This document shows positions 1 to 64,000 of a stretch of DNA of 64,000 nucleotides, piece after piece (the stretch's first letter is position 1; every line of letters begins with the position of its first letter). Location of the stretch: the sequence record ON645936.1; one strand, given 5' to 3'. The DNA is from Escherichia phage N2. Both the position numbers and the translations under genes were made by a program. Under the pieces are notes generated by a model. The model made no database searches and was not told the DNA's origin. It saw only the letters and a program-made list of their open reading frames with translations.

Positions 1-11
1 AATTTTCCTTA

Positions 12-2189
12 TTAGGCCGCAAGGGCCTTCATAGTTTTAGCGATTTGGGAAACTTCATCATCACTTAAAGAGTTGCGATAACCGATGAAGTCGGAAACAA
101 TACGGAATTTCTTGGTAAACTCAGCAACCATTTTATCACTGTTTTTTGAAGCATTATTTGATAATACATCAAAAAGATTAGTTACTGTCCAGATGTCATG
201 ACCGATGGTATCTTTTCCACCGTTGAAATATACACCCTGTAATGAACTAACCATATTAGCGAGTCGTGTATATTCTTCAGAAACTTCATCTACGCTGAAG
301 TACTTCATCATAAAATCTAACTCAGGATACTTGATAATTTTATCAATATATCGTTTAGCTGAACTTGAATAACCTACATACTTATCATAATCTACATCAT
401 CAAAAGCATCTACATATAAATCACGCAGAGTTTCAAAAATACATTGGCACTGACCAAGTTCTTTTACCTTTTTCTGTAAAAGCGGACGAATAACATAAAA
501 TTCATTAATGCCAATAAGATTAGCTATACGAATCAAAATATTCGTAGATGGATGACAAAGCGATGTAGTACCATCCATAGAGAAAATATCAGAACGATGC
601 ATGTATGCTACATAACCAGTAATTTCATCTGCTTCTGATGTGAGCGTAAATAGTTCCTCTTTTTCCCAGCGCCCGTCTTTAATTTCAAACTTAAATGCAG
701 TAGCAGCTTTAGGACGAGGAGCTGTACTTTTTACTGCCTTTGGAATATAACTTTTAACTAAAGCTTCAATTTCTGACAAATAATGAATGTTAACTTCATC
801 ACTTTCAAACATTGCCATAATATCAGGGAGTAAATCAATCTGTGATTCTACTTCCGGATTAATAAACAGAAGACGCTCATTGTGATGAATATTTAAGGTG
901 TTATTAAATTCACTATCATCTAACGCGCGTGCTAATCCACGGACAATATTAACACGATTTTTAGTATTATCAATAACAATATTAATTTTTGTCGTATTAA
1001 TACCAAACAGACGATAGCTTGACGCAACGGCTGAAGTTTCATGGCTTTGCTTAATGCGTTTCAGTCGAGGGTCAAGATTTACTTCATACACAACTCCTGC
1101 ATTGCACAACTTGCTGTCAGGTTCAAACATGCTCTGCATCTTTTTATATGATAGATTTTTAGTCGTAAATTTGACTGAATTACTAATCATATAATCTCGA
1201 GCAGAATATCCCATCTTCATCAATTCACGGTATGTATGACGAGGAGATGTAGATTCTTTAAATCGTTTTACATCTTCATTGAATGCCTTCTCACTAAGCT
1301 CTTTAACACGCTCAATAATATTTTTACGAGTACGATCATCTAGTGAAAGAGCCTCACGCGATGGAGCAATATCAAGTGAACCCATTGGAAACTTAATGTA
1401 ATTCACTTCATTGCGAATGCTTAACCAGTTACGGTCTCTAATGACACCATCAATAGGATAAACAATACCACCATAGATAGCATACAATCCACCACGATCT
1501 GGCCAGTATCTTTCTGGATTTACGCCGTAATAATCATCAAAATCCGGAAAATAATCAATTTCGCGGTCAAGACCATTAATGATAGCCAAATCTTTGAATG
1601 GTCGCATGATATAGGAAACTTCATAAGCAAAGTTTCTAAAGTCTTTTTCTTCAACTGGAACTACGATTTCAATACCAGTTTTATCGTCTGGACCCATTTC
1701 TTTTACGAATGTAGGTTTAATCTGCGGACCGTCACCATCCATATAAGCTACATAACCGCGAATTTCACCTTTATGGTACGAAGTAATACTAAACGTATCA
1801 GTATAACTAAACGGAGATTTAGAACCTAAACCAAATCCACCAATGAAATCGTTAGATTCAGCCTTAGATGAACTGAAGTATGAATTATACAACCCAGGAG
1901 AATTATCATCACCCTGAATATCAAAATCGCTCATACCCGGACCAAAATCTCGGCAAACAAATCGCGGATCTAATCGTCCTGGAACTTGAATGATAAATTT
2001 TTCATGATTTCCATTGAGAGCATGGGCATCAATCATGTTGGTAATCAATTCACGTACTACTGCGCGAATCTTGTTTGTATACAAATCAGATGATAGAATT
2101 TTAAATACTTTAGGAGATGCTGTGATGCTAAATGCTTTTGATTTAGAACCATTACCAAGAATTGTTTCTTTTTCAGTGGTGATAATCAT
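12..2189 (-). CDS. rIIA: rIIA protein (GHKL-ATPase-like N-terminus)
   Basis: 725-aa ORF, ATG start; N-terminal [10 protein letters not shown] / GFGLGSKS motifs; size and position as T4 rIIA. Confidence 0.85.
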
Positions 2190-2199
2190 AATTTCCTCA

Positions 2200-2403
2200 T
2201 TAATTCATATTGCGTTTAATAACTTCAGCAACTTCTAGTAGTTCATCTTTAGTTGCGGTGTCGGATTGAATTTTATCTCTAATATCCTTAAAGCGGTTTT
2301 TAAACTCTTCAGCTTCTCCCATATCGAAAAAGCGTTGAATGATTCTATATTCTCGATGAACTGCTTTATCAAAAAGTTCTAAATTTACTTTATATGATTT
2401 CAT
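2200..2403 (-). CDS. rIIA.1: small conserved protein upstream of rIIA
   Basis: 67-aa ORF in T4 rIIA.1 position. Confidence 0.55.
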
Positions 2404-2457
2404 TTCAATATCCTCATTTGCCCAATTAATTATACCACATCCTTGTGGTAAAGTAAA

Positions 2458-4275
2458 CTACTGGCTCATCCATTCTTTACGAAGGTCAGCATTATCTCCC
2501 ATGAGCATTTCAAAAAGCTCTTTCCAGTTCTCAGGAAGTTTAACAACATCATATACTGGGTTTTGAATCATCTCACGATATTCAGATTTTTCCAAAGAGC
2601 CAAGTCCTTTAATATAACGGATGCTATGTTTAGGTAGAGCATCTTTGGCACTCTCATATTCAGCGACTGTATAAAACCATTCTTGTTTTTTACCGACCTG
2701 AGCGATGATTACAGGAGTTTTGACAAAGCGAATTCTTCCTTGTTCAAACAATTCTGGCCAATTACTAAAAAATCCGAGCAGAGAAGGATAAATGCTTCCT
2801 AGACCATCGTGGTCAGCATCAGTCATAATAGCAATATTATGATAATTCAAGTTTTCAGCTTTTTCACCAAGAACTAATCCAGTGATTGCGCAAATATCAA
2901 ACAGTTCTTTGTTTTTAAGCATATCAGCATATGACATACCCCAACTGTTGAGAACTTTACCACGCAATGGATAACCGCCATGAAGTTCTTTATCGCGAAC
3001 ATCAATAAGATATCCGATAGCAGAATCACCCTCAGTCAAGAAAAGAGTAGTGTCAGCATCTTTACCGCAAAGATTCGCTTTAATATGTTTATGAACCTTA
3101 GCTTTAGAGGCCTTTTTAGCTGCTTTAGTTTCTGCTGCTTTTTCTGCCGCCAATTTACGAGCCAAAGCAGCTTCAATGATTGGCATTAAAATTGCTTCAT
3201 TATTTAAAATAGCACGTGAAATCTTTTTAGCATCAAGCTGAATATGACTACGAATTTCACCAAATGGAGAAGTCAAACGCTCTTTAGTTTGAGAATCAAA
3301 TCGCATGTTTTTCATATCACGAACAAACATAACGATAGTCAAACATTCTTTAACACGTGCTTTAGTTACATCAATTTTGAATTTACGTTTGATTTGTGGA
3401 ATAAGGTCTTCACAAATATCATCCATAACGCAGTCAATATGATGGCCACCATTCTTAGTATGAATGTTATTGACGTACGTTAATTGACGAAAACCATCCG
3501 GCGAACGACCAACCGCAATAGAACAGTTTTCTTGTTCTTGAACGATAGCATGCTCATCATATTGGCGTGCGTATTTCTTAAAATTACCCTGAACCTTTTT
3601 ACCATTAAAGGTAAATTGAATATCAGGATAAACTACTGCAAGTGTCTGGAGACGATCCAGTGTAATGTCAAGATAAACTTGAGATAGCTCATTAGTTTCA
3701 AATGACATAAAATCAGGAATGAAAGTAACGCGAGTTCCTTTCCATTTTCCAGGAATATCTTCCCACGATTTATTTTCCATGCCGTTTGAACAACGAACTA
3801 CAATATTATTTTGACCGTCGCCAGTTTCACCGACAAACATCACAGAAAAAATGTTAGTTAAACTAGAACCAACACCATTCATACCACCGGTGACGCGTTC
3901 TTTATCATCACCAAAGTTACCACCTGCTTTTGGAATAGTCCAGGCAGCAACTGGACCAGGAATTTCTTCACCAGTAGGTGTTTTAACCATCGCCTGTGGA
4001 ATACCACGACCGTTATCTTCAACTGTTACTTGATTGTTTTTGATAGTAACATTAATTTTATTTGCGAATTTAAACTTAGTACGAATACCTTCATCTACTG
4101 AGTTATCGATAATTTCATCAATAAGCTTAACAAGACCAGGTACATACTGAACACTTTCCCATTTACCAAACAGAAAGCGCTCATGCATTTCATTAGCAGA
4201 AGAACCAATGTACATGCCGCTACGCTTTTTGATATGTTCAATATCGCTCAGAATTTTAATTTCATTCTTAATCAT
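2458..4275 (-). CDS. 39: DNA topoisomerase II large subunit, contiguous (GHKL ATPase + TOPRIM)
   Basis: 605 aa from ATG at 4275; NSVDEG ATPase and EGDSA TOPRIM motifs in one ORF. Confidence 0.85.
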   Translation of the reverse strand: MIKNEIKILSDIEHIKKRSGMYIGSSANEMHERFLFGKWESVQYVPGLVKLIDEIIDNSVDEGIRTKFKFANKINVTIKNNQVTVEDNGRGIPQAMVKTPTGEEIPGPVAAWTIPKAGGNFGDDKERVTGGMNGVGSSLTNIFSVMFVGETGDGQNNIVVRCSNGMENKSWEDIPGKWKGTRVTFIPDFMSFETNELSQVYLDITLDRLQTLAVVYPDIQFTFNGKKVQGNFKKYARQYDEHAIVQEQENCSIAVGRSPDGFRQLTYVNNIHTKNGGHHIDCVMDDICEDLIPQIKRKFKIDVTKARVKECLTIVMFVRDMKNMRFDSQTKERLTSPFGEIRSHIQLDAKKISRAILNNEAILMPIIEAALARKLAAEKAAETKAAKKASKAKVHKHIKANLCGKDADTTLFLTEGDSAIGYLIDVRDKELHGGYPLRGKVLNSWGMSYADMLKNKELFDICAITGLVLGEKAENLNYHNIAIMTDADHDGLGSIYPSLLGFFSNWPELFEQGRIRFVKTPVIIAQVGKKQEWFYTVAEYESAKDALPKHSIRYIKGLGSLEKSEYREMIQNPVYDVVKLPENWKELFEMLMGDNADLRKEWMSQ

Positions 4276-4292
4276 CACTTATCCTCGTTTGG

Positions 4293-4329
4293 TTTCGGGA
4301 ATATTATACTCCGGTAATCATAAAGCTAA
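4293..4329 (-). promoter_or_regulatory. possible MotA-box middle promoter upstream of topoisomerase gene
   Basis: minus strand TTAGCTTTA-N12-TATAAT. Confidence 0.3.
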
Positions 4330-4345
4330 AGGCCCGAAGGCCTTT
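4328..4345 (-). terminator. GC-clamped tetraloop hairpin overlapping stop codon
   Basis: GGCC-UUCG-GGCC on minus RNA; T-run follows on plus strand. Confidence 0.45.
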
Positions 4346-4605
4346 TATTTAAAACGGATAGTCGAATCCTTGAAGAATAGACCAGAACATACTGTTCCTT
4401 CTACTTTCTGCCCGGTAGGTCCAATAGCACGAAATCCAGTGTGTTGGAAATCATTTTCAGAACAACCAAACCAATTGTATCCAGTGATTTCAATATTAGT
4501 AAAACCACTTGAAGACAAAACTTTGGTTGCATTATCAGCATCAGTACATCCTACTAAAGATACTGCTAATACTAATGCCGCGATAGAACGATTAACATAT
4601 TTCAT
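4345..4605 (-). CDS. small lipoprotein
   Basis: signal peptide ending LVGC lipobox; start moved to MKYVNRS. Confidence 0.5.
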   Translation of the reverse strand: MKYVNRSIAALVLAVSLVGCTDADNATKVLSSSGFTNIEITGYNWFGCSENDFQHTGFRAIGPTGQKVEGTVCSGLFFKDSTIRFK

Positions 4606-4609
4606 AATT

Positions 4610-4981
4610 TCACTCAAATTTAATGGCTTGAAGGAGACTAATAATTCTCAAGCGACTTCTTTCATCTTTAACTGTAAAAGAAAGAGGGTCACCAGATTTC
4701 ATAGTGATAGTGCATTCAAAATCAAAATCTTCTGTAACTTCTTCGAAGAAGTCAAATTCTTCATCATAAATTAGAACATTACTCTGAAAACTGTGAAGAA
4801 TTTTTCCATCATTTCCAGATGATGTACTAATCATTGTAACATTATTACCTTTCATATCTTCAACGATAAATTCACTTGTAGATATTACGGCATTAATAGA
4901 ACCATTCCTATAAATAGAAGAAAGCAGATATTTCTTTTCTTCACCTTCGCGAACACGATATTTCTTACCGATTTTAAACAT
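4610..4981 (-). CDS. hypothetical protein
   Basis: 123-aa ORF, coding-like, no overlap conflicts. Confidence 0.45.
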   Translation of the reverse strand: MFKIGKKYRVREGEEKKYLLSSIYRNGSINAVISTSEFIVEDMKGNNVTMISTSSGNDGKILHSFQSNVLIYDEEFDFFEEVTEDFDFECTITMKSGDPLSFTVKDERSRLRIISLLQAIKFE

Positions 4982-4983
4982 AA

Positions 4984-5160
4984 TTATCCTTTAAGTAAGT
5001 CGTAAAATCCACCATTCACATGCTTAGGAGCGGAAACTAACCGAATAGCAATCCGATGACAATCAGGACATACATCAGTATCCCTTTCAGAAATTTTCTT
5101 GATTTTTTCGTATTCTTTTGCACAGTCTTTGGATTGACATTTATAATCATAAAGAGGCAT
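4984..5160 (-). CDS. zinc-ribbon small protein (58 aa, not in ORF track)
   Basis: hand-translated MPLYDYKCQSKDC...CPDCHR; two CxxC pairs. Confidence 0.45.
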   Translation of the reverse strand: MPLYDYKCQSKDCAKEYEKIKKISERDTDVCPDCHRIAIRLVSAPKHVNGGFYDLLKG

Positions 5161-5162
5161 AA

Positions 5163-5582
5163 TTATTCCTTAAAGTGAGCTTTCAACATCTGATACAAAG
5201 ACCATGCTTGTTCATTATTTTCAATAGTAACTTTCATTACCGGGAATTCTGTGAAATCTTCTATTTGTTCTTGCTCTTCCTGCTCTTGTTCTTCAGCAGC
5301 CTGATATGGATTTTCAACTTCATCAAAGAACCCAGCTTCGTTAGTAGAGAGCCAGATAAAGTTTTCATCAAGGATATCACCGCCGGCACAACGTTTGAGT
5401 ACACCTATGGATGTCATAATTTTAGTAGGACGCCCAAGATAATCAGCATCTAAAATTTTAAAAGGCTCCATACCTAAACGTCGTGCATAGATTCCGTTAT
5501 CAGTATGGTCTTTAATAAAATTTTCTTGAGCTTGTTTATTTTTAAATTGATACCATTTATTAACTTCAAATTTAATAGCCAT
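5163..5582 (-). CDS. hypothetical acidic protein
   Basis: 139-aa ORF with [10 protein letters not shown] acidic tract. Confidence 0.5.
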
Positions 5583-5797
5583 TAATAAATTTCCTTCCAG
5601 TAAGTTGTGCCATCTTCAGTAATTTCACGAAATACACCGTAAATTGGCTGTTTATCGCCGACTTTCTCATACACATAAACAGAAGTCAAGTGAGTAAACT
5701 TAACGGTATGTTCCTTTTGAACCACTACCAAATCTGGATCGAATAATACATCTTCAAATTCGTCATTAGTGCAGTTCTGAACAATTTTACGTTTCAT
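5582..5797 (-). CDS. hypothetical protein
   Basis: 71-aa ORF, ATGA overlap with neighbour. Confidence 0.45.
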
Positions 5798-5810
5798 TAC
5801 AATTTCCTCA

Positions 5811-6080
5811 TTAATTGAACAGTGGAGCGATGCGTTTCAGAAGAGTAGCAGCACCTTTGGCAAATTTTACATCATGAAAAACAGTTTCTTCTTCCGTTAC
5901 AACACGAACTTTAATGTTTTCACAATCCCAATTTTTGCGAACAATCTTCAAAAGCTGCAGTAAATCTTTACATTCAGCAATATCGATAACACATCCACGA
6001 GAATCTTCCATTATCGCACGATAACCGTAAGCCATACCATAATCGTTGAAAGATTGTTCGATGATAATTAAGTTTTCCAT
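5811..6080 (-). CDS. hypothetical protein
   Basis: track ORF starts at TTG inside promoter; reassigned to ATG at 6080 with GGAG SD. Confidence 0.45.
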   Translation of the reverse strand: MENLIIIEQSFNDYGMAYGYRAIMEDSRGCVIDIAECKDLLQLLKIVRKNWDCENIKVRVVTEEETVFHDVKFAKGAATLLKRIAPLFN

Positions 6081-6124
6081 TTTATTCTCCAAGTTGTTTT
6101 TCTGTATCAGTAGTTGATATTGAT

Positions 6125-6153
6125 ATAGTACCATAATCAACTACTGATGTATA
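6125..6153 (-). promoter_or_regulatory. sigma70-type early promoter (weaker -35)
   Basis: minus strand TATACA-N17-TGgTACTAT with conserved leader. Confidence 0.4.
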
Positions 6154-6177
6154 TAGTTTTATGAAAAATTTTAAATT

Positions 6178-6675
6178 TTATGCATAGCGGGCTTTGCTAT
6201 AGTGTTTAATCCAACTTTCGGGAATGACTTTGTATGTTCCTAAAAATACCGCGTTGTACAGCTTAACACCATCTTCTACCCACTGATCGGTAATGTATGC
6301 GCACATAGCACGAGTACGGTGTTTTTGAACAACCCCTTCCTCATCTTCAGTAAATTCGAATTCATAAGGAGCAATGAACTTAATAGCCTGACCGAGTTTC
6401 CACTTAAAGTCTACACCTACATGCGAAGTATCAATCGTTTCAATTCCTTTAGCAGGAACAGCTTTCAAAAACGCAGATTCAAGAAATTTCGCACGAACAT
6501 AGCCAAACTGAGGTTTAGACTTTCCATCTTTAGGAATGATACGCACTTTTACTTCAGAATCTTCGTCTTTAACACCACGTTTAAGCTGAATGCTTACAAT
6601 TTCAACCAATTTTCCTGCTGCTTTAGAACGGGATTTATCAGATACACGAGCAATTTCACCAATATTAATAATCAT
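6178..6675 (-). CDS. hypothetical protein, paralog of 6751..7293
   Basis: 165 aa; C-terminal ITDQWVEDGVKLYNAVF shared with neighbour. Confidence 0.5.
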   Translation of the reverse strand: MIINIGEIARVSDKSRSKAAGKLVEIVSIQLKRGVKDEDSEVKVRIIPKDGKSKPQFGYVRAKFLESAFLKAVPAKGIETIDTSHVGVDFKWKLGQAIKFIAPYEFEFTEDEEGVVQKHRTRAMCAYITDQWVEDGVKLYNAVFLGTYKVIPESWIKHYSKARYA

Positions 6676-6718
6676 AGTTATCTCTCACTTGTTAAAAAGA
6701 TTTTATACTCCAGGGACC

Positions 6719-6748
6719 ATTATACTCTGGTCCCAAGAGTTTGTAAAC
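6719..6748 (-). promoter_or_regulatory. sigma70-type early promoter
   Basis: minus strand GTTTACA-N17-TATAAT; -10 inside GGGACCA/TGGTCCC inverted repeat. Confidence 0.5.
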
Positions 6749-6750
6749 TA

Positions 6751-7293
6751 TTAATTTAAAATAGCTACCACCGCACTACGAGGTACTACACTAAAATCAC
6801 CTGCATGAACAACGTTCAGAAGTTCAACACCATCTTCAATCCACTGGTCTGTTACCCAGCCACAGACCGAAATAAATGGAGTCTTGATAGCTACAGCATG
6901 AGTTAGAAGGTCAGTAGGGTCTTGTTCTTCAACTTCTTGGAACAGGATGAACTCTGCTTCATAAACCAGGATTTTCTCTATTTTGTTATTGTCTAAACGA
7001 CGACCGTGGACAATATAAGATTTAGTAAACCATTTACTTTTTTCAAAGTCTTCAACAGTAAATTCGCCTTCGCCAAAAACATCAGTCAAAGTTTTATAGC
7101 CGGAAATCAAGGCATTGGTTTTAATTTCAGGTTCAACTAGTTTGTAGGTTTTGCCGATTTCAATAGCGGTAGTCATAGTAGATTCCTTAATTTCCAGTGG
7201 TTTAACAGGGCATACATAAGTGCTTACAACATCAAAATCAATCAGTTTAGCTACCGGATTTGGTATGTATTCAGGATTATAATTAAATTTCAT
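6751..7293 (-). CDS. hypothetical protein, paralog of 6178..6675
   Basis: 180 aa; C-terminal VTDQWIEDGVELLNVVH. Confidence 0.5.
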   Translation of the reverse strand: MKFNYNPEYIPNPVAKLIDFDVVSTYVCPVKPLEIKESTMTTAIEIGKTYKLVEPEIKTNALISGYKTLTDVFGEGEFTVEDFEKSKWFTKSYIVHGRRLDNNKIEKILVYEAEFILFQEVEEQDPTDLLTHAVAIKTPFISVCGWVTDQWIEDGVELLNVVHAGDFSVVPRSAVVAILN

Positions 7294-7295
7294 AA

Positions 7296-7796
7296 TTATC
7301 TCATTTCAATAAAATCTATGAGTTCAGCATGCGATTTGCGGAACATTACTTGGTGCCCGCCAATGATAACTTCATCTTCAGGAACTTCGTATACAGCGAG
7401 ATAAAATCCTTTAGAAGATAATTCTTCCCGCTCTTCTCGTGTGAACCATCTCATCATATCATATTCACTAGCGAAAGCAAAATGATAAAGAGCTATAAAC
7501 CATCCTGGAATATGATATTCTACTCCAACATAATCTTTCTTGAACTTAGTATTAATTACTATATTAGCGTTTTTAACTAATAGTTTATCTTCGTGTGGTA
7601 AAGGAATTCTTTTATTATTATCGCTATGATGCATAAAATTAGGTCTGTCATAACCTACGTGTACTAGCCACTCTTCGCTCCATGAATCTATTATACTCCT
7701 GTACGGCGTTATTTGAACACAAAGATTTCGACGTATTGTTATAGCATCTTCATAATTAAGAATACTAAAAGATGATTCAACACGATAAATTTTCAT
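7296..7796 (-). CDS. hypothetical protein
   Basis: start reassigned to ATG at 7796 with GAGGAT SD, downstream of promoter. Confidence 0.45.
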   Translation of the reverse strand: MKIYRVESSFSILNYEDAITIRRNLCVQITPYRSIIDSWSEEWLVHVGYDRPNFMHHSDNNKRIPLPHEDKLLVKNANIVINTKFKKDYVGVEYHIPGWFIALYHFAFASEYDMMRWFTREEREELSSKGFYLAVYEVPEDEVIIGGHQVMFRKSHAELIDFIEMR

Positions 7797-7823
7797 TTTA
7801 TTATCCTCAGTAGCTATGGTGTT

Positions 7824-7853
7824 ATAATACCACAACTAACCGAGGAAGTAAAC
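7824..7853 (-). promoter_or_regulatory. sigma70-type early promoter
   Basis: minus strand GTTTACT-N17-TGgTATTAT. Confidence 0.5.
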
Positions 7854-7859
7854 AACTTT

Positions 7860-8543
7860 TTATCGTTTTGTTGGAAGAGATAGAGGATCGCATTCTTCCT
7901 CTGACGGAGCATCTTCAAGACCCATAGCATATCGCAAAGCATACTTCATCATCAGGATGTCTTTCGCACAGTCATGAATAGAATCATGTGCAACGAATCC
8001 ATCTAAAGTTCCCTTTGGAAGAGGACACGTGGTCATATCACGAACAAGGAGAAGTGCTTCAATTCTGGTACGAATATCACGCTGATTCCAGAATTTACAT
8101 GGTTCTAACTTAAATGTGTCAAGTTCATTCTCAGATACGCCATTAAGACGTTGAATATCGCGAATGAGATCGACTAAAATTGGAAAATCAAACGACATTC
8201 CACGGCACCAGCCTTGAGATTTCCAAGGATCGATGTTATGTGCATTGATGTAATCATTAAATTTTACAATACCATCGATAGTGCTTACATCTTCATCTGA
8301 CGGTGCAATATTTTTTCGAGCTTCAGGAGACTGATTTTTCCACCATTCGATAGTGCTTTTAGTAAAAAGACGATGTCCTTTTTGGCTTTTTAAATCAAAT
8401 TTGATTTTAATGCCGCGTGAAACTAATTCATCAAACGTTTCAACTACTTCTGGATTAGGGTCAAAGGCAATAACAGCCAAATCAATAACAGCTGCCTTTT
8501 CACCGCTTCCCATTGTTTCAAAATCTATAATAAAATCAAACAT
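7860..8543 (-). CDS. dexA: DEDD-family 3'-5' exonuclease DexA
   Basis: 227 aa; N-terminal IIDFETMG exonuclease motif; position before dda. Confidence 0.75.
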   Translation of the reverse strand: MFDFIIDFETMGSGEKAAVIDLAVIAFDPNPEVVETFDELVSRGIKIKFDLKSQKGHRLFTKSTIEWWKNQSPEARKNIAPSDEDVSTIDGIVKFNDYINAHNIDPWKSQGWCRGMSFDFPILVDLIRDIQRLNGVSENELDTFKLEPCKFWNQRDIRTRIEALLLVRDMTTCPLPKGTLDGFVAHDSIHDCAKDILMMKYALRYAMGLEDAPSEEECDPLSLPTKR

Positions 8544-8818
8544 TAAATTTTCCTCGCTAAATCGCGAATTTGACCTACAGTATAATCTTGGATATAAACT
8601 TTATTAATGGGCTCATCAATAAATTTTGCCATAGATTCAATATCTTTTTGTATCTCTTCAAGACTGTATACTATCTTTGAAGCTTTTTCGCGAATAGTAA
8701 CATTATCAGGTCCTGGATTTTCCTCAATGACAGCTTTAACATTTGCCATAAGAGATTTAAATTGATGCAAACTTAATTCAATCATTAATAACCGCCTTAT
8801 AAAGATGGCTAATTTCAC
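8543..8818 (-). CDS. hypothetical protein
   Basis: 91 aa; resembles next ORF (LEEIQKDIES / YIQDYTVGQI). Confidence 0.4.
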   Translation of the reverse strand: MKLAIFIRRLLMIELSLHQFKSLMANVKAVIEENPGPDNVTIREKASKIVYSLEEIQKDIESMAKFIDEPINKVYIQDYTVGQIRDLARKI

Positions 8819-9038
8819 CTAAAATGTAATCACTGATTGTGACAGTTTTCACTTCACCACAAAAGAATTCTAACGCAATCAAATCTCGTTCAATTTCTTC
8901 TAGTTGAAGCATTAACTTGCCTGATTCAATTTTTACATTTCTACGATTTTTACTATAAGCTATTTCATAAATTTCGCTCACTTTATCTTGAAGTAGATAA
9001 AACTGGTCTTTAGTTATTTCCACGAATAGCTTCCTCAA
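8778..9038 (-). CDS. hypothetical protein
   Basis: 86 aa; LEEIERDLIA / TISDYILGEI; start may be internal. Confidence 0.4.
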   Translation of the reverse strand: MRKLFVEITKDQFYLLQDKVSEIYEIAYSKNRRNVKIESGKLMLQLEEIERDLIALEFFCGEVKTVTISDYILGEISHLYKAVIND

Positions 9039-9044
9039 ATTTAA

Positions 9045-10364
9045 TCATACATAAAACACATCATAACGACCACGTGTTACACCAACATAAAGAAGCTGCT
9101 GAGCTAGTTCAGCATCTGCATAATGAATACAAGGCGTATAGATAAAAGCACGGTCTACAGACATGCCCTGAGCTTTGTGGAATGTTGATGCAGGAAGTGC
9201 TTTCACTTTACTAAACTGTGATTTAGCATCCCAAAAATCACTCCATGGAGCTTTTCCACCTTTATTCCAATTTTTATAAGTTTCTGCAGTTTTACCTAAA
9301 AATAAGTTAAACTTATACAGCTCTTCATCAGATGAAATTATTTTAATCTTTTCACGATAATATTCATCATCGCCGTAAGTTTCTACTGTTAAATCCCAAT
9401 GACGAATTAGATATTCTCCAGAAACACCACGAGCTTTAACAAATGTTGATGTATACTCTGCTTCTATAATACGAACTAATTGTCCGTTATTAAAAATAAT
9501 TTCTGACACAGGCTTTCCATCAATTTTATATGTTTTAATTAGTGGTTCCTGCATTACAATAATTTCACCGACAATAAAATCTTTATCAGTTTCAAAAATC
9601 TTTTTACGAATAATGCTATTTAACTTATCAACAGATTTATTCGTAAATGCCATTACGCGATTTTCAAACAAATCATCTAGTGATTTAACGATTGAAAAAT
9701 AATTTACCATAAAATCGCGTAAAGCGGTATCACCGGTAAATCCACGTACTCCATGCCCGTCAACAACTTTATCATAAATCCACTTACCGTTACGAACATC
9801 AGTAGCTACATCAATAATAGGAGCATTACTGCGTTTAACTTCAGTGAGTTCACACTGATAAAAGTCTTTGTGCGTAAAGAATGGACTGATATAAGCAGTA
9901 TTTTCTCCTGGGTCAACAGGTCTAATTTGCTTATTATCGCCTATTCCAATTATAGTACACCACGGCGGAATAGTTGAAAGCAGAATTTTAAACAGCTTTC
10001 TATCATACATTGACACTTCGTCGCAGATTAATACTCTGCATTTAGCCAAATCCGGTACTTCTTTTTGTTCAAAAAGAACGTTTTCTTCGTATGTTACTGG
10101 GTTAATTTTAAGAATACTGTGAATAGTACTCGCTTCTTTCCCTGACAGTTTTGAAAGAATCTTTTTAGCTGCATGTGTAGGAGCTGCTAAAATAATTCCA
10201 GTTTCGCCTGTAGATATTAAAGCTTCAATGATGAACTTAGTAAGAGTAGTCTTACCGGTACCAGCAGGTCCATTAATAGTTACATGATGTTTCTTTTCTT
10301 TAATAGCCCTCATAACAATGTTAAAGGCATTTTTCTGGCCTTCGGTCAAATCATCAAATGTCAT
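9045..10364 (-). CDS. dda: SF1 DNA helicase Dda
   Basis: 439 aa; Walker A GPAGTGKTT; ATG start. Confidence 0.9.
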   Translation of the reverse strand: MTFDDLTEGQKNAFNIVMRAIKEKKHHVTINGPAGTGKTTLTKFIIEALISTGETGIILAAPTHAAKKILSKLSGKEASTIHSILKINPVTYEENVLFEQKEVPDLAKCRVLICDEVSMYDRKLFKILLSTIPPWCTIIGIGDNKQIRPVDPGENTAYISPFFTHKDFYQCELTEVKRSNAPIIDVATDVRNGKWIYDKVVDGHGVRGFTGDTALRDFMVNYFSIVKSLDDLFENRVMAFTNKSVDKLNSIIRKKIFETDKDFIVGEIIVMQEPLIKTYKIDGKPVSEIIFNNGQLVRIIEAEYTSTFVKARGVSGEYLIRHWDLTVETYGDDEYYREKIKIISSDEELYKFNLFLGKTAETYKNWNKGGKAPWSDFWDAKSQFSKVKALPASTFHKAQGMSVDRAFIYTPCIHYADAELAQQLLYVGVTRGRYDVFYV

Positions 10365-10672
10365 CGTAAATTCCCTGCAATTGGTATACTAACAATACGC
10401 CCAGTATCTAAAATTCGCCGATATAATCTTTGTGTGTCTACATCAGGCTTAACATGTTTAACTTCTATTTTATTAAACCAAAACTTGCGTGGAGTCTCAA
10501 CTAATCTAGGAATTCCCATACCTAAAGCTAGTCGATACTGCTCTTTAAGAGTTGTAAAAACTTTATCAGCAATCTCCCTTTCAAAAAATACAGCAGGACG
10601 ATGTTCATCAAGAGGAACAGGCACCGCAAATCCATCTTTATCTCTATACACTATCGCATATACATAAAACAT
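10361..10672 (-). CDS. hypothetical protein
   Basis: 103-aa ORF, ATGA-coupled to dda. Confidence 0.45.
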   Translation of the reverse strand: MFYVYAIVYRDKDGFAVPVPLDEHRPAVFFEREIADKVFTTLKEQYRLALGMGIPRLVETPRKFWFNKIEVKHVKPDVDTQRLYRRILDTGRIVSIPIAGNLR

Positions 10673-10673
10673 A

Positions 10674-11420
10674 TTATCCTCGGATAAGTTTAAAAATTGA
10701 ACAATTTAGCGGGTATCCTCTTTTCAGTTTAAGTTTATCAATAAAAGACAAATTTTGATACCGCTCTACACCTTGAATAATTTTATCACACATATCATAT
10801 TGCATTTCTGCTTCTGACAACTTTTTCACGGTTTTCCAATCCGAGCCTTTAAGAAGAACGTTCAGTTTAACAACTTCAGCGCCTTCTGCTATACGAGAAC
10901 CATCAATACGAGCTTTGAGTGCTACAATCGTTAGCTTAACGTCAGAGGTTTGTTTTGATTTAGAAAGCTGAGAAATGTGCTCAATTCGGTTTTCACGTTT
11001 TTTCTGTATAGCTTTAATTTGATTATAAGTCTTTTTGATTTTAGCCCATTTCTTTTCATCTAAATTTAGTTTATGAACTTTTTTCGCAGATGAACGACCA
11101 ATTCGCAAAGCAAATAAATCACGCTTTTCAATCAACTCTTCTAAAGTATAATCAGAACGAAATGTATTATACTTTTTCTTTACTGCAATAACATTCCCTT
11201 TAATGTATCCAACGTTATTATCAAAACGTTCTAATGATAATTTCTCTCCTTCAATACGATTATCAAAAGGTTCTCCCGAGTAAGCGCAAACTTTCTGATC
11301 TAAAATGTTCTTAATGTAATTGAAGTCTAAGTTAAAATCTTTAGAACGTCTTTTAGCAGATGCCTGAGTATGCTCTAGACGACGTTTAATTTTACGAATT
11401 TGATTATTAGTCAGTTTCAT
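10674..11420 (-). CDS. srd: Srd-like basic protein
   Basis: 248 aa, lysine-rich, between dda and modA as in T4. Confidence 0.5.
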   Translation of the reverse strand: MKLTNNQIRKIKRRLEHTQASAKRRSKDFNLDFNYIKNILDQKVCAYSGEPFDNRIEGEKLSLERFDNNVGYIKGNVIAVKKKYNTFRSDYTLEELIEKRDLFALRIGRSSAKKVHKLNLDEKKWAKIKKTYNQIKAIQKKRENRIEHISQLSKSKQTSDVKLTIVALKARIDGSRIAEGAEVVKLNVLLKGSDWKTVKKLSEAEMQYDMCDKIIQGVERYQNLSFIDKLKLKRGYPLNCSIFKLIRG

Positions 11421-11450
11421 ATTTTTCTCACGGACGGGTTAACTACTTAT

Positions 11451-11480
11451 ACTATAACATTTTTACTTTAATTTGTAAAC
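11451..11480 (-). promoter_or_regulatory. sigma70-type early promoter upstream of srd-like gene
   Basis: minus strand GTTTACA-N17-TGtTATAGT. Confidence 0.5.
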
Positions 11481-11536
11481 AACTTTATGAAAAATGCTTT
11501 AAAACTTTCATGGTATAATGAATCTAAGTCCTTCCA

Positions 11537-12139
11537 TTATAGATTAAATCCTTCAAAGTCAAGAGTATAGATAGTGTATGTTGAATACTTTTTATACTCG
11601 TATCTATCCGCAATTCTAAATACACTTCCAGCTGGTATCATTACTTCTTGTTCATCTGAAACTAATTCCATATTACGATAGCGATGACTATCCGGAAACT
11701 TAAAACTTGGACTGTATTCTTTACAGCGTAGAGCTTTTATAGCATACTCCTGGAAATTAAATACCATAGGAGCTTTGAATTCAAAAATAACTTGTGTATT
11801 GTATTCTAATCCAGAAGCAAAATGTAGAGCTATATTTTTATCATATGAAGCTGATACTACTTTATCAAATGTAATAATATCAATTCCTTGATTTAATACC
11901 TGCTTAGTCTCAACTGGAACACCTCTCCAAAGAGGTTTATCGTTTGGAACCAAACGAGATTTGATTATTTCATTTAACCAAGAATGATCGTCTGGCTTAT
12001 TAGTAATACAATGAATTAAAAGTTCAATTTCAGATAAATTAAATCCTTCAGAAAGTAATTCTTCACGAATAGAAGCGCGCACCGATGCATCCATTGATTT
12101 GATTTTAAAATCTTTTAATTGCATTGCTGAATATTTCAT
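11537..12139 (-). CDS. modA: ADP-ribosyltransferase ModA
   Basis: 200 aa; size and position; tandem with paralog. Confidence 0.7.
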   Translation of the reverse strand: MKYSAMQLKDFKIKSMDASVRASIREELLSEGFNLSEIELLIHCITNKPDDHSWLNEIIKSRLVPNDKPLWRGVPVETKQVLNQGIDIITFDKVVSASYDKNIALHFASGLEYNTQVIFEFKAPMVFNFQEYAIKALRCKEYSPSFKFPDSHRYRNMELVSDEQEVMIPAGSVFRIADRYEYKKYSTYTIYTLDFEGFNL

Positions 12140-12759
12140 TCAACTACCTCAATATCATACACTTTAAATGTTCCAAATGAATCGTGTAATTTTTCTTTTG
12201 AAATAGAAGTTATTTTATACTTTCCAATTGGAATCATCCATTCTTGTTCACGCACAATCATCATTAAGTTATCAGTACGTTCTGAATCTAATCCATCAGT
12301 ATCTTCATATGTATACTTAAACTCAGTATTAGGAGAAGAAAGTATAATATCGCTGATATGGTCAGAATAATTAAAAGCTTTATCAGTTTTTAAGCGAAAT
12401 ATTATTTCAGTGAAATACTCAACATAAGAAAAACCACATGCTGTGTGCAAACTAGTAGTAAATGAATCTACTCTATTCGTTGAAAACACTTCTCCAACTT
12501 GTAAATCTTTAATGAGCTCTTTTGTCGATTTTGATATACCACGATATAGCTGATAAGGTGATTCAGTTAAATGCTTTTTAATGATTTTATTTAACTGCCG
12601 ATGAAGAGCTTCATTCTTTTTGGCTTCCATACATTGCCAAAGAACTGACTGCTCAAAGTCAGTAAATTTTTCACAGACTTTTTTATACATATCATATTGA
12701 AAATCAACACTTTCAGCTTTTATAGATAACTGTTCAACATCTGCAAGATTAATAATCAT
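12136..12759 (-). CDS. modB: ADP-ribosyltransferase ModB
   Basis: 207 aa from ATG at 12759 with GGAGG SD; upstream promoter. Confidence 0.7.
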   Translation of the reverse strand: MIINLADVEQLSIKAESVDFQYDMYKKVCEKFTDFEQSVLWQCMEAKKNEALHRQLNKIIKKHLTESPYQLYRGISKSTKELIKDLQVGEVFSTNRVDSFTTSLHTACGFSYVEYFTEIIFRLKTDKAFNYSDHISDIILSSPNTEFKYTYEDTDGLDSERTDNLMMIVREQEWMIPIGKYKITSISKEKLHDSFGTFKVYDIEVVE

Positions 12760-12785
12760 GATAGCCTCCATATACTTCAGAAGCT

Positions 12786-12815
12786 ATCATATCATTGTTA
12801 GGAAGGAAAGTAAAC
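12786..12815 (-). promoter_or_regulatory. sigma70-type early promoter upstream of modB
   Basis: minus strand GTTTACT-N17-TGaTATGAT. Confidence 0.5.
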
Positions 12816-12826
12816 AACTTTTTGAA

Positions 12827-13009
12827 TTATTTTGCCCAGGGAGCCCAGGGCGGAGGGTCAAGATGGTATGAAGCTAGTTCTTCTAGAAGAGCATCTGGGG
12901 CTTCAATTCCATAATTCTGTAATACTATACGGTATTCTTTCTTATAATCACTAGAATCATTCTGGATATTCGTAGAATGATTATCTTCTAACATCTCAAA
13001 TAAATCCAT
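12827..13009 (-). CDS. hypothetical protein
   Basis: 60-aa ORF. Confidence 0.4.
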   Translation of the reverse strand: MDLFEMLEDNHSTNIQNDSSDYKKEYRIVLQNYGIEAPDALLEELASYHLDPPPWAPWAK

Positions 13010-13017
13010 ATTAATTC

Positions 13018-13488
13018 CTAGCGATAAAAACCAAAATAACGATTAGTTTCAATAATCTTTCTTTCTTCTTCGGACATTCTCCAGCGTAGTCCAACATCAA
13101 AATGAGCCCAGACCATCTTAACGAATGCATTTATATCTTTAATATCTTCAATAATGAATGTTTTACTTTTAGAAGGTTGACTCGCTAATTTAACTTTATC
13201 ATCTTCAAACAGGTCAAAAAGACCATATTCATGAGCTCTTTTATAGCCTTTAATAGTTAAAGCTTCAGAAGAAGAAAACGGTGAATCAGTGTTCTGCAAA
13301 ATATCTTCAGTATGCTTTATAATTAGAATGACATTTTCTGGATATTTTCTTTCTTTTATATCTTTAATTAAAAGATCCGGATTTTCTGCTAAAGGAATAA
13401 TTAATGAGCACTCTTTATCAAGTGTATTTACCGATTTACCTTCTTTAGACATAAATTCTATTGAATAATGTTTTGCTACTTCAATCAT
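13018..13488 (-). CDS. hypothetical protein
   Basis: 156-aa ORF. Confidence 0.5.
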
Positions 13489-13633
13489 GTGATTTCCTCT
13501 TGCCTACTAATGGGCCGTCAGGAATTTTGTTTTCCTGGATATATTTCTCATTTTCTTCCATCATTTTACTGCCAATTTTAAGAAGCAAATCCAATGCTTC
13601 ATTTGCTTTAGCCTTGGCCTCTTCTAGCGTCAT
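13481..13633 (-). CDS. small ORF (50 aa, not in track)
   Basis: hand-translated [17 protein letters not shown]...; stop overlaps next start. Confidence 0.35.
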
Positions 13634-13641
13634 ATCTCTGT

Positions 13642-13845
13642 TCACGATTTATCCCCATAGATGTCTCTCATCAATTTAAGCGCTGAGCGTTCTAATTTCT
13701 TTTCTTTCTCGGCACTAATCATTGATTTCATCCATTCTTCTGATTCGTTCTGCATTTCTTTATTTGCTTGTTCAACCCAACCATCATCAATATACATTGA
13801 GTTTGGTCTATTGAACCATTCAAACATTTTCTTCAGAACTTTCAT
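13642..13845 (-). CDS. hypothetical protein
   Basis: 67-aa ORF. Confidence 0.45.
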
Positions 13846-14317
13846 TTATTTTACCTAAAACAACAGTAGGAGCATCGTCAAATTTATGAATTTTTAGCAA
13901 ATTTGGATTTAAATTATTCCATAAAGAGGTAATAAAATATGATAGCGCATTTTCTTCCGTAATTATAAATTTATTTCCCTTATCTATTTTCCAGTCATAT
14001 ATTGAATCATATGAATATAATGGCAGCGGTTTATTGTTATAATATGCTTCAGCAACATCAATATAGTTAGATTTAGTAAATGCTTCAATTGCTCTAAATG
14101 GAATATTTGGTACAGTTTCAATGATACCAATCTTTTTAAGCTTTATTTCAGCATCTTCTGGAACTGGCATTGAAACGAAATTTTCTACGAGATACATTGG
14201 GTCACAATAACCCTTATCAATCATTATTGCTACTGTAATTGGAACATCTTTAGCAAACGACATGCTATCACTGCTAATATACATTTCAAACAAAATCGCT
14301 TCCATAATTTTCCTCAA
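13820..14317 (-). CDS. hypothetical protein
   Basis: 165-aa ORF. Confidence 0.5.
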
Positions 14318-14655
14318 TCACAAGATGTAGATGAACAACTAGAATCACAAGAACTTCCACACGAATCGCCCGTCCATACATGAACAGGAACATTAGTGTC
14401 ATATGAATCAGAACTAGACTGTGTATTCTGCGTATTAGATGATGTAGTAGGTGTTGACCAACGCCAAGGATTTTTATAATATTCTTGGGCTTCTTCATAA
14501 GTCATAGTAACTGCTTCTACTGTTCCATCTCCCATATAAACATATTCAACTACAGTTAAAGGAAGATTGTCATTTGAAATAGGAACTACACCTTCTCCGG
14601 GAGTTGTAGAGAAAAAATCCGTAAAGAAACTTTTAAACCAATTAAAGATAAACAT
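14314..14655 (-). CDS. hypothetical protein with Cys/Ser-rich C-terminal tail
   Basis: 113 aa ending [18 protein letters not shown]. Confidence 0.5.
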
Positions 14656-14867
14656 TACAAAAAGCCTCTTTGAAATTCGACTCTTTGAAATCCACCCCAG
14701 TCAGTGTATCGCATTTCAGCATTGAACTCGACTGAACCATCTGCATGCATCATGAATGAATGCGTGACGATATCACAATCCCAGCTTTTCATACCCCATT
14801 TATCAGAGATAGCTTTATCAAGAACCTTCTGGAGGTCTTCATTTGGTTTAATCCAGCGATTTAACAT
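14655..14867 (-). CDS. hypothetical protein
   Basis: 70-aa ORF downstream of promoter 14894..14923. Confidence 0.45.
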   Translation of the reverse strand: MLNRWIKPNEDLQKVLDKAISDKWGMKSWDCDIVTHSFMMHADGSVEFNAEMRYTDWGGFQRVEFQRGFL

Positions 14868-14893
14868 AGTGCTCTCCTCTATAAGATAATTCT

Positions 14894-14923
14894 ATTATAC
14901 CATACTCATTTTGGAAAGTAAAC
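14894..14923 (-). promoter_or_regulatory. sigma70-type early promoter
   Basis: minus strand GTTTACT-N17-TGgTATAAT directly after soc terminator. Confidence 0.55.
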
Positions 14924-14928
14924 CGGTA

Positions 14929-14957
14929 AAATGAAAAAAGGACTCCTTCGGGAGTCC
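14929..14957 (-). terminator. intrinsic terminator after soc
   Basis: GGACUCC-CGAA-GGAGUCC then UUUUUUCAUUUU on minus RNA. Confidence 0.65.
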
Positions 14958-14966
14958 TTGAATTTA

Positions 14967-15212
14967 TTAACCACCAGTTACTTTCCACAAATCTTCGTTT
15001 GCGGCAATCCATTCAGTACGTTGATTTTCTTCATATACTGTAGAATATGCTGCTTTTTCTGAAGGGAATGTCTGGTAATGAGCGCCAGAAATTTTGTGAA
15101 CGTCAGAATAAAGAGGGAAAGCTACAGAAATTTCCTTTCCTTCAATTTTCTTATTTCCATCTAATTTCTGCTCAAACGTTTTGATATTAACATAACCGCG
15201 AGTACTAGCCAT
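14967..15212 (-). CDS. soc: small outer capsid protein Soc
   Basis: 81 aa starting MASTRGYVNIKTFEQ; late promoter upstream, terminator downstream. Confidence 0.85.
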   Translation of the reverse strand: MASTRGYVNIKTFEQKLDGNKKIEGKEISVAFPLYSDVHKISGAHYQTFPSEKAAYSTVYEENQRTEWIAANEDLWKVTGG

Positions 15213-15242
15213 GTAATTCTCCTTTTATTTAAATTACATGAT

Positions 15243-15250
15243 TATTTATA
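15243..15250 (-). promoter_or_regulatory. late promoter upstream of soc
   Basis: exact TATAAATA on minus strand about 30 nt before soc ATG. Confidence 0.6.
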
Positions 15251-15920
15251 CATCTTCTTTTCTGAATAAGTAAATTAAATTCTTAAGAGCTGAACTTGTT
15301 ACATCATATTTTCCTTTAAGCGCCTTTACAACCGGGCCTGTTGCTGGTTTACCTAAAGAAACCCATAACTCGTGTATTTCGCTTTTAAGTGGTTCATGCC
15401 AATGCGGTGCTTTTCTTTGCGCCCTTGAAGTTCCTTCTGAAATCTTTTTATTTCCGCCATTTGAATAAAACTTTTTCATTACTTCAGATTGCCGAGCTTT
15501 TCGTTCTGCTCTATTTTGGGCTATACGTTGTGAATTCTTCATCCGAGTTTTTGTTTCAGGGTTGTTTAATCTAAGTTTATGTTCTAATCGTTGTTGCTCA
15601 GTCCATTTTCTTCCTTCTCCACCCTGACCACCAGGAGAAATATTAATGCAAGTATCTGGGTGTTTACGTTTTAATGCAGATATTAGCTCGCGTTCAACTT
15701 CATATGATTTTTCTCTAGAACCATGGCATTTTGACCAACGTATTTTATAATTAAAACCATACTTACGATATATGTTCCATAGTATTTTGCCTGAACCCGG
15801 ATATTTATCATCATATGGATTTACAATAAATGATTCATGCTTCCCAGCGTACCAAAAGACGCCTTTCGGCGTCCTAACTTTTACTATATATGTTCTATAA
15901 AATTTTTGTTTAATACCCAT
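15246..15920 (-). CDS. segF: GIY-YIG homing endonuclease (SegF-like)
   Basis: 224 aa from ATG at 15920; YIVKV...FWYAGKH motif; between 56 and soc. Confidence 0.6.
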   Translation of the reverse strand: MGIKQKFYRTYIVKVRTPKGVFWYAGKHESFIVNPYDDKYPGSGKILWNIYRKYGFNYKIRWSKCHGSREKSYEVERELISALKRKHPDTCINISPGGQGGEGRKWTEQQRLEHKLRLNNPETKTRMKNSQRIAQNRAERKARQSEVMKKFYSNGGNKKISEGTSRAQRKAPHWHEPLKSEIHELWVSLGKPATGPVVKALKGKYDVTSSALKNLIYLFRKEDV

Positions 15921-16425
15921 TATCTTGACGTTCAAAATTATGTTTATTTTTCAAATAATAAAGTTTAAAAATTTCTTCCGCATTCATTCCAAGGCCAGCA
16001 AACATATTTAATACGAAATGAAATATATCCACAAGCTCAAATTTAATTTCGAGCTGATCTTCTGGGGACATTTCATCAATGCGTTTTTCTTGCGCTTCAA
16101 TATAACGTGCTTTCCATTTTTTCCAAACTGCCGATGCATCTTTTTCACCACGTGACATTTCACCAAGAGAAGTCAGAAGTTCGCGGAATTCATCATCAAT
16201 ACAGTCTTTTTGTTCACGCATCCAAGAAACAACATCACCGGCAGTTTCTAATTTATCTGGATGATAGCAGTATTCGCGGTCATTTGCTAAACGAACCTGC
16301 AAAGATTTCTGCATATCAAGCATAACCTGCAGCGGGTCTTTTTCATCACCGAGAATATCCCAGTATTCATTTTGAGCTTTATCAGCGCCTTCGATCAGAT
16401 GACTACATTCGTTGAAATGTGGCAT
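15910..16425 (-). CDS. 56: dCTP/dUTP pyrophosphatase
   Basis: 171-aa ORF, size and position of T4 gp56. Confidence 0.8.
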   Translation of the reverse strand: MPHFNECSHLIEGADKAQNEYWDILGDEKDPLQVMLDMQKSLQVRLANDREYCYHPDKLETAGDVVSWMREQKDCIDDEFRELLTSLGEMSRGEKDASAVWKKWKARYIEAQEKRIDEMSPEDQLEIKFELVDIFHFVLNMFAGLGMNAEEIFKLYYLKNKHNFERQDNGY

Positions 16426-16498
16426 GTTATTTTTCCTTTCAATTCATGGGTTAGTAGATTAATTATACAATAAATATATAAAGCAATAAGGAGGACAT

Positions 16499-16699
16499 AT
16501 GGTACAAAAATTAATGGCACTTGTTAATGCCATCAAAGGTAATAAAAAACGTATAGCTTTTACTATTTCTGCTATGATAGGAATTTTACTTTGGAATTTT
16601 GTTTTATCGCCAGTTGCTCTCGCTCATGGCGTTAGTATTCCAGTAATTACTCTTGATACATTCGTAGATTTAGCATTTGCTTTAGTTGGGTTAATTTAA
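16499..16699 (+). CDS. small hydrophobic membrane protein (plus strand)
   Basis: 66 aa, AAGGAGG SD 6 nt before ATG; convergent with primase. Confidence 0.4.
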   Translation: MVQKLMALVNAIKGNKKRIAFTISAMIGILLWNFVLSPVALAHGVSIPVITLDTFVDLAFALVGLI

Positions 16700-17724
16700 A
16701 TCTTAGCATATTTAGATAGACGCATTTTAGCCATCAACCCTTGAGCAATATTATTTTTCATATATTCCATAATTTGTTCAGGGGTTGCACCTTCCTTTCT
16801 AATCATATCATTAACATCTTTTGATTTCCAGGGAGATTTGTCCCAAAACATAACCCTTTCTCCTGCATCAACTAATTTAGTCATTCGTTTAATAGTATCA
16901 GGGTGACGAGGTTCATTATCTAAAACCCATACACGTCTATCTTTAAATGGAACAATTTCTAGGTCTAATTGACCACCCGTAATAGCTATACCATTTTCAA
17001 TAAAAAGTGAATCTATAGGTCCTTCTAGAACATATACATCACCATCTTTGACTCGTTCGACTCCATAGATTTTTGTTGCCTCGGGATAAGCTTTGATGGT
17101 GATATATTTTTGAGGAGCATCTTTCTTTAATGCACGTCCTTGAAAAGACTCAGCTTTTCCATTAGCATTATAAATTGGAATAACAAGACGAGGCTCAGGT
17201 ATTTCCTTTTTATATGTTCCTGGTGCTATACTATTAACTAATTTAGGCCATTCGGTTGTAAACCAAAGATATTTCCATTTATCCTTTGGAATACAACGAG
17301 CTTTTACGTATTTTATAATTGGATGGTCTTCCGCCAGTTTATCTAATCTAATGCATGACGGAAGAGATTTAATTATTTTCGTCTCAGGTTGTTTAGGAAG
17401 TTCTTTAGGTTTTTCTACTGGACGACTTTTACCTTTTTCTTTTCTTATTTCAAAGATATACTCACGATATAAATCAGGTTCAAACTCCTTTAAATATATT
17501 CCGATTGGTGCATGATAGTTACAGTTATAACAATGAATATTTCCTTCATTATTATCACCATAATACCATCCACGAGCTTTATTTTGGTCGGTTTTTGAAT
17601 CTCCACAAACAGGGCATCTAAACCGTAATTTAAAAGTTGAACTATTATTTACTTGTGTGAATTTAGGTAAATGAGCTAGCGCACGATATGCAAACTCATT
17701 ATCAATCCAAGGTATTGATGACAT
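16696..17724 (-). CDS. 61: DNA primase
   Basis: 342 aa; zinc finger CPVCGDS...CYNC. Confidence 0.9.
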   Translation of the reverse strand: MSSIPWIDNEFAYRALAHLPKFTQVNNSSTFKLRFRCPVCGDSKTDQNKARGWYYGDNNEGNIHCYNCNYHAPIGIYLKEFEPDLYREYIFEIRKEKGKSRPVEKPKELPKQPETKIIKSLPSCIRLDKLAEDHPIIKYVKARCIPKDKWKYLWFTTEWPKLVNSIAPGTYKKEIPEPRLVIPIYNANGKAESFQGRALKKDAPQKYITIKAYPEATKIYGVERVKDGDVYVLEGPIDSLFIENGIAITGGQLDLEIVPFKDRRVWVLDNEPRHPDTIKRMTKLVDAGERVMFWDKSPWKSKDVNDMIRKEGATPEQIMEYMKNNIAQGLMAKMRLSKYAKI

Positions 17725-17726
17725 TT

Positions 17727-17891
17727 TTACTCTTCTTTTTCTTTAGATTCCTCTTTTTTCTTTTTAGGAATCTGTTCAGGACCTTTATTTACTACAGCGC
17801 CTGATGTTGTTCCAGTAGAGATATTTTCAGGACTACCACCTGAATCTCCAGCGACCATATCTTCTTTGATAAATTCTTTATATGTTTTCAT
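17727..17891 (-). CDS. small acidic ORF (54 aa, not in track)
   Basis: hand-translated MKTYKEFIKEDMVAGDSGG... Confidence 0.35.
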   Translation of the reverse strand: MKTYKEFIKEDMVAGDSGGSPENISTGTTSGAVVNKGPEQIPKKKKEESKEKEE

Positions 17892-17892
17892 A

Positions 17893-18249
17893 TTAACCTC
17901 TATTCATAAAAGCATTAAAAATTTGGTCATCAATAGATGGTGCAGTAATATTTTCTGCATCATTTAGCAAATCATTAATTTCATCAGATAGCATAACACA
18001 TGTACCTTTATTTCCTGTAATTGTTACTGCGCAATTACGAACGTTTTCTTTATTAAATTTTAGGTTAATATTTTCGTAATGAAAATCCTTTAATGCTGAA
18101 TATATTTTTAAAATGAAATTGTCTTTTACTACAATAAACCCAACCTCACTATTAAAACGCGGTTCATGGAAACTGTAATAAACCTTTTCATCTATAAAAT
18201 CGTATGAAATTTTTTCCATTTTTAAATATGAAAATTCAGAACTATACAT
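17893..18249 (-). CDS. hypothetical protein
   Basis: 118-aa ORF. Confidence 0.5.
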   Translation of the reverse strand: MYSSEFSYLKMEKISYDFIDEKVYYSFHEPRFNSEVGFIVVKDNFILKIYSALKDFHYENINLKFNKENVRNCAVTITGNKGTCVMLSDEINDLLNDAENITAPSIDDQIFNAFMNRG

Positions 18250-18261
18250 ATTAACCTCTAA

Positions 18262-18555
18262 TTACTCACCTACCACTTCAGCGATGATATTTTTATTATT
18301 AAAGTTTTTATCGCAATATAGAACATAATTATACTGCATTACACCACCAGACTTAAGCTGTTTTTGCACTTCAGCTTTCATTTCAGGACGATCACGTTCA
18401 ACGATATTCATAATATCCGCTTCAATTTGAGTTTCAACCTCAGTCTGATCCGCAGTCATAGACCATTCGCACAAATCTTTATCATAACCTGCCATAGCAG
18501 GCTGAGCAGCACAAGAAGCTAAAGCAAAAATTGTAGCAAAGATAAATTTTTTCAT
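18262..18555 (-). CDS. sp: periplasmic spackle-like protein
   Basis: 97 aa from internal ATG (MKKFIFATIFALASCAAQPAMA signal peptide); promoter 18585..18614 lies inside the longer track ORF. Confidence 0.65.
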   Translation of the reverse strand: MKKFIFATIFALASCAAQPAMAGYDKDLCEWSMTADQTEVETQIEADIMNIVERDRPEMKAEVQKQLKSGGVMQYNYVLYCDKNFNNKNIIAEVVGE

Positions 18556-18584
18556 GATTAATCTCCTCAGTAGTTTATGTTTAT

Positions 18585-18614
18585 ATAGTATCTCAATTTC
18601 CAATAAAAGTAAAC
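18585..18614 (-). promoter_or_regulatory. sigma70-type early promoter upstream of sp
   Basis: minus strand GTTTACT-N17-TACTAT. Confidence 0.5.
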
Positions 18615-18616
18615 AG

Positions 18617-18916
18617 TTATTTTAAAACTTTTGCGTAATCACATGTTACAAACTGTTTCTCTAGCTTAACGATCTTACGAAAATACCTTTTACACTGACG
18701 AATCTGCCGCTTCGTAGGGCGAACAGCAAACTTAATAAATTCCACTCGACCAAATGGAGGACTTTCTTCTGCTGGAATATCTAACACCAATTCCCACGTA
18801 TCGGCAATAAGTGCTTTGAATTGCGTATTTTTCCTGACGTTATACGGAGTAGGTTTAAATAAAACAATATGCATATTATCCTCGGCAATCCACTTCACAT
18901 ACTTTCTTGTCATCAA
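18617..18916 (-). CDS. hypothetical protein
   Basis: 99-aa ORF between primase and helicase genes. Confidence 0.45.
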   Translation of the reverse strand: MMTRKYVKWIAEDNMHIVLFKPTPYNVRKNTQFKALIADTWELVLDIPAEESPPFGRVEFIKFAVRPTKRQIRQCKRYFRKIVKLEKQFVTCDYAKVLK

Positions 18917-19058
18917 TGAAAGCTTTAACTAATGCTTTATTAACTTCAGCATATTGAGTAGTAGCCCATTGAACGTCATCTTTCATCATTGTGATTTCTT
19001 TAGTAAACATGCTTTCATTCTTAAACCACCCCATAAAAACTACCTTTACCAATTCCAT
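18876..19058 (-). CDS. dmd: Dmd-like small protein (candidate antitoxin)
   Basis: 60 aa immediately upstream of gene 41, as T4 dmd; own promoter. Confidence 0.5.
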   Translation of the reverse strand: MELVKVVFMGWFKNESMFTKEITMMKDDVQWATTQYAEVNKALVKAFIDDKKVCEVDCRG

Positions 19059-19087
19059 AACAATCTCCCCATTTAACCAACAAGACT

Positions 19088-19117
19088 ACTATACCATAGT
19101 CTTGTCAGCTTGTAAAC
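19088..19117 (-). promoter_or_regulatory. sigma70-type early promoter upstream of dmd-like gene
   Basis: minus strand GTTTACA-N17-TGgTATAGT; overlaps gene 41 stop. Confidence 0.5.
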
Positions 19118-20544
19118 TAAAATTTTAATTCATTTGCCAAAGCATCTAACTGAGCTCGAGTCGATTCGTTTCTTTGATAGCGATTCTGTTCAGCCTGAAT
19201 CTGTTGTGAACCTGCTACCTCACTCACTTCAGTTGGAGTAGAATCTTGTTCAATTTCTACCCATTTCTGATTTCCTTTTTGAACACCCATCAAAAACTTA
19301 TTCCACTTATTCTTATCACCATATCGTGATTTGATTTGCTTAATGAGTTGTTGTTCAGCAGCTGCTAGCTCCTCGGTTTCAATGACCGCAAGCATAAAAT
19401 CAGCTGTTGCTGGAAGACCAGCAGATTCTGCGATATCACTCATGTTAACATCAGAAGAGTCCCAAGCTTGTTTACCAACCTGTGCTGCAGTCCAAAGAAC
19501 AGTTTCGGTTTCAACAGCCAGAGCACGCAATTCCTCTGCGATAGCTTTAACAGTTGTGTAACTATTTTCTGAATAAACTCTAATGCGGCAAGATTTACAA
19601 ATACCTAGATAGTCGACAATAATGATTGTTGGAACAAAATTCTTCTTGAGCTTCAATTCGTTTAAAAGTGATCGAAATGTATTAGCGTCTGCTCCACCAG
19701 TAGGATATTGCTTAACGATTAAACGACCAAGGGTAGATTTCTCACGCCATTTTTCCATTTTTCCTTTATATTCAGCGTAAGAAATATGTCCATCATCAAT
19801 ATCGTCAAGAGAAACATCGAGCATGTTAGCATCAATACGTTTAGCACAGACTTCTTCTGCCATTTCCATGGAGATATAAAGAACGTTATGACCAAGCTGC
19901 AAATAATCTGCTGCTAATGAACAAAGTCCTAATGATTTACCAACGTTAACGCCAGCCATTAAAACGTTCAGTGTTCCAGTCTCAGCTCCGCCTTTAGTAA
20001 TTTTGTTTAGAATTCTGAGTTTAAATGGAACCTTACGAGCTTTATTCATATAAGATAGCCAACGCGCTTCATAGTCATCCATCCAATCATGACCAACGTA
20101 GCTATCAAATGAAATTGATAATGCTTGGCGCATGATGTCAGGAATAGCACCTACATCTGGCATTTTCTTATTTCGTTTTTCCGGAGGAAGCTCAGCATTA
20201 GTTTGAATTTCGATTATTTTAGACGTAGCATTAAACATCGCCCTTTGCTGAACATATTTTTCTGTTTCTTTTACTAACCAGCTGTGGTCTTCCGGAGAAT
20301 CAGCCAGTTTTGAAATAAGTGTTTTTACACCAGAATATTCTGTTTCAGTAAATGAACTATTTTCTAATGCAACATTTAACGCATTAATAGATGGAACGCT
20401 ATGATACTCATTGACATGAGATTTAATTAATTTGAATGTATTTTTAGCTGGACCACTTTCAAAATATTCTGAATCCATATATGGCCAAACTTTTGAAAAA
20501 TAAGCTTGATCAAATATGAGATGAGAAAGAATAATTTCTACCAC
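19117..20544 (-). CDS. 41: replicative DNA helicase (DnaB-like)
   Basis: 475 aa; Walker A GVNVGKS. Confidence 0.9.
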   Translation of the reverse strand: MVEIILSHLIFDQAYFSKVWPYMDSEYFESGPAKNTFKLIKSHVNEYHSVPSINALNVALENSSFTETEYSGVKTLISKLADSPEDHSWLVKETEKYVQQRAMFNATSKIIEIQTNAELPPEKRNKKMPDVGAIPDIMRQALSISFDSYVGHDWMDDYEARWLSYMNKARKVPFKLRILNKITKGGAETGTLNVLMAGVNVGKSLGLCSLAADYLQLGHNVLYISMEMAEEVCAKRIDANMLDVSLDDIDDGHISYAEYKGKMEKWREKSTLGRLIVKQYPTGGADANTFRSLLNELKLKKNFVPTIIIVDYLGICKSCRIRVYSENSYTTVKAIAEELRALAVETETVLWTAAQVGKQAWDSSDVNMSDIAESAGLPATADFMLAVIETEELAAAEQQLIKQIKSRYGDKNKWNKFLMGVQKGNQKWVEIEQDSTPTEVSEVAGSQQIQAEQNRYQRNESTRAQLDALANELKF

Positions 20545-20553
20545 ACTTACTCC

Positions 20554-20916
20554 TTAAAAGAATTTAAATTTTTTCTTTGACCTTTTATTAAATGCATCTT
20601 GTAGTTGCATTGTAATACATTTTTCTACATGAGGAGCTAACTCAGCTTTTCTTTCTTGGTCAAGAACAGCAAAGTCCATTACAACCTTTCCATCAACCCA
20701 ATCCAGTTTAGTTACATACACTATATGTGTAGAACCATCTTCTAGTTTAATGACAATCTCCTGGATAACATTTTCCATGGCAGATTTAATTATCTTAAGA
20801 GATTCATTAAAAAGACGTTCTTTTCTTTCTTCTTCCCCCTCCGAAGAGGGGGATTCATCGATAATTTCTAGATCTAAATCTAAATCATCTTTATTCATTA
20901 AATTCTTCCATATCAC
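20554..20916 (-). CDS. 40: gp40-like protein
   Basis: 120 aa between 41 and uvsX. Confidence 0.5.
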   Translation of the reverse strand: MIWKNLMNKDDLDLDLEIIDESPSSEGEEERKERLFNESLKIIKSAMENVIQEIVIKLEDGSTHIVYVTKLDWVDGKVVMDFAVLDQERKAELAPHVEKCITMQLQDAFNKRSKKKFKFF

Positions 20917-22072
20917 TTAACTGATCTAGGTCAGTTTCTAAATCAGCTGCTGATTTGTTTTTACTTTCTGGAGATTTAAATTTTTCAACCTTTGAGTTAA
21001 TCAATTCATCAACTTCAGCTTCAACAATTTCATTACTATCAATAGCACCTAACTGATAAGCACGTTTAATAGCATCTCGGAATGGCTGATGCTTAAATAA
21101 AGGACCCCAGAATGTAGTGCAGTTGGTATCTTTTGCACGCCAAGATTTTTCTTCGCGAATCATCTCGCCTGTTTCTTCGTCAAGAAATTCACGAGCATAC
21201 CAGCCATTTTTAGGTTTTACTACAAATCCTAATTCAAGAGCCATATCTAACAATCCAGAATAAGGATCGATACCACCGTCAAATTTAACATCAATAAAGA
21301 ATTTACTTTTTTCTTTAACAGTACGAGATTTTTCTACATTTAGAACAAATTGATACCCCTGAAGATCAGAACCATCTTTAATCTGGCGCTTACCGATAAT
21401 GAATACAGTATCAGCCGAATACATTACGCCTGTACCACCTGTCATCACGGTTTTACTAAACATTTCAATTGTTTCAATTGTATGGTTAACCGCAACACAT
21501 GGAATATTTTTAATGCTAAAATAAGGAGTAACAATACGGAATAATGACTTCAGTGATTTAGCACGAGTCATATCTGCCACAGATTTTTCATTCAAGGCAT
21601 CTTCCGTTTCTTTCTTAGAAGCCATATTACCGATTGAGTCGATGAATACAATAACTTTTTCACCGCGCTCAATAGCTTCAAGCTGATTCACCATATCAAT
21701 TTTCAGCTGTTCAACTGACTGGATTGGCGTATGAATTACTCGTTCCGGGTCAACCCCCATGGATCGCAAATAAGCTGGAGTAATACCAAATTCACTATCA
21801 TAGAATAGACAAACCGCGTCAGGATATTTGTTCAAATATGCCGCAACCATAGTCAAAGACATATTTGATTTAAAGTGTTTAGAAGGCCCTGCGAAAATAG
21901 TTAAACCAGACTGCATACCGCCATCAATCGCACCAGAAATAGCAATATTGAGCATTGGAATTTTTGTACGGATTACATCCTTTTCATTAAAGAATTTAGA
22001 TGTAGTCAGTTCAGCAGTCATTTTAGAAGTGGAAGCTTTAATCAAACGGGATTTTAAATCTGCAATAGACAT
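20891..22072 (-). CDS. uvsX: RecA-like recombinase UvsX
   Basis: 393 aa; RecA core GPSKHFKSN. Confidence 0.9.
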   Translation of the reverse strand: MSIADLKSRLIKASTSKMTAELTTSKFFNEKDVIRTKIPMLNIAISGAIDGGMQSGLTIFAGPSKHFKSNMSLTMVAAYLNKYPDAVCLFYDSEFGITPAYLRSMGVDPERVIHTPIQSVEQLKIDMVNQLEAIERGEKVIVFIDSIGNMASKKETEDALNEKSVADMTRAKSLKSLFRIVTPYFSIKNIPCVAVNHTIETIEMFSKTVMTGGTGVMYSADTVFIIGKRQIKDGSDLQGYQFVLNVEKSRTVKEKSKFFIDVKFDGGIDPYSGLLDMALELGFVVKPKNGWYAREFLDEETGEMIREEKSWRAKDTNCTTFWGPLFKHQPFRDAIKRAYQLGAIDSNEIVEAEVDELINSKVEKFKSPESKNKSAADLETDLDQLSDMEEFNE

Positions 22073-22149
22073 TCATTTTTTCCATAGGCATCATTATATT
22101 TTCCTCACTGGTTAAAGATAGAGTAATTATAACACAATAAATTTAGGCA

Positions 22150-22998
22150 TTAATCAACCGCTATTGGATGAATAGCATTAAACTTATGAAACGCTTCTGA
22201 TTTTTCTTTGCGCGAAACACACATGCGAAAAACCTTTAATGGCTCGTCTTCTTCACCCAACGATTTTCGTTTTTCAATATTAGAAGTTTTCCAACGAGCT
22301 TGCTCTGGAAACTCTTTATTGATTTGCTCAAGAGCTCTATTATGTTTTGAATTACTACGAATTGAGCTGCATCCACCGGGAGCCTGCGCTTTTCCAGATA
22401 CAACCAAATATTTGAACAAGGCCAAATGCGGATAACCTTGATTAATTAAATTGAGAAATGCATACATATCTTCGCATAAATCAATTTTTCCATACCCAAT
22501 TTGTTCTGTTGTAAGTTTTCCAAGGTCATACCATGTATTCGTGAATCCATATGAATTTTCACGATAATTACCCCAAGATGAAGTAATTTTAAAAATAGGT
22601 AGACGAGCATGGCCATGATAATACCCGCAATCCATGGCATCTTCAACGTATTGAATCAATTCATAGAACTGTTCACGAGTTAATTGATTAATTTTATCTA
22701 CGCAGCGACGATCATCTTTCTTTCGCATTGAACTCATACGAATAGTAGTATCATCATCAATCATCCAAATTCGCTGACCTGCATACATATCAGTAATTGC
22801 TTTACGAGTACCAGCAATTCCATTAACATCATCAGGAATAGTTATAATTTTAGCTCTAGACCCGTAAGCGTCATAATAAGCTTTTTCTTCATGTTCACGT
22901 ACTACAATATGAGGTTCATAATCAGTCGGAAACATATCAAGGGCAGAAACTGCCCCTACGCGTTGATAGCTTGGAATTACGAATTGAATCATTTCCAC
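22150..22998 (-). CDS. putative DNA glycosyltransferase (DxD-type)
   Basis: 282 aa with IWMIDDDTT motif; sits where T4 has beta-gt but translation does not resemble T4 beta-gt as recalled. Confidence 0.5.
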   Translation of the reverse strand: MEMIQFVIPSYQRVGAVSALDMFPTDYEPHIVVREHEEKAYYDAYGSRAKIITIPDDVNGIAGTRKAITDMYAGQRIWMIDDDTTIRMSSMRKKDDRRCVDKINQLTREQFYELIQYVEDAMDCGYYHGHARLPIFKITSSWGNYRENSYGFTNTWYDLGKLTTEQIGYGKIDLCEDMYAFLNLINQGYPHLALFKYLVVSGKAQAPGGCSSIRSNSKHNRALEQINKEFPEQARWKTSNIEKRKSLGEEDEPLKVFRMCVSRKEKSEAFHKFNAIHPIAVD

Positions 22999-23729
22999 TC
23001 ACCATTATAATCTTTTTTCGCAATATGAGTTTCGCCAGTTTTCCACCAATGGTCAACCAAATAAAAATGACGGGAATACACATGAAGGCTTCCGACATTC
23101 CATATAATGGAACCTGCTTTATACTGACGAGTTGAATCGCCTGCATTCAAATCAGATACTAATTTATCTAATACGTATTTTTGCCATGCATAATCATTAC
23201 GGAATCCGAAGACCACGTCATTTGAGCGCATGCTTACTACTGCATTGACTTTCTTATCACGAATCAGGTACTGTACTGTATTAGTACACATGAAATCTGA
23301 CATGCCATCTTTATTGTAGTCAAACTGCATAGATGGACGAGTATAAATCATGATACCACGTCGAGAATCAGGATTTTGACCAAGTTCAGCTAAACACATG
23401 TCATATTGAGCATAGTTATCTTCTGACCAGATAGCCCAACCATAATTCGAGTTAATTTCACCTTTAGAAGATGCTACCTGTTGCCAAATCTTTGGTGTTT
23501 CACCTGGAATATCTTTAACAAACAGACTTTGAGACTTGTACCATTCAAGTTCACGCTGAATGTATTCATCATTAAGAGCGCCAAAAATAAACGGTTCATC
23601 TGCTACAAATGATGCGCCAATAATTTCAATAGTTTTAACACCAGTTTTATCAACTACGAAATCTTTTTCCTTTAATGCAGTTCCCAAATGAAGACGGATT
23701 TCTTCAACTGTCATAGAGTCACTAATCAT
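22989..23729 (-). CDS. 42: dCMP hydroxymethylase
   Basis: 246 aa, thymidylate-synthase-like; position. Confidence 0.85.
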   Translation of the reverse strand: MISDSMTVEEIRLHLGTALKEKDFVVDKTGVKTIEIIGASFVADEPFIFGALNDEYIQRELEWYKSQSLFVKDIPGETPKIWQQVASSKGEINSNYGWAIWSEDNYAQYDMCLAELGQNPDSRRGIMIYTRPSMQFDYNKDGMSDFMCTNTVQYLIRDKKVNAVVSMRSNDVVFGFRNDYAWQKYVLDKLVSDLNAGDSTRQYKAGSIIWNVGSLHVYSRHFYLVDHWWKTGETHIAKKDYNGEWK

Positions 23730-23882
23730 TTAAACCTCAATTGATACATTCATATTTAACTTGTAACAGTAATAAACCCCAACCTAAAATAATAGTTGGA
23801 ATCATAAGAGGAACCGTTACACTATAGTATATACTTATTATAATCATCAAGATTAAAAGCAATGCTGATATAATTTTGCTTT

Positions 23883-24134
23883 TCATTCCTTCTCTCTGAT
23901 GATAATTACCTGATTTGGCTGCGCAGACTTTTTAGTTTCACCTGCAATTGACCAAATAAATGTAATAAACCAACCAATAATTGACCAGTTAAACAGTAAA
24001 GATGTGAAAAAGATTCCTACTGTCGATTTTGACCCACGCATCAAGGCGATAAACCATGGAAGCATGTATATAATAATAGCCAACACGCCTGAAACTAAAA
24101 CCACAAAAATTGAACCTGCTACTAAAGTTTCCAT
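23883..24134 (-). CDS. imm: immunity protein Imm (membrane)
   Basis: 83 aa, two hydrophobic helices. Confidence 0.75.
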   Translation of the reverse strand: METLVAGSIFVVLVSGVLAIIIYMLPWFIALMRGSKSTVGIFFTSLLFNWSIIGWFITFIWSIAGETKKSAQPNQVIIIREKE

Positions 24135-24141
24135 GTTTTCC

Positions 24142-24522
24142 TCACTTAGTCAAATTTTTTACGCATGAATTATAAGAATTTACTACATACTCCATCGGAG
24201 CATTTTTACCGGTACGCCATTGGTAATTATTAGCCCAATTTGCCCAAAGTTCAGCACAGTAGTTTTCAATTTTTTCTTCACGTGTAATCACATCTGAATT
24301 ACGATATGCTTGGGCAGATTCATCTGGACGAATAGCTTCGTCAAAATTCGCCTGCATTTGTTCTACTGTCTGTTTTGGAGCCTCTTTATAACACTTAACA
24401 TTAGGATTATAAAATTTGCTTGAACAGTTTACAATTTTTCCTACATCAGACTGATTTACTACTGGTCCTTGAGCTACACAACCAGTAAGACCCAATGCAA
24501 TAACCAAAATAGCGATTTTCAT
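24142..24522 (-). CDS. lipoprotein
   Basis: start reassigned to MKIAILVIALGLTGC (lipobox); promoter 24557..24586. Confidence 0.5.
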   Translation of the reverse strand: MKIAILVIALGLTGCVAQGPVVNQSDVGKIVNCSSKFYNPNVKCYKEAPKQTVEQMQANFDEAIRPDESAQAYRNSDVITREEKIENYCAELWANWANNYQWRTGKNAPMEYVVNSYNSCVKNLTK

Positions 24523-24556
24523 TTCATTCTCCAAATCCGTATCAGTTGATAGTTAT

Positions 24557-24586
24557 ATAGTACCATAAAGGAACCGGGATGTAAAC
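24557..24586 (-). promoter_or_regulatory. sigma70-type early promoter with conserved leader
   Basis: minus strand GTTTACA-N17-TGgTACTAT. Confidence 0.5.
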
Positions 24587-24668
24587 CATTTTGTGAAAAA
24601 ATTTTTAATGAATTCAAAGGGCCCAGAATCATCTATTTTTCCTAAGTATAGATTTATATTACTTGTAT

Positions 24669-24690
24669 GAAAAAGGGACCCGGAGGTCCC
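24669..24690 (-). terminator. intrinsic terminator after gene 43
   Basis: GGGACC-UCCG-GGUCCC then UUUUUC on minus RNA. Confidence 0.55.
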
Positions 24691-24703
24691 TAGATTTATT
24701 CTA

Positions 24704-27400
24704 TCAGCCAAACAGGAAGTCTAACGAAGCTTTTTCCTCATAGTCCATACCTGCCGATTCACACATGCCCGCAAGCGGTTTAACAAACGATTTTTGGAAC
24801 AAAGTTGAGTAGTCAATCCAAGACAGTACATCAGAACGAATTTCTTTTGGAAGTTCCGTACCCGACGGCCAAGCAATGCACTTATCACCAAATGGATTTC
24901 CTTCACGTAATGGAAGAACCATTACCTTATTTCCATCCAAAATTGGAGCTACACCTAAACCATTAACAGCTCGACGATAAGTTAGCACCCCACGAATGTG
25001 GAACGGGCATTTAAATCCTGGCCAACCTTTATCATCATATTTCGCTATATCGTTCGCAGTTTTTACTTCAGCAATAACTTTATAGTCAAGTTGACGATAT
25101 TCTTTCTCAAAGTTCTTGTAGTATTCTTGGACAGACTCTTCACCTTCCTGAAGAATACGACGAATACTTTCTTCGAGAGCTTCTTGTACTGCTTTTGGTG
25201 TTGAACTCTGCTGAGTTTCCATACCCATGATTTTTAGATGTGGTTCAGCAAATCGTTTATCTTCCATATCATAAACGTTCAGAGCATAACGCTTTTTCGC
25301 TTTCCAAAATCCACCAACACCCTTTGAACCAAGTGGAGGGCAAGAAATAGCTTCACGGTCCATATGCATCAGATGCTCGCGGTTATTCATATAATCACAT
25401 AACTCACGATATGCAACATCAATCATAGGTTCCATCTTTTTCTTACCAAACTGATTCATGAATTCAACTAAATCGTTCTGCTCTTTGAATCGGTCAAGAC
25501 CAACTTTTTCAACAACTTTATCTACGCAAACATATACCGAATCAGTATCACCTGCTGCGATGAAATCTTCACCATTAGTTCCGCATACTTTATTCAGATA
25601 TTCATTAATTTTACGAGCAATCCACTGAATACCAACTTGGCCGAAAATTGTGATAGCAGTAGCATTTCGCAAATCATAGTAACGGAAATGAATATTACCA
25701 AGAGCACCATAAAGACTGTTAATAAGAATTTTACGGTTCAGTTGATTTGTGTTAGCAAGTGTAGCCGCTTTTTCACATTCTTCAATCAGACTATTGAGAA
25801 CGGATTCGGTGTAATTCGATAGTTCATTTAAGAAATCATCATTGAACTTAACATATCGTTCAACTTCTGGTTTAGTTGAACAAGACCCTGCGCCTTTCAT
25901 AATAATCTTTTTAATAGCTTCGGCATTCATTTCTTCAGCGAACATTTTCTTTTTCCAATCTTTACGCTGGAAAAATACTTTAGCGATTTCCTTTGGAATG
26001 ATACCTTCTTGATGCTTATCATACATCCATCCATTCGGAGAGCAAGAATATTCATCACTCGGTTTAGGAGCTGTTCCTGCAATATATTCATGAATTGGAT
26101 GAACTTTAAACTGCCCACGAATAGTCTCAGGACTAATGTTAACCTGACGAATAATGCTAGGATACAGAGACGTCAAGTCAAAACTCATAATATATCGACG
26201 AGCAATTGGTTTAGGTTCAAACACAAATGCACCCGGAAAACTCTGTTTAACGTGCGAACCCTGTTGAGGAATAACCTTATGTTCACCTTTCAATGAGTTA
26301 AAAATAATAGCATCCCAAGTTTTAATAGGACTCATTACACCAGAAAAAGGCATTTTAGCGTAATAAGACATACTTAAAACTAGATCGATAAACCCGCGAA
26401 TTTTATCAATTGCTTGAACTGATTCTACGTCAATGATGTTATAACTAATGTATCGTTGATGATTAGTCTCACGAAGTTTATTAATAGGACCGTCGTATGG
26501 TAATTTACCTTTTTTGGTTTCATGTTGAGCAACTGATTCCAAAGAGAATGACGGCAAATTAGTAAATGCGAATTTCTTGTACAAATCTAAATAATCAAGA
26601 ATAGATACGCCATCAATAGAATAAATTTCTTTGCTACCGTACACATTTTGAATTAGTTTAGATTTTACCCGACCGATTGGAGAGAAACGTTTCATACTAC
26701 GTTCACCGAGAACCATTTTAACGCGATTCATGATATATGGAACGTCAAACCCCTCAATATTCCAACCAGTAAAAATAGCAGGTCGTTTCTGTTCCCAGAG
26801 ATTGATATATTCCATGAGCATATCACGCTCATTATCGAATGGCATATAAATTACTCGGTCAAGAATTTCTTGAGGAACTTCATCACCACCTTCACAGTCA
26901 AGCTTAGCAGCTAACTTTGCATCCCATTTTGATACTGAACCGTACATTGAATTCAAAAGGTCGAAAACATAAAAACGATCGTCAATTGAATCGTAATGAG
27001 TGATAGCATCAATTTCATATTCTGCTTTCATTGGGTCAGGAAATTTATCACCAGTAACCTCAATGTCACAGTTAGCTATACGAACAAATTTTCGGTCATA
27101 AACAATTTCTGAACCATATGTATCACTGATATAAGCGAGTTTAAAATCGTTCATACCGAGAGCTTCGAGACCGATGTCTTCCATTCGTTTCATCCAATCT
27201 CGGGCATCTTTCATTGATGGAAATTTTTGAGGAGCGCAGTTTTTACCGTAAATGTCTTTGTACTTTGACTCTTCCTTACAATGCCTAAACATAGTCGGAA
27301 GATATTCTACTTCACGAGTACGTTCCTTTCCGTTTTCATCAATATAACGTTCAACAATGTTATTTCCGACTGTTTCAATAGAGATATAAAATTCTTTCAT
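24704..27400 (-). CDS. 43: family B DNA polymerase
   Basis: 898 aa; exonuclease and polB motifs incl. AAGDTDS. Confidence 0.95.
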   Translation of the reverse strand: MKEFYISIETVGNNIVERYIDENGKERTREVEYLPTMFRHCKEESKYKDIYGKNCAPQKFPSMKDARDWMKRMEDIGLEALGMNDFKLAYISDTYGSEIVYDRKFVRIANCDIEVTGDKFPDPMKAEYEIDAITHYDSIDDRFYVFDLLNSMYGSVSKWDAKLAAKLDCEGGDEVPQEILDRVIYMPFDNERDMLMEYINLWEQKRPAIFTGWNIEGFDVPYIMNRVKMVLGERSMKRFSPIGRVKSKLIQNVYGSKEIYSIDGVSILDYLDLYKKFAFTNLPSFSLESVAQHETKKGKLPYDGPINKLRETNHQRYISYNIIDVESVQAIDKIRGFIDLVLSMSYYAKMPFSGVMSPIKTWDAIIFNSLKGEHKVIPQQGSHVKQSFPGAFVFEPKPIARRYIMSFDLTSLYPSIIRQVNISPETIRGQFKVHPIHEYIAGTAPKPSDEYSCSPNGWMYDKHQEGIIPKEIAKVFFQRKDWKKKMFAEEMNAEAIKKIIMKGAGSCSTKPEVERYVKFNDDFLNELSNYTESVLNSLIEECEKAATLANTNQLNRKILINSLYGALGNIHFRYYDLRNATAITIFGQVGIQWIARKINEYLNKVCGTNGEDFIAAGDTDSVYVCVDKVVEKVGLDRFKEQNDLVEFMNQFGKKKMEPMIDVAYRELCDYMNNREHLMHMDREAISCPPLGSKGVGGFWKAKKRYALNVYDMEDKRFAEPHLKIMGMETQQSSTPKAVQEALEESIRRILQEGEESVQEYYKNFEKEYRQLDYKVIAEVKTANDIAKYDDKGWPGFKCPFHIRGVLTYRRAVNGLGVAPILDGNKVMVLPLREGNPFGDKCIAWPSGTELPKEIRSDVLSWIDYSTLFQKSFVKPLAGMCESAGMDYEEKASLDFLFG

Positions 27401-27458
27401 AGATATTCCTTAGTTTATAGCCCGAGTTATTAGGCTCTTGATATATTATACTCCAATT

Positions 27459-27476
27459 AAGGGGCCGAAGCCCCTT
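27459..27476 (-). terminator. UUCG tetraloop hairpin between regA and gene 43
   Basis: GGGGC-UUCG-GCCCC on minus RNA, overlapping regA stop. Confidence 0.4.
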
Positions 27477-27478
27477 GC

Positions 27479-27847
27479 TTAATTACCAATCGTATATTTA
27501 GGAACGAGTTTCCATTCATGTTTTTGTTTAAAAGAAATAACTCGGAAGTTATTAGTTAAATCTTTCATAAAAGTTCTTTGACCAGGAACGATTTCAATTA
27601 GTCCCCAATCTTCTAATAGCCATGCGATTGAACCACGACGAACTTCATCTTCTTCTGTCATTTCAACCTGGCGACCATCCATACGAAGCATTTCTTTAAA
27701 ATGAACGATATAGTATAGTCCTTTTTTCTGAAGAATATGACAGGACTGATACAGAACTTTATCTTTATTATTAGCAATTCCCATACGAGTCAAAGTTTCT
27801 TTTACTTTCAGAAAATCTTCAGGTTTTTTAAGAGTAATTTCAATCAT
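27479..27847 (-). CDS. regA: translational repressor RegA
   Basis: 122 aa; position between 62 and 43. Confidence 0.8.
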   Translation of the reverse strand: MIEITLKKPEDFLKVKETLTRMGIANNKDKVLYQSCHILQKKGLYYIVHFKEMLRMDGRQVEMTEEDEVRRGSIAWLLEDWGLIEIVPGQRTFMKDLTNNFRVISFKQKHEWKLVPKYTIGN

Positions 27848-27848
27848 T

Positions 27849-28412
27849 TTACCATTCCAATGCTAGTTTTTTGAGTTGTTTCTGTTCTTTTACGTTCTTA
27901 GTCACTTCTTTCAAAAAATCATCCGTGACTAAACCTTTTAGTTCTTTTAATACTAAAGGAAGTTTTCCATTTTTAGTAAGAATTGATTTATAGTTAATTG
28001 CATCATTTGTATTAACTTGATACCGCTTAGCAAGTAACTTAATAATCAATACTTCGGTAGAATCTTCAACCAGTTTTGCCCATTTACCATATCTTTTACC
28101 CCGAGGAACAGCAGCCATCAGATAATTAAAATGGGCTTCATCACTTAAACCTGATCCAATTAAATTCATAGCATATACAGCTGGCATGCACTCTGGAAAT
28201 TGTGATAATGCATTCTCAACCATGTATTTTGAATAATCTTTTTGAGCAATAGAGCATTTAGTTTTATTATTAATAGCTCCAATTATTTCAAAAAACTCAT
28301 TTTCAGCTTTTTCTTTAAAAGAATCAGCAGCGGATTGGACAGCTGTCCAATCTTTAGAATACCAAGCAACTTGATGCTCGTTTAATTGAATATCATCTTC
28401 AAATAAGCTCAT
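27849..28412 (-). CDS. 62: clamp loader small subunit
   Basis: 187 aa from ATG at 28412 (track ORF starts at GTG). Confidence 0.85.
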
Positions 28413-28413
28413 A

Positions 28414-29373
28414 TCACTTCCACTGCATTTCACATGCCAATTGAATGAAAAGATATGCTAAATGTAATTCAGTATTAGCCGCAATTCCATGATACTGGTT
28501 ATTTTCACCAACAATTTCATACATACGAATAATACTTTGCGGAGTTACGCGTGTATAGATTTCTTCGGCAAGTTTACCTACGAACCACGAATAATCAGCC
28601 GCATATTTTGGTGCTAAAGCTCTGAGTTGTTTAACATCTTTATTTTTGAGAGACTCAAGAACATCATCAATAGCACCACGATCGTTAGTAACCAGTGATA
28701 AAATACCAGCATCCAAAACACCTTTAGATGAATAACTATCGAGCTCACCAATAGTTTTACGAAAATCAGGAAAATTCTTTTTAACCAAAGCTGCTACAAC
28801 TTTCATATCAGCTATAGCAATTCCTTCATGCTTACAGATTTCAGTCAATCGACGAATCATCTGCTTCATCATTTCAATTTTATCTTCATCGGTCGGTTGA
28901 CCGAACGTAATAACTCGACAGCGTGACTGAAGCGGTTTAATAATACCATCAATATTGTTAGCAGTAATAATAATACTGCAGTTTGAACTATAAGCTTCCA
29001 TAAAGGAACGAAGATGTCGCTGAGACTCTGCTAACCCTGAACGGTCAAATTCATCAATAACGATTACTTTTTGACGACCATCAAATGAAGCTGCACTAGC
29101 AAAATTAGTCAAAGGACCACGAACGAAATCAATTTTACAATCTGACCCATTCACAAACATCATATCAGCATTTACATCATGACACAACGCTTTTGCTACA
29201 GTTGTTTTACCTGTTCCTGGAGAAGGAGAATGAAGAATAATATGTGGAATCTTACCTTTACTCGTAATAGATTTAAAGGTTTCTTTATCAAAGGCAGGAA
29301 GAATACATTCATCGATAGTAGATGGACGATATTTCTGTTCAAGAATGTGTTCTTTTTCATTTACAGTAATCAT
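28414..29373 (-). CDS. 44: clamp loader AAA+ subunit
   Basis: 319 aa from ATG at 29373; Walker A GTGKTT. Confidence 0.9.
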
Positions 29374-29407
29374 AATTTCCTCATTCAAGTTTTAGTGTAA
29401 ATTATAA

Positions 29408-29421
29408 AGGGCCGAAGCCCT
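29408..29421 (-). terminator. UUCG tetraloop hairpin between 45 and 44
   Basis: GGGC-UUCG-GCCC on minus RNA. Confidence 0.4.
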
Positions 29422-29424
29422 CTA

Positions 29425-30111
29425 TTAAAAATCGTGGGTAGAATCAGCTTCAAGAGCTACTACATAATTCGCGTGTTCACCTTCAAATTTAGCAGCGCCT
29501 TGTTTACCTTTTGCCCAGAGCAGAAGTTTATAATTTCCTGGTTGCATTTTCATATTTGCCATATTGATAATGAAATTAAATGTATTTTCACCGTCATAAT
29601 CACCAAGAGTCAAAGAATATTTAACACGGGTCAAAGCAGAATCTTCCACTTTATTAAAACCGTTAATTACGATTTTACCTTCTTTTACTGTGATAGCAAT
29701 TGTATCAATCTGCAGACCGCGAGATACACGCAACAGCTGTTGAAGGTCTTCCGCTTTAATTTCAGTAACAACAGATGCTACCGGGAATGGAATTGGTTTA
29801 TTAGGAGCAACTACTGTACTCGGATCAGCTGCTGGCCAAAAAATTGTTGAACGGGCATCAGCAATTTTAATATTACCATCTTCTGACTGGGAAATTTCTG
29901 CATCATCATTAACTAGAGACAGAATACCGAGAAAACCGTTCAAATCGTAAATTGCTACATCAAAATCAATAGTGTCAGAAATATTTGCTTCCGCATAAGT
30001 TGTGCCATTAACCGCGCGAGTCATAATAAATTGACCGGATTTAAGCATAATACCAGAGTTAATAGTAGCGAAATTTTTCAAAATATTCAGCGTGTCTTTA
30101 GATAATTTCAT
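29425..30111 (-). CDS. 45: sliding clamp
   Basis: 228-aa ORF, position. Confidence 0.9.
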   Translation of the reverse strand: MKLSKDTLNILKNFATINSGIMLKSGQFIMTRAVNGTTYAEANISDTIDFDVAIYDLNGFLGILSLVNDDAEISQSEDGNIKIADARSTIFWPAADPSTVVAPNKPIPFPVASVVTEIKAEDLQQLLRVSRGLQIDTIAITVKEGKIVINGFNKVEDSALTRVKYSLTLGDYDGENTFNFIINMANMKMQPGNYKLLLWAKGKQGAAKFEGEHANYVVALEADSTHDF

Positions 30112-30995
30112 TTCAATTTCCTATTTACATAATAGTTAGACCAGGACCGTACAGCACCCTGATAAGATTCGTCGTTAAACCCATTAGCTACTGCAATTTT
30201 ACGAAATTTATTATAACTCGGTTTTCCGTAAGCATGCCATAAAGATTTTAATTCATCTTCATGTTCAATCCAAGTTCCTCTAGCTTTAGATTTTCTAAAT
30301 TTTGATTTGAATTCCGGTAAATTATTTCTAACAGTTGCTTGAATTGAAGCTCTCTGTCTTCTTTCAGCATTATTCCATAATTCTTTTTGAGATTTAGAAA
30401 TTTTTGATCTTACACTTTCTGAATTCATTATATCACTAAACTTTTTAGCATAACTACAATCAAGATATTTCAATTTCATCTTATTTGAGAGTTTAAGCTT
30501 TTTCTCATCGGTCCAGTGAATCTTCATTGAATTAGATATTTTGTATTTTACGTCAGAACTATGTTTGTAACCTTTACGAATACCAACATAATCTGGTGTG
30601 ATTTCAGATTGTGAAAGCTTTACAATTTTTCCAGTTAAAACATTTTTATATGTTCCATATCCTTTAGCACCAATTAAAGTATTTTCATCTGCGTACGCTT
30701 TATTAAAATATTTTATATTACTTTTTGCTTTAACTTTTAATTGAAAAAATCTTTCCAATTTTCTTGGATCTAATATAGTTTCAGCCAAAATTTTGACGGT
30801 ATATTTAGTGGTTTTAATAAGCTCAAAATATTCATCGCTATAACTCGATGACACGCTTCCAGTATAAATCTTTCCAGCTGAATCAATTATATTTGTTCCA
30901 TCGAAAATTGCGTCAATTTTCGAACCTATATAATAACACGGAAAAATATTTTTAGCTTCCCGCTCTGGAAAGCTAATAAGATATACTAAATTCAT
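30108..30995 (-). CDS. GIY-YIG homing endonuclease (seg-like)
   Basis: 295 aa; VYLISFPE...CYYIGS motif; basic repeat-rich C-terminus. Confidence 0.6.
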
Positions 30996-31381
30996 TTATT
31001 AAAATCAGCCGCAATTGTTTCCGCAACAATTTGAGCAGCAACAATTAGACGTTCATCTGCATTACCGCAATAATCATCTTCAAGGCGTTCACCGCATGAA
31101 GTTATAATAAATTTAGCACCAGCATTTAGAGATTCTGCCGTATGTTTGCGCATCAGTTCAATCCATTTATCACTCACTTCACGATCGATAGCTTCATAAT
31201 ACGCATGACGAGCAGGTGCAGATTTAATTTTGCTCTGAATAACTTCCATCGCGTTATCAGAAAGAGACAAAACCCATGCTCGACGAATTTTATTTTGGTT
31301 TTGTGGATTTGATTCAGAACGCACGTGTTTTGGCTGAATATCTTTTACATCAACAGTATAATTCACAGTAATTTTAGTCAT
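30992..31381 (-). CDS. rpbA: RNA polymerase-binding protein RpbA
   Basis: 129 aa; position. Confidence 0.6.
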
Positions 31382-31390
31382 AATACACCT

Positions 31391-31582
31391 TTAGTCATAA
31401 TAATCAGTAACAGTCCAAGCTTCATTTCTGTTGGACATTATTTTCGTATATTCTGATTTAAATGCATTCTTAAGCATAGATTCAGTAACTATATGCTCTT
31501 CATTAGAAAAATTATTTCTCAGAATATATCGTTTTATTTCAGGAATAGTTAATAGATGCTGTCCAGTTGAATATTCTGCCAC
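31391..31582 (-). CDS. hypothetical protein
   Basis: 63-aa ORF. Confidence 0.45.
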   Translation of the reverse strand: MAEYSTGQHLLTIPEIKRYILRNNFSNEEHIVTESMLKNAFKSEYTKIMSNRNEAWTVTDYYD

Positions 31583-31592
31583 AGTTCCTCCG

Positions 31593-31600
31593 TATAAATA
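31593..31600 (+). promoter_or_regulatory. late promoter for plus-strand HNH endonuclease
   Basis: exact TATAAATA on plus strand 33 nt before ATG 31634. Confidence 0.55.
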
Positions 31601-31633
31601 TGTTTATCACTCGCTGTATCAAAAGGATATGTT

Positions 31634-32350
31634 ATGAATTATAAACTAATTTATGAAAAGTTAATCTCTAATGCTAAATCTCGAAAACTTGATTGCTATA
31701 CTGAATCTCATCACATTATACCACGCTGTTTAAATGGCAGCGATGATGCTTCAAACTTAGTAGATTTAACACCAGAAGAGCACTATGTAGCTCATCAACT
31801 TTTAGTAAAAATTTATCCTTCTGAACCAAAATTAGTCTATGCTGCTAACATGATGACAGTTTCTACGAAATACGCTAAACGTAACAATAAAACTTTCGGC
31901 TGGATTCGTCGTAAACTCTGGGAAATAGAAAAGAATAAAGAGTTCTCCCAAGAGACACGAAAGAAAATGTCCGATGCAGTAGCTAATAAAGCAAGACTAA
32001 CTTGTCCACATTGCGGTAAGTCTGGATTAAGCGGGAATATGAATCGATGGCATTTTGATAACTGCCCAAATCACCCCAATCCTAAAGTTAGACCGCCAAT
32101 GTCTAAAGAACACAGAAATAATATCTCAAACGGGCTTAAAGCAATCGTTCTTGAAGAAACATCCTGCGAATTCTGCGGAATGATAGGCAAGAAATGCGTT
32201 ATCGCAGCGCATAGAAATTTCTGCAAGAAAAATCCAAATGGACGCAAGAAAACTGAAAAGACTGGTACTTGCGTCCATTGTGGTAAAGTTACCACTTTCG
32301 GAAATTTATCAAGATGGCATAATGATAATTGTAAATATAAACCTAGCTAA
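31634..32350 (+). CDS. HNH homing endonuclease with three zinc-ribbon repeats (plus strand)
   Basis: 238 aa; ESHHIIPRC...NLVDLTPEEH; three CxxCG...RWH..NC repeats; AAAGGA SD. Confidence 0.7.
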   Translation: MNYKLIYEKLISNAKSRKLDCYTESHHIIPRCLNGSDDASNLVDLTPEEHYVAHQLLVKIYPSEPKLVYAANMMTVSTKYAKRNNKTFGWIRRKLWEIEKNKEFSQETRKKMSDAVANKARLTCPHCGKSGLSGNMNRWHFDNCPNHPNPKVRPPMSKEHRNNISNGLKAIVLEETSCEFCGMIGKKCVIAAHRNFCKKNPNGRKKTEKTGTCVHCGKVTTFGNLSRWHNDNCKYKPS

Positions 32351-34031
32351 TCTTAGCTAAACTAAATCTACCAACTTTTTCCATTTGAATGTGCTGACCA
32401 TATTCCTGTGGGTCATGGTCTTTATGCGAAATTATGAAGAAGTTGGTATCCTTCAAACCATCTAAAATTTTAGCCACATTTTTAATACCTTCAGCATCAA
32501 ATGCACCGTCATACACTTCATCAAGAAATAAACAACTTATTTTAACACCTGAAACTTTTTCAGCAATATCACGCCAAGTAAATAAAAGAGCAATATCAAT
32601 TCGTGCTTTTTCACCTTGACTAAATGAAGCATAACTAAAATCTTCACGACCACGGGATTTAATTGTCTCATTAAATTCTTCATCTAATGTAAACACATAA
32701 TCCGCTTCCATTATTTTAAGATAATGGTTAATCTGCTTATTAAATAATGGAATGTACTTTTTAATAATAGCGCCTTTAATACCAGAATCTTTGAGCATAT
32801 CAGTCAAAATTCCTCTATGGTATTTTTCCATTACTAAATTAGTTTTTGTCTTAACAATTTTATCAAGTTCTTCTTGAAGCAGTGCTATTTCATCAGCATG
32901 GTCAATAAACTCAGATGATGCTTTTTCTATAGCCGCTTTAACTTTTTTAGCTTTATCTACCGTCGTGATTAGAGATTGCTTTTTATTGCGAATATCATTC
33001 GCCAACGTCTGCTGGGTTTTAATATTATCTCGGTATTCGTCAACAAGAACTTTTAAATTATCACGATGTGTTGAAAGCTGTTCAAATGAATGCGTACATT
33101 CAGAAACTTTATCTTTAATTTTAGAAACAACTTTATCACCAGAACTTAATTGTGACAAACAGGTTGGACATAATCCACCTTCGTGATACATATTAATGAC
33201 TTTATTATACGAGTCAATTTTTGATTTAATTAAAAATGCTTCTTGACCGATTTTATTAAATGCATCAGTCGGGTCTTCATCCAAAACAATATTAACTAAT
33301 CTTTCATTAGCTTCTTCTATTTCCGATTTTAACGTTCTAGCTTCTTTCGCCAAATCATCATACATATTCTGCAGACGAGTAAGGTTATCACCAGTTAATT
33401 TTTTCTGGCGTTCAACGTTATCATTATATATTTTAATTTGTTGGATAATACTATCTTTTTTAACATCAAGCACTTGGTTTTGTGAATTTAATTCACGTAT
33501 TAGTGCTTTATTAAGCTTATCCATTTCAGCTAATGTTCCTACCTCAAGCAGGTCTTCCACAAGCTTTCTTCGCGCAGGGGTCGACAAACCCATGAAAGGG
33601 GTATACCCTGCTGTACCAAGGACAACAATCTGCTTGAAACTGGCATATGACATTCCGATAAGCTGTTCAAATTCTGCTTGGAAATCTTTACTGCTGGCAG
33701 ATTCATTAAGACGTGTACCGTTAACGGTGATTTCGAAAACGTTTGGTTTTTGTCCTCTTTTGATATAGTACTTTTTCTCATCATATTCCATCCACAGTTC
33801 AACTAAAAGTTCTTTCTTATTTGTGCTGTTTATTAATTGACCTTTCTTTACATCACGGAATGGCTTGCCAAAAAGCCCAAATGTGATGGCTTCTAACATA
33901 GTAGACTTACCACCGCCATTTCGTCCAGTAATAAGAGTTTTTTGAACCTTATCTAATTGAATGTCAACTCCATTTTGACCAACTGACATTATATTTTTAT
34001 ATTTTACTCTATTAAGTTTAAATGATTTCAT
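32343..34031 (-). CDS. 46: Rad50/SbcC-like recombination ATPase
   Basis: 562 aa; Walker A GRNGGGKST; coiled-coil middle. Confidence 0.9.
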   Translation of the reverse strand: MKSFKLNRVKYKNIMSVGQNGVDIQLDKVQKTLITGRNGGGKSTMLEAITFGLFGKPFRDVKKGQLINSTNKKELLVELWMEYDEKKYYIKRGQKPNVFEITVNGTRLNESASSKDFQAEFEQLIGMSYASFKQIVVLGTAGYTPFMGLSTPARRKLVEDLLEVGTLAEMDKLNKALIRELNSQNQVLDVKKDSIIQQIKIYNDNVERQKKLTGDNLTRLQNMYDDLAKEARTLKSEIEEANERLVNIVLDEDPTDAFNKIGQEAFLIKSKIDSYNKVINMYHEGGLCPTCLSQLSSGDKVVSKIKDKVSECTHSFEQLSTHRDNLKVLVDEYRDNIKTQQTLANDIRNKKQSLITTVDKAKKVKAAIEKASSEFIDHADEIALLQEELDKIVKTKTNLVMEKYHRGILTDMLKDSGIKGAIIKKYIPLFNKQINHYLKIMEADYVFTLDEEFNETIKSRGREDFSYASFSQGEKARIDIALLFTWRDIAEKVSGVKISCLFLDEVYDGAFDAEGIKNVAKILDGLKDTNFFIISHKDHDPQEYGQHIQMEKVGRFSLAKIS

Positions 34032-34046
34032 TTTGTATCCAATTGT

Positions 34047-34901
34047 TCACAATGAAGAAAATTCTTTAACTAAAGCCTGTAATGAAGCCTCTATTGGATA
34101 TCCATTCTTAACTAACATTTTCCTAAACATCACATGTTTAGGACGATTATATGATATCCACAATTCATACAATTTATCTTTATTATCCCAATGATAGCCT
34201 TTTCGTCGAGATGCTATATGAGCTTTTCTAATCTCCGGATTTTTCCAACTAGCAGCTACTGAATTTGATATAGCTATTTTATATTCAGGTTTTGATAAAG
34301 CAGCGCGAACAGCCCTTTGGTGTTTAATTTTATTTTCTTCGTTATTAAACCATTCCCTTGAAGCCATTGAAATTTTTTGTTTTGTTTTAAAATTATTTAA
34401 TCTTTCTTTGTTATCTTTTCTATTTTTTGCTACTGAAAAATATTTTAATGCCCTTTCTCTAGCAGCATTTCTATTTTGCGGATTTGAATAATACTGTTGA
34501 AGCCTTTTTGATATTGTGTCACTTACATCTTGTTTTATAAAACTATATTCAGCAGCTATTAAATCAACTTCGGCTAAAGATAAATTTTTATATGTTTTTC
34601 CTGACATCATTCTATTTAAAGCATTTAGCATTTTTCCATTTTTACCTTTTGCTAATAAGAAATGTGCTTTGAAATGATTGAAATGACTTAAATTAACTAA
34701 ATTCCATGTAGATTTTAAATATTCAGGAAATATTGATTTAGGAAGCACGTGATGTGCTTCCGTTTTACCTGGAGTTTTAACAGTTGAATTCATAGAAATA
34801 AAATTAATGTAAGACTTGGCGTCTTCTTCGCTCAACACTAATTTTTCAACTAATTCCTTTATTAAAAATTCATCATTAATATCAAGTTTAAAATTCTTCA
34901 C
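34047..34901 (-). CDS. HNH homing endonuclease
   Basis: 284 aa; EAHHVLPKS...NLVNLSHFNH; GTG start with AAGGAA SD. Confidence 0.6.
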   Translation of the reverse strand: MKNFKLDINDEFLIKELVEKLVLSEEDAKSYINFISMNSTVKTPGKTEAHHVLPKSIFPEYLKSTWNLVNLSHFNHFKAHFLLAKGKNGKMLNALNRMMSGKTYKNLSLAEVDLIAAEYSFIKQDVSDTISKRLQQYYSNPQNRNAARERALKYFSVAKNRKDNKERLNNFKTKQKISMASREWFNNEENKIKHQRAVRAALSKPEYKIAISNSVAASWKNPEIRKAHIASRRKGYHWDNKDKLYELWISYNRPKHVMFRKMLVKNGYPIEASLQALVKEFSSL

Positions 34902-35113
34902 AAAAGATTCCTTTTAATGTATCTTTTAGACCATTCTATCATATCATCATAATCTAAAAAGTATTCATCAAATTCAGCCATGCAAACAACACCTTGTGCT
35001 GCTTTTGATGTGATATAAATTATTCCAACATATCTAGAATCTTCTTCGGTGTAATCAATATTTGCTATGAATTCATCGTTAATGTCAAATGTCGAAAACT
35101 TCACAGTATGCAT
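34898..35113 (-). CDS. hypothetical protein
   Basis: start moved to internal ATG (MHTVKF) to limit overlap. Confidence 0.4.
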   Translation of the reverse strand: MHTVKFSTFDINDEFIANIDYTEEDSRYVGIIYITSKAAQGVVCMAEFDEYFLDYDDMIEWSKRYIKRNLL

Positions 35114-35348
35114 CCTTAATACAAGATACAGCCATATCTTGTAATGATTTAGGTGTGTCATTATCTAAAATGTTGAAGTTAAAAGATACAGCCCAGTCAG
35201 TGCAGACCGTGACCTTTTTAATACAATTATCTTCAACCTCTAACGGTTCAAACCAATATTCAATAATTTCTTTATGCCCAATATCATCTTTTACTTCACA
35301 TTCAAAATGCTGACTCATCATAACATTTTTAAATTCATCAAAAGTCAT
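35085..35348 (-). CDS. hypothetical protein
   Basis: 87-aa ORF upstream-coupled to gene 47. Confidence 0.4.
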   Translation of the reverse strand: MTFDEFKNVMMSQHFECEVKDDIGHKEIIEYWFEPLEVEDNCIKKVTVCTDWAVSFNFNILDNDTPKSLQDMAVSCIKDAYCEVFDI

Positions 35349-36364
35349 TGTGTTGCCTCTACATATAACTGATTTGCATATTGAATAAGTGCTTCGCGAT
35401 CAGAATCAGTGATGTCTGGAATTGCATTAATGTATTCTTCCATCAACGTCTGAAGAGATTGAACTTCAACTTCTTCGCTATCATCTGACTCGACAGAGTT
35501 ATCAATCTTTGACACAACTCGTAATGAATGCACAACTTTTTCTAGTTCAGATTCGAACTTCGTTAGATTTTTGTCTACCTCAGTTACTATAACACGCACT
35601 GATAGATTTGTAAAATCTTTATAGTCAATTTTTCCCTTAAATGGATACTGAATTCGACGATGCCAGGTAGTGTTGTTTGGAATAAATTCCATTCGTTCTG
35701 TTTCTGTATCAAACATCCAGAACCCACGAGAGTCATTCTCGTCACCTGCAGTTAGTGTCCATGGTGTCCCAATATATCTGACGTTAGCAGCCTCAGAGAT
35801 AGTATGGAAGTGACCAGACCACACCTCTTTATAAGTCTTAAGGAAATCAGGTTCAAGACCGTGAGATTTCATTCCTTTATAAAAATAAAATCCATTCAAC
35901 TCCCAGTGACCAACACAAAAAGAAGCAGATGAAGTTTTGATGTGTTCAAGAATTTCACCAGTATTTTCTTCGCACATCCAAGGAATTAAATCAATCAAAC
36001 ATCCGTCAAAATCTACTGTAGTAGGCTTATCATATACTTTAACATTAGGATATTTAGCCAAAAGCTCAGTAGAGGCATTTGGATGCATTACATTTTTATA
36101 GTGGAGATCGTGATTTCCTACAATAGTATGTAATGTGATTCCAACGTCATCAAGCATTTGAACTATTTCGCGAGCAAACTCCATAGTTTTATGCGTGATC
36201 GCTTTTCGCACATCAAAAATATCACCATATTGAATCCATACAGTAATTCCGTTTTTCTTAGAATATTCTATCGCTTGCTTAATTCCATCAATTTGAATAC
36301 CGCGAATCCACTCATCATCAGCTTTAACGCCTAAATGCCAATCACCTAAATTTAAAATTTTCAT
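35345..36364 (-). CDS. 47: Mre11/SbcD-like nuclease
   Basis: 339 aa; phosphoesterase motif GDWHLG. Confidence 0.9.
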   Translation of the reverse strand: MKILNLGDWHLGVKADDEWIRGIQIDGIKQAIEYSKKNGITVWIQYGDIFDVRKAITHKTMEFAREIVQMLDDVGITLHTIVGNHDLHYKNVMHPNASTELLAKYPNVKVYDKPTTVDFDGCLIDLIPWMCEENTGEILEHIKTSSASFCVGHWELNGFYFYKGMKSHGLEPDFLKTYKEVWSGHFHTISEAANVRYIGTPWTLTAGDENDSRGFWMFDTETERMEFIPNNTTWHRRIQYPFKGKIDYKDFTNLSVRVIVTEVDKNLTKFESELEKVVHSLRVVSKIDNSVESDDSEEVEVQSLQTLMEEYINAIPDITDSDREALIQYANQLYVEATQ

Positions 36365-36501
36365 ATATCAAGAACCGTCATTGAAATGCAAAATAAAATT
36401 ATTGAAATAAATCCATCTGGAGTGCTAAAGAACCCAATCCAACATGCTCTAGTGAATAGATAAAATGCAAGAAAAAGTATCACATATCCAAGAAATATCA
36501 T
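36358..36501 (-). CDS. small hydrophobic peptide (47 aa, not in track)
   Basis: hand-translated MIFLGYVILFLAFYLF...; TGA overlaps gene 47 ATG. Confidence 0.35.
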
Positions 36502-36524
36502 TATATCAAACTCCGTATAAAGCT

Positions 36525-36542
36525 AAAGGGCCGAAGCCCTTT
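36525..36542 (-). terminator. UUCG tetraloop hairpin overlapping alpha-gt stop
   Basis: AAAGGGC-UUCG-GCCCUUU; T-run on plus strand. Confidence 0.45.
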
Positions 36543-37743
36543 ATTTTGTAATAATGTCAAACTGTTCTTTAAAGCAGAAGCTTGAATCTTGATGCTGATA
36601 CAAAAATTCATAAGCTTTTTCACGTTCACGGTCATAAAGAGCTCGGTCAGATGACAGTTCTTTAATACGTTCAAATGTTGATTCCATGTCATTTTCATCA
36701 AACCAAACGATACCGCTATCGTGTGAAATTAATGGAGTATTATCAACACGGAATTTTAAATTTTCGCCAGTAGATTTCCAAAATACCGGAATTGTTCCAC
36801 ATGCACCAAGCTCGAGATGAGTATATTCTAAAGAACGTTGTAGATATTTTTTGTCCAACTTACTCAGCTGATAACCAAATCCGGATTTACTCATGCGTTC
36901 AAGCATTTCGCTATTTACATAACGGTCGAGAATTTGCGTCGGCAAATTAGGAGCAATTTTAATTTGGTCTACTTGGTGAAGACGATAATACTCGTATGGA
37001 ATTCCTTTTTCTTTAATAGGAATGAACGCTGGAGAACGTTCCAGACCTTCCATAATAGTACTTAGTCCTGCAGGTTTAAGATGTTTTTCATGAAAATCAA
37101 ACATCTGATAAAAACCTTTCCATGTAGTCGTACGACCAATCCAACGGTTGATATTCATGTTAATTTCAGAAACATCTTTCCAGTAGGTTGACCGAACCTT
37201 CGCAATATCCATAGGAGGCTGAAAGTTATATACTGCCGGTGCTTCTTCAATATCATCAAACAGAGAAACTGTTTCAGGATACCATTCTTTCATCAGAACT
37301 TTATTAAAATCACCATTATCAGAATGGCTAAAAATAACATCAGCTCGACGAACAGTTTCTTCTAATCCCAAATTTCGGCGCAAAGAAAGAGAAGAATGGT
37401 CATGTTGATAAACTACAACACGAACAGAAGGTTTAATGTTATCAATAATTTTTTTATAGTTATTAATAGTGTCTTCTTCAACCGAAGTAGCAGGAACTGA
37501 ATTGATAATTAGAATATCACAATCATTTACCAGCTTAAGTGTTTTATCGTATTCTTTTGCCAATAAAACTGGAATTGAAAATGATTTATAATCATGCGCG
37601 CAATTACGAGTAAATGATTTATCTTTAGCATAAACCAAAGTCACTTCATGACCATTTTTAATAAACCAATCACGTTGCTCGAGTGAGAATTTTGTTACAC
37701 CACAACCTTCAAGACCTCGAGCCATAAAAATACATACTTTCAT
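36541..37743 (-). CDS. agt: alpha-glucosyltransferase
   Basis: 400 aa starting MKVCIFMARGLEGCGVTKF. Confidence 0.85.
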   Translation of the reverse strand: MKVCIFMARGLEGCGVTKFSLEQRDWFIKNGHEVTLVYAKDKSFTRNCAHDYKSFSIPVLLAKEYDKTLKLVNDCDILIINSVPATSVEEDTINNYKKIIDNIKPSVRVVVYQHDHSSLSLRRNLGLEETVRRADVIFSHSDNGDFNKVLMKEWYPETVSLFDDIEEAPAVYNFQPPMDIAKVRSTYWKDVSEINMNINRWIGRTTTWKGFYQMFDFHEKHLKPAGLSTIMEGLERSPAFIPIKEKGIPYEYYRLHQVDQIKIAPNLPTQILDRYVNSEMLERMSKSGFGYQLSKLDKKYLQRSLEYTHLELGACGTIPVFWKSTGENLKFRVDNTPLISHDSGIVWFDENDMESTFERIKELSSDRALYDREREKAYEFLYQHQDSSFCFKEQFDIITK

Positions 37744-37809
37744 TTAATATCCTCTTTGTTTTGGTTTATTTTACCAAAAATTTATAAAGCAATATAGGAG
37801 CCGAAGCTC

Positions 37810-37980
37810 CTATCCACATAATACGTCATACAGAGGCTCATTTGAACTTTTAAATCGAATGGGCTTGTACGTAATAGTTCCTTCGGCTTTAGCTTTATCA
37901 TAAGACTCTTTAAAACGTCTCATTCTTTCTGCTTTGCCTTTACGGATTTTATCGAAATTTTCAGAAGTCTGGGTGTTCAT
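37810..37980 (-). CDS. small basic ORF (56 aa, not in track)
   Basis: hand-translated MNTQTSENFDKIRKGKAERM... Confidence 0.35.
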   Translation of the reverse strand: MNTQTSENFDKIRKGKAERMRRFKESYDKAKAEGTITYKPIRFKSSNEPLYDVLCG

Positions 37981-37983
37981 CTT

Positions 37984-38190
37984 TCACAGTTGCCACCATT
38001 TTTTGACTTGATAAGAATCAACCCACACTTTCATATTAGGGTCTGCTCTTACAATAGGAGGATTAACTTCTTTAATTGAACTATCATGGTATTCTTTTTC
38101 AGAAATTTTCACACAAAGATGACCGTTCAAAGATTCAGTAAATCCTGCATTAATTTTAAGACGCTTGAATTTTACGTGTGTAAGCATCAA
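37984..38190 (-). CDS. hypothetical protein
   Basis: 68-aa ORF. Confidence 0.4.
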   Translation of the reverse strand: MMLTHVKFKRLKINAGFTESLNGHLCVKISEKEYHDSSIKEVNPPIVRADPNMKVWVDSYQVKKWWQL

Positions 38191-38473
38191 TCATATCCTC
38201 AATCTGCGATCTAGTAGTCTTCCAAAGAATACTAATGAGTTCATCGTTATATGGCTGTTTTAGAATATCCCGACTTTTCTTGATAGCATATTCGTATTGA
38301 GCAAAATTATTGTTTTCGGCTGCAATCTGAGCATGTTTATAAAGACGGTTCAGTTCGCGTTTATTTTTAGACAATAACTTATTTGCTTTTCTTTCTGCTT
38401 CAAAACGGTTCTTTTCTTCAATAGAAGAAATAAGCTTTTCCACTTCATCATTAATTTCGGGTTTATCAGTCAT
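38156..38473 (-). CDS. hypothetical protein
   Basis: 105-aa ORF. Confidence 0.45.
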   Translation of the reverse strand: MTDKPEINDEVEKLISSIEEKNRFEAERKANKLLSKNKRELNRLYKHAQIAAENNNFAQYEYAIKKSRDILKQPYNDELISILWKTTRSQIEDMIDAYTRKIQAS

Positions 38474-38474
38474 A

Positions 38475-38693
38475 TTATTTCTCTAATATAAAATAAAAAT
38501 CATCATCTGTTAAATGATACCGATAGTTTAATTCTACACCATTAGATTTAAAAGCGGTATCATACGGATTTTCTGGATCAATATCAATGTCAAGAGCTAA
38601 AACTTCCCTGAGATACATTTTAAGTAAATAGGGAATAGCTTCAACTTCAGGTATTTCTTCCAAGAATCCGGAGAGGTTAATCGTTAGCCTCAT
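38475..38693 (-). CDS. hypothetical protein
   Basis: 72-aa ORF. Confidence 0.45.
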
Positions 38694-39234
38694 ATAAAAA
38701 ATCCAAACTAGGAGAATCGTCTACAACACTTTTCTTTTCAGCCCCCGGTGTTCTATAGGTTGATTCTTCGTAATGCGTCATTTTATCGTAGATGTCTTGA
38801 ATAAAAGTTTCATCTACTAACGCAACCATATCGTCGTCACGGCTGTCATAGACATTGTGAACGAAGTAACTATATTTCTTTGCAACTTCCTTACGTTCTT
38901 TTTTAATACGCTGGACGAATGCATTAAAACAAGCTTGAGTTATATACGCATGTGGGTTTTTATATTTCGTTTCATCAAAATTATGAAGCCCCTTAATAGA
39001 AGCTTCTATACCATCTGCAATCATTTCTTGTTTCCAAGACTGGGTGTATCCTGAAAAGTTGAAACGTTTAGATAAGCCTTCTGCAATAAGCATAATGGCT
39101 AATCCGATAGTATCATTCTGACGAACTACTTTATTTGGGTCTTTATTATTTGCTAATTCTGTTTTCCAATCAATAATAGCTTGTAAAAGCTCTTTATTGT
39201 TTACGTAATTATATTTAGGCTTAGTTTCTGACAT
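38677..39234 (-). CDS. 55: late-transcription sigma factor
   Basis: 185 aa from ATG at 39234 ([10 protein letters not shown]...). Confidence 0.85.
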
Positions 39235-39312
39235 TTTCACCTCTTAGCTCAATTCATAGATCTATTATATCATAATATTTGAAGATCTATCTTAAAGCAT
39301 AGAGGATATCAG

Positions 39313-39582
39313 TTATCTAAGTAAACAGTATGCTTGGAACACTTTCTCCATCATCTTTTTAAATTCATGAATATCTATGTAATGATCATTAATATCAGCA
39401 CGATATAAAAAGTCTAAAAACTTTTTATGGGTGTTAGAATATTTACTTTCATTTAATTCAGAAACATGGCTTTCCCAATATCCAACACCAATCTTATTTG
39501 GGAAAAATGAAATTTTCATGTATTGGTCAACATAGAAAATACCAAAATTTTCAATAGCAATAGAAATATTAATTAATTTCAT
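39313..39582 (-). CDS. hypothetical protein
   Basis: 89-aa ORF. Confidence 0.45.
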   Translation of the reverse strand: MKLINISIAIENFGIFYVDQYMKISFFPNKIGVGYWESHVSELNESKYSNTHKKFLDFLYRADINDHYIDIHEFKKMMEKVFQAYCLLR

Positions 39583-39794
39583 GCATTCATCAACTTAGCC
39601 GCTTCAAGAGCTGCATCTAGTGAATCAAATTGGTCAACGTATTCAATCAATTCGCCGTAATTAGCGTATAACCACCATTGGCTAAATTCATACTCAAGGA
39701 TGAATCCATTTCCTTCAATTTGAGTTAAACCAATACCGTTTGTATTTACTTCATATCCGGCAAGACGCAAATCGTTAATAAGAGCTTCGTTCAT
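39579..39794 (-). CDS. hypothetical protein
   Basis: 71-aa ORF. Confidence 0.45.
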   Translation of the reverse strand: MNEALINDLRLAGYEVNTNGIGLTQIEGNGFILEYEFSQWWLYANYGELIEYVDQFDSLDAALEAAKLMNA

Positions 39795-39796
39795 AA

Positions 39797-40123
39797 TTAT
39801 ACCTTAGCAATTTTCAGGTCTGCAAATTTTTTCTTGCGTTGATTTTTCATGCGACGAATAGTTTTATCGGAAATTTCATGCTTTTGATAAGCTTTAGATT
39901 CTACACCAAAAGCTTTAACATCAAATTCTGACAAGATATATTGAACCAACAATTCACGGACAGTATTGCGTCCAATCTTCTGATCATTCTGTTTCATCAT
40001 TTGATGAAGCTCTTTTTCCCATTTATCCAAAATTTGAGGAGTTACAATATCGCCTTTTTCTAGCAAAGAAACTACTTTATCATATGCGTAAGAATTAATG
40101 ACGTTTTTAATTTGAATAGTCAT
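39797..40123 (-). CDS. hypothetical protein
   Basis: 108-aa ORF. Confidence 0.45.
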   Translation of the reverse strand: MTIQIKNVINSYAYDKVVSLLEKGDIVTPQILDKWEKELHQMMKQNDQKIGRNTVRELLVQYILSEFDVKAFGVESKAYQKHEISDKTIRRMKNQRKKKFADLKIAKV

Positions 40124-40156
40124 ACATTATCCTCAATTACGTTAAAATTTTATTAT

Positions 40157-40177
40157 CCAAAAAGGGCCGAAGCCCTT
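40157..40177 (-). terminator. intrinsic terminator
   Basis: GGGC-UUCG-GCCC then UUUUUGG on minus RNA. Confidence 0.55.
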
Positions 40178-40376
40178 AGCTAAACCGTTTGGCACCCTTC
40201 CAGCCTTCGTACATCATTGCGGCTGATATTAATATTGCTCCTGAGCAACTTGAATATTTGTGATTCCAAAACCAGTTTAGAAAAACTTCATCATCAATAC
40301 CTTGGGCTATCATATTTTCAAAGAACTGACGACGAGCTTCGGCAATTCGTTGTGATAATTTAGATTCAGGATTCAT
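40176..40376 (-). CDS. hypothetical protein
   Basis: 66-aa ORF followed by terminator. Confidence 0.4.
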   Translation of the reverse strand: MNPESKLSQRIAEARRQFFENMIAQGIDDEVFLNWFWNHKYSSCSGAILISAAMMYEGWKGAKRFS

Positions 40377-40592
40377 TTAAATTTTCCAGTTACCGTTTTC
40401 ATCAATAAATTTAATCCAGTCATTTACTGACCACTTAGTTGTATCACCTTTTGGAGTAACATTTAAAGTGTATAATCCTTGTTTAAAAAGCATTCGTTTG
40501 ATATTCATATTTTCCTCAGCTGTAACGATAACACTCGTTTGATTTACGCTTAGCAACTCGTTGAGAAGTATTATAATCAAAATCATCGTCAA
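40377..40592 (-). CDS. hypothetical protein
   Basis: 71-aa ORF. Confidence 0.4.
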   Translation of the reverse strand: MTMILIIILLNELLSVNQTSVIVTAEENMNIKRMLFKQGLYTLNVTPKGDTTKWSVNDWIKFIDENGNWKI

Positions 40593-40809
40593 TGTAAACT
40601 GATTTTTTCAACTTTCTTACTTCACTACGTAATTGACGATTTAGCTCATCTTTAACTTCTGAATCAATGCCTTTCATTCTACGCCATTTATCAGAGCGAA
40701 AAATGTTTTCAACCATATCTTTATGACTTACACCATCAGGAGCTTTGCGCTTTCCAAAATAGTCATAATCACGTACTTTTAAATCTTTACGACGATATGT
40801 TTTACCCAT
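40516..40809 (-). CDS. hypothetical basic protein
   Basis: start moved to internal ATG (MGKTYRRKDLK). Confidence 0.4.
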   Translation of the reverse strand: MGKTYRRKDLKVRDYDYFGKRKAPDGVSHKDMVENIFRSDKWRRMKGIDSEVKDELNRQLRSEVRKLKKSVYIDDDFDYNTSQRVAKRKSNECYRYS

Positions 40810-40984
40810 GGAGTTTAATTTCCTTAGCAACTGAACTAAATACAGCACGATCACAAATCATCTGTTTATGTAACTTGAGTATAAGATAATAAACTTCAAA
40901 ACCGTTTACGTAAGTAACACGAACAACATTACCATTAATAAAATAATATTGTCCCTTTTTAATTTCTTTATCAACCACAACCAT
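40802..40984 (-). CDS. hypothetical protein
   Basis: 60-aa ORF downstream of promoter 41015..41044. Confidence 0.4.
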   Translation of the reverse strand: MVVVDKEIKKGQYYFINGNVVRVTYVNGFEVYYLILKLHKQMICDRAVFSSVAKEIKLHG

Positions 40985-41014
40985 ATCAAATCCTCAAAGG
41001 CAATTCATATGTTA

Positions 41015-41044
41015 ATAATACCACAGTTTGAACTTGTTGTAAAC
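41015..41044 (-). promoter_or_regulatory. sigma70-type early promoter
   Basis: minus strand GTTTACA-N17-TGgTATTAT. Confidence 0.5.
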
Positions 41045-41120
41045 AACTTTGTGAAATTATTTTAGGGAATGATAAGAAGTGAATGATAGTTAGAATGGTA
41101 ATATACAGAATGTGAGAAAG

Positions 41121-41137
41121 AAAGGCCCAGAGGGCCC
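41121..41137 (-). terminator. intrinsic terminator after nrdH
   Basis: GC-only stem then UUUCUUUCU on minus RNA. Confidence 0.5.
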
Positions 41138-41140
41138 GTC

Positions 41141-41464
41141 TTAGTCTTCTATGATATCTCTATCATATCCAAGTGAAATGAGAGTTTCTTTGAAGTGTTT
41201 AATGTTCTTTTGTCTAGAATCATTAATGAAAATGACTGGATAACGAATGTTAAGAGATGTGAATCCAGCTCGTTTAGCAAGAGATACAATCAGTGGACGA
41301 TCATACTCAATCTTACCATTATTTGTAAGAACTTTATAGAAAGTAAAAGGAGCATTGAGCTCCTTTAGAAGTTTTGTAACTGATTGACATCCAGGACAAC
41401 GACCTACTTCATCTGGAATTCCATAGACTTCAATCTTATTCTTTAAGTTCGAGTTTTGTTCCAC
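41141..41464 (-). CDS. nrdH: glutaredoxin-like protein NrdH, probable GTG start
   Basis: CPGC redox motif after KIEVYG; no in-frame ATG near domain; GTG at 41464 with AAGGA SD 9 nt upstream. Confidence 0.5.
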   Translation of the reverse strand: MEQNSNLKNKIEVYGIPDEVGRCPGCQSVTKLLKELNAPFTFYKVLTNNGKIEYDRPLIVSLAKRAGFTSLNIRYPVIFINDSRQKNIKHFKETLISLGYDRDIIED

Positions 41465-41747
41465 GAGAAATAATTCCTTGATAAGCCCAGTATGGCGGGT
41501 TAACAGAATCATCGCCAGAATTTTCTTCAGGAAAATAAACCTGGATAACAAATCCAGATGCATCAAAGGTAAAATAAACCGTAGGCAGTTCACCTAACAA
41601 TTCAGCACGAGCATTAATTTCTTCGAGATCTCGTTCACGTCCAGCCCAAAAACTAGGATTTAGACTACATTCATAGAAATAATAGTCATTACCAAACATA
41701 TCAAACCCCTTCCAACTCTCTACCACATACTGCTCAAAACTAATCAT
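41436..41747 (-). CDS. hypothetical protein
   Basis: 103-aa ORF. Confidence 0.45.
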   Translation of the reverse strand: MISFEQYVVESWKGFDMFGNDYYFYECSLNPSFWAGRERDLEEINARAELLGELPTVYFTFDASGFVIQVYFPEENSGDDSVNPPYWAYQGIISRGTKLELKE

Positions 41748-41749
41748 AA

Positions 41750-41989
41750 TTAAGCCTTTTTATCAAGAACAGCATTAAGCTTGTTAGTAATTTTATCCAG
41801 ACGCTCATTGAACTCGCTAGAAGATAAGCCTTTTTCTGGAGAAATTAAGCTAATTACGAAAAATATAGCAATAAAAGGAATAAGAAAAATAGCACCAACT
41901 GCCATAAACAAAAAGAACGTTACAGTTGTAAGAAAATCAGCTAAACCTTTACGAAATTTATACATATTTACCCTTAATTGATTAACCAA
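41750..41989 (-). CDS. small membrane protein
   Basis: 79 aa with hydrophobic segment. Confidence 0.45.
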   Translation of the reverse strand: MVNQLRVNMYKFRKGLADFLTTVTFFLFMAVGAIFLIPFIAIFFVISLISPEKGLSSSEFNERLDKITNKLNAVLDKKA

Positions 41990-42079
41990 GCATTGATAAG
42001 TACTAAACTATACTGCGAATAAAATTCTGGACCAAAATGAAAAATCATATCATTTATAGTATCAATAATATAATTCAGT

Positions 42080-42550
42080 TTAATCATGTTTCCACACCCC
42101 ATCGGTATTTGACCAAAGTCGCTGATTATCTGAACCTCGCCACAGCTTTTTGGTTGGAAGATTTTTCTCATACTTCCCATCAATAATAACATCAACATAT
42201 TTAAGCATTTCTAGTTGTTTAATATCTTCAAACTTGTACCCTGTCCACAACCAAATGCTTTTATTTGGATAAAGATTTTTTACAGTTTGAACAATGCAAT
42301 GAACATCATCTCGGTTATCAGGATAAAGAGGGTCACCTCCAGTTATAGTTAATCCTTCTATATAATCATTATTCAAACATTCAATTAATTGTTCTAGTGT
42401 TTCACCAGTAAATGGAACGCCATTTCTAGCATTCCATGTTGATTTATTATAACACCCTTCGCATTTATGCAAACAACCTGTAACGAAAAGAACTGTCCTG
42501 CATCCAGGACCATTAACAAAGCAGCACGGGTATATTCTGTCATAATTCAT
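42080..42550 (-). CDS. nrdG: anaerobic RNR activating enzyme (radical SAM)
   Basis: 156 aa from ATG at 42550; CLHKCEGC cluster motif. Confidence 0.85.
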   Translation of the reverse strand: MNYDRIYPCCFVNGPGCRTVLFVTGCLHKCEGCYNKSTWNARNGVPFTGETLEQLIECLNNDYIEGLTITGGDPLYPDNRDDVHCIVQTVKNLYPNKSIWLWTGYKFEDIKQLEMLKYVDVIIDGKYEKNLPTKKLWRGSDNQRLWSNTDGVWKHD

Positions 42551-43377
42551 AATAATATCCAATTTTTCCAAGCTTCATCAGTAGAATTACAGCGTTTTAG
42601 TATAAGATGTCTAGAAACTTTTATGGCATTTGAGCACTTTTTAATTGAATCATATTTAATACCGTCAACTGAAACGGTTTTGCTAGTTGGAGAAATTTTT
42701 CCATACATTGGATTTTTTGAACCAACTTGAAGTCCTTTTAAAGCTTTTGAAAGCTTTTGTCTAGATTCCAATGACATGGGAGAATTCTTTTTACCTTCAA
42801 TAATTCGCTTGCGATGAAGTTCGCGTTCTTCTTCACTCAAAGAATTGTAATATTTTTTAACACCGTTTGATATAGATAATTTATCTTTCTCAGACCGCTC
42901 TCCAGCTAATTTACTTCTAACATCTTTTCGCTTCATAGCTATGCTTACGGCTTTATTTAAATTTGCTTGATGCTCTGGCGTACGTTTATATTTCTTTAAA
43001 GCACGTGAAATAGCTATTTTAGTTTCTTCTGTTCTCTTTTTACCTTTATTTGCTAAACTATTTTTGCGGCGATGTTCAAGTGTCTGTTCATAGGCAGTTC
43101 CACCTTTTCCACCAGGTTTAATATTATATGTATTTTCTTTTAGACAATACTCTTCGGTTACAAGTTCAGCTTCTTTATCATACATTTGTTTTTCATTATC
43201 AAAAACATGTAAAATTTCTTTATTAAAATTTTTTCTACCATATTTTAATAAAGCGGCACGAATCAATGTTCCTGACCCCATATAACCGTCATTTATGTTA
43301 TCGGTGCTATGCGCACCGATATATTCCTTTGAATTAATTATATTTGTTATTTTATAAATTATATAATACCTATGCAT
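42547..43377 (-). CDS. GIY-YIG homing endonuclease between nrdD and nrdG
   Basis: 276 aa; YIIYKITN...EYIGAH; start overlaps nrdD stop by 8 nt. Confidence 0.6.
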   Translation of the reverse strand: MHRYYIIYKITNIINSKEYIGAHSTDNINDGYMGSGTLIRAALLKYGRKNFNKEILHVFDNEKQMYDKEAELVTEEYCLKENTYNIKPGGKGGTAYEQTLEHRRKNSLANKGKKRTEETKIAISRALKKYKRTPEHQANLNKAVSIAMKRKDVRSKLAGERSEKDKLSISNGVKKYYNSLSEEERELHRKRIIEGKKNSPMSLESRQKLSKALKGLQVGSKNPMYGKISPTSKTVSVDGIKYDSIKKCSNAIKVSRHLILKRCNSTDEAWKNWILL

Positions 43378-44644
43378 GTTTTACTCGTTTTACCATTTCT
43401 TTCATTTTACCTAAATTCCATGGAACAACGCTAGGAGTTCCAAGATATCCGCATGTTCTTCTTATTGTGTTCATCTTTTTAGGATCAGTTTCTCCACAAA
43501 TAGAACAAACAAATCCGTTTTCAGTAGGAGTCATTTCATGGGTACTTCCACATGTAAAACATTTATCTACTGGCATATTAACACCAAAATAATCTAAATG
43601 TTGTGCAGCATAATCCCATACAGCCTCAAGACCTTTTAGGTTATTTTTCATATCAGGAAGTTCAACATAAGAAATGTGACCACCTGTCGCAATGAAATGA
43701 TACGGGGCTTCGCGAGAAATCTTTTCAAACGGAGTAATATTTTCTTCTACTGAAACGTGGAAACTGTTAGTATACCAGCCTTTATCGGTAACATCTTTTA
43801 CACTTCCATATTTCTCAGTATCAAGTTTACAGAAGCGATAGCACAGGTTTTCAGCAGGAGTAGAATACAAACTAAAAGCAAATCCGGTTCTTTCAGTCCA
43901 CTGCTTAAGACGAGCATTCATTTTAGTTAAAATTTCTTGTCCAATATCACGACCGACAAGAATATTCAATTCGTGAATACCAATGTATCCTAAGGACACT
44001 GAACTTCTACCGTTTTTAAATAACTCAATTATATCGTCATCAGGTTTAAGACGAACCCCGAATGCACCTTCTTGGTAAAGAATAGGAGCAACAGTCGCTT
44101 TAACTCCTTTTAAGGAACTAATTCTACACATCAAAGCTTCAAAACATAAATCCATTCGTTCATTGAACAATTCGGCAAATTTCTGTTCATTGAACTGTGT
44201 TCCAATATAAGAATCTAACGCAATACGAGGAAGATTCAGTGTTACAACGCCAAGATTATTACGTCCATCAAGAATTTCATTACCAGTGGAATCTTTCCAT
44301 ACGCCCAAGAAACTACGACAACCCATTGGAGAAACAGGAATAGATGAACCTGTGATAGCTTTATTGTTCTTAGCTGAAATAATATCAGGATACATCCTTT
44401 TGCTTGCGCACTCTAAAGCAAGCTGCTTAATATCATAGTTCGGATCGTCTTTATAAAGATTAACACCCTCTTCAACGAACATAACAAGCTTAGGGAAAAT
44501 AGGAGTTATCCCATCACGACCGAGACCTTTAATACGATTTTTCAGAATTGCTTTCTGAATCATTCGTTCAGTCCAGTCAGTTCCCGTGCCAAACGTAATT
44601 GTTACAAAAGGCGTTTGTCCATTAGAGCTGAAAAGTGTATTTAC
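43370..44644 (-). CDS. nrdD: anaerobic ribonucleotide reductase NrdD, exon 2 (5' boundary approximate)
   Basis: C-terminal glycyl-radical motif RRTCGYLG and CxxC..CxxC zinc ribbon; splice site not mapped. Confidence 0.75.
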   Translation of the reverse strand, partial: VNTLFSSNGQTPFVTITFGTGTDWTERMIQKAILKNRIKGLGRDGITPIFPKLVMFVEEGVNLYKDDPNYDIKQLALECASKRMYPDIISAKNNKAITGSSIPVSPMGCRSFLGVWKDSTGNEILDGRNNLGVVTLNLPRIALDSYIGTQFNEQKFAELFNERMDLCFEALMCRISSLKGVKATVAPILYQEGAFGVRLKPDDDIIELFKNGRSSVSLGYIGIHELNILVGRDIGQEILTKMNARLKQWTERTGFAFSLYSTPAENLCYRFCKLDTEKYGSVKDVTDKGWYTNSFHVSVEENITPFEKISREAPYHFIATGGHISYVELPDMKNNLKGLEAVWDYAAQHLDYFGVNMPVDKCFTCGSTHEMTPTENGFVCSICGETDPKKMNTIRRTCGYLGTPSVVPWNLGKMKEMVKRVKHA

Positions 44645-44675
44645 TTCATCATTATATTCAGCATGAGTCGCAAAT

Positions 44676-45446
44676 TCATGCCCGTTTATATGAAACAACA
44701 AAATTTGGATAGTCCATAGATATGCAACGTTCTTTTATAGTGCTAGGATGAAAATTTAGCGCTTTAGCTGCTTCTATATAAGACGTATACTTAATACCGT
44801 CAACAACCACATATTCAGGAACTTTATGAATAGTAGTCTTAATACTCAAAACAAGAGGATGAGTTTCGACTTCACTTTCAGTGCAATTTAAATATTCCGC
44901 TGCTTTTTTAAAACTTCTAAAAGTTTTATTTTTAAGCTTTATCGATACTTGTTTTTTACTTTTTCGACTATTGATATTATTTTGCACATGTTCCTTAGAT
45001 CTTCCGTTTTTAGCATAATATTCAGCTACAGAAGATTTTATATTGTTTTTATGAGATTCGGATAACACTTTACCCTTATGAGCATCTCTTAATTTTTGAA
45101 TATGTTCTTCAGTATCCGGATGCTTATAAAACTTTTTACCGCCTATGGATTTATTTAAACATTTTTTGCTATAAAAATATTTACGTATGACCTCTTCTTC
45201 ATGTTTTAATGCATCTTTATAACTATCAAATGTTTTTAAAATTATCCATTTAGTAGGTGTATCAGTTTTTAAGCGTTCATTTATATACTTAGATGACGTT
45301 GTGTAAGTTTTCCAGTTTGTGGGCTTGTTTTTAATTGTTCTAAATTTTTTATAACCGATATAAATGTCGCCATTAGAAAACTTAACTAAGTATGTAAATG
45401 CGTCTTTATCTTTTATTTTAGTACAACGTCTTTTTATCCATTTCAT
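44676..45446 (-). CDS. intron-encoded GIY-YIG endonuclease (I-TevII-like)
   Basis: 256 aa; YLVKFSNGDIYIGYKK; GAGGTG SD; late promoter upstream. Confidence 0.65.
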   Translation of the reverse strand: MKWIKRRCTKIKDKDAFTYLVKFSNGDIYIGYKKFRTIKNKPTNWKTYTTSSKYINERLKTDTPTKWIILKTFDSYKDALKHEEEVIRKYFYSKKCLNKSIGGKKFYKHPDTEEHIQKLRDAHKGKVLSESHKNNIKSSVAEYYAKNGRSKEHVQNNINSRKSKKQVSIKLKNKTFRSFKKAAEYLNCTESEVETHPLVLSIKTTIHKVPEYVVVDGIKYTSYIEAAKALNFHPSTIKERCISMDYPNFVVSYKRA

Positions 45447-45475
45447 TGTTTCACCTCGTATTCATAAGATAATCT

Positions 45476-45483
45476 TATTTATA
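45476..45483 (-). promoter_or_regulatory. late promoter inside nrdD intron
   Basis: exact TATAAATA on minus strand about 30 nt before endonuclease ATG 45446. Confidence 0.55.
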
Positions 45484-45689
45484 CAAGATGACTGCTGCAT
45501 GTCGCCATGCAGATTAGACTATATCTTCATCTTTCGATGCCGGCCGTTTCGAATAGCATTAGCTTCTATTCTACACCGCTACATTCATCACGGTTAGTCG
45601 TTAGGCATTTAGTTCAAAAGAACATTTAGCACGGGATTGTCTACTAGAGAGGTTCCCCGTTTAGACCGGTTTTACATGAGCCTGAATTA

Positions 45690-46232
45690 AATTAACTCAT
45701 ACGCCTGGAATGCATCGTATACGTCTTTTTCTGTTTTAGATTGGGCATAATTCAATGCATCTGCGATTTGCCATTTTTCCGCGTCCTCAATATGTTTTGC
45801 ATAGGTGCGTTTAACATAAGGAGAAAGTACTTTATCTACATTCGCAAAAGTCGTTCCACCATATTGATGGGAAGCAACCTGTGCAGTAATTTGTGCCATA
45901 ATTGCAGTAGCAACGCCAATTGATTTAGGAGTTTCAATTTGAGCATTGCCTAATTTAAATCCATTCTCAAGCATCCCCTTTAAATCGACTAAACAGCAAT
46001 TAGTAAATGGAAGAGCAGGGGAATAATCAATATCGTGCACGTGAATAATTCCGCTTTCATGCGCTTTCATAATAAAAGACGGGACCATATTTTTGGCAAT
46101 GTGCTTAGACACAATACCAGCCATAAGGTCCCGTTGAGTTGGAAAAACACGAGAATCTTTATTAGCATTCTCGTTTAAAAGGTCTTTATTAGTTTTATGA
46201 ATCAATCCTTCAATTTCTTTTTCAATTGTCAT
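45690..46232 (-). CDS. nrdD: anaerobic ribonucleotide reductase NrdD, exon 1 (3' boundary approximate)
   Basis: 181-aa N-terminal part; frame closes at 45687 at intron edge. Confidence 0.75.
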
Positions 46233-46702
46233 TTTAAACTCTTTCTAAGCTGCTTCTTAAATGAAGCTATTAATTGTGTTTTAGTGTCAGATTCATTATA
46301 TTCAAATCCTCTTTGAAGCATCTCAGCCATCATTTCCTCTTTTCCTAAACGAGAAAATTCCTTTGATTTATCTCCAACAAAGTTAGGGTGAATATTATTT
46401 TGGGTGTAATCGGATTTTAAATAAGTAAGTAAATTTTCTAACCATTCAAGATAATCAACACCTTGTCCCTTTAAACCAGAACGATTAAATTTGTGTTTCA
46501 TTTGACCTTCTGCTGCATTGCAGAGATTACAAAGCAATCCACGTACCTTTCCTGCTTTTGGTCCATTTAATTCATGGTCATGGTCAAGGTGATTAGCTTG
46601 AACATCAGGATTTAGTTCTCGTTGGCAAATTAAGCATTTACCGTTTTGTGCATTATAAAATTTTTGTTTTTCTTCTTTGTATAATTTGCCAGTCAATAAC
46701 AT
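46229..46702 (-). CDS. 49: endonuclease VII (Holliday junction resolvase)
   Basis: 157 aa starting MLLTGKLYKEEKQKFY with zinc-binding Cys cluster. Confidence 0.9.
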   Translation of the reverse strand: MLLTGKLYKEEKQKFYNAQNGKCLICQRELNPDVQANHLDHDHELNGPKAGKVRGLLCNLCNAAEGQMKHKFNRSGLKGQGVDYLEWLENLLTYLKSDYTQNNIHPNFVGDKSKEFSRLGKEEMMAEMLQRGFEYNESDTKTQLIASFKKQLRKSLK

Positions 46703-46751
46703 AATAAAACCCTTACCTTAAATAGATAAGGGTATTTATTATTTTCAAGTA

Positions 46752-47216
46752 TTAAAATGCTCGGTCAGAAAAAGAAATTTGAGTTTCAAGCCATTCAATA
46801 TATTCTGCCGCAGCTTGCATCAAATTTCCTTCATAACCATCGTTATTTTCTTGTGCAGCTAATTTAGCTAATGCATATGAAATACGTTCACCTTGAAAAG
46901 CGGCTTTAGGTTTATGAATAGCTTGATCAACTCGTTCTACGACTTCTTCAATTTCGCCATTTTCTACCGATTCAGTATTCCATAAGCACCAATACGTAAT
47001 TGGCTTATCGTAGATGTTAATAATCTTTCCATCAGAAAGTTCAATTTCAATAATTCCAATATCAGGTTCTATATCATCTTCACATTCTTTTACAAGTTCA
47101 CGAACTTTAAATACAGTACCTGCACTAAGTTCCGGCCAGTAATTACACAGCTCTTTATCAGCACGATTAATTCTAAACCACTTATCTACTGTAATCATGT
47201 CCCATCTCCGTATCAA
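46752..47216 (-). CDS. hypothetical protein
   Basis: 154-aa ORF. Confidence 0.45.
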   Translation of the reverse strand: MIRRWDMITVDKWFRINRADKELCNYWPELSAGTVFKVRELVKECEDDIEPDIGIIEIELSDGKIINIYDKPITYWCLWNTESVENGEIEEVVERVDQAIHKPKAAFQGERISYALAKLAAQENNDGYEGNLMQAAAEYIEWLETQISFSDRAF

Positions 47217-47321
47217 TTAAGTCATTTATCGTTGGTTCATTATATACTGTTTCTTCATCAGTGTAAACCGGTTCTTCCGGCTCTGGCTCTACAGTTTCCC
47301 ATCTAACCGCCCACCAGGGTT

Positions 47322-47630
47322 TTATAGCGTAATCCATTCTCGTATTGTCTGAGTTACTACACGTTCACGGGGCTCGACTAATTCAACAGTCGGAACTGCA
47401 TAATACCAGTCAGAATGGTAAGAACCTGAACGGCATTCATTTACGGAAACATGTACATTATGTTTTTGGCTAAAATAAACACACTGCCGATATTGGCATT
47501 TACCATCTTGCACCCAGTCTTCTATTTCGATAGGTTTAAGATAATCCGAAAAATCGAAATCATAATTTTCAGAAAATGCATCATGGTCTTCGATTATTTC
47601 ACTCAAAACTGCATCAACATCGTAAATCAT
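47322..47630 (-). CDS. hypothetical protein
   Basis: 102-aa ORF. Confidence 0.45.
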   Translation of the reverse strand: MIYDVDAVLSEIIEDHDAFSENYDFDFSDYLKPIEIEDWVQDGKCQYRQCVYFSQKHNVHVSVNECRSGSYHSDWYYAVPTVELVEPRERVVTQTIREWITL

Positions 47631-47632
47631 AT

Positions 47633-47848
47633 TTACCCCAGTTTAACCATGCAATCGCCATATTTCCATTTAGAAATAGACTTTTCACCATTAGAATAAT
47701 AAACTTCGAGTTTAGCACGGCCATTTTTAATTTGAATAACCTTTGCTGTCATCAAAGTTCCATACCCATAATAAACTGCAACCTCATCACCCACATATAC
47801 CGCGCTTCCGCGGTAGTCATGGATATAATCAGTTCCTTCAAGCATCAT
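47633..47848 (-). CDS. hypothetical protein
   Basis: 71-aa ORF. Confidence 0.45.
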   Translation of the reverse strand: MMLEGTDYIHDYRGSAVYVGDEVAVYYGYGTLMTAKVIQIKNGRAKLEVYYSNGEKSISKWKYGDCMVKLG

Positions 47849-48108
47849 TTAAAGTATTCCCGCAATTGGTCAAATCCACCAATATGACTTCCATCAGGAG
47901 CAAATACTTGTGGCATCGTCAGTCCAATTTGAGTATCACGACCAAGTTTAGTCAGAAGCTCAGCGATTTTCTCATCATCAAAAACACCTTTTTCCGGCAT
48001 AATGTTGATAAATTCAAACGGCTGTTTCTTCACAGTCAAAAGACGTTTTGCATTATCACAATATACACATTTATGGATGTTGCTATCATAACCATATACT
48101 TTAAACAT
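47845..48108 (-). CDS. nrdC: phage thioredoxin/glutaredoxin
   Basis: 87 aa starting MFKVYGYDSNIHKCVYCDNAK. Confidence 0.9.
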   Translation of the reverse strand: MFKVYGYDSNIHKCVYCDNAKRLLTVKKQPFEFINIMPEKGVFDDEKIAELLTKLGRDTQIGLTMPQVFAPDGSHIGGFDQLREYFK

Positions 48109-48109
48109 A

Positions 48110-48400
48110 TTATTCCTTAATTCCTAGTACTTGTTTAAAAGTCTCGTCGTAATCAAGACTTTGGCCCGTTTGTTCTTTATGTTTGTATATAATATCACTT
48201 ACTTCTGATAGCATATTTTTATATGAACGAGTTAAAGCAGATTTAAGAACGCTATATCTATCAGGAAATTTACCGTGTTCATTATAATAAGCTATTGCTA
48301 ATTCACGGACTGCTTTTTCAGCAATCTCCATATATTCTTTACGCTTGGTCATTTTCTTCTCTCTCAAATCGGTGTTTGCAATGACGGCATTTATATTCAA
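48110..48400 (-). CDS. hypothetical protein
   Basis: 96-aa ORF; true start may be internal MTKRKEY. Confidence 0.4.
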
Positions 48401-48656
48401 GTTCCGGTTTACGCCAGTTAATCAATTGGACCTGTTCAGTACCGCATTTTGGGCAGTTCGGAACATTCTTAGAAGCCCTTTCGCGGCGTTCAACCATAAC
48501 CATAATGGCATCCCAAGCAGGAGGTTTAAAGTCTAGATCGTCACAACCATGAATCTTTCCACGCATTTCTAGATCGTCTTCTTCACCAGCCATAATAGTT
48601 TTAATTAGACTAGAATTACTTGAAGCTGCAATATCTTCTAATAAGCGCTTTTTCAT
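48339..48656 (-). CDS. zinc-ribbon protein
   Basis: 105 aa; CPKCGTE...CRHCKH. Confidence 0.45.
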
Positions 48657-49582
48657 TTCAATACCTCAATAGCATTACGTAAACCATTTGCTTTTGCATT
48701 AAGAGCTTTTAACAATTTAGTGTGTTCGGCAATCTGGGCTTCAACTTCAATCAAACGAGCATTGAGATATTCGCGTTCTTCGCTCAGGTTATCAACCTTT
48801 TCTACTTTAGGTTCTTTTACAACTGGCTTATATGTATTAGGATTCTTCAGTTTAATTAGAATGCGTGAACTGTATAACATTGAACCATTATCTTCGGTTT
48901 CGTCATACATTTCCACTACGTCCATCATCTCCACCATCGTGCAGAGTTTATAAGACAACGAACGAATAGTTTTGTTATGCTTATTAATTTCTCTAGCTGT
49001 CATGGTGCCGAGATTACGTGAGTAATAATAAGGAACCTGGATATTAATTAATACTGATGAACCACCTGGCTTGTGTGTTACTTCATCAGCAATAACCCAG
49101 TCCTTAACATGAACTGTATTTGTACGGTCATCGCCCGCAGTAAATAGTTTACGAGCATGCTTAAAAAGCATATTCACTTGGTCATTGAATTGACAAGCAA
49201 ATTTATCAGCAAATTTAGTTTCAGGAATGGTAGATAACCAATCAGCTAAATGGGTCTTTTTAACATCGTTAACAATAGTAAATTCAACCAAATCGGTTAT
49301 AGATGTCGCAGATTTAATGAAGCTCGGCTTCATAAAGTTTTTAATGTTATCACTAGCTACAGTAGAAGATAACAGACGAGAACGTTTAAACCATTGAAGC
49401 AAATTGCCTAACGAATGAGAATAAGCGTTTTGAGTATCTTTACAGATATGATTTTCCTGGCCAACATATTGAAAGAAATCACGAAGAATATTATTGATTA
49501 CTGCTCTGTGCCCAATCTGATAATTACGGTGTTTAGTAATAAGACTATCAAAATAATCAATATAATGTTTACGAGTTTTCAT
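48653..49582 (-). CDS. hypothetical protein
   Basis: 309-aa ORF with coiled-coil C-terminus. Confidence 0.5.
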   Translation of the reverse strand: MKTRKHYIDYFDSLITKHRNYQIGHRAVINNILRDFFQYVGQENHICKDTQNAYSHSLGNLLQWFKRSRLLSSTVASDNIKNFMKPSFIKSATSITDLVEFTIVNDVKKTHLADWLSTIPETKFADKFACQFNDQVNMLFKHARKLFTAGDDRTNTVHVKDWVIADEVTHKPGGSSVLINIQVPYYYSRNLGTMTAREINKHNKTIRSLSYKLCTMVEMMDVVEMYDETEDNGSMLYSSRILIKLKNPNTYKPVVKEPKVEKVDNLSEEREYLNARLIEVEAQIAEHTKLLKALNAKANGLRNAIEVLK

Positions 49583-49590
49583 GGTGTTCC

Positions 49591-50244
49591 TTAAGATTTA
49601 AGTAAATCAACAATTTTAATTAACTTTTCACGCTCAGATTTAGCTTTACTACTCAATCCAGATAGTCTGAAAATTTCATCATCATATTGTTGAATAGAAA
49701 TATTCAGCTCTTCAATTTGCTTATTAAAATAATCAATTTGTTCAGAATGTTTTTCATTACTATGAACCGGTACAGGTTTTGTAGGCAATTTAGTTGAACT
49801 GGATTCATCCGGGCGATAAATTAAAATACAACTTGAACCAATCGGACATTTAGCACCAGACACATATTCTAATGTTCCGGCTTCTTTTAAAATTTCAAAA
49901 GCTAAACAGAGATGATGCCCCATATTAACATAATCTGTAGAGCGAGCTCTGACGTAATAATCATCTCCATGAGTACTAAATTTAAAGCATTTAAGGTCTT
50001 CTGTATTATTAGTTTTAAAAATCATTTGTTTATCTAGACCTTTAGCTAATCGAGCGCCCAATGCTAATAATCGTCGTTGATTTTCCCACAAATCTGCGAT
50101 CATTTGGTCAAATGATAATTTCGGCATTAGTCGACCATAAAGGTCATATCCTTTATTATAATTGCGAAGAATTTCACTCGCGTTAATGCGAGACAACGCT
50201 CCAATTTTATTAAGGGCTTTCATGATGCGATTAGATAAAAGCAT
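49591..50244 (-). CDS. hypothetical protein, apparently 5'-truncated by frameshift
   Basis: 217 aa from first ATG; frame stays open 63 codons upstream without a start. Confidence 0.5.
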   Translation of the reverse strand: MLLSNRIMKALNKIGALSRINASEILRNYNKGYDLYGRLMPKLSFDQMIADLWENQRRLLALGARLAKGLDKQMIFKTNNTEDLKCFKFSTHGDDYYVRARSTDYVNMGHHLCLAFEILKEAGTLEYVSGAKCPIGSSCILIYRPDESSSTKLPTKPVPVHSNEKHSEQIDYFNKQIEELNISIQQYDDEIFRLSGLSSKAKSEREKLIKIVDLLKS

Positions 50245-50413
50245 TCCAGACCCGTTTGTTCGTTGTAAATGTTTTTCTAATCCAAATCCAATATCAACTT
50301 TAAACTTATCTAAAATTTCGGCGTGAACATCTTTATCAATAACATTTAAATTTAGTACTGGGTTAAATTTATGAAAAAATTTATCTGACTCGTCGTGTTG
50401 AAGTACAGTCCAT

Positions 50414-50479
50414 TCATTTGATTTTTTTATTAACTAAAGATTTAATTACTGCATTGACATTATTAATTGCTACTGACAT
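50414..50479 (-). other. 21-codon N-terminal ORF fragment ending after A7 tract (50421..50427)
   Basis: ATG at 50479 (MSVAINNVNAVIKSLVNKK); removing one A joins it to 49591..50244. Confidence 0.5.
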
Positions 50480-50486
50480 ATTTTCC

Positions 50487-50894
50487 TCACTCAATTTCAA
50501 TTTTACTAAATACACAGAATATGATTGAACAGACTACATAAGCACCGCACACAGATTGAACTAATACCATCCCAAAGAACCAAACAATATTATCAAACAG
50601 TGTCTGTTTTACGTCGAAAGGACGTAAACTTACAGTAATATTATCACCTTTTTCTATTGAAGAATACATCTCTGGGGAAATATATTCACTAAATCTATAA
50701 CCGTCTTTGAGTTCATATACAGCAATAAACGATAAACTAGACCCTTTTCCTTGTGTTCCTGTGATAGTATTAACTACAGTAACATCATAATCTTTATAAT
50801 GCATATAATCATTAATTGCGTAATAACCGTATGCAATTGCTATACATAAACAACATATCAATAAATTCAATCTTTTAATTATCAACTGTTTCAT
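50487..50894 (-). CDS. membrane protein
   Basis: 135 aa with N- and C-terminal hydrophobic helices. Confidence 0.5.
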   Translation of the reverse strand: MKQLIIKRLNLLICCLCIAIAYGYYAINDYMHYKDYDVTVVNTITGTQGKGSSLSFIAVYELKDGYRFSEYISPEMYSSIEKGDNITVSLRPFDVKQTLFDNIVWFFGMVLVQSVCGAYVVCSIIFCVFSKIEIE

Positions 50895-50949
50895 AATAAT
50901 CTCAATTAAAAGGGCTTAGAACCATTATACCATCCTTGGTATAAAGCAG

Positions 50950-51477
50950 TTATGCGAGTACCGTCTTTAACCGTTCTTCAAACTTCCGAAGAGTATTTTG
51001 GCGTTCAGCTCTTTGCTTTTTGTAAGTTTCAATACGCTCTGAAATGAGAGTGTATCGTTCATTTACTGATTCTTTCATAAAATCAGGAATTTCACGAGAA
51101 GCTTTAATCTCATCAAATTTATCAATAACAGCTTGCTCTTCAGCAATTAAATTATCATACATTAAAATATCTTTCTTGATGAACTCAATATCTTCTTGAG
51201 TTACACGAGACATTTTAGATGCTTTATCCTTTTTGTAATGTTCGTTAGTATCACGAGACCAGTGTAATGTACGATTTTTATTCGTATTTTTGTAAATTTC
51301 TACAATACCAATCTCATCGATAATAACGATCCAATTCCAACGGGATTTGTAAATTTGTCCTCCATCAACCGTGATTTCACCTCCGATTGAGATGTCGTTA
51401 AAGAACTTGCTTTGTGCTTCAGATTTAAATTTACCATCGTTGTAATTTACCAAGTTGAAAATATCTTTAGCGTTCAT
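50950..51477 (-). CDS. hypothetical protein
   Basis: 175 aa; GGAGGAACAG SD; promoter 51506..51535. Confidence 0.5.
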   Translation of the reverse strand: MNAKDIFNLVNYNDGKFKSEAQSKFFNDISIGGEITVDGGQIYKSRWNWIVIIDEIGIVEIYKNTNKNRTLHWSRDTNEHYKKDKASKMSRVTQEDIEFIKKDILMYDNLIAEEQAVIDKFDEIKASREIPDFMKESVNERYTLISERIETYKKQRAERQNTLRKFEERLKTVLA

Positions 51478-51505
51478 TTTCTGTTCCTCCGTAGTTGATA
51501 GTTGT

Positions 51506-51535
51506 ATAGTACCACAGAGGAACAGTCTTGTAAAC
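51506..51535 (-). promoter_or_regulatory. sigma70-type early promoter with conserved leader
   Basis: minus strand GTTTACA-N17-TGgTACTAT. Confidence 0.5.
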
Positions 51536-51537
51536 CA

Positions 51538-51852
51538 CTAAAAGAAACTTCTTTCACAATTTTTTCCACTGAACCATGCGCTCACTGCTTTCTTAGTCTC
51601 AGGAGCAGTGTTATCCATAAACCATTCAAAGGCAGCCTTTTTATGATTCTGGAGGGCTTCTCGGGCTTTAATCTGCTCACGGTCTATTAACACTAACATA
51701 TGAGCCTTTCTTGTCACCATGGGCTTCTTATGATTTTTTGAATACTCCCAGTCATTTGTCCATCGCATTGTCGTTGCGAATTGAAATACAGCTTCTTTAA
51801 TCTTAGTTTCGTAAATTTCACGAGCCTTTGAGTATAACATCACTACCTCCAT
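51538..51852 (-). CDS. hypothetical protein
   Basis: 104-aa ORF. Confidence 0.45.
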   Translation of the reverse strand: MEVVMLYSKAREIYETKIKEAVFQFATTMRWTNDWEYSKNHKKPMVTRKAHMLVLIDREQIKAREALQNHKKAAFEWFMDNTAPETKKAVSAWFSGKNCERSFF

Positions 51853-51921
51853 TCACCAGTTTAATTCTAGTCATCTTTTTGATGGCAGTCCATATAATCT
51901 ATTTCTGAACTGCCTTTTGTC

Positions 51922-52641
51922 TTAGGATTCTTCTAAATGTCTTTTCTGAAAAGTTGATACCATACTACGATACGGTTCATTTGGATATCCGTGTTTTATA
52001 GCTTCCTTTGTAAATTTTCTCCATCCATATTTAGTTTCTTTCCAAAGCTCGAATAATTCATCTTCATACTGCCATATAGTTAAATGAGAACGCTTTGCAG
52101 CTTTAATTCCATTAATATGCTTTTCTTTTACTGCAGGATTGCTTAGTTTCTTTTTAATAATATTACTAACTTTTCTAACAAAAACTGGGTCCTTATATCG
52201 TTGCGAAGTTTTTATTGAAGTGTTTAATTTAGCTTCCGGCGTGGATGTAACCTCTTTCATCTTTTTCTTCATATGCTGTATATGATTAGGATTTTTCCAT
52301 AAATTTATAGAATGCTTTTTGCATTTTATCCTAGTTTCATCTGCAACCTTTCCTCCTTCACCCCCGTATGACAGGTTAACACAGTTTTTTCCATATTTCA
52401 ATTTACCTGCCATGATATATAATATTTCAGCTTGTACCATTTTATCATAATTATCAAAAACTTCTAAAACCGTTTTTGATAATATGTGGTCATTTGACAC
52501 TTTTACACGTTCTATATAATTTCCACTACCAACATACGAATCATTGATGTTATTAGTTATATGTCGACCATAATAGTATTTCTTAATACCTGTCTTTAAA
52601 TTTAATATTTCAGTTTTATAGATAGTAAAATATTTTTTCAT
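51922..52641 (-). CDS. GIY-YIG-like homing endonuclease
   Basis: 239 aa; FTIYKTEI...YYYGRH...YVGSG; basic C-terminus. Confidence 0.5.
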   Translation of the reverse strand: MKKYFTIYKTEILNLKTGIKKYYYGRHITNNINDSYVGSGNYIERVKVSNDHILSKTVLEVFDNYDKMVQAEILYIMAGKLKYGKNCVNLSYGGEGGKVADETRIKCKKHSINLWKNPNHIQHMKKKMKEVTSTPEAKLNTSIKTSQRYKDPVFVRKVSNIIKKKLSNPAVKEKHINGIKAAKRSHLTIWQYEDELFELWKETKYGWRKFTKEAIKHGYPNEPYRSMVSTFQKRHLEES

Positions 52642-53606
52642 TTTAATAATACCGTTTCAGCAATTTCTTCCCAATGATTTTTGTCGGTCATAATAAAGTC
52701 AGCAAGATAAAGAGCAGTACGCAGTGAAACATTGCGTAAACGATTAACATTGACTTTCATCCATGATAATGCTTTATAAGTTTCTTCATCAGAAAGACCG
52801 CGCTTTTGCATCATGTCGGTTGAAAGAATAACATCTTCAACCCTGACCATAATTTCTTCATTAGTGTGAACACCCAAATCCAAATAAACTGAGCGGGACA
52901 CTAATGCCTGTAAATGTGGAGCAAGTTTAGTACCACGGTCTAATTCGCGGTCAATGTCAACGTTTGTGATAAAAACAATCGTTCCTTTAAATTCAAACTC
53001 ACGCTCAATGCCTTTTTCTTCTAAGTAAGAAGATGCAGTGCTCCAGCAGACTTTACGGGTTTCTCCGGTGTCCAGAGCGGCTTTTAGAAGATTAAGAATG
53101 TCCATATCAGAGAAAACATCCACATCATCAATCAAAAGGACAGAATTCTCTTCACGATTATTCCAAAGCTGTTCATAAAGACCAATACCAGAGATTTTAC
53201 CATTAATGCTTTTATATTCAATGTATCCAATATCATTTGCTTTATTTAAAGCTTTATCTAAAGAATACGTTTTACCAATACCTGCTGCGCCAGAGATAAT
53301 TAATGAACGAATATTTCCATTAATAATACCGTTCGTCATCATTCCCATAACATTAAATCTTTTATTAATGCGGGTTTTCATATCTTCATATGATTCTTTA
53401 ACTTCTTCAACTTTTACACCATCATATGAAATATCTGATTTGTAAACCCAAACACCGCGACGTTTACCGTCAATTTCAACAAAAACTTTACCATCTCCTT
53501 GTGCATCTACCGGAGCATTATCTGGGAACCATTCGCCTAAGAGCTCAAAAGTTCCAGAGATTTCTTTACCAAAGTAGATACCCTTATTGATAGTTACAGT
53601 TTTCAT
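52638..53606 (-). CDS. P-loop AAA-type ATPase
   Basis: Walker A GAAGIGKT, Walker B LLIDDVD; start at ATG 53606 with GGAGAA SD. Confidence 0.6.
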   Translation of the reverse strand: MKTVTINKGIYFGKEISGTFELLGEWFPDNAPVDAQGDGKVFVEIDGKRRGVWVYKSDISYDGVKVEEVKESYEDMKTRINKRFNVMGMMTNGIINGNIRSLIISGAAGIGKTYSLDKALNKANDIGYIEYKSINGKISGIGLYEQLWNNREENSVLLIDDVDVFSDMDILNLLKAALDTGETRKVCWSTASSYLEEKGIEREFEFKGTIVFITNVDIDRELDRGTKLAPHLQALVSRSVYLDLGVHTNEEIMVRVEDVILSTDMMQKRGLSDEETYKALSWMKVNVNRLRNVSLRTALYLADFIMTDKNHWEEIAETVLLK

Positions 53607-53643
53607 TTTATTCTCCAAATCTGTATCAGTAGTTGATAGTTGT

Positions 53644-53673
53644 ATAGTACCATAAAGCTTTATGCTTGTAAAC
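53644..53673 (-). promoter_or_regulatory. sigma70-type early promoter with conserved leader
   Basis: minus strand TTTACA-N17-TGgTACTAT. Confidence 0.5.
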
Positions 53674-53700
53674 TGTTTTGTGAAAAAATTTTTGAAATAA

Positions 53701-53727
53701 AAAGGGGACCTTTAGGGCCCCTTTGTG
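53701..53727 (-). terminator. intrinsic terminator
   Basis: GGGGCCC-UAAA-GGUCCCC then UUUUUAUUU on minus RNA. Confidence 0.6.
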
Positions 53728-53732
53728 TTGAT

Positions 53733-54218
53733 TTATTCCATTTCTACTATATGCATGTTCTTTTTGCTATCAAAATATATGTTTTTAACTATTAACTCAG
53801 AATTAATTGGCAGTAAAAACTCTCTTTCATAATCTACCATACAAAGATTATCATAAAGCTTGTTAAGCTTATCATCGTCAGTTTGGCCAGATTCTTCAAT
53901 TGCGATTAAATTTTCTAAAATGTCAATCATGGCAGTCGAATAGTCGAAAACGTTTGCATTTTTTAACACTACTAAAACATTAGTCATATAGCGTTCTGCC
54001 GCAAACGTTTCAGCTATATGAGACTCACTGCTAAAGGAAGTTATTCTTTTAAATTTGATTCTCCTATTAACTTCAAACTTATAAGATAGCACTTCCTCTA
54101 TTGTAAGTCCTCTAAAAAGTATGTCTTTAATCTCAAGTTTGTCTTTAATGTAATCATTAACACGCTTATGATTAAAATCATTAATTTTGTTGCCAAGGCA
54201 TTGCATTAAAATATGCAT
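53733..54218 (-). CDS. hypothetical protein
   Basis: 161-aa ORF bracketed by promoter and terminator. Confidence 0.5.
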   Translation of the reverse strand: MHILMQCLGNKINDFNHKRVNDYIKDKLEIKDILFRGLTIEEVLSYKFEVNRRIKFKRITSFSSESHIAETFAAERYMTNVLVVLKNANVFDYSTAMIDILENLIAIEESGQTDDDKLNKLYDNLCMVDYEREFLLPINSELIVKNIYFDSKKNMHIVEME

Positions 54219-54264
54219 TGTATTCTCCTCAATTTTTAAAGAGCAATTAATTAACTACACATAT

Positions 54265-54294
54265 ATTATAATATGCTTTGTGATAGAAGTAAAC
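54265..54294 (-). promoter_or_regulatory. sigma70-type early promoter
   Basis: minus strand GTTTACT-N17-TATAAT. Confidence 0.5.
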
Positions 54295-54317
54295 AACTTT
54301 GTGACGTCATTTTAAAC

Positions 54318-54342
54318 AAAAAAAGGGAGCCCGAAGGCTCCC
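54318..54342 (-). terminator. intrinsic terminator after nucleotidyltransferase gene
   Basis: GGGAGCC-UUCG-GGCUCCC then UUUUUUUGUUU on minus RNA. Confidence 0.65.
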
Positions 54343-54344
54343 TA

Positions 54345-55358
54345 TCATTTATAATAACTTCGGTAGTTTTCAAGATAAACCCTCTCAAGGAAGTCATCCC
54401 AAAAACCCATGTCTACTTTTTGCTGCATACCGTTCTTAGAAGCTTCAATGGATGCTGCTTCTACTTGATCGACCACATCTTCCAAAAACTCTTGAACAGT
54501 TTTAAATGGGTGTTTACCCAGCTTCACGTCGAGAATAAATGGAGCGTCTTGAAGTGGATAAACCAAGTCACCAGTTTTGTAAATTTCCAATAGTTGGAGT
54601 CCACCACGACAAGCATGACTTAGAGCTTTCCAGTCAATGCCCTCATTCGCTTCAGCCTTACGAGCACGTTCGCCATATTCAGCATCAAGTTTATTCAAAG
54701 ACTGCTTAAGCTCAATAAGAGAAAGTGTTGTCTGATATTTACGACCCAACACGGTATAGAACATTTGCGGGCCTGTTTTCTCATGGTTATGGAATACCCA
54801 TTCACAGAACTCGTTTTCAGGGAGTCTGTGTTTGATATCTTCTACCTTAGTACGACGAAGTCTATCAGGGATTCCTTCTTGATAGTCGACCCACTGGTCA
54901 GGGATTTGATTAACTACTTTCAATACATCACGTAATGCGGCCAAACGAGAACCCTTGACACCGTATTTAGAAGCTTGCTTGCGGACATATCCTAAATAGG
55001 ATTTCATGTTAGTTGTATAAAACCGTGAACGATTGTCTTGGATAAATTTCCATACATCAGGCAAATCAGATTTAACCACTAGTTCAGGCGGAGTGTGAAG
55101 CATATCCAATGCTACAGTTTCACCATCTGCTGCTAATTTAAAGAAATACTTAAGACTGTACAGTTCATGGTCAATATCATCTTTGGTGTTTTTAGATGAT
55201 GTGTTGTTAGTGTTTTTACTCATATGCTCTTTAACATTTCCGATAAGAATATCGCGAGCAGGAGGAACAAAGATTTCTTTAAAATCTACATCAGATTCTG
55301 GAGTAGAAGTTCCATAAAGATGACTACCAAAATAGCTTTTCATTACTGTTTTCATCAT
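54345..55358 (-). CDS. pol-beta-superfamily nucleotidyltransferase-like protein
   Basis: 337 aa; N-terminal GSHLYGTSTPESDVDF (hG[GS]...DhD) motif. Confidence 0.55.
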   Translation of the reverse strand: MMKTVMKSYFGSHLYGTSTPESDVDFKEIFVPPARDILIGNVKEHMSKNTNNTSSKNTKDDIDHELYSLKYFFKLAADGETVALDMLHTPPELVVKSDLPDVWKFIQDNRSRFYTTNMKSYLGYVRKQASKYGVKGSRLAALRDVLKVVNQIPDQWVDYQEGIPDRLRRTKVEDIKHRLPENEFCEWVFHNHEKTGPQMFYTVLGRKYQTTLSLIELKQSLNKLDAEYGERARKAEANEGIDWKALSHACRGGLQLLEIYKTGDLVYPLQDAPFILDVKLGKHPFKTVQEFLEDVVDQVEAASIEASKNGMQQKVDMGFWDDFLERVYLENYRSYYK

Positions 55359-55816
55359 TCAGCCTTATATTCAATAACAGGACATACTTTAGCTTTACGC
55401 GCTTTTAAAAATTCGACGATAATAGATTTCTTGGGTTGAATAGGAGGTAAACCTTTATACGCCCTATCAATATTTTCTACATGTAAAGCATAATCCTTTT
55501 TCCATTTATAATCTTTATATTTTTCATGCAATTGTGCAGGAATAACAAATGAACCGATAATAAGTAAAACAAGCAAAATGGCAAGTATAAATGCTGCTGG
55601 AATAAGAGTCCATAAACTACCAAAAATAAGCCATTTCTGTATGATTTCTGCACAGATGATAGTTAGACCTGCGAGTATAGTACATCCGAAAAAAGAAACG
55701 AAAAATGTAGGAATAACAATAGACCAAAAATACGCGCATAGTGTCTTAGGTCGTTTCCATTCATCATTAAACATTTTGAATAATTTATAGTGCCAAGAGC
55801 TTTCATTAATAATCAT
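55355..55816 (-). CDS. integral membrane protein
   Basis: 153 aa with about three hydrophobic helices. Confidence 0.5.
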   Translation of the reverse strand: MIINESSWHYKLFKMFNDEWKRPKTLCAYFWSIVIPTFFVSFFGCTILAGLTIICAEIIQKWLIFGSLWTLIPAAFILAILLVLLIIGSFVIPAQLHEKYKDYKWKKDYALHVENIDRAYKGLPPIQPKKSIIVEFLKARKAKVCPVIEYKAE

Positions 55817-55818
55817 AA

Positions 55819-56340
55819 TTATCCTTTCATTGAAGGTGTAACAGTTGTTAAATACTTAATCATAGCTTCAGCTTCTGATTTTGATAATGAAATTTCTCCA
55901 TTGTTTTGACGAATAGAAATAAAATCCGGATGACGGTCACCACCAGCTTTCAAAACACACATATAAGTATCAGTTTCATCTTCAATATTTGAAATGATTG
56001 AAGCAGTTCCACATGAATGTGGTTTTTGATAAATCAATGCAGCTTTTCTTCCACCGTTTGACTGTTCATAAACTTTTAACACATCAAACAAATCACTTCT
56101 TTTATCAATAGCTAAGATGTTGTTTTCATCTTCAATGTTAAATCCTTCGGATACTTCATAAAGTGTCACCCATAAATCGCCTATATCGATAGTAGCATTT
56201 CCTTTTCCACAACTTTCAAGAGCATGACAAATTTTCTTGATTTCGTCATAACTCATTTTAATAATATCATCTCCTTGAATAAGGAAGATGTCATTTTTAA
56301 ATTCAACATGAATTAAACCACTTTCACTTGAAATAAACAT
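55819..56340 (-). CDS. hypothetical protein, paralog of 56347..56904
   Basis: C-terminal SLSKSEAEAMIKYLTTVTPSM. Confidence 0.45.
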   Translation of the reverse strand: MFISSESGLIHVEFKNDIFLIQGDDIIKMSYDEIKKICHALESCGKGNATIDIGDLWVTLYEVSEGFNIEDENNILAIDKRSDLFDVLKVYEQSNGGRKAALIYQKPHSCGTASIISNIEDETDTYMCVLKAGGDRHPDFISIRQNNGEISLSKSEAEAMIKYLTTVTPSMKG

Positions 56341-56346
56341 ATTTCC

Positions 56347-56904
56347 TCACTTTGAAATCATAGTTGGAATGACAGAATCAAGATAAGTCTTTAGCGCAAT
56401 AGCTTCGTCTTTGGTAAATGTGACAATATGTGATCGAAAATCATCAATTTGACGAATAGTTAAGACATCTCCCTCTTCATAACATTTTGATACATTTAAA
56501 AGAGTTTCATCATTCTGATTGCAATCGTTAGTAATAATAGCATTGCAATTTTTGAGCCATTTTAAACTATGTTTTCTTTCATTAGAATAATAAAAATATT
56601 TAATCTTATCTATAAAACTATCCCAATGAATAACTGATAAACACATTGACTCACTTTTAATATTAAATCCTGGGCATGAAGAATAAAAATGAATTTTGTG
56701 CTCATCATTGATGCTTACTATTTTATCAGTATAAGGATATTCAATTTGGATTAAATGAATGATTTCACTAGGCGTAAAATATAGCATATCGTCTTCTTGC
56801 GTCAAACGATACATATTATTTACTTTTTCTATAGCCAATTCACCAAAAAGCGGACTAACTTCTAATACTAATCGTTTCATATTGATTCTCTTCGACTCAC
56901 TCAC
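56347..56904 (-). CDS. hypothetical protein, paralog of 55819..56340
   Basis: C-terminal TFTKDEAIALKTYLDSVIPTM; GTG start. Confidence 0.45.
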   Translation of the reverse strand: MSESKRINMKRLVLEVSPLFGELAIEKVNNMYRLTQEDDMLYFTPSEIIHLIQIEYPYTDKIVSINDEHKIHFYSSCPGFNIKSESMCLSVIHWDSFIDKIKYFYYSNERKHSLKWLKNCNAIITNDCNQNDETLLNVSKCYEEGDVLTIRQIDDFRSHIVTFTKDEAIALKTYLDSVIPTMISK

Positions 56905-57039
56905 AATTACATACTCCTTTGAATAATATCAATAATGTTGTTCACTAGATTATAAGTAAACATTGGGTAATTATATTGAATCATCACATACACAGCAAAC
57001 AAAACTTTCATTCTCTTCTCCTTGGCAGTTGGCAAGATT

Positions 57040-57069
57040 ACTATACCATAACCTTGCCAACTTGTAAAC
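57040..57069 (-). promoter_or_regulatory. sigma70-type early promoter
   Basis: minus strand GTTTACA-N17-TGgTATAGT; -10 inside 10-bp inverted repeat. Confidence 0.5.
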
Positions 57070-57234
57070 CATTAAATGACGTTTTCAATAAAATTCTGGA
57101 GTTTTGTGTGAGCATCAACCATGATTTTCATTTCTTCCTTTGCGAAAGCTATGCCTCTTTCCCGAGAAGAACACTCATAGTCAGAAACTGCATTAGCATA
57201 TTCTTCAATTAGCTTCATTAAAAACATCTGCTTT

Positions 57235-57429
57235 TCAGTTTTCATTATTCCACCTAATCATTTCAAGATATTGAACTAACTTAGCTTTAGATTTATCCAA
57301 ATCCTTTTTAGCTGCTGCTATACCTTCGTATGAATATCCTTCACAGTGCTCAACTGCTAATTGATATGAATCTATTTCAATATCACGTGCTAATTTAATG
57401 ATTTTTTCAAACTGTTCACGTGTCAGCAT
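57235..57429 (-). CDS. hypothetical protein
   Basis: 64-aa ORF. Confidence 0.4.
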   Translation of the reverse strand: MLTREQFEKIIKLARDIEIDSYQLAVEHCEGYSYEGIAAAKKDLDKSKAKLVQYLEMIRWNNEN

Positions 57430-57431
57430 AC

Positions 57432-57650
57432 TTAAACTCTCGTATTATGATCGATAATTTCATCAAGAAACATATCTAAAGCTTCTAAAGCATTATCAAC
57501 TTTAGCTTCAAATTCTTCAATACTTGATAAGGCAAAGTTAATGCGTTCCTCATCTGCTTTGCGAATTAAAGCTACCAATTCTTTAATTTTATCTGCTTGT
57601 TCGATACTAATCATTATTCCACCACATATGAAAGAGAGAACATTGCACAC
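57432..57650 (-). CDS. hypothetical protein
   Basis: 72-aa ORF. Confidence 0.4.
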
Positions 57651-57802
57651 GCCATATGAGTTGCAGCTTCATCACACATATCATAACGTTTCTTAAGAAG
57701 TTCTACAAGTTCTTCACTAGTAACTTCATCCATGTCGACGAAAAAATCACCATTAATGATAACGTAGATATTTCCTTCTTGATTAAGTGCTTCAATTTTC
57801 AT
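57614..57802 (-). CDS. hypothetical protein
   Basis: start reassigned to ATG 57802 with GAGGAG SD, downstream of promoter. Confidence 0.4.
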
Positions 57803-57830
57803 GATGTTCTCCTCTTTATCCGATAGTTGT

Positions 57831-57860
57831 ATAGTACCACGGCTCAAACGAAAAGTAAAC
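57831..57860 (-). promoter_or_regulatory. sigma70-type early promoter
   Basis: minus strand GTTTACT-N17-TGgTACTAT directly after terminator. Confidence 0.5.
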
Positions 57861-57870
57861 CGGTAAAATG

Positions 57871-57892
57871 AAAAAAGTCTCCCGAAGGAGAC
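57871..57892 (-). terminator. intrinsic terminator
   Basis: GUCUCC-UUCG-GGAGAC then UUUUUUCAUUUU on minus RNA. Confidence 0.65.
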
Positions 57893-57897
57893 TAATG

Positions 57898-58284
57898 TTA
57901 TTCGAGGGAAAGAAGATATTTACTCTGGTAAAACATTCCAGTAATATCATCTATCGTGCTTTGGATGGCTGGAGGCATTTCTTTATAAATGCTGTTAGAT
58001 TGGTCTAGTATGCGATCAATCATTTTAATTGTGTCGGTAGGAAGTTTACTGGCATCTGGAATTGAAGGCGTGTATTTTCTACCAGAATACCCCAAATACT
58101 GCTCACCAAATTTATCAATCAAATCTGGCAACTCAGAGAAAATAAAATCGTATGCTTTGTGTCTAGCATAACTTTTAGTTTCAAAATGTGCAGAATGAAA
58201 ATAAGCTTGTGCAGCCATTAATAAACCTAAGTATTCATCTGCCTTTGAAGGTTTTCCACTTTGTGAAAAGTCGCTGAATTTCAT
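57898..58284 (-). CDS. hypothetical protein
   Basis: 128-aa ORF coupled to rI; terminator downstream. Confidence 0.5.
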
Positions 58285-58574
58285 TCAGTCTCCAATTTAA
58301 TGTTCATAATTCTAGCGTATGATTGTGCCATCTCCGCGCCTCGCTCTATACATTCAAAATCGGAAGAGCACGGGTCATTTTTATAAGTCGTTCGCATAAA
58401 ACTATAGAACTGTTCAGATGATTCTACGCTTTTATTTTCAAAAAGCATATAAACATGTCTAATACCAGATTCCATAAATTTATCAAAATGAGGATCGACA
58501 TTTGCTTCAATTGGTGGAGATAAAGCAAACGCTAATCCTAGCATGGCAAATAGTGCCGTTGCTTTTAAGGCCAT
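58281..58574 (-). CDS. rI: lysis-inhibition regulator RI
   Basis: 97 aa starting MALKATALFAMLGLAFALSPPIEA (signal anchor). Confidence 0.8.
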   Translation of the reverse strand: MALKATALFAMLGLAFALSPPIEANVDPHFDKFMESGIRHVYMLFENKSVESSEQFYSFMRTTYKNDPCSSDFECIERGAEMAQSYARIMNIKLETE

Positions 58575-58586
58575 AAAGGCCTCCTA

Positions 58587-58799
58587 TCATTTTTGTCCTG
58601 TATTTACTTTATGCCGGTGCACGGCCTTAACTTTATCAAGGTATTTTTCAAAATTTCGCAATCTAGTATAGTCTGCCGGAGATTGGTTGAGTGATACTTC
58701 TCGACGCAAAGCTGAAATGATATTTCCAACTTCCCTACGAATTTCATCTAATTGAAGAACAGTAAGATTGCGAAGTTGCTTTTCAGTTAATTGTAGCAT
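58587..58799 (-). CDS. hypothetical protein
   Basis: 70-aa ORF. Confidence 0.45.
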
Positions 58800-58841
58800 A
58801 TATACCCCTTTAGTTAGATAAACCTATTTATAACTTTTACA

Positions 58842-59423
58842 CTAACCGAGCTTTTTAGTTAATTCATTCCAGTGTTTTCTACACAAAGAAACATAAATTT
58901 CATCACCAATACAGATTTGATTACCTTCTTTAACTGGTGTTCCATCTTCCATTAATCGAGCTGTCATAATAGCTTTTTTACCACAATGACAAACTGCTTT
59001 TAGTTCAATAAGTTTATCTGCAATCGCCAAAAGTTCTTTAGAACCTTCAAATAATTTTCCAGCGAAATCAGTCCTTAGACCATAAGCCATAACAGGAACA
59101 TTATATGTATCAACAATTCGGCTTAATTGATGCACCTGTTCAGTTTTTAAAAACTGGGCTTCATCTACAAATACACAATGAATATCTTTTTGTGCTTCAG
59201 CCCATTTATAGAACTCAAAAATATCCATATCATCCGTAATAATATTCGCTTCCTGTTTAATTCCAATGCGAGAAACGACTTCACAGACAGAATCGCGAGT
59301 ATCAATAGCAGGCTTAAGAACTAATACACCCATTCCGCGTTCTTTATAATTATGCGCAGCAGTCAAAAGAGAAGCAGATTTTCCAGCATTCATTGCTGCA
59401 TACGTAAAAATTAAACTCGCCAT
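58842..59423 (-). CDS. tk: thymidine kinase
   Basis: 193 aa; P-loop MNAGKSASLL. Confidence 0.9.
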   Translation of the reverse strand: MASLIFTYAAMNAGKSASLLTAAHNYKERGMGVLVLKPAIDTRDSVCEVVSRIGIKQEANIITDDMDIFEFYKWAEAQKDIHCVFVDEAQFLKTEQVHQLSRIVDTYNVPVMAYGLRTDFAGKLFEGSKELLAIADKLIELKAVCHCGKKAIMTARLMEDGTPVKEGNQICIGDEIYVSLCRKHWNELTKKLG

Positions 59424-59432
59424 ATCACCTTC

Positions 59433-59639
59433 TTAAAGCGTATTCACATAAGCTATTAATTCATTTTCTTTCTTATCAAACCGATCAGCAAATTCTTCCT
59501 GTTGTTCGGGAGATAGCGGGCCGTATTCATCATAAAAGGTGTTTGCTTCTGTATGCTCATCTAGAAGTTCATGGATAAGCTCAAACAATTTATCTTTTTG
59601 TTCTTTACTCAGACTCATAACCATTGCACCTTTAAGCAA
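59433..59639 (-). CDS. hypothetical protein
   Basis: 68-aa acidic ORF. Confidence 0.4.
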   Translation of the reverse strand: MLKGAMVMSLSKEQKDKLFELIHELLDEHTEANTFYDEYGPLSPEQQEEFADRFDKKENELIAYVNTL

Positions 59640-59827
59640 TATTCTTCTACATGCTGTTTACGTTTATTTTTATCTATAAAAGTATATTCAACATATTCAC
59701 CGATATACCATTTATCAGTGTTGTGTTGACTTTTTATAGGACATTTGGTTACTCGAGTTTCGGTCCAGCGTCGAATAATTTCCGCTTTGTTTTTAGGGTC
59801 AAACGGATGCGGGTAATGTGCTTTCAT
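59615..59827 (-). CDS. hypothetical protein
   Basis: 70-aa ORF. Confidence 0.4.
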   Translation of the reverse strand: MKAHYPHPFDPKNKAEIIRRWTETRVTKCPIKSQHNTDKWYIGEYVEYTFIDKNKRKQHVEEYCLKVQWL

Positions 59828-60278
59828 AATCCACCACTATTAAATCAATATCAGGAGTAAACATGTCGATTAATTTAGAAACCTTATCCCAATCGCCGCC
59901 AGCAATACCACAACCTATGCGTGGAATATAAATTACTGGTTTAAACAAAAGGGTCTCTGCCTGTAGATTTAATTCTATCATGCAGTTTACTAAAGCACCA
60001 TAATCAAGATTAGGACCTGGTTCGTATTGCGTATACAGGTTATAGCATATACCAAATCCTGTAGGATTATGTTTAAAAACAATAGACATATCGCCTAATT
60101 TATCACGAGAACCGTACTCAGTAGTGGTTTTATCTATTTCTAAAATTTTAGGATAGGCCCTTGCTAATTGACCTGCTACACCTGAACCCATAGTATGAAA
60201 ACAATTGCACCCGTGCGCAATAATATTACCTTGAAGAAATAGGGCGACAATATCGCCCTTGATATATTTTACAATCAT
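59799..60278 (-). CDS. macro-domain-like protein
   Basis: 159 aa; GDIV...QGNIIAHGCNC...MGSGVAGQL pattern. Confidence 0.5.
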   Translation of the reverse strand: MIVKYIKGDIVALFLQGNIIAHGCNCFHTMGSGVAGQLARAYPKILEIDKTTTEYGSRDKLGDMSIVFKHNPTGFGICYNLYTQYEPGPNLDYGALVNCMIELNLQAETLLFKPVIYIPRIGCGIAGGDWDKVSKLIDMFTPDIDLIVVDYESTLPASV

Positions 60279-60616
60279 CTAGTACTCAATCCTCGATTAT
60301 AAGAATCTACCAAACGGTCAACCATTGAATGACAAGCGGCTTTATCTTTCTCCTCCGCAACTGAACATTCTAAGGTATTCCACTTTTTAGCATATCGTTT
60401 TAATAAAGTATCATTTTTGTATCTGCTTGATTTATCTCTTTCTCCGTCTTTATATGCATATATTAATTTCTGCGCAAATTCAGCTTGGCATGCTTTATTT
60501 TTCCCACAATAATCCGCGGCAGTACGGTTTACATACTCTCTAATTTCAGTGTATGATGTATTTGCTAACACAGAAAATGAAATTAATCCTACACATAAAA
60601 CCAAAATTTTAGTCAT
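60275..60616 (-). CDS. secreted protein
   Basis: 113 aa with N-terminal signal peptide. Confidence 0.45.
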   Translation of the reverse strand: MTKILVLCVGLISFSVLANTSYTEIREYVNRTAADYCGKNKACQAEFAQKLIYAYKDGERDKSSRYKNDTLLKRYAKKWNTLECSVAEEKDKAACHSMVDRLVDSYNRGLSTR

Positions 60617-61154
60617 TTACTATTTCCAACAGTTTATTATTTTTAAGGTAGTTAGCCTTTTCTAGGACTTCAGAAGCATATTTAGAACCTGCTTTAACAT
60701 TCCATCCCGAATTATAAGAGGATATTGCCTTTCTTATATCGCCCTTATGTATATTTAACCAATAAGAAAGTTCAATGTACGCCCAGGAAGCTGAATTGGA
60801 CCGTTTATTCAACATTCTTTTTATTTCGGCATCGGTCATATTATAACCAAGTTCCTTAACTCTTGCTCGCATAGTTGGCAAATAATTTTGGAACATTCCG
60901 TAGGCATGATGCTTTGGTTTAGATTTTAAATTAACTCCGGCAGAGCTTTCTTGCCACAAAATAGCAGCCATTATATGACCCAATCCGCTCTTGTGGATGT
61001 TTTTGTGTGTTTTATATTTTCCATCCTTAGAAAATTGTTCCCCGAATTGATATGCGTAGCGCATGTTATCGAGTTGGACATTACTGAAAGTATGCTCGGA
61101 GCTATGTGCCATCATTGAAATGGCCAATAGACCAGCGAGTAGTGCTTTTCTCAT
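60609..61154 (-). CDS. lytic transglycosylase-like protein with signal peptide
   Basis: 181 aa; ILWQESSAG motif. Confidence 0.5.
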   Translation of the reverse strand: MRKALLAGLLAISMMAHSSEHTFSNVQLDNMRYAYQFGEQFSKDGKYKTHKNIHKSGLGHIMAAILWQESSAGVNLKSKPKHHAYGMFQNYLPTMRARVKELGYNMTDAEIKRMLNKRSNSASWAYIELSYWLNIHKGDIRKAISSYNSGWNVKAGSKYASEVLEKANYLKNNKLLEIVND

Positions 61155-61161
61155 GCTTACC

Positions 61162-61623
61162 TCATTGAGTTTTAATTACTGCTTTAGAAGCCTTTCCTGG
61201 TAAACGACGACTGTTGATAATTGCCATCCTACATTGAAGCGACGGGTCTTTGAACTTCGCATTAGGTTTACAAACTGTGAATCCAAGCCAAAGATTTCCA
61301 TCTGTGATTTCTAAACGTCCAGGGCGATATTCAACCCCATCAATAAAATCCTCGTCAATGTCAGGACGCGGAGGCATACTCAGGAATTCATTAACTTCTA
61401 AAACATGGTCTTTTATTTTGTGGAATAATTCAAAAACATATGTCTCATCAATCTCCCGTTGAATTGCACGATCAAGAAGATGCTGAGAATATTTTAGATG
61501 AAACGATGAGACCCCTGCTGCTTTTGATGCCTCACGAATCTCATTGTTAATTTGACGAAACTCCGACTCAAAGTGACGACGAAGCTTATTTCGACGGATA
61601 AAAACTTCTGTGTTGATAGTCAT
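61162..61623 (-). CDS. regB: endoribonuclease RegB
   Basis: 153 aa starting MTINTEVFIRRNKL; strong promoter upstream. Confidence 0.8.
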   Translation of the reverse strand: MTINTEVFIRRNKLRRHFESEFRQINNEIREASKAAGVSSFHLKYSQHLLDRAIQREIDETYVFELFHKIKDHVLEVNEFLSMPPRPDIDEDFIDGVEYRPGRLEITDGNLWLGFTVCKPNAKFKDPSLQCRMAIINSRRLPGKASKAVIKTQ

Positions 61624-61650
61624 GTTATTCTCCTCTTAACTGATAGAAAA

Positions 61651-61680
61651 ATTATACCACAGTCAAGAGGAAAAGTAAAC
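61651..61680 (-). promoter_or_regulatory. sigma70-type early promoter upstream of regB
   Basis: minus strand GTTTACT-N17-TGgTATAAT. Confidence 0.6.
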
Positions 61681-61682
61681 AG

Positions 61683-62003
61683 TTATTCTTTAAATCTAAT
61701 CAATTTATTCATAGACTTTGAAACTTCTGCACGAACCTCATGTAGGTTTTTAAGCTGTTCAAGACGTTGCTCATAGTAAGCAATTTCATCTTCTTCGAGA
61801 CAGTCCTGTGAATCTTCTTTAAGATAACGTGCGTAGTCCTGGAAAGCTTTACGGACTACTTCTTGGAAGTCATCAAGACTTTGAATTTTCTTAGGAGCAA
61901 CAGATACACGACGAGGGGCAGTATAATACTCATAACCAAACCCTGCGCTTAATTGAGCCATTAATATTTTTCCTCTGGTTGGAACACTGCGCGACAAGCC
62001 CAC
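61683..62003 (-). CDS. hypothetical protein
   Basis: 106-aa ORF. Confidence 0.45.
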
Positions 62004-62227
62004 ATACTGGCTTCTTTGAGTTTCGTTTTAGCAATAGTTAACTGATCGAGGCTTTCGGCGTAATTCTTCGCAAGTTCATCATCTTCACAGCTATCAAATG
62101 CTTCCCAAAATTCATCGTATAAAGCATCAAAGATAAGTCCTAAACGAACTTCAGCGTCTTTGATGGCATTCACTTTACCGATTTTCTTTTCAGTATGTGG
62201 CTTATAACCCTTAATATCTTCAATCAT
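61961..62227 (-). CDS. hypothetical protein
   Basis: 88-aa ORF; start may be internal. Confidence 0.4.
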
Positions 62228-62441
62228 ATTTTACTTCCTCGCCAGTACCCAAATCATATTCAACTAAACGAATAGGTTCATGAATGCCATATCCCTGAAC
62301 AGAAATTTCTGTCGTAGGATAAATTCCATCAATATCACCCATATTCCATGCTTCATTAAATTGCTGTTCGCCTGAATTACTAAACCACTCGGCGAAAGCA
62401 TTTAGCACATCTTCAGAACCTTCAATAATTATCTTTGCCAT
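62220..62441 (-). CDS. hypothetical protein
   Basis: 73-aa ORF. Confidence 0.4.
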   Translation of the reverse strand: MAKIIIEGSEDVLNAFAEWFSNSGEQQFNEAWNMGDIDGIYPTTEISVQGYGIHEPIRLVEYDLGTGEEVKYD

Positions 62442-62803
62442 TACAGACTCTCAGTAAAGGTACGAGCGATAACGTCGCGCTGCTGTTCCGGAGTCAGAGA
62501 GTTAAAGCGAACTGCATAACCGGATACACGGATGGTCAGCTGCGGATATTTTTCCGGATGCTTAACTGCATCTTCCAGAGTTTCACGACGCAGAACGTTA
62601 ACGTTCAGGTGTTGACCACCTTCAATTTTAACTGTAGGCTGTTGCTCAATTTCAATTTCACGGGCATGCAAACCGTAGAAAATTTCTGGGTCTACAAAAG
62701 AGTCCTCTTTAAAGGTTTTAGAAACAATAATTCGTGCTTGAATACCATCTTCAAAATAAATAGTACCTTTATGTGTGCCTTCAAGAATTTGATATGCTTT
62801 CAT
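62441..62803 (-). CDS. GrcA/YfiD-like glycyl-radical protein
   Basis: C-terminal half [14 protein letters not shown]...[29 protein letters not shown]. Confidence 0.7.
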
Positions 62804-62809
62804 ATAACC

Positions 62810-63190
62810 TCAATTAGAAAATAAATTTATCCAAGATTGTTCTTTAATTAAAAATGGCTCAGAATCATATGCCATTAAACTTTGGGTGATTAGTCCTTTA
62901 AAAGGCCCATCAATAAATTCCATGGTAAAATATGGAATTTTATTCATTAACTTTGCATTAGGAGCAGTGCACAAAACTCTGCATCCTTTGAATACACCTT
63001 TTTGTAATTTGTATTGCTTAGGATAAAATTCGCTCAAGACGTTGTTATTTGCCAAAATTTCAAAATGATTCACCAATTTATTTTTAATAGTTTTTGGCGA
63101 AAAATAAAGATATTCGAAAAGTTGCGTATCTGTCATCATTGCATTCCAATTACGAAAAACTGCGGACGAGTAATACCACCAATGCAGCAT
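62810..63190 (-). CDS. hypothetical protein
   Basis: 126-aa ORF; likely true start MMTDTQ. Confidence 0.45.
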   Translation of the reverse strand: MLHWWYYSSAVFRNWNAMMTDTQLFEYLYFSPKTIKNKLVNHFEILANNNVLSEFYPKQYKLQKGVFKGCRVLCTAPNAKLMNKIPYFTMEFIDGPFKGLITQSLMAYDSEPFLIKEQSWINLFSN

Positions 63191-63726
63191 TTACTATTGC
63201 AGCAGTGTTGCACAGTTTCAATATGAATATCGTAAATTTTATCCATATCAGGAGATTTAACAGGCTCATCGATTATATACAAAATTCGAGAAAGCGATAA
63301 ACCTCTGAACTTGCTACCTCTATTACCAACAAAACTACGGACAGAATCAGTAAATAAACGGAATCGAATATCATCGCTAGAATAACGAGAAAATTCTTTT
63401 TTAATGCGGCCCGCAGAAATTTTAGCGTAAGCTGAAGTATTAGAAAGAACAATAACTGTTCCACCGTCATACAACCAATTAGCGGCAAAATTAGTTACTG
63501 CAGTTGATTTACCAGATTGTCTGCCACCATCTAAACGAAGTGTACAATATTCTTTAAATAAATGCGACGAATCAGGTACATAAAATCCACTATTACAAAT
63601 TTCTTCTACTCTAGCATCAGAATGGTGTGTAAAAGCATTCATCAGGGATAGATAAGGACCAGTTAAAAATGTTCTCATTTTATTCTCTCTAAATTTGGGC
63701 CATTCCATGGCGCATGAATTGTCCAT
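63136..63726 (-). CDS. P-loop NTPase-like protein
   Basis: 196 aa; GGRQSGKST Walker A. Confidence 0.5.
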   Translation of the reverse strand: MDNSCAMEWPKFRENKMRTFLTGPYLSLMNAFTHHSDARVEEICNSGFYVPDSSHLFKEYCTLRLDGGRQSGKSTAVTNFAANWLYDGGTVIVLSNTSAYAKISAGRIKKEFSRYSSDDIRFRLFTDSVRSFVGNRGSKFRGLSLSRILYIIDEPVKSPDMDKIYDIHIETVQHCCNSKCCIGGITRPQFFVIGMQ

Positions 63727-63918
63727 TTCTGTATTTACCCATTACCGCACTTGGGCTCGACCTTATTACAGGTTGGCGGGAATCCCTCATAGAATCATGA
63801 GGTCCAGGTTGTTCCCATGTTATTTGAATGTAAATATTTTTGCCTTAATACTTATACCAGTGTGGCTTCATTAAAATTTTTTCATCGAGTCATTTTACCT
63901 CTCTAAGTAATTATGAAT

Positions 63919-63948
63919 ATACTATCACAATTTTAGGAGAAAGTAAAC
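63919..63948 (-). promoter_or_regulatory. sigma70-type early promoter
   Basis: minus strand GTTTACT-N17-TGaTAGTAT. Confidence 0.45.
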
Positions 63949-64000
63949 TGTTATTTACCTTTAATTACTTTAGCTGCTTCGATAGCCGCTTGCTGAAGGT

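Follow-up and report, generated by a model that had tools for sequence, protein, structure and literature searches.

A group of minus-strand genes in the genome of Escherichia phage N2 places a predicted AAA+ ATPase close to a predicted nucleotidyltransferase, which raises the question of whether these genes form a single system, and whether the nucleotidyltransferase modifies RNA ends or host signalling nucleotides. The window, i.e. the whole stretch of DNA analysed (64,000 nucleotides of record ON645936.1), is Tequatrovirus (T4-like) genome sequence. The interval concerned (51922-55358) is part of the nrdC-mobD variable (hyperplastic) region of T-even genomes; Escherichia phage W143 shows 97.5% identity across the whole region (megablast), and the T4 map reads nrdC.9/nrdC.10/nrdC.11 at the corresponding site. 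The interval contains four minus-strand genes (Table 1), which are ordinary phage accessory genes, already annotated or catalogued. An earlier note, made from the sequence, had described three adjacent minus-strand genes; the ORFs and their strand are as given there, but a 161-aa ORF separates the ATPase and nucleotidyltransferase genes. That note had also not recognised nrdC.10 and nrdC.11 as long-annotated genes of T4. We determined gene identities, motifs, the AAA+ fold, cassette boundaries, and co-occurrence and neighbourhood statistics. It is probable (approximately 0.6) that the interval comprises four independently acquired accessory genes, with the roles proposed below, and not one system.

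Table 1. Features of the interval 51922-55358 in the order of their coordinates. The activities and targets of all four proteins are predicted.
Feature	Position	Strand	Remarks
Seg-type GIY-YIG homing endonuclease gene, 239 aa	51922-52641	-	between nrdC.10 and nrdC.9
nrdC.10 ortholog, AAA+ ATPase	52638-53606	-	322 aa from ATG; 326 aa from upstream TTG at 53618
T4-early-type promoter-like site GTTTACA-17-TACTAT	53644-53672	-	upstream of nrdC.10; consensus scan
Terminator-like hairpin + T-run	53705-53721	-	directly after 161-aa ORF; -12.1 kcal/mol; 3' end of cassette
ModA/ModB-like mini ADP-ribosyltransferase gene, 161 aa	53733-54218	-	between nrdC.10 and nrdC.11
T4-early-type promoter-like site GTTTACT-17-TATAAT	54265-54293	-	for ADP-ribosyltransferase cassette; consensus scan
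Terminator-like hairpin GGGAGCCTTCGGGCTCCC + T7	54324-54343	-	directly after nrdC.11 stop; -16.2 kcal/mol, z -3.5
nrdC.11 ortholog, RlaP family	54345-55358	-	337 aa (336 aa from second ATG)

Judged by its sequence, NrdC.11 is a Pol-beta nucleotidyltransferase of the RlaP family (PF10127, formerly COG3541), whose biochemically characterised members are the RlaP proteins of Pseudomonas fluorescens and P. aeruginosa. It matches PF10127 with an E value of 3.1e-11 (43.9 bits, gathering cut-off 23), as do 30 of 30 diverse homologs sharing 37-96% identity (best E value 3.5e-20), and it also matches the nucleotidyltransferase family phrog_388 (E value 9e-136). A search for the Pol-beta signature (hG[GS]-x9-13-Dh[DE]h, plus a third acidic residue on a later strand) revealed F10-G11-S12-x10-D23-V-D25-F26, with D85, located within ETVALDML, as the third carboxylate; none of these five positions (G11, S12, D23, D25 and D85) varies among 30-33 NrdC.11 sequences, down to 37% identity. 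The earlier assignment to the pol-beta-type nucleotidyltransferases is thereby upheld, and all three motifs quoted for it and for the ATPase (GSHLYGTSTPESDVDF, GAAGIGKT and LLIDDVD) were found. The protein is orthologous to T4 NrdC.11, which occupies the same map position, and shares 96% identity with its phage T2 counterpart. T4 NrdC.11, termed "of unknown function", has been placed in the PF10127 similarity network, where it belongs to cluster 5 and the assayed RlaP enzymes to cluster 1a (preprint 10.64898/2025.12.29.696909; not peer reviewed).

The crystal structure of PfRlaP contains the nucleotidyltransferase alpha/beta fold and a C-terminal helical domain, with a cleft between them. NrdC.11 resembles RlaP in its PF10127 match, which is limited to ~130 residues at the N-terminus (profile positions 23-143 of 249), and in the G-S/DxD/D pattern of the active site, but it is longer and has a different C-terminal half, which is long and helical. 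The AlphaFold model of NrdC.11 was poor (pLDDT 57.5, residues 1-99 below 50), a Foldseek search of the PDB with this model found nothing at E≤0.001, and sequence and profile searches of the PDB were empty; the nucleotidyltransferase fold is therefore backed by the sequence profile only.

An indication of the role of this protein is provided by the neighbourhoods of its homologs. An RNA ligase gene, encoding either RtcB (PF01139, E value 2e-127) or an Rnl1-type enzyme (PF09511), is located within 6 kb and on the same strand in 20 of 32 distant viral nrdC.11 homologs (several of these 20 loci are near-duplicates, so the number of independent ligase arrangements is closer to 5-8), compared with 0 of 80 control nrdC.10 loci. 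The ligase is often accompanied by an HD+P-loop kinase. These distant relatives thus resemble the bacterial RlaP genes, which are linked to RNA ligases. In contrast, the T-even nrdC.11 has no adjoining ligase: RtcB, Rnl1 and HD-kinase genes are absent from the 64-kb window and from 40 close Tevenvirinae nrdC.11 loci. W143, the closest full relative, has the genes for Pnkp and Rnl1 ~80 kb away from nrdC.11. We infer that the link with repair in the Tevenvirinae is in trans; Rnl1, a 5'-phosphate ligase, would be the compatible enzyme, rather than RtcB.

Bacterial RlaP (the Pseudomonas enzymes only) adds one or two NMPs to the 3'-OH of RNA in an untemplated manner, and prefers damaged RNA, this substrate preference being only partial (preprint 10.64898/2025.12.29.696909, 2025). 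Taken together, this biochemistry and the ligase neighbourhoods support a role for NrdC.11 in RNA (tRNA) repair rather than in the turnover of signalling nucleotides. The earlier note had named both RNA ends and host signalling nucleotides as candidate targets: the former agrees with these two lines of evidence, and the latter found no support.

By analogy with RlaP, NrdC.11 may extend the 3'-OH end of damaged RNA by one or two nucleotides, and its likely substrate would be the 5' half of a tRNA that has lost a nucleotide to an RloC-type anticodon nuclease of the host. It is the wobble nucleotide that RloC removes, and the resulting lesion has been proposed to resist repair by Pnkp/Rnl1 (PMC2610378). 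In the pathway envisaged (heal, fill, seal), the excised nucleotides would be restored before the tRNA is rebuilt, and healing and sealing by the distantly encoded phage Pnkp and Rnl1 could then yield a full-length molecule. T4 tolerates deletion of the nrdC.11-mobD.3 region (PMC9825161), therefore any role of NrdC.11 has to be conditional. We put forward only tentatively the proposal that NrdC.11 is the missing "fill" step in T-even tRNA repair and that, separately, the 161-aa Mod-like enzyme described below is a fourth T-even ADP-ribosyltransferase, directed at a host target of its own. If the former is true, it answers a question dating from 2008, namely whether a phage can reverse the RloC lesion.

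It is rather unlikely that NrdC.11 is an RNA-end enzyme acting elsewhere than at anticodon-loop breaks, and not specifically an RloC antidote, e.g. by rebuilding toxin-trimmed tRNA 3'-CCA ends or by tailing phage or host transcripts. Such activity would be in agreement with the untemplated addition and incomplete selectivity of RlaP, and with the lack of linkage between nrdC.11 and the Pnkp/Rnl1 genes in the Tevenvirinae, whereas the tight same-strand association of the distant homologs with RtcB/Rnl1 and an end-healing kinase points to the repair of breaks with ligation. Still less credible is an anti-defence role, with host signalling nucleotides as the target or with nucleotide transfer to a protein or small molecule of the host. 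Cyclases, CD-NTases and nucleotidyltransferases acting on proteins or antibiotics do belong to the Pol-beta superfamily (preprint 10.64898/2025.12.29.696909), and nrdC.11 is a non-essential gene of an accessory region. However, (i) RlaP is the sole Pfam family that NrdC.11 matches, (ii) the protein has no match in PADLOC or NCBIfam, (iii) the genes near the distant homologs encode RNA ligases, polynucleotide-kinase-like proteins and RNase H, and are not defence-signalling genes, and (iv) among E. coli macromolecules, the assayed RlaP enzymes labelled RNA only, according to the same preprint.

The second gene found in T4, nrdC.10, encodes an ortholog of T4 NrdC.10 (phrog_1250) with ~99% identity to T4-type sequences and the same Walker A (GAAGIGKT, from G106) and Walker B (LLIDDVD) motifs. 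That NrdC.10 is an AAA ATPase was already noted in 2006 (PMC1524935), and the P-loop ATPase reported in the earlier note was confirmed: the AAA+ alpha-beta-alpha core and helical lid are present, preceded by an N-terminal beta domain of ~65 aa, and the sensor-1 residue N215, together with R238, R291 and R296, is invariant in 29 homologs. The protein, which is widespread in T4-like phages, is probably a stand-alone AAA+ ATPase. Since distant lineages pair nrdC.10 with the recombination genes uvsW, uvsX and uvsY, our best guess is that NrdC.10 remodels a DNA replication or recombination complex.

The co-occurrence counts back the earlier suggestion that the genes are independent and do not form one system. 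An nrdC.11 gene was found near only 7 of the 80 nrdC.10 loci. Within 6 kb, nrdC.10 was present at 0 of 32 distant nrdC.11 loci and nrdC.11 at 0 of 73 distant nrdC.10 loci, and on a contig of 344 kb that has both genes they are ~150 kb from each other. Adjacency is confined to the Tevenvirinae, and even there nrdC.10 is missing from 7 of 40 close nrdC.11 loci. The intervening spacer is an insertion hot spot, whose length varies between ~110 nt and 2.3 kb in related phages and which here holds an unrelated gene. Because the two genes adjoin one another in the Tevenvirinae only, with both a strong terminator and a distinct early promoter between them, we do not consider them a system. A two-component arrangement, in which the ATPase loads, remodels or regulates the nucleotidyltransferase and the other two genes are passengers, would fit the order and orientation shared by 33 of 40 Tevenvirinae-level nrdC.11 loci and by T4, but is very improbable in view of these counts and of the different distant neighbours of the two genes (RNA ligases for nrdC.11 and uvsW/uvsX for nrdC.10).

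The transcription signals bear out only in part the earlier statement that every gene carries a promoter and a terminator of its own. Promoter-like sites precede the 161-aa ORF and nrdC.10, and terminator-like hairpins follow nrdC.11 and the 161-aa ORF; there is no plausible own promoter for the endonuclease gene and no terminator after nrdC.10. The stop codon of nrdC.10 and the start codon of the endonuclease gene overlap by 4 nt (ATGA), and the latter gene is probably translationally coupled to the former. A 4-nt overlap is also found between the nrdC.11 start and the stop of the upstream gene, which encodes a 153-aa membrane protein. The stem-loop 3' of nrdC.11 is identical to the T4 hairpin. 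The site upstream of nrdC.10 is near-identical to that of T4, where it forms the conserved right half of the nrdC.11/nrdC.10 promoter/stem-loop unit, and it fits the PeSL promoter consensus TTTACW-N17-TAYWAT (PMC4122927). The other promoter-like site, followed by a GAGGAG Shine-Dalgarno sequence ahead of the 161-aa ORF, was not found in the T4 nrdC.11/nrdC.10 intergenic spacer.

The 161-aa gene is a self-contained promoter-ORF-hairpin cassette, inserted in the T4-type nrdC.11/nrdC.10 spacer. Its boundaries fall within the T4 promoter/stem-loop unit, with the hairpin on one side and the promoter on the other. This organisation is similar to that of the PeSL (promoter-early stem-loop) cassettes of T4-type phages (Arbiol et al. 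2010, PMC2839356; Comeau et al. 2014, PMC4122927), in that the gene is bracketed by stem-loop and TTTACW-N17-TAYWAT promoter units. Unlike in PeSL cassettes, the two hairpins differ in sequence, the one 3' of the 161-aa ORF being unlike the T4 hairpin. The gene, with its own Shine-Dalgarno sequence, promoter-like site and hairpin, had been overlooked in the earlier note.

The 161-aa product is a predicted ADP-ribosyltransferase of the R-S-E (ModA/ModB/Alt) group and the third Mod paralog of phage N2. It matches phrog_832 ("RNA polymerase ADP-ribosylase") with an E value of 1.4e-23, and BLASTP comparison within the window revealed 30% identity to ModB (12136-12771; E value 2e-14) and 28% identity to ModA (11537-12139; E value 6e-11); a profile search within the window also links it to the Mod genes. 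Residues R36 (FRG), S61-F-S63 and E131-R-E133 are invariant in four members of the family and align to YRG, SFT and EQE of ModB. T4 ModA and ModB are arginine-specific ADP-ribosyltransferases, and ModB in addition links NAD-capped RNA to proteins of the host (PMC10468400). The 161-aa protein shares with them the R/S-x-S/E-x-E catalytic motifs, and its gene likewise has an early promoter. It is probable that this predicted arginine ADP-ribosyltransferase modifies a host protein early in infection. It differs from ModA and ModB in lacking ~40 N-terminal residues (161 aa versus 200-211 aa) and in being encoded at another locus, as a mobile cassette. The family has only 30 representatives among 1.84 billion proteins. 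The gene is present in 43 phage records, including T2, HY01 and Citrobacter phage Moon, and absent from T4. In Moon-like phages it is ~93% identical, compared with only 67% for nrdC.11, which points to lateral transfer of the cassette gene.

The 239-aa protein, rightly called GIY-YIG-like in the earlier note, is a predicted Seg-type GIY-YIG homing endonuclease. It shows similarity to the homing endonucleases of phrog_314 (E value 1.4e-30), to the PADLOC HEase models (E value about 5e-8), and, in tblastn searches, to T4 segB (E value 8e-6) and the I-TevII region (E value 2e-6); the Pfam GIY-YIG model gave no match at E≤0.1. The protein shares 33% identity with T4 SegB, and the YIG-H/DxYxGSG/E/N/GGEGG positions are common to both. 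E72, N89 and G93-G94 are retained in the alignment with SegB and I-TevII, and the position of the catalytic arginine is not conserved in this three-way alignment. In contrast to SegB-type enzymes, the "GIY" motif reads TIY (6-8) and is separated from YYG (23-25) by a spacer of 14 residues, versus 10-11. The gene is free-standing and intergenic, like those of other Seg-type endonucleases, and is inserted at nrdC.9/nrdC.10, where T4 has no such gene. It occurs at ≥95% identity in 66 phage records (RB32, T6, RB68, RB9) and is present or absent between otherwise collinear genomes. It is probably a selfish mobile gene, whose product would cut the corresponding locus in phages without a copy.

The interval 51922-55358 is real but ordinary: it contains four unlinked accessory genes of T-even phages, all of which have already been annotated. 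A megablast search with region 51800-55900 returned 798 phage records, the best match being Escherichia phage W143 (Tequatrovirus; 97.5% identity, 100% query coverage). On the annotated maps of W143, SYGD1 and T4 the interval is placed in the nrdC-mobD region, which is transcribed from the minus strand, and annotated near-identical copies of the four genes occur across T4, T2, T6, RB32 and hundreds of other Tequatroviruses. Its weight as a genome finding is small. The ATPase and the nucleotidyltransferase had been assigned as such by 2006. The G+C content is 31-37% all along the window. None of the four proteins matched NCBIfam, their PADLOC matches were confined to homing endonuclease models, and an Rfam search (E≤1) over 51000-56500 gave nothing close to any gathering score.

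The three ORFs described in the earlier note, with the motifs quoted for them, were found exactly where it had placed them. The identities that it gave to the products (a GIY-YIG-like protein, an AAA-type ATPase and a nucleotidyltransferase) hold, as does its suspicion that the genes are independent of one another. The length of 322 aa proposed for the ATPase fits the ATG at position 53606, which is also the annotated start in T4. The gene count had to be raised from three to four, since a 161-aa ORF parts the ATPase gene (nrdC.10) from the nucleotidyltransferase gene (nrdC.11). The further claim, that every gene comes with a promoter and a terminator of its own, is true in part only, because of the signals found (see the table): it applies to the 161-aa ORF, nrdC.10 has no terminator, and there are two start/stop overlaps. 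The stop codon of nrdC.10 overlaps the ATG of the 239-aa endonuclease gene. The start of nrdC.11 likewise shares 4 nt with the stop of the upstream gene, which codes for a predicted membrane protein of 153 aa. The mobD HNH endonuclease gene, located upstream of nrdC.11 in T4, is missing from the window at that place.

Features of the interval, its surroundings and related loci
Feature	Position	Strand	Remarks
ModA gene	11537-12139	-	
ModB gene	12136-12771	-	
nrdC.9 ortholog	51538-51852	-	Pfam DUF7203, E 3e-15
Promoter-like site of the nrdC.9 ortholog	51892-51864		directly after the endonuclease gene
Homing endonuclease gene	51922-52641	-	239 aa
nrdC.10	52638-53606	-	ortholog of T4 nrdC.10
Second early-type promoter	upstream of nrdC.10	-	GTTTACA-17-TACTAT
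Hairpin	end of 161-aa ORF	-	-12.1 kcal/mol
161-aa ORF	53733-54218	-	putative ADP-ribosyltransferase
Early-type promoter	upstream of 161-aa ORF	-	GTTTACT-17-TATAAT, with GAGGAG Shine-Dalgarno
Strong hairpin with T-run	end of nrdC.11	-	-16.2 kcal/mol
nrdC.11	54345-55358	-	ortholog of T4 nrdC.11; 337 aa
Membrane protein gene (predicted)	55355-55816	-	phrog_944
Distant nrdC.10 synteny, examples	L063:7142-8599; L034:1550-2617; L044:510-968		viral loci

The 239-aa protein, a predicted Seg-type GIY-YIG homing endonuclease, matched phrog_314 (E 1.4e-30) as well as PADLOC models of such enzymes, and showed weak yet significant matches to T4 segB and the I-TevII region; the Pfam GIY-YIG model gave no score on it. 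The hallmarks of Seg endonucleases (YIG-H, DxYxGSG, E72, N89 and GGEGG) are kept in its alignment, whose two tyrosine motifs are 14 residues apart in this protein. Copies of the gene with at least 95% identity are present in 66 records, including RB32, T6, RB68 and RB9. It is absent from T4 at the nrdC.9/nrdC.10 site, which is what the mobile nature of a free-standing endonuclease predicts.

The 161-aa protein matched phrog_832, "RNA polymerase ADP-ribosylase" (E 1.4e-23), and profile searching among the ORFs of the window itself identified ModB and ModA as its paralogs (BLASTP identity of 30%, E 2e-14, and 28%, E 6e-11, respectively). Residues R36, S61-x-S63 and E131-x-E133 show no variation and, in the alignment, fall on the catalytic motifs of the Mod enzymes. 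Judged by its sequence, this protein is a third Mod paralog of the phage and a predicted mini ADP-ribosyltransferase. Its family is a small one, with 30 representatives in a set of 1.84 billion proteins. T2, HY01, UFV-AREG1 and Citrobacter phage Moon are among the 43 phage records that carry the gene, which is usually annotated there as ADP-ribosylase, ModA or modB_2; T4 lacks it. Homologs carry the precomputed Pfam label PF26816, a match that a Pfam search of the 161-aa protein did not give, and a PDB sequence search was empty. The possibility that the ORF arose by chance or is a gene fragment was rejected in view of its promoter, Shine-Dalgarno sequence, terminator, conserved catalytic motifs and intact copies in 43 records. 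The occurrence of a third Mod-like putative ADP-ribosyltransferase in some T-even phages, including T2, is of interest in view of the RNA-attaching activity (RNAylation) of ModB.

Comparison of the window with the 114-nt nrdC.11/nrdC.10 spacer of T4 revealed the same left hairpin and the same right promoter, between which a block consisting of a new promoter, the ORF and a new hairpin has been inserted. This cassette layout fits modular shuffling as in the published PeSL (promoter-early stem-loop) model, including that model's promoter consensus, TTTACW-N17-TAYWAT (PMC4122927). In Moon-like phages the 161-aa gene is ~93% identical and the flanking nrdC.11 67%, which indicates lateral transfer. 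Among Tevenvirinae relatives (loci L084-L122) the spacer ranges from ~110 nt to ~2.3 kb, and nrdC.10 is missing within 6 kb in 7 of 40 relatives; the site therefore behaves as an insertion/deletion hot spot.

NrdC.11 scored 43.9 bits against Pfam PF10127 (RlaP; cut-off 23), and the same model was matched by all 30 homologs from viral contigs, with identities down to 37%. Residues G11, S12, D23, D25 and D85 are invariant and constitute the Pol-beta hG[GS]-x10-DhDh pattern plus a third carboxylate. The assignment to COG3541 is an old one, dating from 2006 (PMC1524935). AlphaFold2 modeling with 23 homologs at 76-96% identity, all of them close and among the best 120 matches listed, gave a pLDDT of 57.5 (below 50 in the N-terminal domain). 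A Foldseek search of the PDB with this low-confidence model found nothing meaningful, and PDB sequence searches using the single sequence, a shallow profile and a diverse profile found nothing significant.

The earlier note had regarded the nucleotidyltransferase as a candidate modifier either of RNA ends or of host signalling nucleotides. We favour the former. Pseudomonas RlaP enzymes, for which a crystal structure has been solved, are reported to add one or two NMPs to the RNA 3'-OH, with a preference for damaged RNA; they were proposed to counter "smart" ribotoxins, e.g. the nucleotide-excising RloC, and T4 NrdC.11 was placed in cluster 5 ("unknown function") of the RlaP similarity network (preprint 10.64898/2025.12.29.696909, December 2025). 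[quoted passage not shown] In 32 distant viral loci, whose NrdC.11 homologs are 36-46% identical, a gene for RtcB (PF01139, E 2e-127) or an Rnl1-type ligase (PF09511) lies on the same strand and at most 6 kb away in 20 cases, although the independent count is lower than 20, since several of these loci are near-duplicates; no such linkage was found in the 80 control loci of the nrdC.10 set. Two conserved same-strand arrays occur in the distant loci (L131 and L140-L153; L132-L138 and L154): (i) P-loop kinase, HD+kinase, Rnl1-type ligase and RlaP, and (ii) a 139-aa unknown protein, RlaP, an ATP-dependent DNA-ligase-like protein, RtcB, a 383-aa unknown protein and RNase H. The 139-aa, 197-aa and 383-aa partners in these arrays had no Pfam match. 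There is no RNA ligase gene close to nrdC.11 in the window or in the 40 close Tevenvirinae loci; in W143 the Pnkp and Rnl1 genes are located ~80 kb away. The ligase neighbourhoods of the distant homologs strengthen the recent proposal of a role for RlaP in RNA repair, and NrdC.11 of T4 or T2 would offer a handy model for asking whether phages can reverse the action of nucleotide-excising anticodon nucleases.

The Walker A and Walker B motifs of NrdC.10, together with N215, R238, R291 and R296, are invariant; a PDB sequence search with this protein was empty. Its gene has a very wide distribution, with at least 575 viral contigs carrying it. It lies near nrdC.11 in 33 of 40 close nrdC.11 loci versus none of the 32 distant ones, and nrdC.11 accompanies only 7 of 80 nrdC.10 loci. 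On this co-occurrence a two-gene system was rejected: NrdC.10 is no partner of NrdC.11, because their adjacency is limited to close relatives. In 39 of the 61 distant loci with enough flank, nrdC.10 is directly upstream of a gene for a UvsW-like SF2 helicase, and homologs of UvsX (RecA-like), UvsY and gp32 are also found nearby (L011-L083). The synteny with uvsW-type genes is not seen in T4 itself. This gene order hints that NrdC.10 might work with replication or recombination proteins. It is worth study on its own, and may be tied to recombination functions of the UvsW type instead of NrdC.11. A 344-kb, jumbo-sized viral contig (IMGVR_UViG_3300032254_000001; loci L033 and L130) carries nrdC.10-like and nrdC.11-like genes ~150 kb apart.

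Follow-up and report, generated by a model that had tools for sequence, protein, structure and literature searches.

A diverged tandem pair of T4 MobD.1-family genes in an early-type operon of a T4-like phage, possibly encoding three-repeat, PUR-alpha-like proteins that work with a neighbouring membrane protein

Two adjacent ORFs encoding proteins of 173 and 185 aa are found within a compact group of genes in the window, namely the entire 64-kb stretch of phage DNA that was analysed. The features of this locus, all on the minus strand and presented from the predicted promoter onward, are as follows.

57040..57068, minus strand: predicted sigma-70/T4-early-like promoter preceding the operon, GTTTACA-17-TGgTATAGT (consensus scan, 10/12 plus extended TG)
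56907..57011, minus strand: MobD.2 homolog, 34 aa (phrog_3515, E=4e-22; alignment with T4 mobD.2)
56347..56904, minus strand: 185-aa paralog (upstream copy), GTG start; termed mobD.1a in ime09 and ortholog of T4 MobD.1 (Y05I)
about 56581..56871, minus strand: N-domain of the 185-aa protein
about 56359..56568, minus strand: C-domain of the 185-aa protein
56359..56421, minus strand: C-terminal motif of the 185-aa protein, TFTKDEAIALKTYLDSVIPTM, the family signature, in the predicted helix of repeat 3
55819..56340, minus strand: 173-aa paralog (downstream copy), ATG start; termed mobD.1 in ime09 and missing in T4
56050..56340, minus strand: N-domain (predicted repeats 1 and 2) of the 173-aa protein
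55822..56049, minus strand: C-domain (predicted repeat 3) of the 173-aa protein
55828..55890, minus strand: C-terminal motif of the 173-aa protein, SLSKSEAEAMIKYLTTVTPSM
55355..55816, minus strand: RB69ORF104c-like 2-TM membrane protein, 153 aa (phrog_944, E=1e-49; hydropathy)
54345..55358, minus strand: NrdC.11, an RlaP-family Pol-beta nucleotidyltransferase (PF10127, 43.9 bits, cut-off 23; phrog_388, E=9e-136)
54324..54343, minus strand: GC-rich hairpin and trailing T-run, directly behind the stop codon of nrdC.11 (terminator scan; stem of 8 bp, 6 of them GC pairs)

The genes for MobD.2, the MobD.1 ortholog, the 173-aa paralog, the 2-TM membrane protein and NrdC.11 follow one another in this order, separated by gaps of 2-6 nt (0-6 nt once the MobD.2-MobD.1 junction is included) or with starts and stops overlapping. 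The 185-aa gene's ribosome-binding site and start region overlap with the stop of mobD.2, the membrane protein gene begins 2 nt past the stop of the 173-aa gene, and the nrdC.11 start overlaps the stop of the membrane protein gene (ATGA). The promoter is near-identical in the window, T4, ime09 and T2, with the T4 version containing two substitutions, both in the spacer, and the hexamers being invariant. The hairpin at 54324..54343 likely corresponds to the end of the transcription unit. As judged from the sequence, both ORFs lie between a conserved, predicted early-type promoter and a predicted terminator. The GTG assigned as start of the 185-aa ORF is supported; T4 and T2 present an in-frame ATG at the same position, preceded by the same AGGAG. 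In some annotations, this gene begins at an internal ATG (56880), yielding a product of 177 aa.

A preliminary description of this DNA had presented the two ORFs as adjacent tandem paralogs lying next to a membrane protein gene. The coordinates and lengths it gave (173 and 185 aa; neighbour at 55355..55816) match the ORF list, and the pairwise alignment that it proposed as a check revealed similarity well above chance. BLASTP aligned residues 3-171 of the 173-aa protein with residues 16-182 of the 185-aa protein, i.e., essentially over full length, with 28% identity and E=2e-8. The Smith-Waterman score of the pair was 96 (z=12.4), whereas 2000 shuffles gave 31.3 +/- 5.2, with none scoring above 58. 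The low pairwise identity is the only point favouring a chance or compositional resemblance, or the idea that one of the ORFs is no real gene. Such a reading, to which next to no likelihood can be assigned, is refuted by the BLASTP and shuffle results, by the matching of both ORFs to the same two Pfam models with E values of 1e-21 to 4e-39, and by dN/dS values below 0.3; each ORF is, moreover, conserved across phages and preceded by its own ribosome-binding site.

The two C-terminal 21-mers share 9/21 residues, with a BLOSUM62 sum of 42, and the signature [FL][TS]K.EA.AL..YL..VIP[ST]M is kept across 23 aligned family members. The conserved C-terminal motif singled out earlier corresponds to the most conserved signature of the family, although the relatedness noted for the C-termini extends over the full length of the proteins. 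By contrast, the Cys-containing central region that had been listed as a shared feature comes down to a single aligned Cys (C110/C120), replaced by R or G in RB69-type homologs; the notion of a zinc or Cys motif was dropped, as the Cys columns are not conserved in the family alignment. A 1572-aa protein (P0055) with 12 weak matching stretches was judged to be a spurious, repeat-driven match rather than a family member.

The locus is 98.6% identical to that of Escherichia phage REP4, and the source of the window is a Tequatrovirus (a T4-like phage) with an ordinary genome. Both proteins match Pfam T4_y05I_N (PF24449; gathering score 24.9 bits), with 108 bits and E=4e-31 for the 173-aa protein and 133.6 bits and E=4e-39 for the 185-aa protein, as well as T4_y05I_C (PF24448; gathering score 27 bits), with 83.6 bits and E=1e-23, and 77 bits and E=1e-21, respectively. 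Both also match phrog_1502 (E=3e-80 for the 185-aa protein). Sequence comparison thus places the two ORFs, as a diverged tandem pair, in the T4 MobD.1 (T4_y05I_N plus T4_y05I_C) family. T4 MobD.1 belongs to the same family and has the same two-domain architecture; the 185-aa protein shares 86% identity with it, and the same promoter and mobD.2 precede both of these orthologous genes. The surroundings correspond to the position of MobD.1 in the tk-rI-mobD-nrdC early region of the Tevenvirinae, with synteny to T4, ime09, T2, JS09, JS10 and VR25. Whereas T4 contains one MobD.1 copy, with the HNH homing endonuclease gene mobD replacing the 173-aa paralog and the membrane protein gene, the window contains two, the arrangement common to some 430 other Tequatroviruses. 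The 173-aa type was detected by tblastn at >=80% identity in 433 phage records (approximately 430 Tequatrovirus genomes), and both genes are approximately 98% identical to their counterparts in hundreds of sequenced T4-like phages. No further family copies were found within the 64-kb window.

The MobD.1 family is already catalogued in Pfam and PHROG, such that the original observation is correct but ordinary. A literature search on mobD.1, y05I, the Pfam and PHROG accessions and nrdC.11 returned no functional study of the family, nor any target or phenotype for it. The database labels 'molybdopterin-guanine dinucleotide biosynthesis protein MobD', 'thioredoxin' and 'putative transcription factor' were set aside as name confusion or as unsupported.

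The preliminary description had also invoked duplication followed by divergence, as expected of host-interaction genes. Of this, the tandem paralogy stands, while recent local copying and gene-wide rapid adaptive divergence do not. The 173-aa type forms its own deep clade, being only about 28-30% identical to its neighbour and as distant from homologs in other genera as from the adjacent 185-aa protein, which rules out recent in situ duplication. The split between the two types is therefore ancient or, alternatively, the 173-aa copy was acquired from a divergent phage. Among Tequatrovirus orthologs, dN/dS values for both copies were 0.09-0.27, with no sign of gene-wide positive selection on either paralog; by this sequence measure, both are under purifying selection (dN/dS 0.1-0.3). 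Between genera, identity falls to 24-50% for the MobD.1 family and 31-52% for the membrane protein, as compared to 65-84% for NrdC.11, and loss, fragmentation, allele replacement and chimeras are all seen at the locus. The rapid divergence of the family and the membrane protein, together with this turnover, speaks in favour of a host-interaction flavour. The nrdC.11-mobD.3 region of T4 can be deleted in the laboratory (PMC9825161), and in one natural locus (L026) the family genes and the membrane protein gene are deleted together, with nrdC.11 being kept; both paralogs are dispensable, given these two deletions.

The membrane protein gene described as adjoining the paralogs was confirmed as such. 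Its 153-aa product contains two strongly hydrophobic segments (approximately residues 30-58 and 64-96) and two tails of net positive charge, with a pI of 9.3. Homologs were matched in five genera (E=1e-18 to 1e-57); overall, this membrane protein shows a pI of 9.0-9.7 and positive tails. In the loci found via the motif, a family member, the membrane protein and NrdC.11 appear in this order in 13/13 cases, and genomes of Mosigvirus, Dhakavirus, Gaprivervirus and Tegunavirus agree with this arrangement. Among 45 viral contigs bearing NrdC.11, 36 include a family member upstream of nrdC.11, with the membrane protein gene directly following or overlapping the family member in 35 of these 36 (the order is reversed in L067). 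Although nrdC.11 is found downstream of the family in all family-bearing loci of both samples (13/13 and 36/36), it appears without the family in 9/45 loci (L026, L049, L051, L053 and L058-L062), and many phages contain genes inserted between the membrane protein gene and nrdC.11. As gene order in the Tevenvirinae is kept by descent, synteny alone is weak evidence of a physical or functional link.

Structure prediction, also proposed earlier as a check, yielded a confident AlphaFold2 model of the N-domain of the 173-aa protein (pLDDT 91.4, pTM 0.82). The modelled topology is beta-beta-beta-alpha-beta4-alpha (E10-15, E17-22, E25-29, H31-43, E49-53, E56-60, E67-70, E75-78, H81-94), with a short first strand, and corresponds to that of the PC4-like/PUR fold class. 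The best Foldseek match in the PDB was to repeats I and II of human PURA (8chv_D; probability 0.99, TM 0.55, rmsd 5.1 A), albeit with a weak E of 0.015; SsgB (6slc), 3cm1 and the MRP structure 2gje followed with TM scores of 0.51-0.53, all with weak E values, and no PDB match to the N-domain model reached E <=0.001. Also among these matches were 2it9 and 2nvn, which we take to be of the PC4/Whirly-like fold class. In the BFVD viral structure library, only uncharacterised proteins were matched, and PDB sequence searches, run with both proteins as well as with the family profile, gave no match at an E cut-off of 1 or 10. Sliding-clamp matches of the full-length model (rmsd ~24 A, TM <0.2) were dismissed as artefacts of the poorly modelled C-domain.

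For the C-domain, pLDDT was only approximately 45-60, so that the case for a beta4-alpha fold in this region comes from its homology to repeat 1 and from low-confidence secondary structure. When repeat 1 was compared with the C-domain using hhalign, a probability of 92%, E=5e-7 and a score of 32.8 were obtained, the column-shuffled null being 8.3 +/- 1.7 (maximum 14.8). Repeat 2 showed no similarity detectable by hhalign to repeats 1 and 3 (E=0.09 and 0.2, respectively), such that its status as a repeat is based on the model's structure only. There is, accordingly, moderate support for each protein comprising three predicted beta4-alpha repeats, with repeats 1 and 2 forming a putative intramolecular PC4/PUR/Whirly-like 'type I' domain, and likewise moderate support, from profile comparison, for homology between repeat 1 and repeat 3, the C-terminal domain with the helix motif. 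Stand-alone C-domain proteins of 69-87 aa exist, fHe-Yen9-01 gp119 being one example of a stand-alone C-domain, with the C-domain appearing without an N-domain in Tegunavirus, Citrobacter phage Merlin and Klebsiella phages. The family is mostly acidic (pI 4.1-5.8, apart from two stand-alone members at 6.7 and 9.2; net charge -7 to -11), with QEDD and NIE.E motifs being conserved.

A beta4-alpha unit such as that predicted here is characteristic of the PUR-alpha/PC4-like class, which includes Whirly/PBF-2, MRP1/2, PC4 and Borrelia Bpur. Within the type I/type II classification of PC4-like domains, PUR-alpha is the only protein known to contain both types, its repeat III forming an intermolecular 'type II' dimer, and heterodimers of PUR-alpha and PUR-beta through repeat III are conceivable (PMC7549692). 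The MobD.1 family resembles PUR-alpha in that repeats 1 and 2 are predicted to form a type I domain and in that the third repeat is homologous to repeat 1. Still, the phage proteins are acidic and the likeness derives from predicted structure (best E=0.015). Pfam PurA was not matched at E up to 1, nor were PDB chains by the family profile at E up to 10, and the MobD.1 family should therefore be considered as analogous to or very remote from PUR-alpha, rather than as a member of that group. The SsgA/SsgB sporulation cell-division proteins, with a Whirly-like fold, offer a further structural comparison (6slc, TM 0.52; 3cm1, TM 0.53, rmsd 3.8 A). SsgB, an acidic protein, works by contacting other proteins and not nucleic acid, which fits the charge of the MobD.1 family. 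SsgA and SsgB are, however, single-domain actinomycete trimers, with neither a third repeat nor a membrane protein partner gene, and share no sequence similarity with the MobD.1 family.

Considered together, these observations suggest a reading, held at a probability of about 0.4, in which the diverged MobD.1 tandem encodes PUR-like three-repeat proteins that would pair through repeat 3, dock on the tails of the membrane protein and so form an accessory module. Repeat 3 would have to pair with another copy, in the manner of PUR-alpha repeat III or single-repeat PC4-like proteins, giving rise to homodimers or, where two paralogs are co-expressed, possibly to heterodimers. The constant evolutionary unit would be repeat 3 together with the adjacent membrane protein, in which case the acidic, soluble dimer would most probably act together with the basic cytoplasmic tails or dock on them. 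The dimer and the membrane protein may then make up an early, dispensable module of accessory nature whose target belongs to the host or a competitor, and the two paralogs would differ in binding specificity by virtue of their N-terminal domains; any link to RNA-end repair by NrdC.11 would be positional and optional. The retention of an intact MobD.1 in T4 without the membrane protein gene counts against this reading.

That same T4 arrangement favours another idea, in which the MobD.1 proteins would be free-standing acidic inhibitors or mimics, similar to Arn or Ocr in mode of action or to SsgB in fold. Without any part being played by the membrane protein, they would bind and inactivate a soluble protein of the host, for instance a defence factor that binds nucleic acids, and each paralog would be aimed at different host variants. 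Although rather doubtful, this idea draws on the acidic composition, the early-type promoter, dispensability both in the laboratory (T4 deletion, PMC9825161) and in nature, rapid divergence between genera, the swapping of 47%-identity alleles at the same Tequatrovirus slot, and the appearance among the structural matches of SsgB, which shares the fold class, is acidic and binds protein. It leaves unexplained, however, why the C-domain and the membrane protein gene are invariably adjacent even where the N-domain is missing; neither PADLOC nor anti-defence families were matched, and dN/dS offered no signal of gene-wide positive selection.

It is unlikely that the proteins instead serve as ssRNA/ssDNA-binding cofactors of NrdC.11, holding damaged tRNA or RNA ends for 3'-nucleotide addition in a counter-defence against anticodon nucleases. 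PC4/PUR-like folds do typically bind single-stranded nucleic acids (PMC7549692), RlaP enzymes, to which T4 NrdC.11 has been assigned, extend damaged RNA 3' ends by 1-2 NMPs and so restore tRNA function (PMC12776372), a role for RlaP in phage RNA repair has been proposed (PMC7824862), and nrdC.11, in the same tightly packed operon, lies downstream of the family wherever both were sampled. Yet, as in the RlaP-associated RNA repair loci (RtcB/RtcA/RlaP), an RlaP nucleotidyltransferase gene is present in the operon but, judging by ORFs and Pfam, no RNA ligase, end-healing enzyme or kinase-phosphatase accompanies it there, and RlaP homologs are widespread without the MobD.1 family. An obligate partnership is ruled out by L026, where the deletion spares nrdC.11, and by the other family-less nrdC.11 loci; the genes inserted before nrdC.11 in many phages and the far greater conservation of NrdC.11 also weigh against the proposal. 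Moreover, the family is acidic, in contrast to the nucleic-acid-binding members of the fold, which are basic; as far as composition can tell, this speaks against binding of ssDNA or RNA by simple electrostatics. The same acidity and the dispensability of the genes make a role as DNA-binding transcription factors regulating phage or host promoters very improbable. The Pfam label 'y05I-like putative transcription factor', apparently given for fold resemblance only, and the inclusion of the transcription-linked PC4, Whirly and PUR-alpha in the fold class (PMC7549692) point in that direction, but no match to a DNA-binding Pfam family, be it HTH, zinc-finger or another, was obtained at E up to 1 and the literature search lent no support.

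The preferred reading, that of repeat-3-paired proteins docked on the membrane protein, could be extended. [quoted passage not shown] In this full form, the proposal is a long shot. What the analysis would provide is a testable model of PUR-alpha-like proteins with three beta4-alpha repeats, in which the C-terminal motif lies in the helix of a putative dimerisation repeat, and, in the unit of repeat 3 and the 2-TM protein, a concrete partner to test for an uncharacterised T4 early gene.

The window corresponds to a T4-like phage genome of ~35% GC, with genes on the minus strand. Over 55300..57100, identity to Escherichia phage REP4 is 98.6%, and 499 phage records, nearly all Tequatrovirus, match this region. 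Here, two adjacent ORFs of 173 and 185 aa and a neighboring membrane protein gene lie exactly where the preliminary description had placed them, within the early region tk - rI - mobD.x - nrdC.11 - nrdC.10.

Features in and around the paralog locus
51922..52641, minus strand: free-standing homing endonuclease, 239 aa (phrog_314, E=1e-30)
53733..54218, minus strand: extra 161-aa gene between nrdC.10 and nrdC.11
54324..54343: strong hairpin terminator after nrdC.11, perfect, GC-rich, scoring on both strands
55355..55816, minus strand: membrane-protein gene
55819..56340, minus strand: downstream paralog, 173 aa
56347..56904, minus strand: upstream paralog, MobD.1 ortholog, 185 aa
57040..57068: conserved promoter-like element, GTTTACA-N17-TGgTATAGT
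57072..57245, minus strand: mobD.2a (Pfam DUF7438, E=7e-14)
57235..57429, minus strand: mobD.3 (Pfam DUF7438, E=3e-16)
57432..57650, minus strand: mobD.4 (Pfam DUF7438, E=1e-11)
57876..57893: perfect GC-rich hairpin after rI.-1, scoring as a terminator on both strands

The unit is compact, running from the promoter-like element through MobD.2, the 185-aa gene, the 173-aa gene, the membrane gene and nrdC.11 to the terminator, with gaps of 6 nt between the paralogs and 2 nt between the 173-aa and membrane genes, and an ATGA overlap at the membrane gene/nrdC.11 junction. The two hairpins bound the transcription units of the region. Immediately upstream of the pair, mobD.2a, mobD.3 and mobD.4 form a second tandem paralog family. 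The 161-aa gene has a hit in the C-terminal portion of phrog_832, 'RNA polymerase ADP-ribosylase' (E=1.4e-23), with no match in Pfam; it is found with the same annotation in T2 and is absent from T4 and ime09. The start of the homing endonuclease gene overlaps the nrdC.10 stop, a site different from that of T4 mobD.

Both ORFs matched Pfam PF24449 (T4_y05I_N; E=4e-31 and E=4e-39 for the 173- and 185-aa proteins, respectively), PF24448 (T4_y05I_C; E=1e-23 and E=1e-21) and phrog_1502, Y05I being T4 MobD.1. The 185-aa ORF is the T4 MobD.1 ortholog (86% identity), preceded, as in T4, by the promoter-like element and the 34-aa MobD.2 gene. Its GTG start codon is replaced by ATG at exactly the same place in T4 and T2, supporting the 185-aa reading. 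By contrast, the 173-aa ORF is without counterpart in T4, where the HNH homing-endonuclease gene mobD fills the place of this and the membrane gene (PMC2988022). Proteins of the 173-aa type, at at least 80% identity, are encoded in 433 phage records, two copies being the usual arrangement. Public labels are misleading: the MobD.1 ortholog appears as 'molybdopterin-guanine dinucleotide biosynthesis protein MobD', a mix-up with the T4 gene name mobD, a T2 fragment as 'prohead core scaffold protein', the 173-aa gene in one record as 'putative SSB protein', and 'thioredoxin' has been propagated for nrdC.11 and nrdC.10.

The proposed paralogy was borne out by BLASTP, which aligned the proteins near end-to-end (28% identity over 177 columns, E=2e-8). 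Locally aligned, they score 96, as compared to 31.3 +/- 5.2 (maximum 58) over 2000 shuffles (z=12.4), leaving chance similarity with next to no credence. The related C-terminal 21-mers reported earlier are both present, sharing 9 of 21 residues, and constitute the most conserved signature of the family. The 'Cys-containing central region' was, however, reduced to a single aligned Cys, in a column holding R or G in other members. As to duplication followed by divergence, the genes are indeed tandem paralogs, but a recent local duplication is ruled out: the 173-aa type, joined by a 55%-identical T2-like variant, sits on its own deep branch and shares 27-30% identity with its 185-aa neighbor, likewise with Mosigvirus, Dhakavirus and Gaprivervirus homologs. 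Either the duplication is ancient or the 173-aa copy was acquired from a divergent relative.

Both paralogs are under purifying selection among Tequatrovirus orthologs, with dN/dS values of 0.13-0.19 for one copy (0 in one near-identical pair) and 0.06-0.27 for the other; values for the membrane gene and nrdC.11 were 0.06-0.27 and 0.06-0.12. Comparison across genera shows much greater divergence in the family (24-50% identity) and the membrane protein (31-52%) than in NrdC.11 (65-84%). The family is narrowly distributed: its profile yielded 29 matches among 1.84 billion representative proteins, and tblastn found it in 729 phage records, all from T4-like phages of Enterobacterales. The matches include stand-alone C-domain proteins of 69-87 aa from Tegunavirus, Citrobacter phage Merlin, and Klebsiella, Serratia, Raoultella and Erwinia phages. 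A 1572-aa protein (P0055; repeat motif ...CDSIVTTVLTV...) with 12 weakly matching stretches (E=3e-12 overall) was judged a repeat-driven false positive.

The locus is also plastic. In T2, both paralogs are in fragments (L003 2552..3519); phage KMB40 has an RB69-type allele (46% identity) in the upstream position, divided between two CDS (L011 1998..2595); and a 179-aa protein (P0011) is a natural chimera of an upstream-type N-half and a 173-aa-type C-half. The MobD.1 genes are, moreover, dispensable. In one Tequatrovirus locus (L026), mobD.2a, mobD.2, the MobD.1 gene(s) and the membrane gene have been lost as one block, such that mobD.3 (3320..3520) abuts nrdC.11 (3504..4514), and T4 tolerates deletion of its nrdC.11-mobD.3 block (PMC9825161).

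AlphaFold2 modeled the full-length protein confidently for residues 1-95 only; the N-domain alone (pLDDT 91.4, pTM 0.82) was predicted as beta(3-4)-alpha-beta4-alpha. Its top Foldseek match in the PDB was human PURA repeats I+II (8chv_D; probability 0.99, TM 0.55, E=0.015), followed by further representatives of the PC4/Whirly-like fold class: SsgB 6slc, 3cm1, 2gje (the guide-RNA-binding protein MRP) and 2it9/2nvn, which are likewise placed in this class. As no PDB match reached E=0.001, assignment of the N-domain to this class is of moderate strength and does not denote homology. The C-domain was poorly modeled, as five short strands and a helix bearing the conserved motif, yet is detectably homologous to repeat 1 at the profile level (hhalign probability 92%, E=5e-7, score 32.8 versus 8.3 +/- 1.7, maximum 14.8, in 100 column shuffles), so that each protein appears to consist of three beta4-alpha repeats. 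In the PC4-like framework, paired repeats form a 'type I' intramolecular domain, as MobD.1 repeats 1 and 2 would, while a lone repeat requires a partner ('type II'); PUR-alpha is the only protein known with both, and might heterodimerize with PUR-beta via repeat III (PMC7549692). By analogy, dimerization would be expected of the C-domains, possibly as heterodimers where both paralogs are co-expressed. Residues 15-37 of the 173-aa protein (56230..56298, repeat 1) matched Pfam DUF7189 below threshold (E=4.7e-5, 24 bits versus a cut-off of 27), and a distant metagenomic T4-like contig (L008) carries two DUF7189 genes (989..1189 and 1543..1707) just upstream of its family gene; DUF7189 is a possible single-repeat relative.

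The adjacent membrane protein, with homologs in five genera (E=1e-18 to 1e-57), has two hydrophobic spans and net-positive tails with two conserved Cys, the charge indicating that both tails are probably cytoplasmic. NrdC.11 was identified in a Pfam search as an RlaP-family nucleotidyltransferase, a group that adds nucleotides to damaged RNA 3' ends and in which T4 NrdC.11 has been placed (PMC12776372). The order family member, membrane gene, NrdC.11 was seen in all 13 viral loci found by motif. A family member was present in 36 of 45 viral contigs with a NrdC.11 relative, full-length where NrdC.11 is at least 76% identical and C-domain-only at 62-69%, with the membrane gene following directly in 35 of the 36 (the order is reversed in L067); the most distant NrdC.11 group has neither gene. 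This pattern makes the C-domain and membrane protein the invariant pair. Two tandem C-domain-only genes in three contigs (L039 1971..2478, L042 1970..2477, L054 2015..2460) indicate that tandem duplication recurs in the family. The link to NrdC.11 is looser: across the 45 contigs its gene is often separated from the pair by inserted genes, and it persists in L026 after deletion of the pair. That the paralogs serve as RNA-binding helpers of NrdC.11 is accordingly improbable, despite the conserved order.

Acidity runs through the family, with pI values mostly of 4.1-5.8 and QEDD and NIE.E as conserved motifs; for the window paralogs the net charge is -11 and -7. Such composition speaks against both simple nucleic-acid binding and the Pfam label 'putative transcription factor', and neither paralog matched a DNA-binding family in Pfam, making a transcription factor very unlikely. 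That the proteins act as free acidic inhibitors of some host protein is also unlikely, though slightly less so than the NrdC.11 helper role. The reading we prefer, at a probability of about 0.4 when taken as a whole, is that the proteins are acidic, soluble, PUR-like dimers, in which the C-terminal repeat would both mediate dimerization and act as the conserved partner to which the 2-TM protein presents its basic cytoplasmic tails; together with that protein they would form a dispensable early accessory module, and the divergent N-domains of the two paralogs would offer different binding surfaces.

The genes and their family already have catalogue entries, and hundreds of genomes share the tandem arrangement. 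What may be added are two modest new hypotheses, namely, that these proteins are three-repeat and PUR-like, and that the C-domain pairs with the membrane protein.

Follow-up and report, generated by a model that had tools for sequence, protein, structure and literature searches.

The tk.4 locus

The stretch of DNA analysed here (hereafter the window) comprises 64,000 nucleotides from Escherichia phage N2 (ON645936.1) and is a segment of a Tequatrovirus (T4-like) genome. On its minus strand, an ATG-started open reading frame (ORF) at 59799..60278 encodes a protein of 159 amino acids, listed here as a tk.4/adfM-type macrodomain gene. The local gene order is tk, tk.1-like (DUF7438), tk.3-like (DUF7202), the 159-aa ORF, vs, vs.1 (with an SLT domain) and regB. 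Upstream, the stop of vs (ending at 60275) and the start of tk.4 (at 60278) share an ATGA on the minus strand (60275..60278), an overlap that suggests translational coupling. Downstream, the 3′ end of tk.4 overlaps the start of the tk.3-like gene by 29 nt on the same strand (59799..59827, from the ORF coordinates). An identical 29-nt overlap is annotated in phage ZN18, whereas the tk.4/tk.3 overlap of phage T4 is 4 nt.

Upstream of regB, the sigma-70-like site that matches best (TTTACT-17-TATAAT with a TG element; 61651..61679, minus strand, by sequence match) is a candidate start for a co-directional regB-vs.1-vs-tk.4 unit. Between positions 59300 and 62000 we counted 9 sigma-70-like sites against 10.4 expected from shuffles, no excess over chance; because promoter-like sites are no commoner than in shuffled sequence, we only infer the transcription unit. 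Within the 5′ part of tk.4 itself (codons 7–13; 60241–60259, minus strand), an 8-bp GC-rich hairpin (AGGGCGAT-ATT-GTCGCCCT) is followed by a U-rich stretch, and a ‘rho-independent terminator’ is annotated at this spot in phage ECML-123-2; in its 86-nt context, the stability of the hairpin was not significantly above that of shuffles (z = −0.93). Further upstream, the vs.1 homologue (60609–61154, minus strand) matches the lytic transglycosylase SLT domain PF01464 at 23.4 bits, just over the cut-off, and has a hydrophobic N-terminal stretch resembling a signal peptide.

The sequence-only reading had proposed a macro domain from the spacing of three motifs and named a profile search as the check. 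All three are present in the 159-aa ORF at 59799–60278 with that spacing, at residues 8–11 (GDIV), 18–26 (NIIAHGCNC) and 30–38 (MGSGVAGQL), and the profile search returned a match to Pfam Macro (PF01661) at 33.1 bits (E = 5.8e-8), above the gathering cut-off of 22 bits and spanning profile positions 2–117 of 118. The protein also matched PHROG 335 (named ‘phosphatase’; E = 1.6e-71). Relatives were found by tblastn in 2,777 phage records, with phages of Pseudomonas, Vibrio, Acinetobacter and Aeromonas among them, and a protein-cluster search returned 795 proteins. A chance ORF or a pseudogene at 59799..60278 is ruled out by the PF01661 and PHROG 335 matches and the tblastn relatives. Depositors have named the gene ‘phosphatase’, ‘macro domain protein’, ‘Poa1p-like family protein’ or ‘hypothetical protein’, and RefSeq describes T4 tk.4 as ‘phosphatase; contains A1pp phosphatase motif’.

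Orthology with T4 tk.4 and two diverged alleles

The order tk-tk.x-tk.3-[ORF]-vs-vs.1-regB is common to the window, T4 and Yersinia phage ZN18, and the 159-aa ORF therefore corresponds to T4 tk.4. T4 Tk.4 (NP_049723) aligns with the window protein over its full length of 155 aa at 58% identity (E = 1e-70). Judged by gene order and this alignment, the ORF is the orthologue of T4 Tk.4, which is now named AdfM, for anti-DarT factor macrodomain. The two proteins are similar in length, the window protein having four more C-terminal residues, and share all family-invariant residues; the window sequence GCGIAGGDW stands in place of GAGIGKGNW in T4 Tk.4.

The identity is as low as 58% because of a mosaic block. 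MAFFT alignment in 60-nt bins delimits a cassette at 59424..60200, containing the tk.1-like gene, tk.3 and most of tk.4, with about 40–80% nucleotide identity to T4, whereas the flanks (tk on one side, vs-vs.1-regB on the other) are 95–100% identical to T4 in nearly all bins. The left edge of the cassette coincides with the end of tk (59424), and the right edge falls within the first ~30 codons of tk.4 (~60200). In megablast searches, T4, T2 and T6 align to the window tk.4 gene only across its first ~150 nt. The window-type allele is present at 90% identity or more in about 290 deposited records, including RB6, pSs-1, SHFML-26 and the BASEL phage Paracelsus. By these comparisons, Tequatroviruses carry two very different tk.4 alleles.

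On a larger scale, the best long record matches to the 24 kb at 40000–64000 are 94.5–96.6% identical and fall into 7–10 pieces, none reaching 99% identity over most of the stretch, which on sequence comparison appears to be a Tequatrovirus mosaic. At 59614–59619, the window lacks a 367-bp segment that ZN18 and other best-matching phages carry and that holds two small ORFs (ZN18 gp191 and gp192); at this junction, 6 nt are shared by both alignment pieces.

Predicted fold

An AlphaFold2 model of the 159-aa protein, built from an alignment of 39 family members with the T4 sequence left out, has a mean pLDDT of 92.9 and a pTM of 0.88. The predicted fold is of the mixed alpha/beta macro type, and two glycine-rich loops run along the ADP-ribose cleft. 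When the model was searched against the PDB with Foldseek, the top matches were TARG1, Thermus aquaticus DarG, Mycobacterium tuberculosis DarG, Poa1p, BT1257 and SCO6735, all of them macrodomains. The nearest structural neighbours are thus TARG1, DarG, SCO6735 and BT1257, not macrodomains of the MacroD, viral or PARG types. Given the neighbours TARG1, DarG, Poa1p, BT1257 and SCO6735, the protein as modelled is placed in the ALC1/TARG1-like class, as a stand-alone macrodomain. The macro-domain call of the sequence-only reading is therefore borne out by the PF01661 profile, by the AlphaFold model with its Foldseek matches and by the conserved ADP-ribose-binding loops.

A Gln/Asn active-site signature

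The first ADP-ribose-binding loop, placed by the family alignment and hhalign, extends from H22 to A35 (HGCNCFHTMGSGVA; 60174..60215, minus strand) and holds Asn25 and the G31-x-G33 motif. Segment N80–Q84 (NLYTQ; 60027..60041, minus strand), placed by hhalign and by the family profile against M. tuberculosis DarG, TARG1 and SCO6735, ends with Gln84, whose codon, confirmed in the sequence, is 60027–60029. The second glycine-rich loop, which binds phosphate, extends from P119 to W130 (PRIGCGIAGGDW; 59889..59924, minus strand) and was placed by HMMER and hhalign against TARG1, SCO6735 and BT1257.

Conservation was assessed in the Tk.4 family with 120 cluster representatives, 39–97% identical to the query. 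Gln84, N80, Y82, D49, G33 and A35 are invariant (120/120). H22, G23, N25 and C26 are each found in 118 representatives, the remaining two being gapped there; P119 and W130 are each found in 119 of the 120, and G122 and G124 each in 118.

In hhalign and profile alignments, Gln84 is placed opposite the catalytic lysine of DarG (K80) and TARG1 (K84) and opposite the essential Gln85 of SCO6735, and Asn25 aligns with DarG N22 and SCO6735 N27 (hhalign). H22 aligns with H24 of SCO6735 and H23 of Poa1p, and Ala126 occupies the position of the catalytic Asp125 of TARG1 (HMMER and hhalign). Alignment to the family profile thus equates H22-G23-C24-N25 of the window protein with H24-V25-C26-N27 of SCO6735, and N80...Q84 with N81...Q85. 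The DarG sequence used in these alignments is identical to PDB 5M3I, and the one used for TARG1 agrees with its chains in the HMMER alignments; the SCO6735 sequence (5E3B) was taken from the HMMER alignment, and its numbering reproduces V25, N27, L29, K34, Q85, G87 and K89 of PMC9411070. BT1257 also carries Gln at the Gln84 position, both in the profile alignment and in the alignment of a family member; an Asp opposite Gln84 in a single-sequence phmmer pairwise alignment of BT1257 is contradicted by both and was rejected.

One reading of the missing lysine, that the protein is an inactive binder, was largely dropped, as SCO6735 uses the identical Gln/Asn pair catalytically: each of the substitutions Q85A and N27S abolishes the activity of this Streptomyces coelicolor enzyme (PMC9411070). 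Because SCO6735 itself has Gln (Q85) at this position, the absence of the lysine is no argument against a hydrolase. T4-type AdfM presumably uses this SCO6735-type Gln/Asn site, not the lysine of DarG or PhiKZ AdfM. In the literature searched, neither the Gln/Asn site of T4-type AdfM nor the two Tequatrovirus alleles were spelled out.

A probable role against host DarT2

Several published results bear on what the orthologue does. First, in a genome-wide transposon screen of T4 on a DarTG2 host (HIDEN-SEQ, a 2025 preprint; 10.1101/2025.11.20.689424), tk.4 was the single significant hit, and a clean knockout sensitised T4 to DarTG2, for which the gene was renamed adfM; this evidence is genetic, and removal of ADP-ribose from DNA ‘seems likely’ in the authors’ words. 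Second, T4 lacking both adfA and adfN had been found to remain DarTG2-resistant, an observation that had pointed to one more factor (PMC11825919); T-even phages stack several anti-DarT factors, AdfA, AdfN and AdfM. Third, PhiKZ gp104, independently named AdfM, strips DarT2 marks from DNA in vitro (Cell Rep 2026, PMC13309987). Fourth, SCO6735 cleaves ADP-ribosylated thymidine (dT-ADPr) in DNA faster than DarG or TARG1 do, leaves dG-ADPr untouched and rescues Escherichia coli from DarT (PMC9411070). The Tk.4 protein is present in the T2 proteome according to a further preprint, and macro domains occur in 41% of myoviruses (Iyer et al., PMC9503650). In the window, the only match to T4 gp61.2 (AdfA) lies at 17896–18303 on the minus strand (31% identity over 142 aligned positions, E = 2.7e-6), a weak match, so the phage has at that locus either a highly divergent allele of AdfA or another gene.

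By analogy with these systems, the window protein is probably an orphan antitoxin-like enzyme that strips the ADP-ribose placed on phage DNA by host DarT2, a role transferred from the T4 allele. The AdfM-type protein would be made from the co-directional regB-vs.1-vs-tk.4 gene run. Host DarT2 would ADP-ribosylate thymidines in single-stranded phage DNA, at TNTC motifs, and so block replication; the macrodomain would bind the ADP-ribose through its glycine-rich loops G31-S32-G33 and G122-C-G-I-A-G-G128 and hydrolyse the thymine-ribose bond, releasing ADP-ribose, restoring the base and allowing replication to proceed. Catalysis would presumably take the SCO6735 route and not the lysine route of DarG and TARG1: Asn25 would hold Gln84, Gln84 would position the distal ribose, and the chemistry would be done by a water that the residue-23 backbone carbonyl keeps in place.

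In the window itself we observe the ORF with its macro fold, the orthology and shared gene order that tie it to T4 tk.4, and the Gln/Asn signature; the requirement for T4 tk.4 against DarTG2 and the removal of DNA marks by SCO6735 and PhiKZ AdfM are results of others. From the two together we infer that the window allele acts likewise, by hydrolysis. Against this, in the alignments, the lysine of DarG and TARG1, the aspartate of TARG1, and both Lys34 and the Lys89-bearing loop of SCO6735 are all missing, and a bacterial family member, from Pelagimonas, stands alone with no DarT neighbour. Anti-DarTG2 activity, moreover, belongs to the T4 allele, to which the window allele is 58% identical, and with this level of identity and a recombined cassette its specificity could differ.

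A more far-reaching version of this last point is that the Tk.4 family forms a third ALC1-like subclass, of the Gln type like SCO6735 but with the short loop of DarG and TARG1 and lacking the DNA-binding lysines of SCO6735, and that the swapped alleles differ in substrate range. We consider this unlikely. The diverged alleles might, for example, be directed at different DarT2 variants, at uracil-ADPr on RNA or at the marks made by phage Alt and Mod enzymes, and tk.4 would then be a site of arms-race evolution and not an antitoxin with a single purpose.

Alternative substrates

The annotation history of the gene points instead to a small-molecule enzyme, such as an ADP-ribose-1″-phosphate phosphatase, an O-acetyl-ADP-ribose deacetylase, or a protein that degrades or soaks up immune signals derived from ADP-ribose. 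T4 Tk.4 is annotated with an ‘A1pp phosphatase motif’, and ‘phosphatase’ is also the name of PHROG 335; the best matches in both sequence and fold include yeast Poa1p, whose mutated His23 aligns with H22, a residue present in 118/118 ungapped representatives. Many phage macro domains may, moreover, prefer soluble ADP-ribose derivatives (Iyer et al., PMC9503650). However, the similarity to Poa1p lies mainly in the N-terminal half (residues 3–79), the phosphatase label was carried over from a motif match, and this Gln/Asn pair has been shown to work on dT-ADPr DNA (PMC9411070). As a small-molecule activity would also leave the DarTG2-specific phenotype of T4 tk.4 unexplained, we regard this reading as improbable.

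The protein might also protect the phage without repairing its DNA, either by binding DarT2 or its ADP-ribosylated product or by mainly reversing uracil-ADPr on RNA. There is a precedent for the former in AdfA, which counters DarT by binding the toxin (PMC11825919), and for the latter in SCO6735, TARG1 and DarG, all of which cleave uracil-ADPr on RNA as well (PMC13036486); the absence of the classical catalytic lysine from the window protein fits either. Binding to the toxin, however, would have to occur without the C-terminal DarT-binding domain of DarG, as the match to the DarG profile covers positions 2–142 of 338 only, and the strict conservation of Q84, N25 and both glycine loops is as expected of an enzyme. 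Protection without repair is accordingly quite unlikely in our estimation.

Finally, the sequence-only reading had paired the macro protein with ModA and ModB, as a potential reader or eraser encoded alongside the writers of ADP-ribosylation. Both writers are present: modA (11537..12139, minus strand; 200 aa) and modB (12136..12771, minus strand; 211 aa) match PHROG 832, ‘RNA polymerase ADP-ribosylase’, at 4e-33 and 5e-42, respectively. The extent of 11537..12759 given for the pair holds, since an internal modB ATG at 12759 gives a T4-like 207-aa ModB, four codons downstream of the ATG at 12771 (MEAIMIINL...). A 248-aa ORF lies directly downstream of modA on the matching minus strand (10674–11420). 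While the genes stood up to scrutiny, what favours the functional pairing is their co-residence in one genome. In such a pairing, host proteins that Alt, ModA and ModB have decorated with ADP-ribose, or with ADP-ribose-linked RNA, would have these marks removed or bound by the macro protein, and phage-driven ADP-ribosylation would become reversible.

The position and distribution of the genes speak against this. tk.4 and modA/modB are separated by ~47 kb rather than clustered. The macro family is found in 2,777 phage records and ModA/ModB-like proteins in 1,012, and Pseudomonas, Vibrio, Acinetobacter and Aeromonas are absent from the ten commonest Mod organism names, so the macro gene is not tied to Mod. 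Alt, ModA and ModB modify arginine, and cleavage of the arginine linkage is not known for TARG1-class macrodomains. For their part, SCO6735 and TARG1 also de-modify proteins ADP-ribosylated on Glu or Asp (PMC9411070), and the reference list of PMC13036486 includes an arginine-specific macrodomain, Legionella MavL, which would put N-linked protein marks chemically within reach of the fold. But the one phenotype found for T4 tk.4 is on a DarTG2 host (10.1101/2025.11.20.689424), so that its demonstrated role is against a host writer that modifies DNA, and the Gln84/Asn25 signature matches that of SCO6735, which cleaves thymidine-linked ADP-ribose on DNA (PMC9411070). It is very unlikely that the phage’s own ADP-ribosyltransferases supply the substrate; most likely, the 159-aa protein is not an eraser for ModA and ModB.

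Consequences for annotation

The gene, its macro domain (in the T4 RefSeq record) and its anti-DarTG2 role (in the 2025 preprint) are all already known, and tk.4 is a known piece of a current theme in phage–bacterium conflict, the reversal of DNA ADP-ribosylation. Our analysis adds the Gln/Asn site in T4-type AdfM and the two deeply diverged Tequatrovirus alleles, neither of which changes the overall understanding. In practical terms, ‘phosphatase’ and ‘hypothetical protein’ could be replaced by ‘AdfM-type macrodomain, probable thymidine-ADP-ribose DNA glycohydrolase’.

Comparison with known macrodomain systems

DarG gives the best NCBIfam and PADLOC matches of the 159-aa protein. The NCBIfam model NF048014, however, gives 27.8 bits where its equivalog cut-off is 250, over positions 2–142 of 338, and the PADLOC DarG profile is matched at positions 3–144 of 329. 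DarG has a C-terminal DarT-binding domain, whereas the window protein is a bare macrodomain of 159 aa, and the catalytic Lys80 of the DarG macrodomain (5M3I, 5M31/5M3E) is Gln84 in the window protein. There is no darT gene next to tk.4, which is flanked by vs and tk.3. A place in the DarG equivalog family was rejected on the score far under the cut-off, the missing second domain, the missing lysine and the lack of an adjacent darT.

A bacterial member of the Gln-type family, from Pelagimonas phthalicica, is 40% identical to the window protein (5001–5459 of the chromosome piece examined). It is a stand-alone gene with apparently housekeeping-type neighbours, none of them an ADP-ribosyltransferase or DarT gene, and the Tk.4 family is therefore not intrinsically a DarT antitoxin. 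As to an origin from a bacterial DarTG operon, no toxin neighbour was found in this one bacterial homologue examined, a single case that is not conclusive.

Human TARG1 (OARD1), the top Foldseek match, belongs to the same macrodomain class, but its Lys84/Asp125 dyad is replaced by Gln84/Ala126 in the window protein. Yeast Poa1p shares the H-x-C-N-C motif: H22 aligns with its His23 and T29 with its Ser30 (the chain numbering is offset by 3), in an alignment that is significant over residues 3–79 only.

PhiKZ gp104 resembles the window protein in being a phage-encoded stand-alone macrodomain, and it counters DarTG2. It is, however, a true DarG-like enzyme that has kept the lysine (FPTKDNW; N23/K78) where the window protein has Gln84, and the similarity between the two is marginal (BLASTP E = 0.001 over 33 aa; hhalign 96.5%). 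On these alignments, T4-type and PhiKZ AdfM look like separate subclasses of the fold under one name.

The Gln/Asn pair has its counterpart in the Gln-type ALC1-like subclass of SCO6735 (5E3B) and BT1257 (2FG1/2AFC), which are about 26–27% identical to the window protein. This subclass has Gln at the lysine position and a conserved Asn, matched by Q84 and N25. The mobile loop of SCO6735 is five residues longer and carries Lys89 (MKTGS), where the window protein has a five-residue gap; a longer mobile loop has been called characteristic of the subclass (PMC9411070). In addition, Lys34 of SCO6735 is Ser32 in the window protein. Lys34 and the Lys89-bearing loop, the features of SCO6735 that matter for its activity on DNA, are thus absent. 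As aligned, the window protein is SCO6735-like at the catalytic pair without being a typical member of the subclass, and the Tk.4 family combines the catalytic pair of SCO6735 with the loop length of DarG and TARG1.

Follow-up and report, generated by a model that had tools for sequence, protein, structure and literature searches.

To our knowledge, just two proteins have been validated biochemically as spare parts for enzymes of the glycyl-radical type, and Y06I of phage T4 is one of them. PMC8683613 describes, after Wagner et al. (2001), how Escherichia coli YfiD and T4 Y06I acquire a radical form through the activase of pyruvate formate-lyase (PFL) and then form a complex with oxygen-cleaved PFL, restoring its activity; in PMC13450708 the function of Y06I is likewise credited to Wagner et al. 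(2001). Spare parts are documented for formate-lyases only, and the N-terminal region of GrcA aids the installation of the radical by PFL-AE and is dispensable afterwards (PMC13450708). The gene for Y06I, vs.6, and the biochemical activity of its product are already known. Here we describe the vs.6 gene of Escherichia phage N2 (ON645936.1), analysed within a stretch of 64,000 nucleotides of that phage, referred to hereafter as the window.

T4 Vs.6/Y06I shares with its N2 counterpart the position of the gene in a vs.8-vs.7-vs.6-vs.5-vs.4(Acb2)-vs.3-regB-...-tk block and the mosaic with E. coli grcA. The two differ by one residue and a few synonymous changes, and a functional difference is not expected. 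E. coli GrcA (YfiD; PDB 6OWR) has the same stand-alone architecture of ~14 kDa and a homologous N-terminal region. Unlike GrcA, N2 Vs.6 is 7 residues shorter and its N-terminal 59 residues are about 33-35% identical to the host protein; its gene belongs to a virulent phage, lies in an AT-rich context and is carried in phage transcription units instead of being under host regulation. The C-terminal glycyl-radical domain of PflB (PDB 1H16) corresponds to residues 58-120 of Vs.6 and is the domain that the spare part replaces; unlike PflB, Vs.6 has no catalytic barrel and no Cys418/Cys419.

The exchange of metabolic genes between host and phage is not new as a concept, as the analogy with cyanophages makes clear. 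In the psbA mosaics of cyanophages, the phage copy reportedly swaps internal segments with the host metabolic gene by homologous recombination, and in this vs.6 appears to resemble them. It differs in that its carrier, a T-even phage, is virulent and breaks down the DNA of its host, in that the exchanged block is single and sharply bounded (160-178 nt) and shows zero divergence, and in that one site in sister phage genera seems to have received DNA from two host species. In the searchable literature we found no description of such a host-specific, nucleotide-level conversion patch; older subscription papers may mention the identity.

Identity of the vs.6 product

The vs.6 open reading frame (ORF) and its parts, all on the minus strand, are as follows.

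62441..62803, minus strand: vs.6, orthologue of the gene for T4 Y06I, encoding an autonomous glycyl-radical cofactor of 120 aa, a homologue of GrcA in phages; assigned from the ORF, 119/120 identity to the T4 protein, and Pfam, PDB and PHROG matches
62441..62450, minus strand: phage-type tail, the last three codons and the stop codon, sequence CTGTAATGG
62451..62625, minus strand: host-derived patch of 175 nt, attributed to gene conversion, encoding the glycyl-radical domain (aa 60-118); an exact run equal to E. coli grcA nt 200-374
62516..62530, minus strand: RVSGY glycyl-radical motif (aa 92-96), aligned to GrcA and to PFL 697-759
62519-62521, minus strand: GGT codon of Gly95, which is predicted to bear the radical and corresponds to Gly102 of GrcA and Gly734 of PFL
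62626..62803, minus strand: old, AT-rich 5' half, which codes for an N-terminal region of phage type (aa 1-59); GC 0.33, third-position GC 0.20
62808..62811, minus strand: GAGG, a Shine-Dalgarno-like element 4 nt 5' of the vs.6 ATG, read from the sequence (...TAATTGAGGTTAT-ATG)

N2 Vs.6 differed from T4 Vs.6/Y06I at 1 of 120 residues (Q54 in N2, P54 in T4). Pfam Gly_radical (PF01228) matched aa 60-101 with an E-value of 2.5e-18 and a score of 67 bits, the cut-off being 22.2. A phmmer search aligned aa 22-120 with residues 28-127 of GrcA (PDB 6owr_A, an NMR structure; E 9.3e-42); residues 61-120 were all identical to E. coli GrcA 68-127. Another PDB match aligned aa 58-120 with PFL 697-759 (E 5e-26). 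The RVSGY motif was unchanged in the nine phage homologues aligned (9/9), and conservation of the C-terminal domain at the protein level was very high across all sampled phages and bacteria. The profile of PHROG 1209 covered aa 1-120 on positions 1-121 of 121 (E 5.7e-63), which places N2 Vs.6, as judged by profile comparison, in the phage Vs.6 family.

Against the NCBIfam GrcA equivalog TIGR04365, N2 Vs.6 scored 154.9 bits over positions 25-126, as compared with 233.9 bits for E. coli GrcA; the score fell below the cut-off of 170 because the N-terminus is divergent. Identity as a pyruvate formate-lyase was ruled out. The score against TIGR01255 (formate C-acetyltransferase) was 89.1 bits for a cut-off of 994, with only positions 680-744 matched, and the protein is without the ~760-aa catalytic barrel and the active-site cysteines. 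Phage homologues number about 1,500, and many phage records label the gene 'autonomous glycyl radical cofactor'; in related phages it also goes by the names vs.6 or GrcA. Several database records label it 'pyruvate formate-lyase', which is wrong; this label, 'hypothetical protein' and the 'unknown function' of PHROG 1209 are in need of correction.

The N-terminal half was compared separately. With the N-termini alone, BLASTP aligned N2 Vs.6 with GrcA 28-67 at 35% identity (E 5e-6). Comparison by hhalign of a profile of 11 phage N-termini with one of 67 distinct bacterial GrcA N-termini gave a probability of 93.6% (E 2.1e-7), aligning phage residues 15-60 with GrcA 19-67. Because the N-terminal residues align to the GrcA N-terminus by BLASTP, phmmer and hhalign, the whole vs.6 ORF is best described as a grcA homologue, in which an old, diverged 5' half would be joined to a recently replaced 3' half. 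The phage-type N-terminus, which begins MKAYQ, was also found in T5-like phages, and one jumbo phage has an N-terminus related to it. Between the window and the Mosigvirus HX01, dN in the 5' half was 0.058 and dS 0.468 (dN/dS about 0.12), indicative of purifying selection.

A host-identical segment in the 3' part of vs.6

The GC content of the 3' module of vs.6 (62441-62623) was 0.492, as compared with 0.333 in the 5' half and a window mean of 0.343 (z = 3.6, with a standard deviation of 0.042 over 183-nt windows). The 183-nt window richest in GC in the entire 64 kb begins at 62437; the module's value was reached by 0.017% of 183-nt windows, every one of which overlaps the module. Within the module, vs.6 nt 179-353 were identical to E. 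coli grcA at 175 of 175 positions. The sole two differences from E. coli grcA lie in the tail, both synonymous; G354 and T357, as the tail has them, occur also in the homologues of Slopekvirus and of a Cronobacter phage. The edges of the patch are abrupt: before the codon that precedes GAAGGT, in the 5' half, nucleotide identity to E. coli grcA is 56%, and nothing aligned past the stop codon. In T4 vs.6 the exact run against E. coli grcA was 178 nt. Complete E. coli genomes matched vs.6 nt 179-363 at 95-99% in 5,426 of 5,426 cases, the identity being 98.9% among the matches listed.

Megablast of the remaining 63.8 kb against E. coli genomes gave no match, and the patch is therefore the only host-identical DNA within the window. 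Two other GC-rich spots, at 19345-19546 (inside a DnaB-like helicase ORF) and at 47252-47450, had no E. coli match. A virulent phage that destroys the DNA of its host carries, at this one place, a sharply bounded block of 175 nt identical to that DNA.

An earlier note on this DNA had proposed, from the sequence alone, that the C-terminal ~60 residues form a GrcA/YfiD-type glycyl-radical domain encoded in a GC-rich island of host origin, fused to an AT-rich phage N-terminus. The protein string that it quoted is present, and the domain is borne out by the alignments to the C-termini of GrcA and PflB given above. Sliding-window analysis confirms the island, which is the GC maximum of the window. 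For host origin, 175 identical bases are stronger evidence than had been claimed. The fusion held in part: the N-terminal half is AT-rich (GC 0.333), but it is not an unrelated phage module, its residues 15-60 being homologous to GrcA 19-67.

Candidate donors were compared in a panel of grcA genes from 80 species of Enterobacterales and Pasteurellaceae, together with E. coli and K. pneumoniae (the chromosome of the latter being filed as a plasmid). The 183-nt module differed at 2 positions from the E. coli reference, at 4 from another Escherichia species (Escherichia sp.), at 15 from Citrobacter, the next closest genus, and at a minimum of 16 (at least 16) from all other sampled species. Because the bacterial grcA genes diverge in this graded fashion and the phage module falls in with that of E. 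coli, these comparisons indicate transfer from host to phage, with E. coli itself as the donor. The patch was present in approximately 645 phage records (~645), where it was 90-99.5% identical to its E. coli counterpart, with the 5' junction at grcA nt 200-205 among the matches listed; none of these records carried a whole host grcA.

Klebsiella phages and other lineages

The vs.6 counterpart in Jiaodavirus, whose members infect Klebsiella, has the same mosaic architecture as the N2 gene. Its module was 96.0% identical to K. pneumoniae grcA as against 87.9% to that of E. coli, and encodes the Klebsiella residues LLDAVEH; the K. pneumoniae version entails two amino-acid changes, E77L and K81E. 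Exact runs against K. pneumoniae grcA measured 107 nt in vB_VIPKPNUMC01 and 132 nt in Merci, and over the first 158 nt of the module VIPKPNUMC01 showed 3 differences from K. pneumoniae and 18 from E. coli. Third-position GC was 0.59 in the Jiaodavirus module and 0.23 in its own 5' half. In all, 106 phage records were 95-99% identical to K. pneumoniae grcA, starting at nt 199-208 among the matches listed. With the Jiaodavirus sequence as query, pflB matched at only about 83%; grcA rather than pflB is the donor of the DNA. The same 5' junction with a different donor requires at least two independent host-to-phage replacements, one from E. coli grcA and one from K. pneumoniae grcA.

The synonymous difference in Jiaodavirus was 0.17 in the patch and 0.23 in the 5' half, with 3-4 synonymous changes per phage in the patch relative to K. 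pneumoniae. Divergence of the patch thus nearly keeps pace with that of its 5' neighbour, which fits a single event followed by drift, rather than ongoing conversion.

In the modules of Slopekvirus, Krischvirus, Winklervirus, Pseudotevenvirus, Gualtarvirus, T5-like phages and jumbo phages, at least 22 of 159 positions differed from every sampled host. A patch of Enterobacter type was not found among the phage records, the best match being 86%. Among 80 loci sampled from IMG/VR, host-identical patches were only of the E. coli type (L105-L110) and of the K. pneumoniae type (L130); in the same sample, L174-L184 are ends of bacterial pflB genes and L133 looks like a bacterial grcA. Host-identical patches occur in just two phage lineages, so conversion is not general.

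The patch of the Tequatroviruses Killian and IME537 was also considered as another E. coli allele, and rejected as such: the best of 5,426 E. coli genomes reached only 95.6%. E. coli was still the nearest of 82 host sequences, and the Killian/IME537 patch is best read as an older patch that has drifted.

Age of the patch and its possible spread among phages

The patch was identical in T4, the window, slur03, F13076 and HX01. Comparison of the window (Tequatrovirus) with HX01 (Mosigvirus) gave the following numbers of synonymous differences per synonymous sites in vs.6.

5' half: 13/37
Patch: 0/40
Last seven codons: 4/5.5

At the rate of the 5' half, the chance of finding 0/40 in the patch is about 4e-8, a figure that is to be read with the small counts and single gene halves on which it is based. 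In the adjacent gene, vs.5, 68 of 222 nt differed. With 0/40 synonymous sites changed in the patch and 13/37 in the 5' half, the patch of E. coli phages is much younger than the gene that surrounds it, and far younger than the split between the two genera. The tree of the patch conflicts with that of its flanks. Relative to T4, IME537 and Killian had only 3 differences in their 5' half and 6-8 within the patch itself. Across 14 phages, patch variants were nearly all private substitutions off the E. coli sequence, in both genera.

A patch younger than the genus split must either have been re-copied repeatedly from the host or have spread between phages after its capture. We put forward, tentatively, the first of these: that homologous gene conversion, as a natural form of 'marker rescue' from the chromosome, has time and again replaced the glycyl-radical module of vs.6 in T-even phages with that of grcA from the host of the moment, which would keep the match to host PflA/PflB and record the recent host. 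It may instead be, and we hold this no less provisionally, that there was one capture from E. coli and one from K. pneumoniae, the E. coli patch then spreading by phage-phage recombination among co-infecting Tequatrovirus and Mosigvirus. Such spread accords with the drifted patch of IME537 and Killian, whose 6-8 differences show persistence without resetting, and with the Jiaodaviruses, which resemble a single event then drift. The constancy of the 5' junction among the matches listed, for E. coli (grcA nt 200-205) as for K. pneumoniae (199-208), is also in its favour; however, since homology ends there (56% identity upstream), a fixed junction is equally expected from repeated conversion. The 3' end of the identical run is not constant, falling at nt 356 in T4, 353 in the window and 341 in HX01, and both genera centre on the exact allele of E. 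coli and have no derived change in common; these two observations speak against a single capture that spread. A further reading dispenses with recent transfer altogether, holding that an ancient captured grcA has had its 3' half frozen at the nucleotide level by purifying selection and codon bias. The very strong conservation of the C-terminal domain in sampled phages and bacteria would suit it. However, in other phage lineages the protein is the same, or almost so, and yet 22-45 of 159 nt differ, so protein constraint does not freeze synonymous sites. Klebsiella phages show the synonymous states of K. pneumoniae and E. coli phages those of E. coli; together with the 0/40 as compared with 13/37 in the adjoining half, this effectively refutes a frozen 3' half, to which we attach next to no credence.

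If repeated re-copying is correct, vs.6 would be a tractable case of ongoing concerted evolution between a host and a virulent phage, and the type of patch would reflect host history, with a patch of E. coli type in Tequatrovirus and Mosigvirus and one of K. pneumoniae type in Jiaodavirus. The patch lends itself, as a simple system found in nature, to measurements of gene conversion from host to phage, and is a possible sequence marker of the recent host of a T-even phage. As a finding, vs.6 adds no new kind of system; the evolutionary detail at the nucleotide level is of modest interest.

Proposed function and mechanism

The explanation that accounts best for these data, and that we consider highly probable, is that N2 vs.6 encodes a Tequatrovirus spare-part glycyl-radical protein and is an old phage homologue of grcA, the 3' part of which was overwritten from the host. 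The mechanism was demonstrated for the T4 protein and is carried over to N2 Vs.6 on the strength of 119/120 identity; we infer that N2 Vs.6 acts as T4 Y06I does, by way of the predicted radical at Gly95. The host radical-SAM activase PflA would take hydrogen from Gly95 in the RVSGY loop. The radical-bearing C-terminal domain would then dock into host pyruvate formate-lyase broken at Gly734 by oxygen, standing in for the lost domain and restoring the conversion of pyruvate to acetyl-CoA and formate. The N-terminal half, to judge from GrcA, probably helps to install the radical. Infected cells might in this way maintain a fermentative energy supply in the anaerobic or microaerobic gut when oxygen fluctuates.

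As to the origin of the gene, vs.6 is most probably an old phage copy of grcA that drifted to phage composition and whose 3' 175 nt were overwritten through homologous recombination (gene conversion) with the chromosomal grcA of E. coli. T4 recombines efficiently with homologous cytosine-containing DNA, as in marker rescue from plasmids. In Jiaodavirus an independent replacement occurred at the same 5' junction with K. pneumoniae grcA as donor, the junction being placed where homology between phage and host ends. The patch suggests that a spare part must match its host partners, PflA and PflB.

The earlier note had linked the domain to repair of oxygen-damaged glycyl-radical enzymes through the nrdD and nrdG genes, which lie in the window at the following positions.

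45687-46232 and 43370-44701: ORFs of the two nrdD exons, with an endonuclease ORF between them
42080-42571: nrdG

On that account Vs.6 would serve as a spare part for NrdD, the anaerobic ribonucleotide reductase that the phage itself encodes and NrdG activates. NrdD is indeed a glycyl-radical enzyme, the T4 protein carrying its radical at Gly580 as stated in the title of a work that PMC13450708 cites; both genes are within the window, and in the jumbo Salmonella phage 7t3 the homologue of vs.6 lies directly between nrdD and nrdG. Yet vs.6 is 16-20 kb from nrdD and nrdG in N2, and BLASTP of Vs.6 against the product of nrdD exon 2 (43370-44701), which contains a Gly_radical domain, revealed no similarity (E 1.6). 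The module is of the PFL/GrcA type, identical to GrcA and alignable to PFL 697-759 (E 5e-26), the documented target is host PFL, and spare parts are on record for formate-lyases only (PMC13450708). A patch that tracks host grcA makes sense only with host PflA and PflB as partners. The link to nrdD and nrdG is weak, and rescue of NrdD seems to us very unlikely. Scarcely better placed, and in our opinion improbable, is a role as a decoy, in which Vs.6 would compete for PflA or cap PFL, and shut down or redirect host fermentation. That the phage retains its own N-terminal region under purifying selection (dN/dS about 0.12) would agree with a decoy, as would the influence of the GrcA N-terminus on radical installation by PFL-AE (PMC13450708). 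Against it, the phage has kept a catalytic module with no difference from the functional one of the host, and T4 Y06I is reported to reconstitute the activity of oxygen-fragmented PFL as YfiD does (PMC8683613).

Gene neighbourhood of vs.6

The window is a segment of a T4-like (Tequatrovirus) genome. The DNA of the vs.6 ORF was 99.4% identical to that of phage slur03 and 98.3% to that of T4, and the 1.5 kb surrounding it had matches, with identities of up to 97%, in hundreds of T-even phages of Escherichia and Shigella. Its flanks correspond to the tk-to-vs block of T4, transcribed from the minus strand, and contain the following genes.

63136-63726, minus strand: vs.8-like
62810-63190, minus strand: vs.7-like
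62220-62441, minus strand: vs.5, the ATG of which overlaps the stop codon (TAA) of vs.6
61961-62227, minus strand: Acb2/Tad1 (vs.4)
61162-61623, minus strand: regB
60609-61154, minus strand: SLT-domain protein
59799-60278, minus strand: macro-domain protein
58842-59423, minus strand: thymidine kinase
58281-58574, minus strand: antiholin

This synteny is kept in RB69, in which vs.6 has the same neighbours from vs.8 to vs.4, and likewise in other phages. A scan for promoters and terminators near vs.6 gave no signal above chance, the counts being those that chance would give, which fits co-transcription of vs.6 with the flanking vs genes. The GAGG element upstream of vs.6 overlaps the stop codon of the preceding ORF (62810-63190).

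Patch type and isolation host

The E. coli type of the patch was kept in Tequatroviruses whose reported hosts were Salmonella, Citrobacter, Proteus and Yersinia, and Jiaodaviruses isolated on K. aerogenes carried the K. pneumoniae type, not the K. aerogenes type. What the patch preserves may be a phage's history of natural hosts rather than the bacterium on which it was isolated.

The next most GC-rich spots of the window, at 19345-19546 (0.486), within a DnaB-like helicase ORF, and at 47252-47450 (0.475), were also considered as host patches. An E. coli match was looked for at both and found at neither; they were therefore rejected.

Homologues in other phages

The T5-like phage AKFV33 (L091:620-988) and 26 T5-like IMG/VR loci (L147-L172) have a vs.6 homologue. 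T5-like and T4-like homologues share the N-terminal start MKAYQ, and the module of the T5-like homologues is old and host-unlike. The phage-type gene seems to have been transferred between phage families.

In Salmonella jumbo phage 7t3 (MK773491.1), the vs.6/GrcA homologue (L093:621-983) lies directly between nrdD and nrdG. Its module is old, with at least 31 differences in 159 nt from any sampled host. Of the contexts seen, this gene order alone hints that a spare-part protein may be linked to class III ribonucleotide reductase. In the window, the nrdD/nrdG region is arranged as follows.

Features of the nrdD/nrdG region
42080-42571, nrdG
42547-43377, - strand, second endonuclease ORF, NUMOD3/I-TevI-like, between nrdD and nrdG
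43370-44701 and 45687-46232, - strand, nrdD as two ORFs, interrupted by an endonuclease ORF
44676-45446, - strand, GIY-YIG/NUMOD1 endonuclease ORF splitting nrdD in two

Frameshifted copies and misfiled records

The vs.6 homologue is frameshifted in Klebsiella phage CPRSB (L087:601-966) and in IMG/VR locus L130; these copies could be pseudogenes or sequencing errors. Two records of the PLSDB plasmid collection, CP125156.1 (L096) and LR134122.1 (L097), hold Klebsiella chromosomes, complete or in part, that were misfiled as plasmids. The grcA of K. aerogenes NCTC10006 in these records is frameshifted, probably through an assembly error.

Neighbours of vs.6

Features near vs.6
59799-60278, - strand, macro-domain protein (PF01661, E 5.8e-8)
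61961-62227, - strand, Acb2/Tad1 hairpin-domain ORF (PF24729, E 3.8e-19)
63136-63726, - strand, vs.8-like ORF (phrog_1488, unknown function)

The ORF at 61961-62227, two genes downstream of vs.6, is T4 vs.4, an anti-CBASS cyclic-nucleotide sponge. The vs.8-like ORF contains a Walker-A-like GGRQSGKST, matches phrog_2 (terminase large-subunit ATPase) weakly (E 1.9e-6), and overlaps the next ORF (62810-63190, - strand) by 55 nt. The macro-domain protein has tk on one side and the vs genes on the other.
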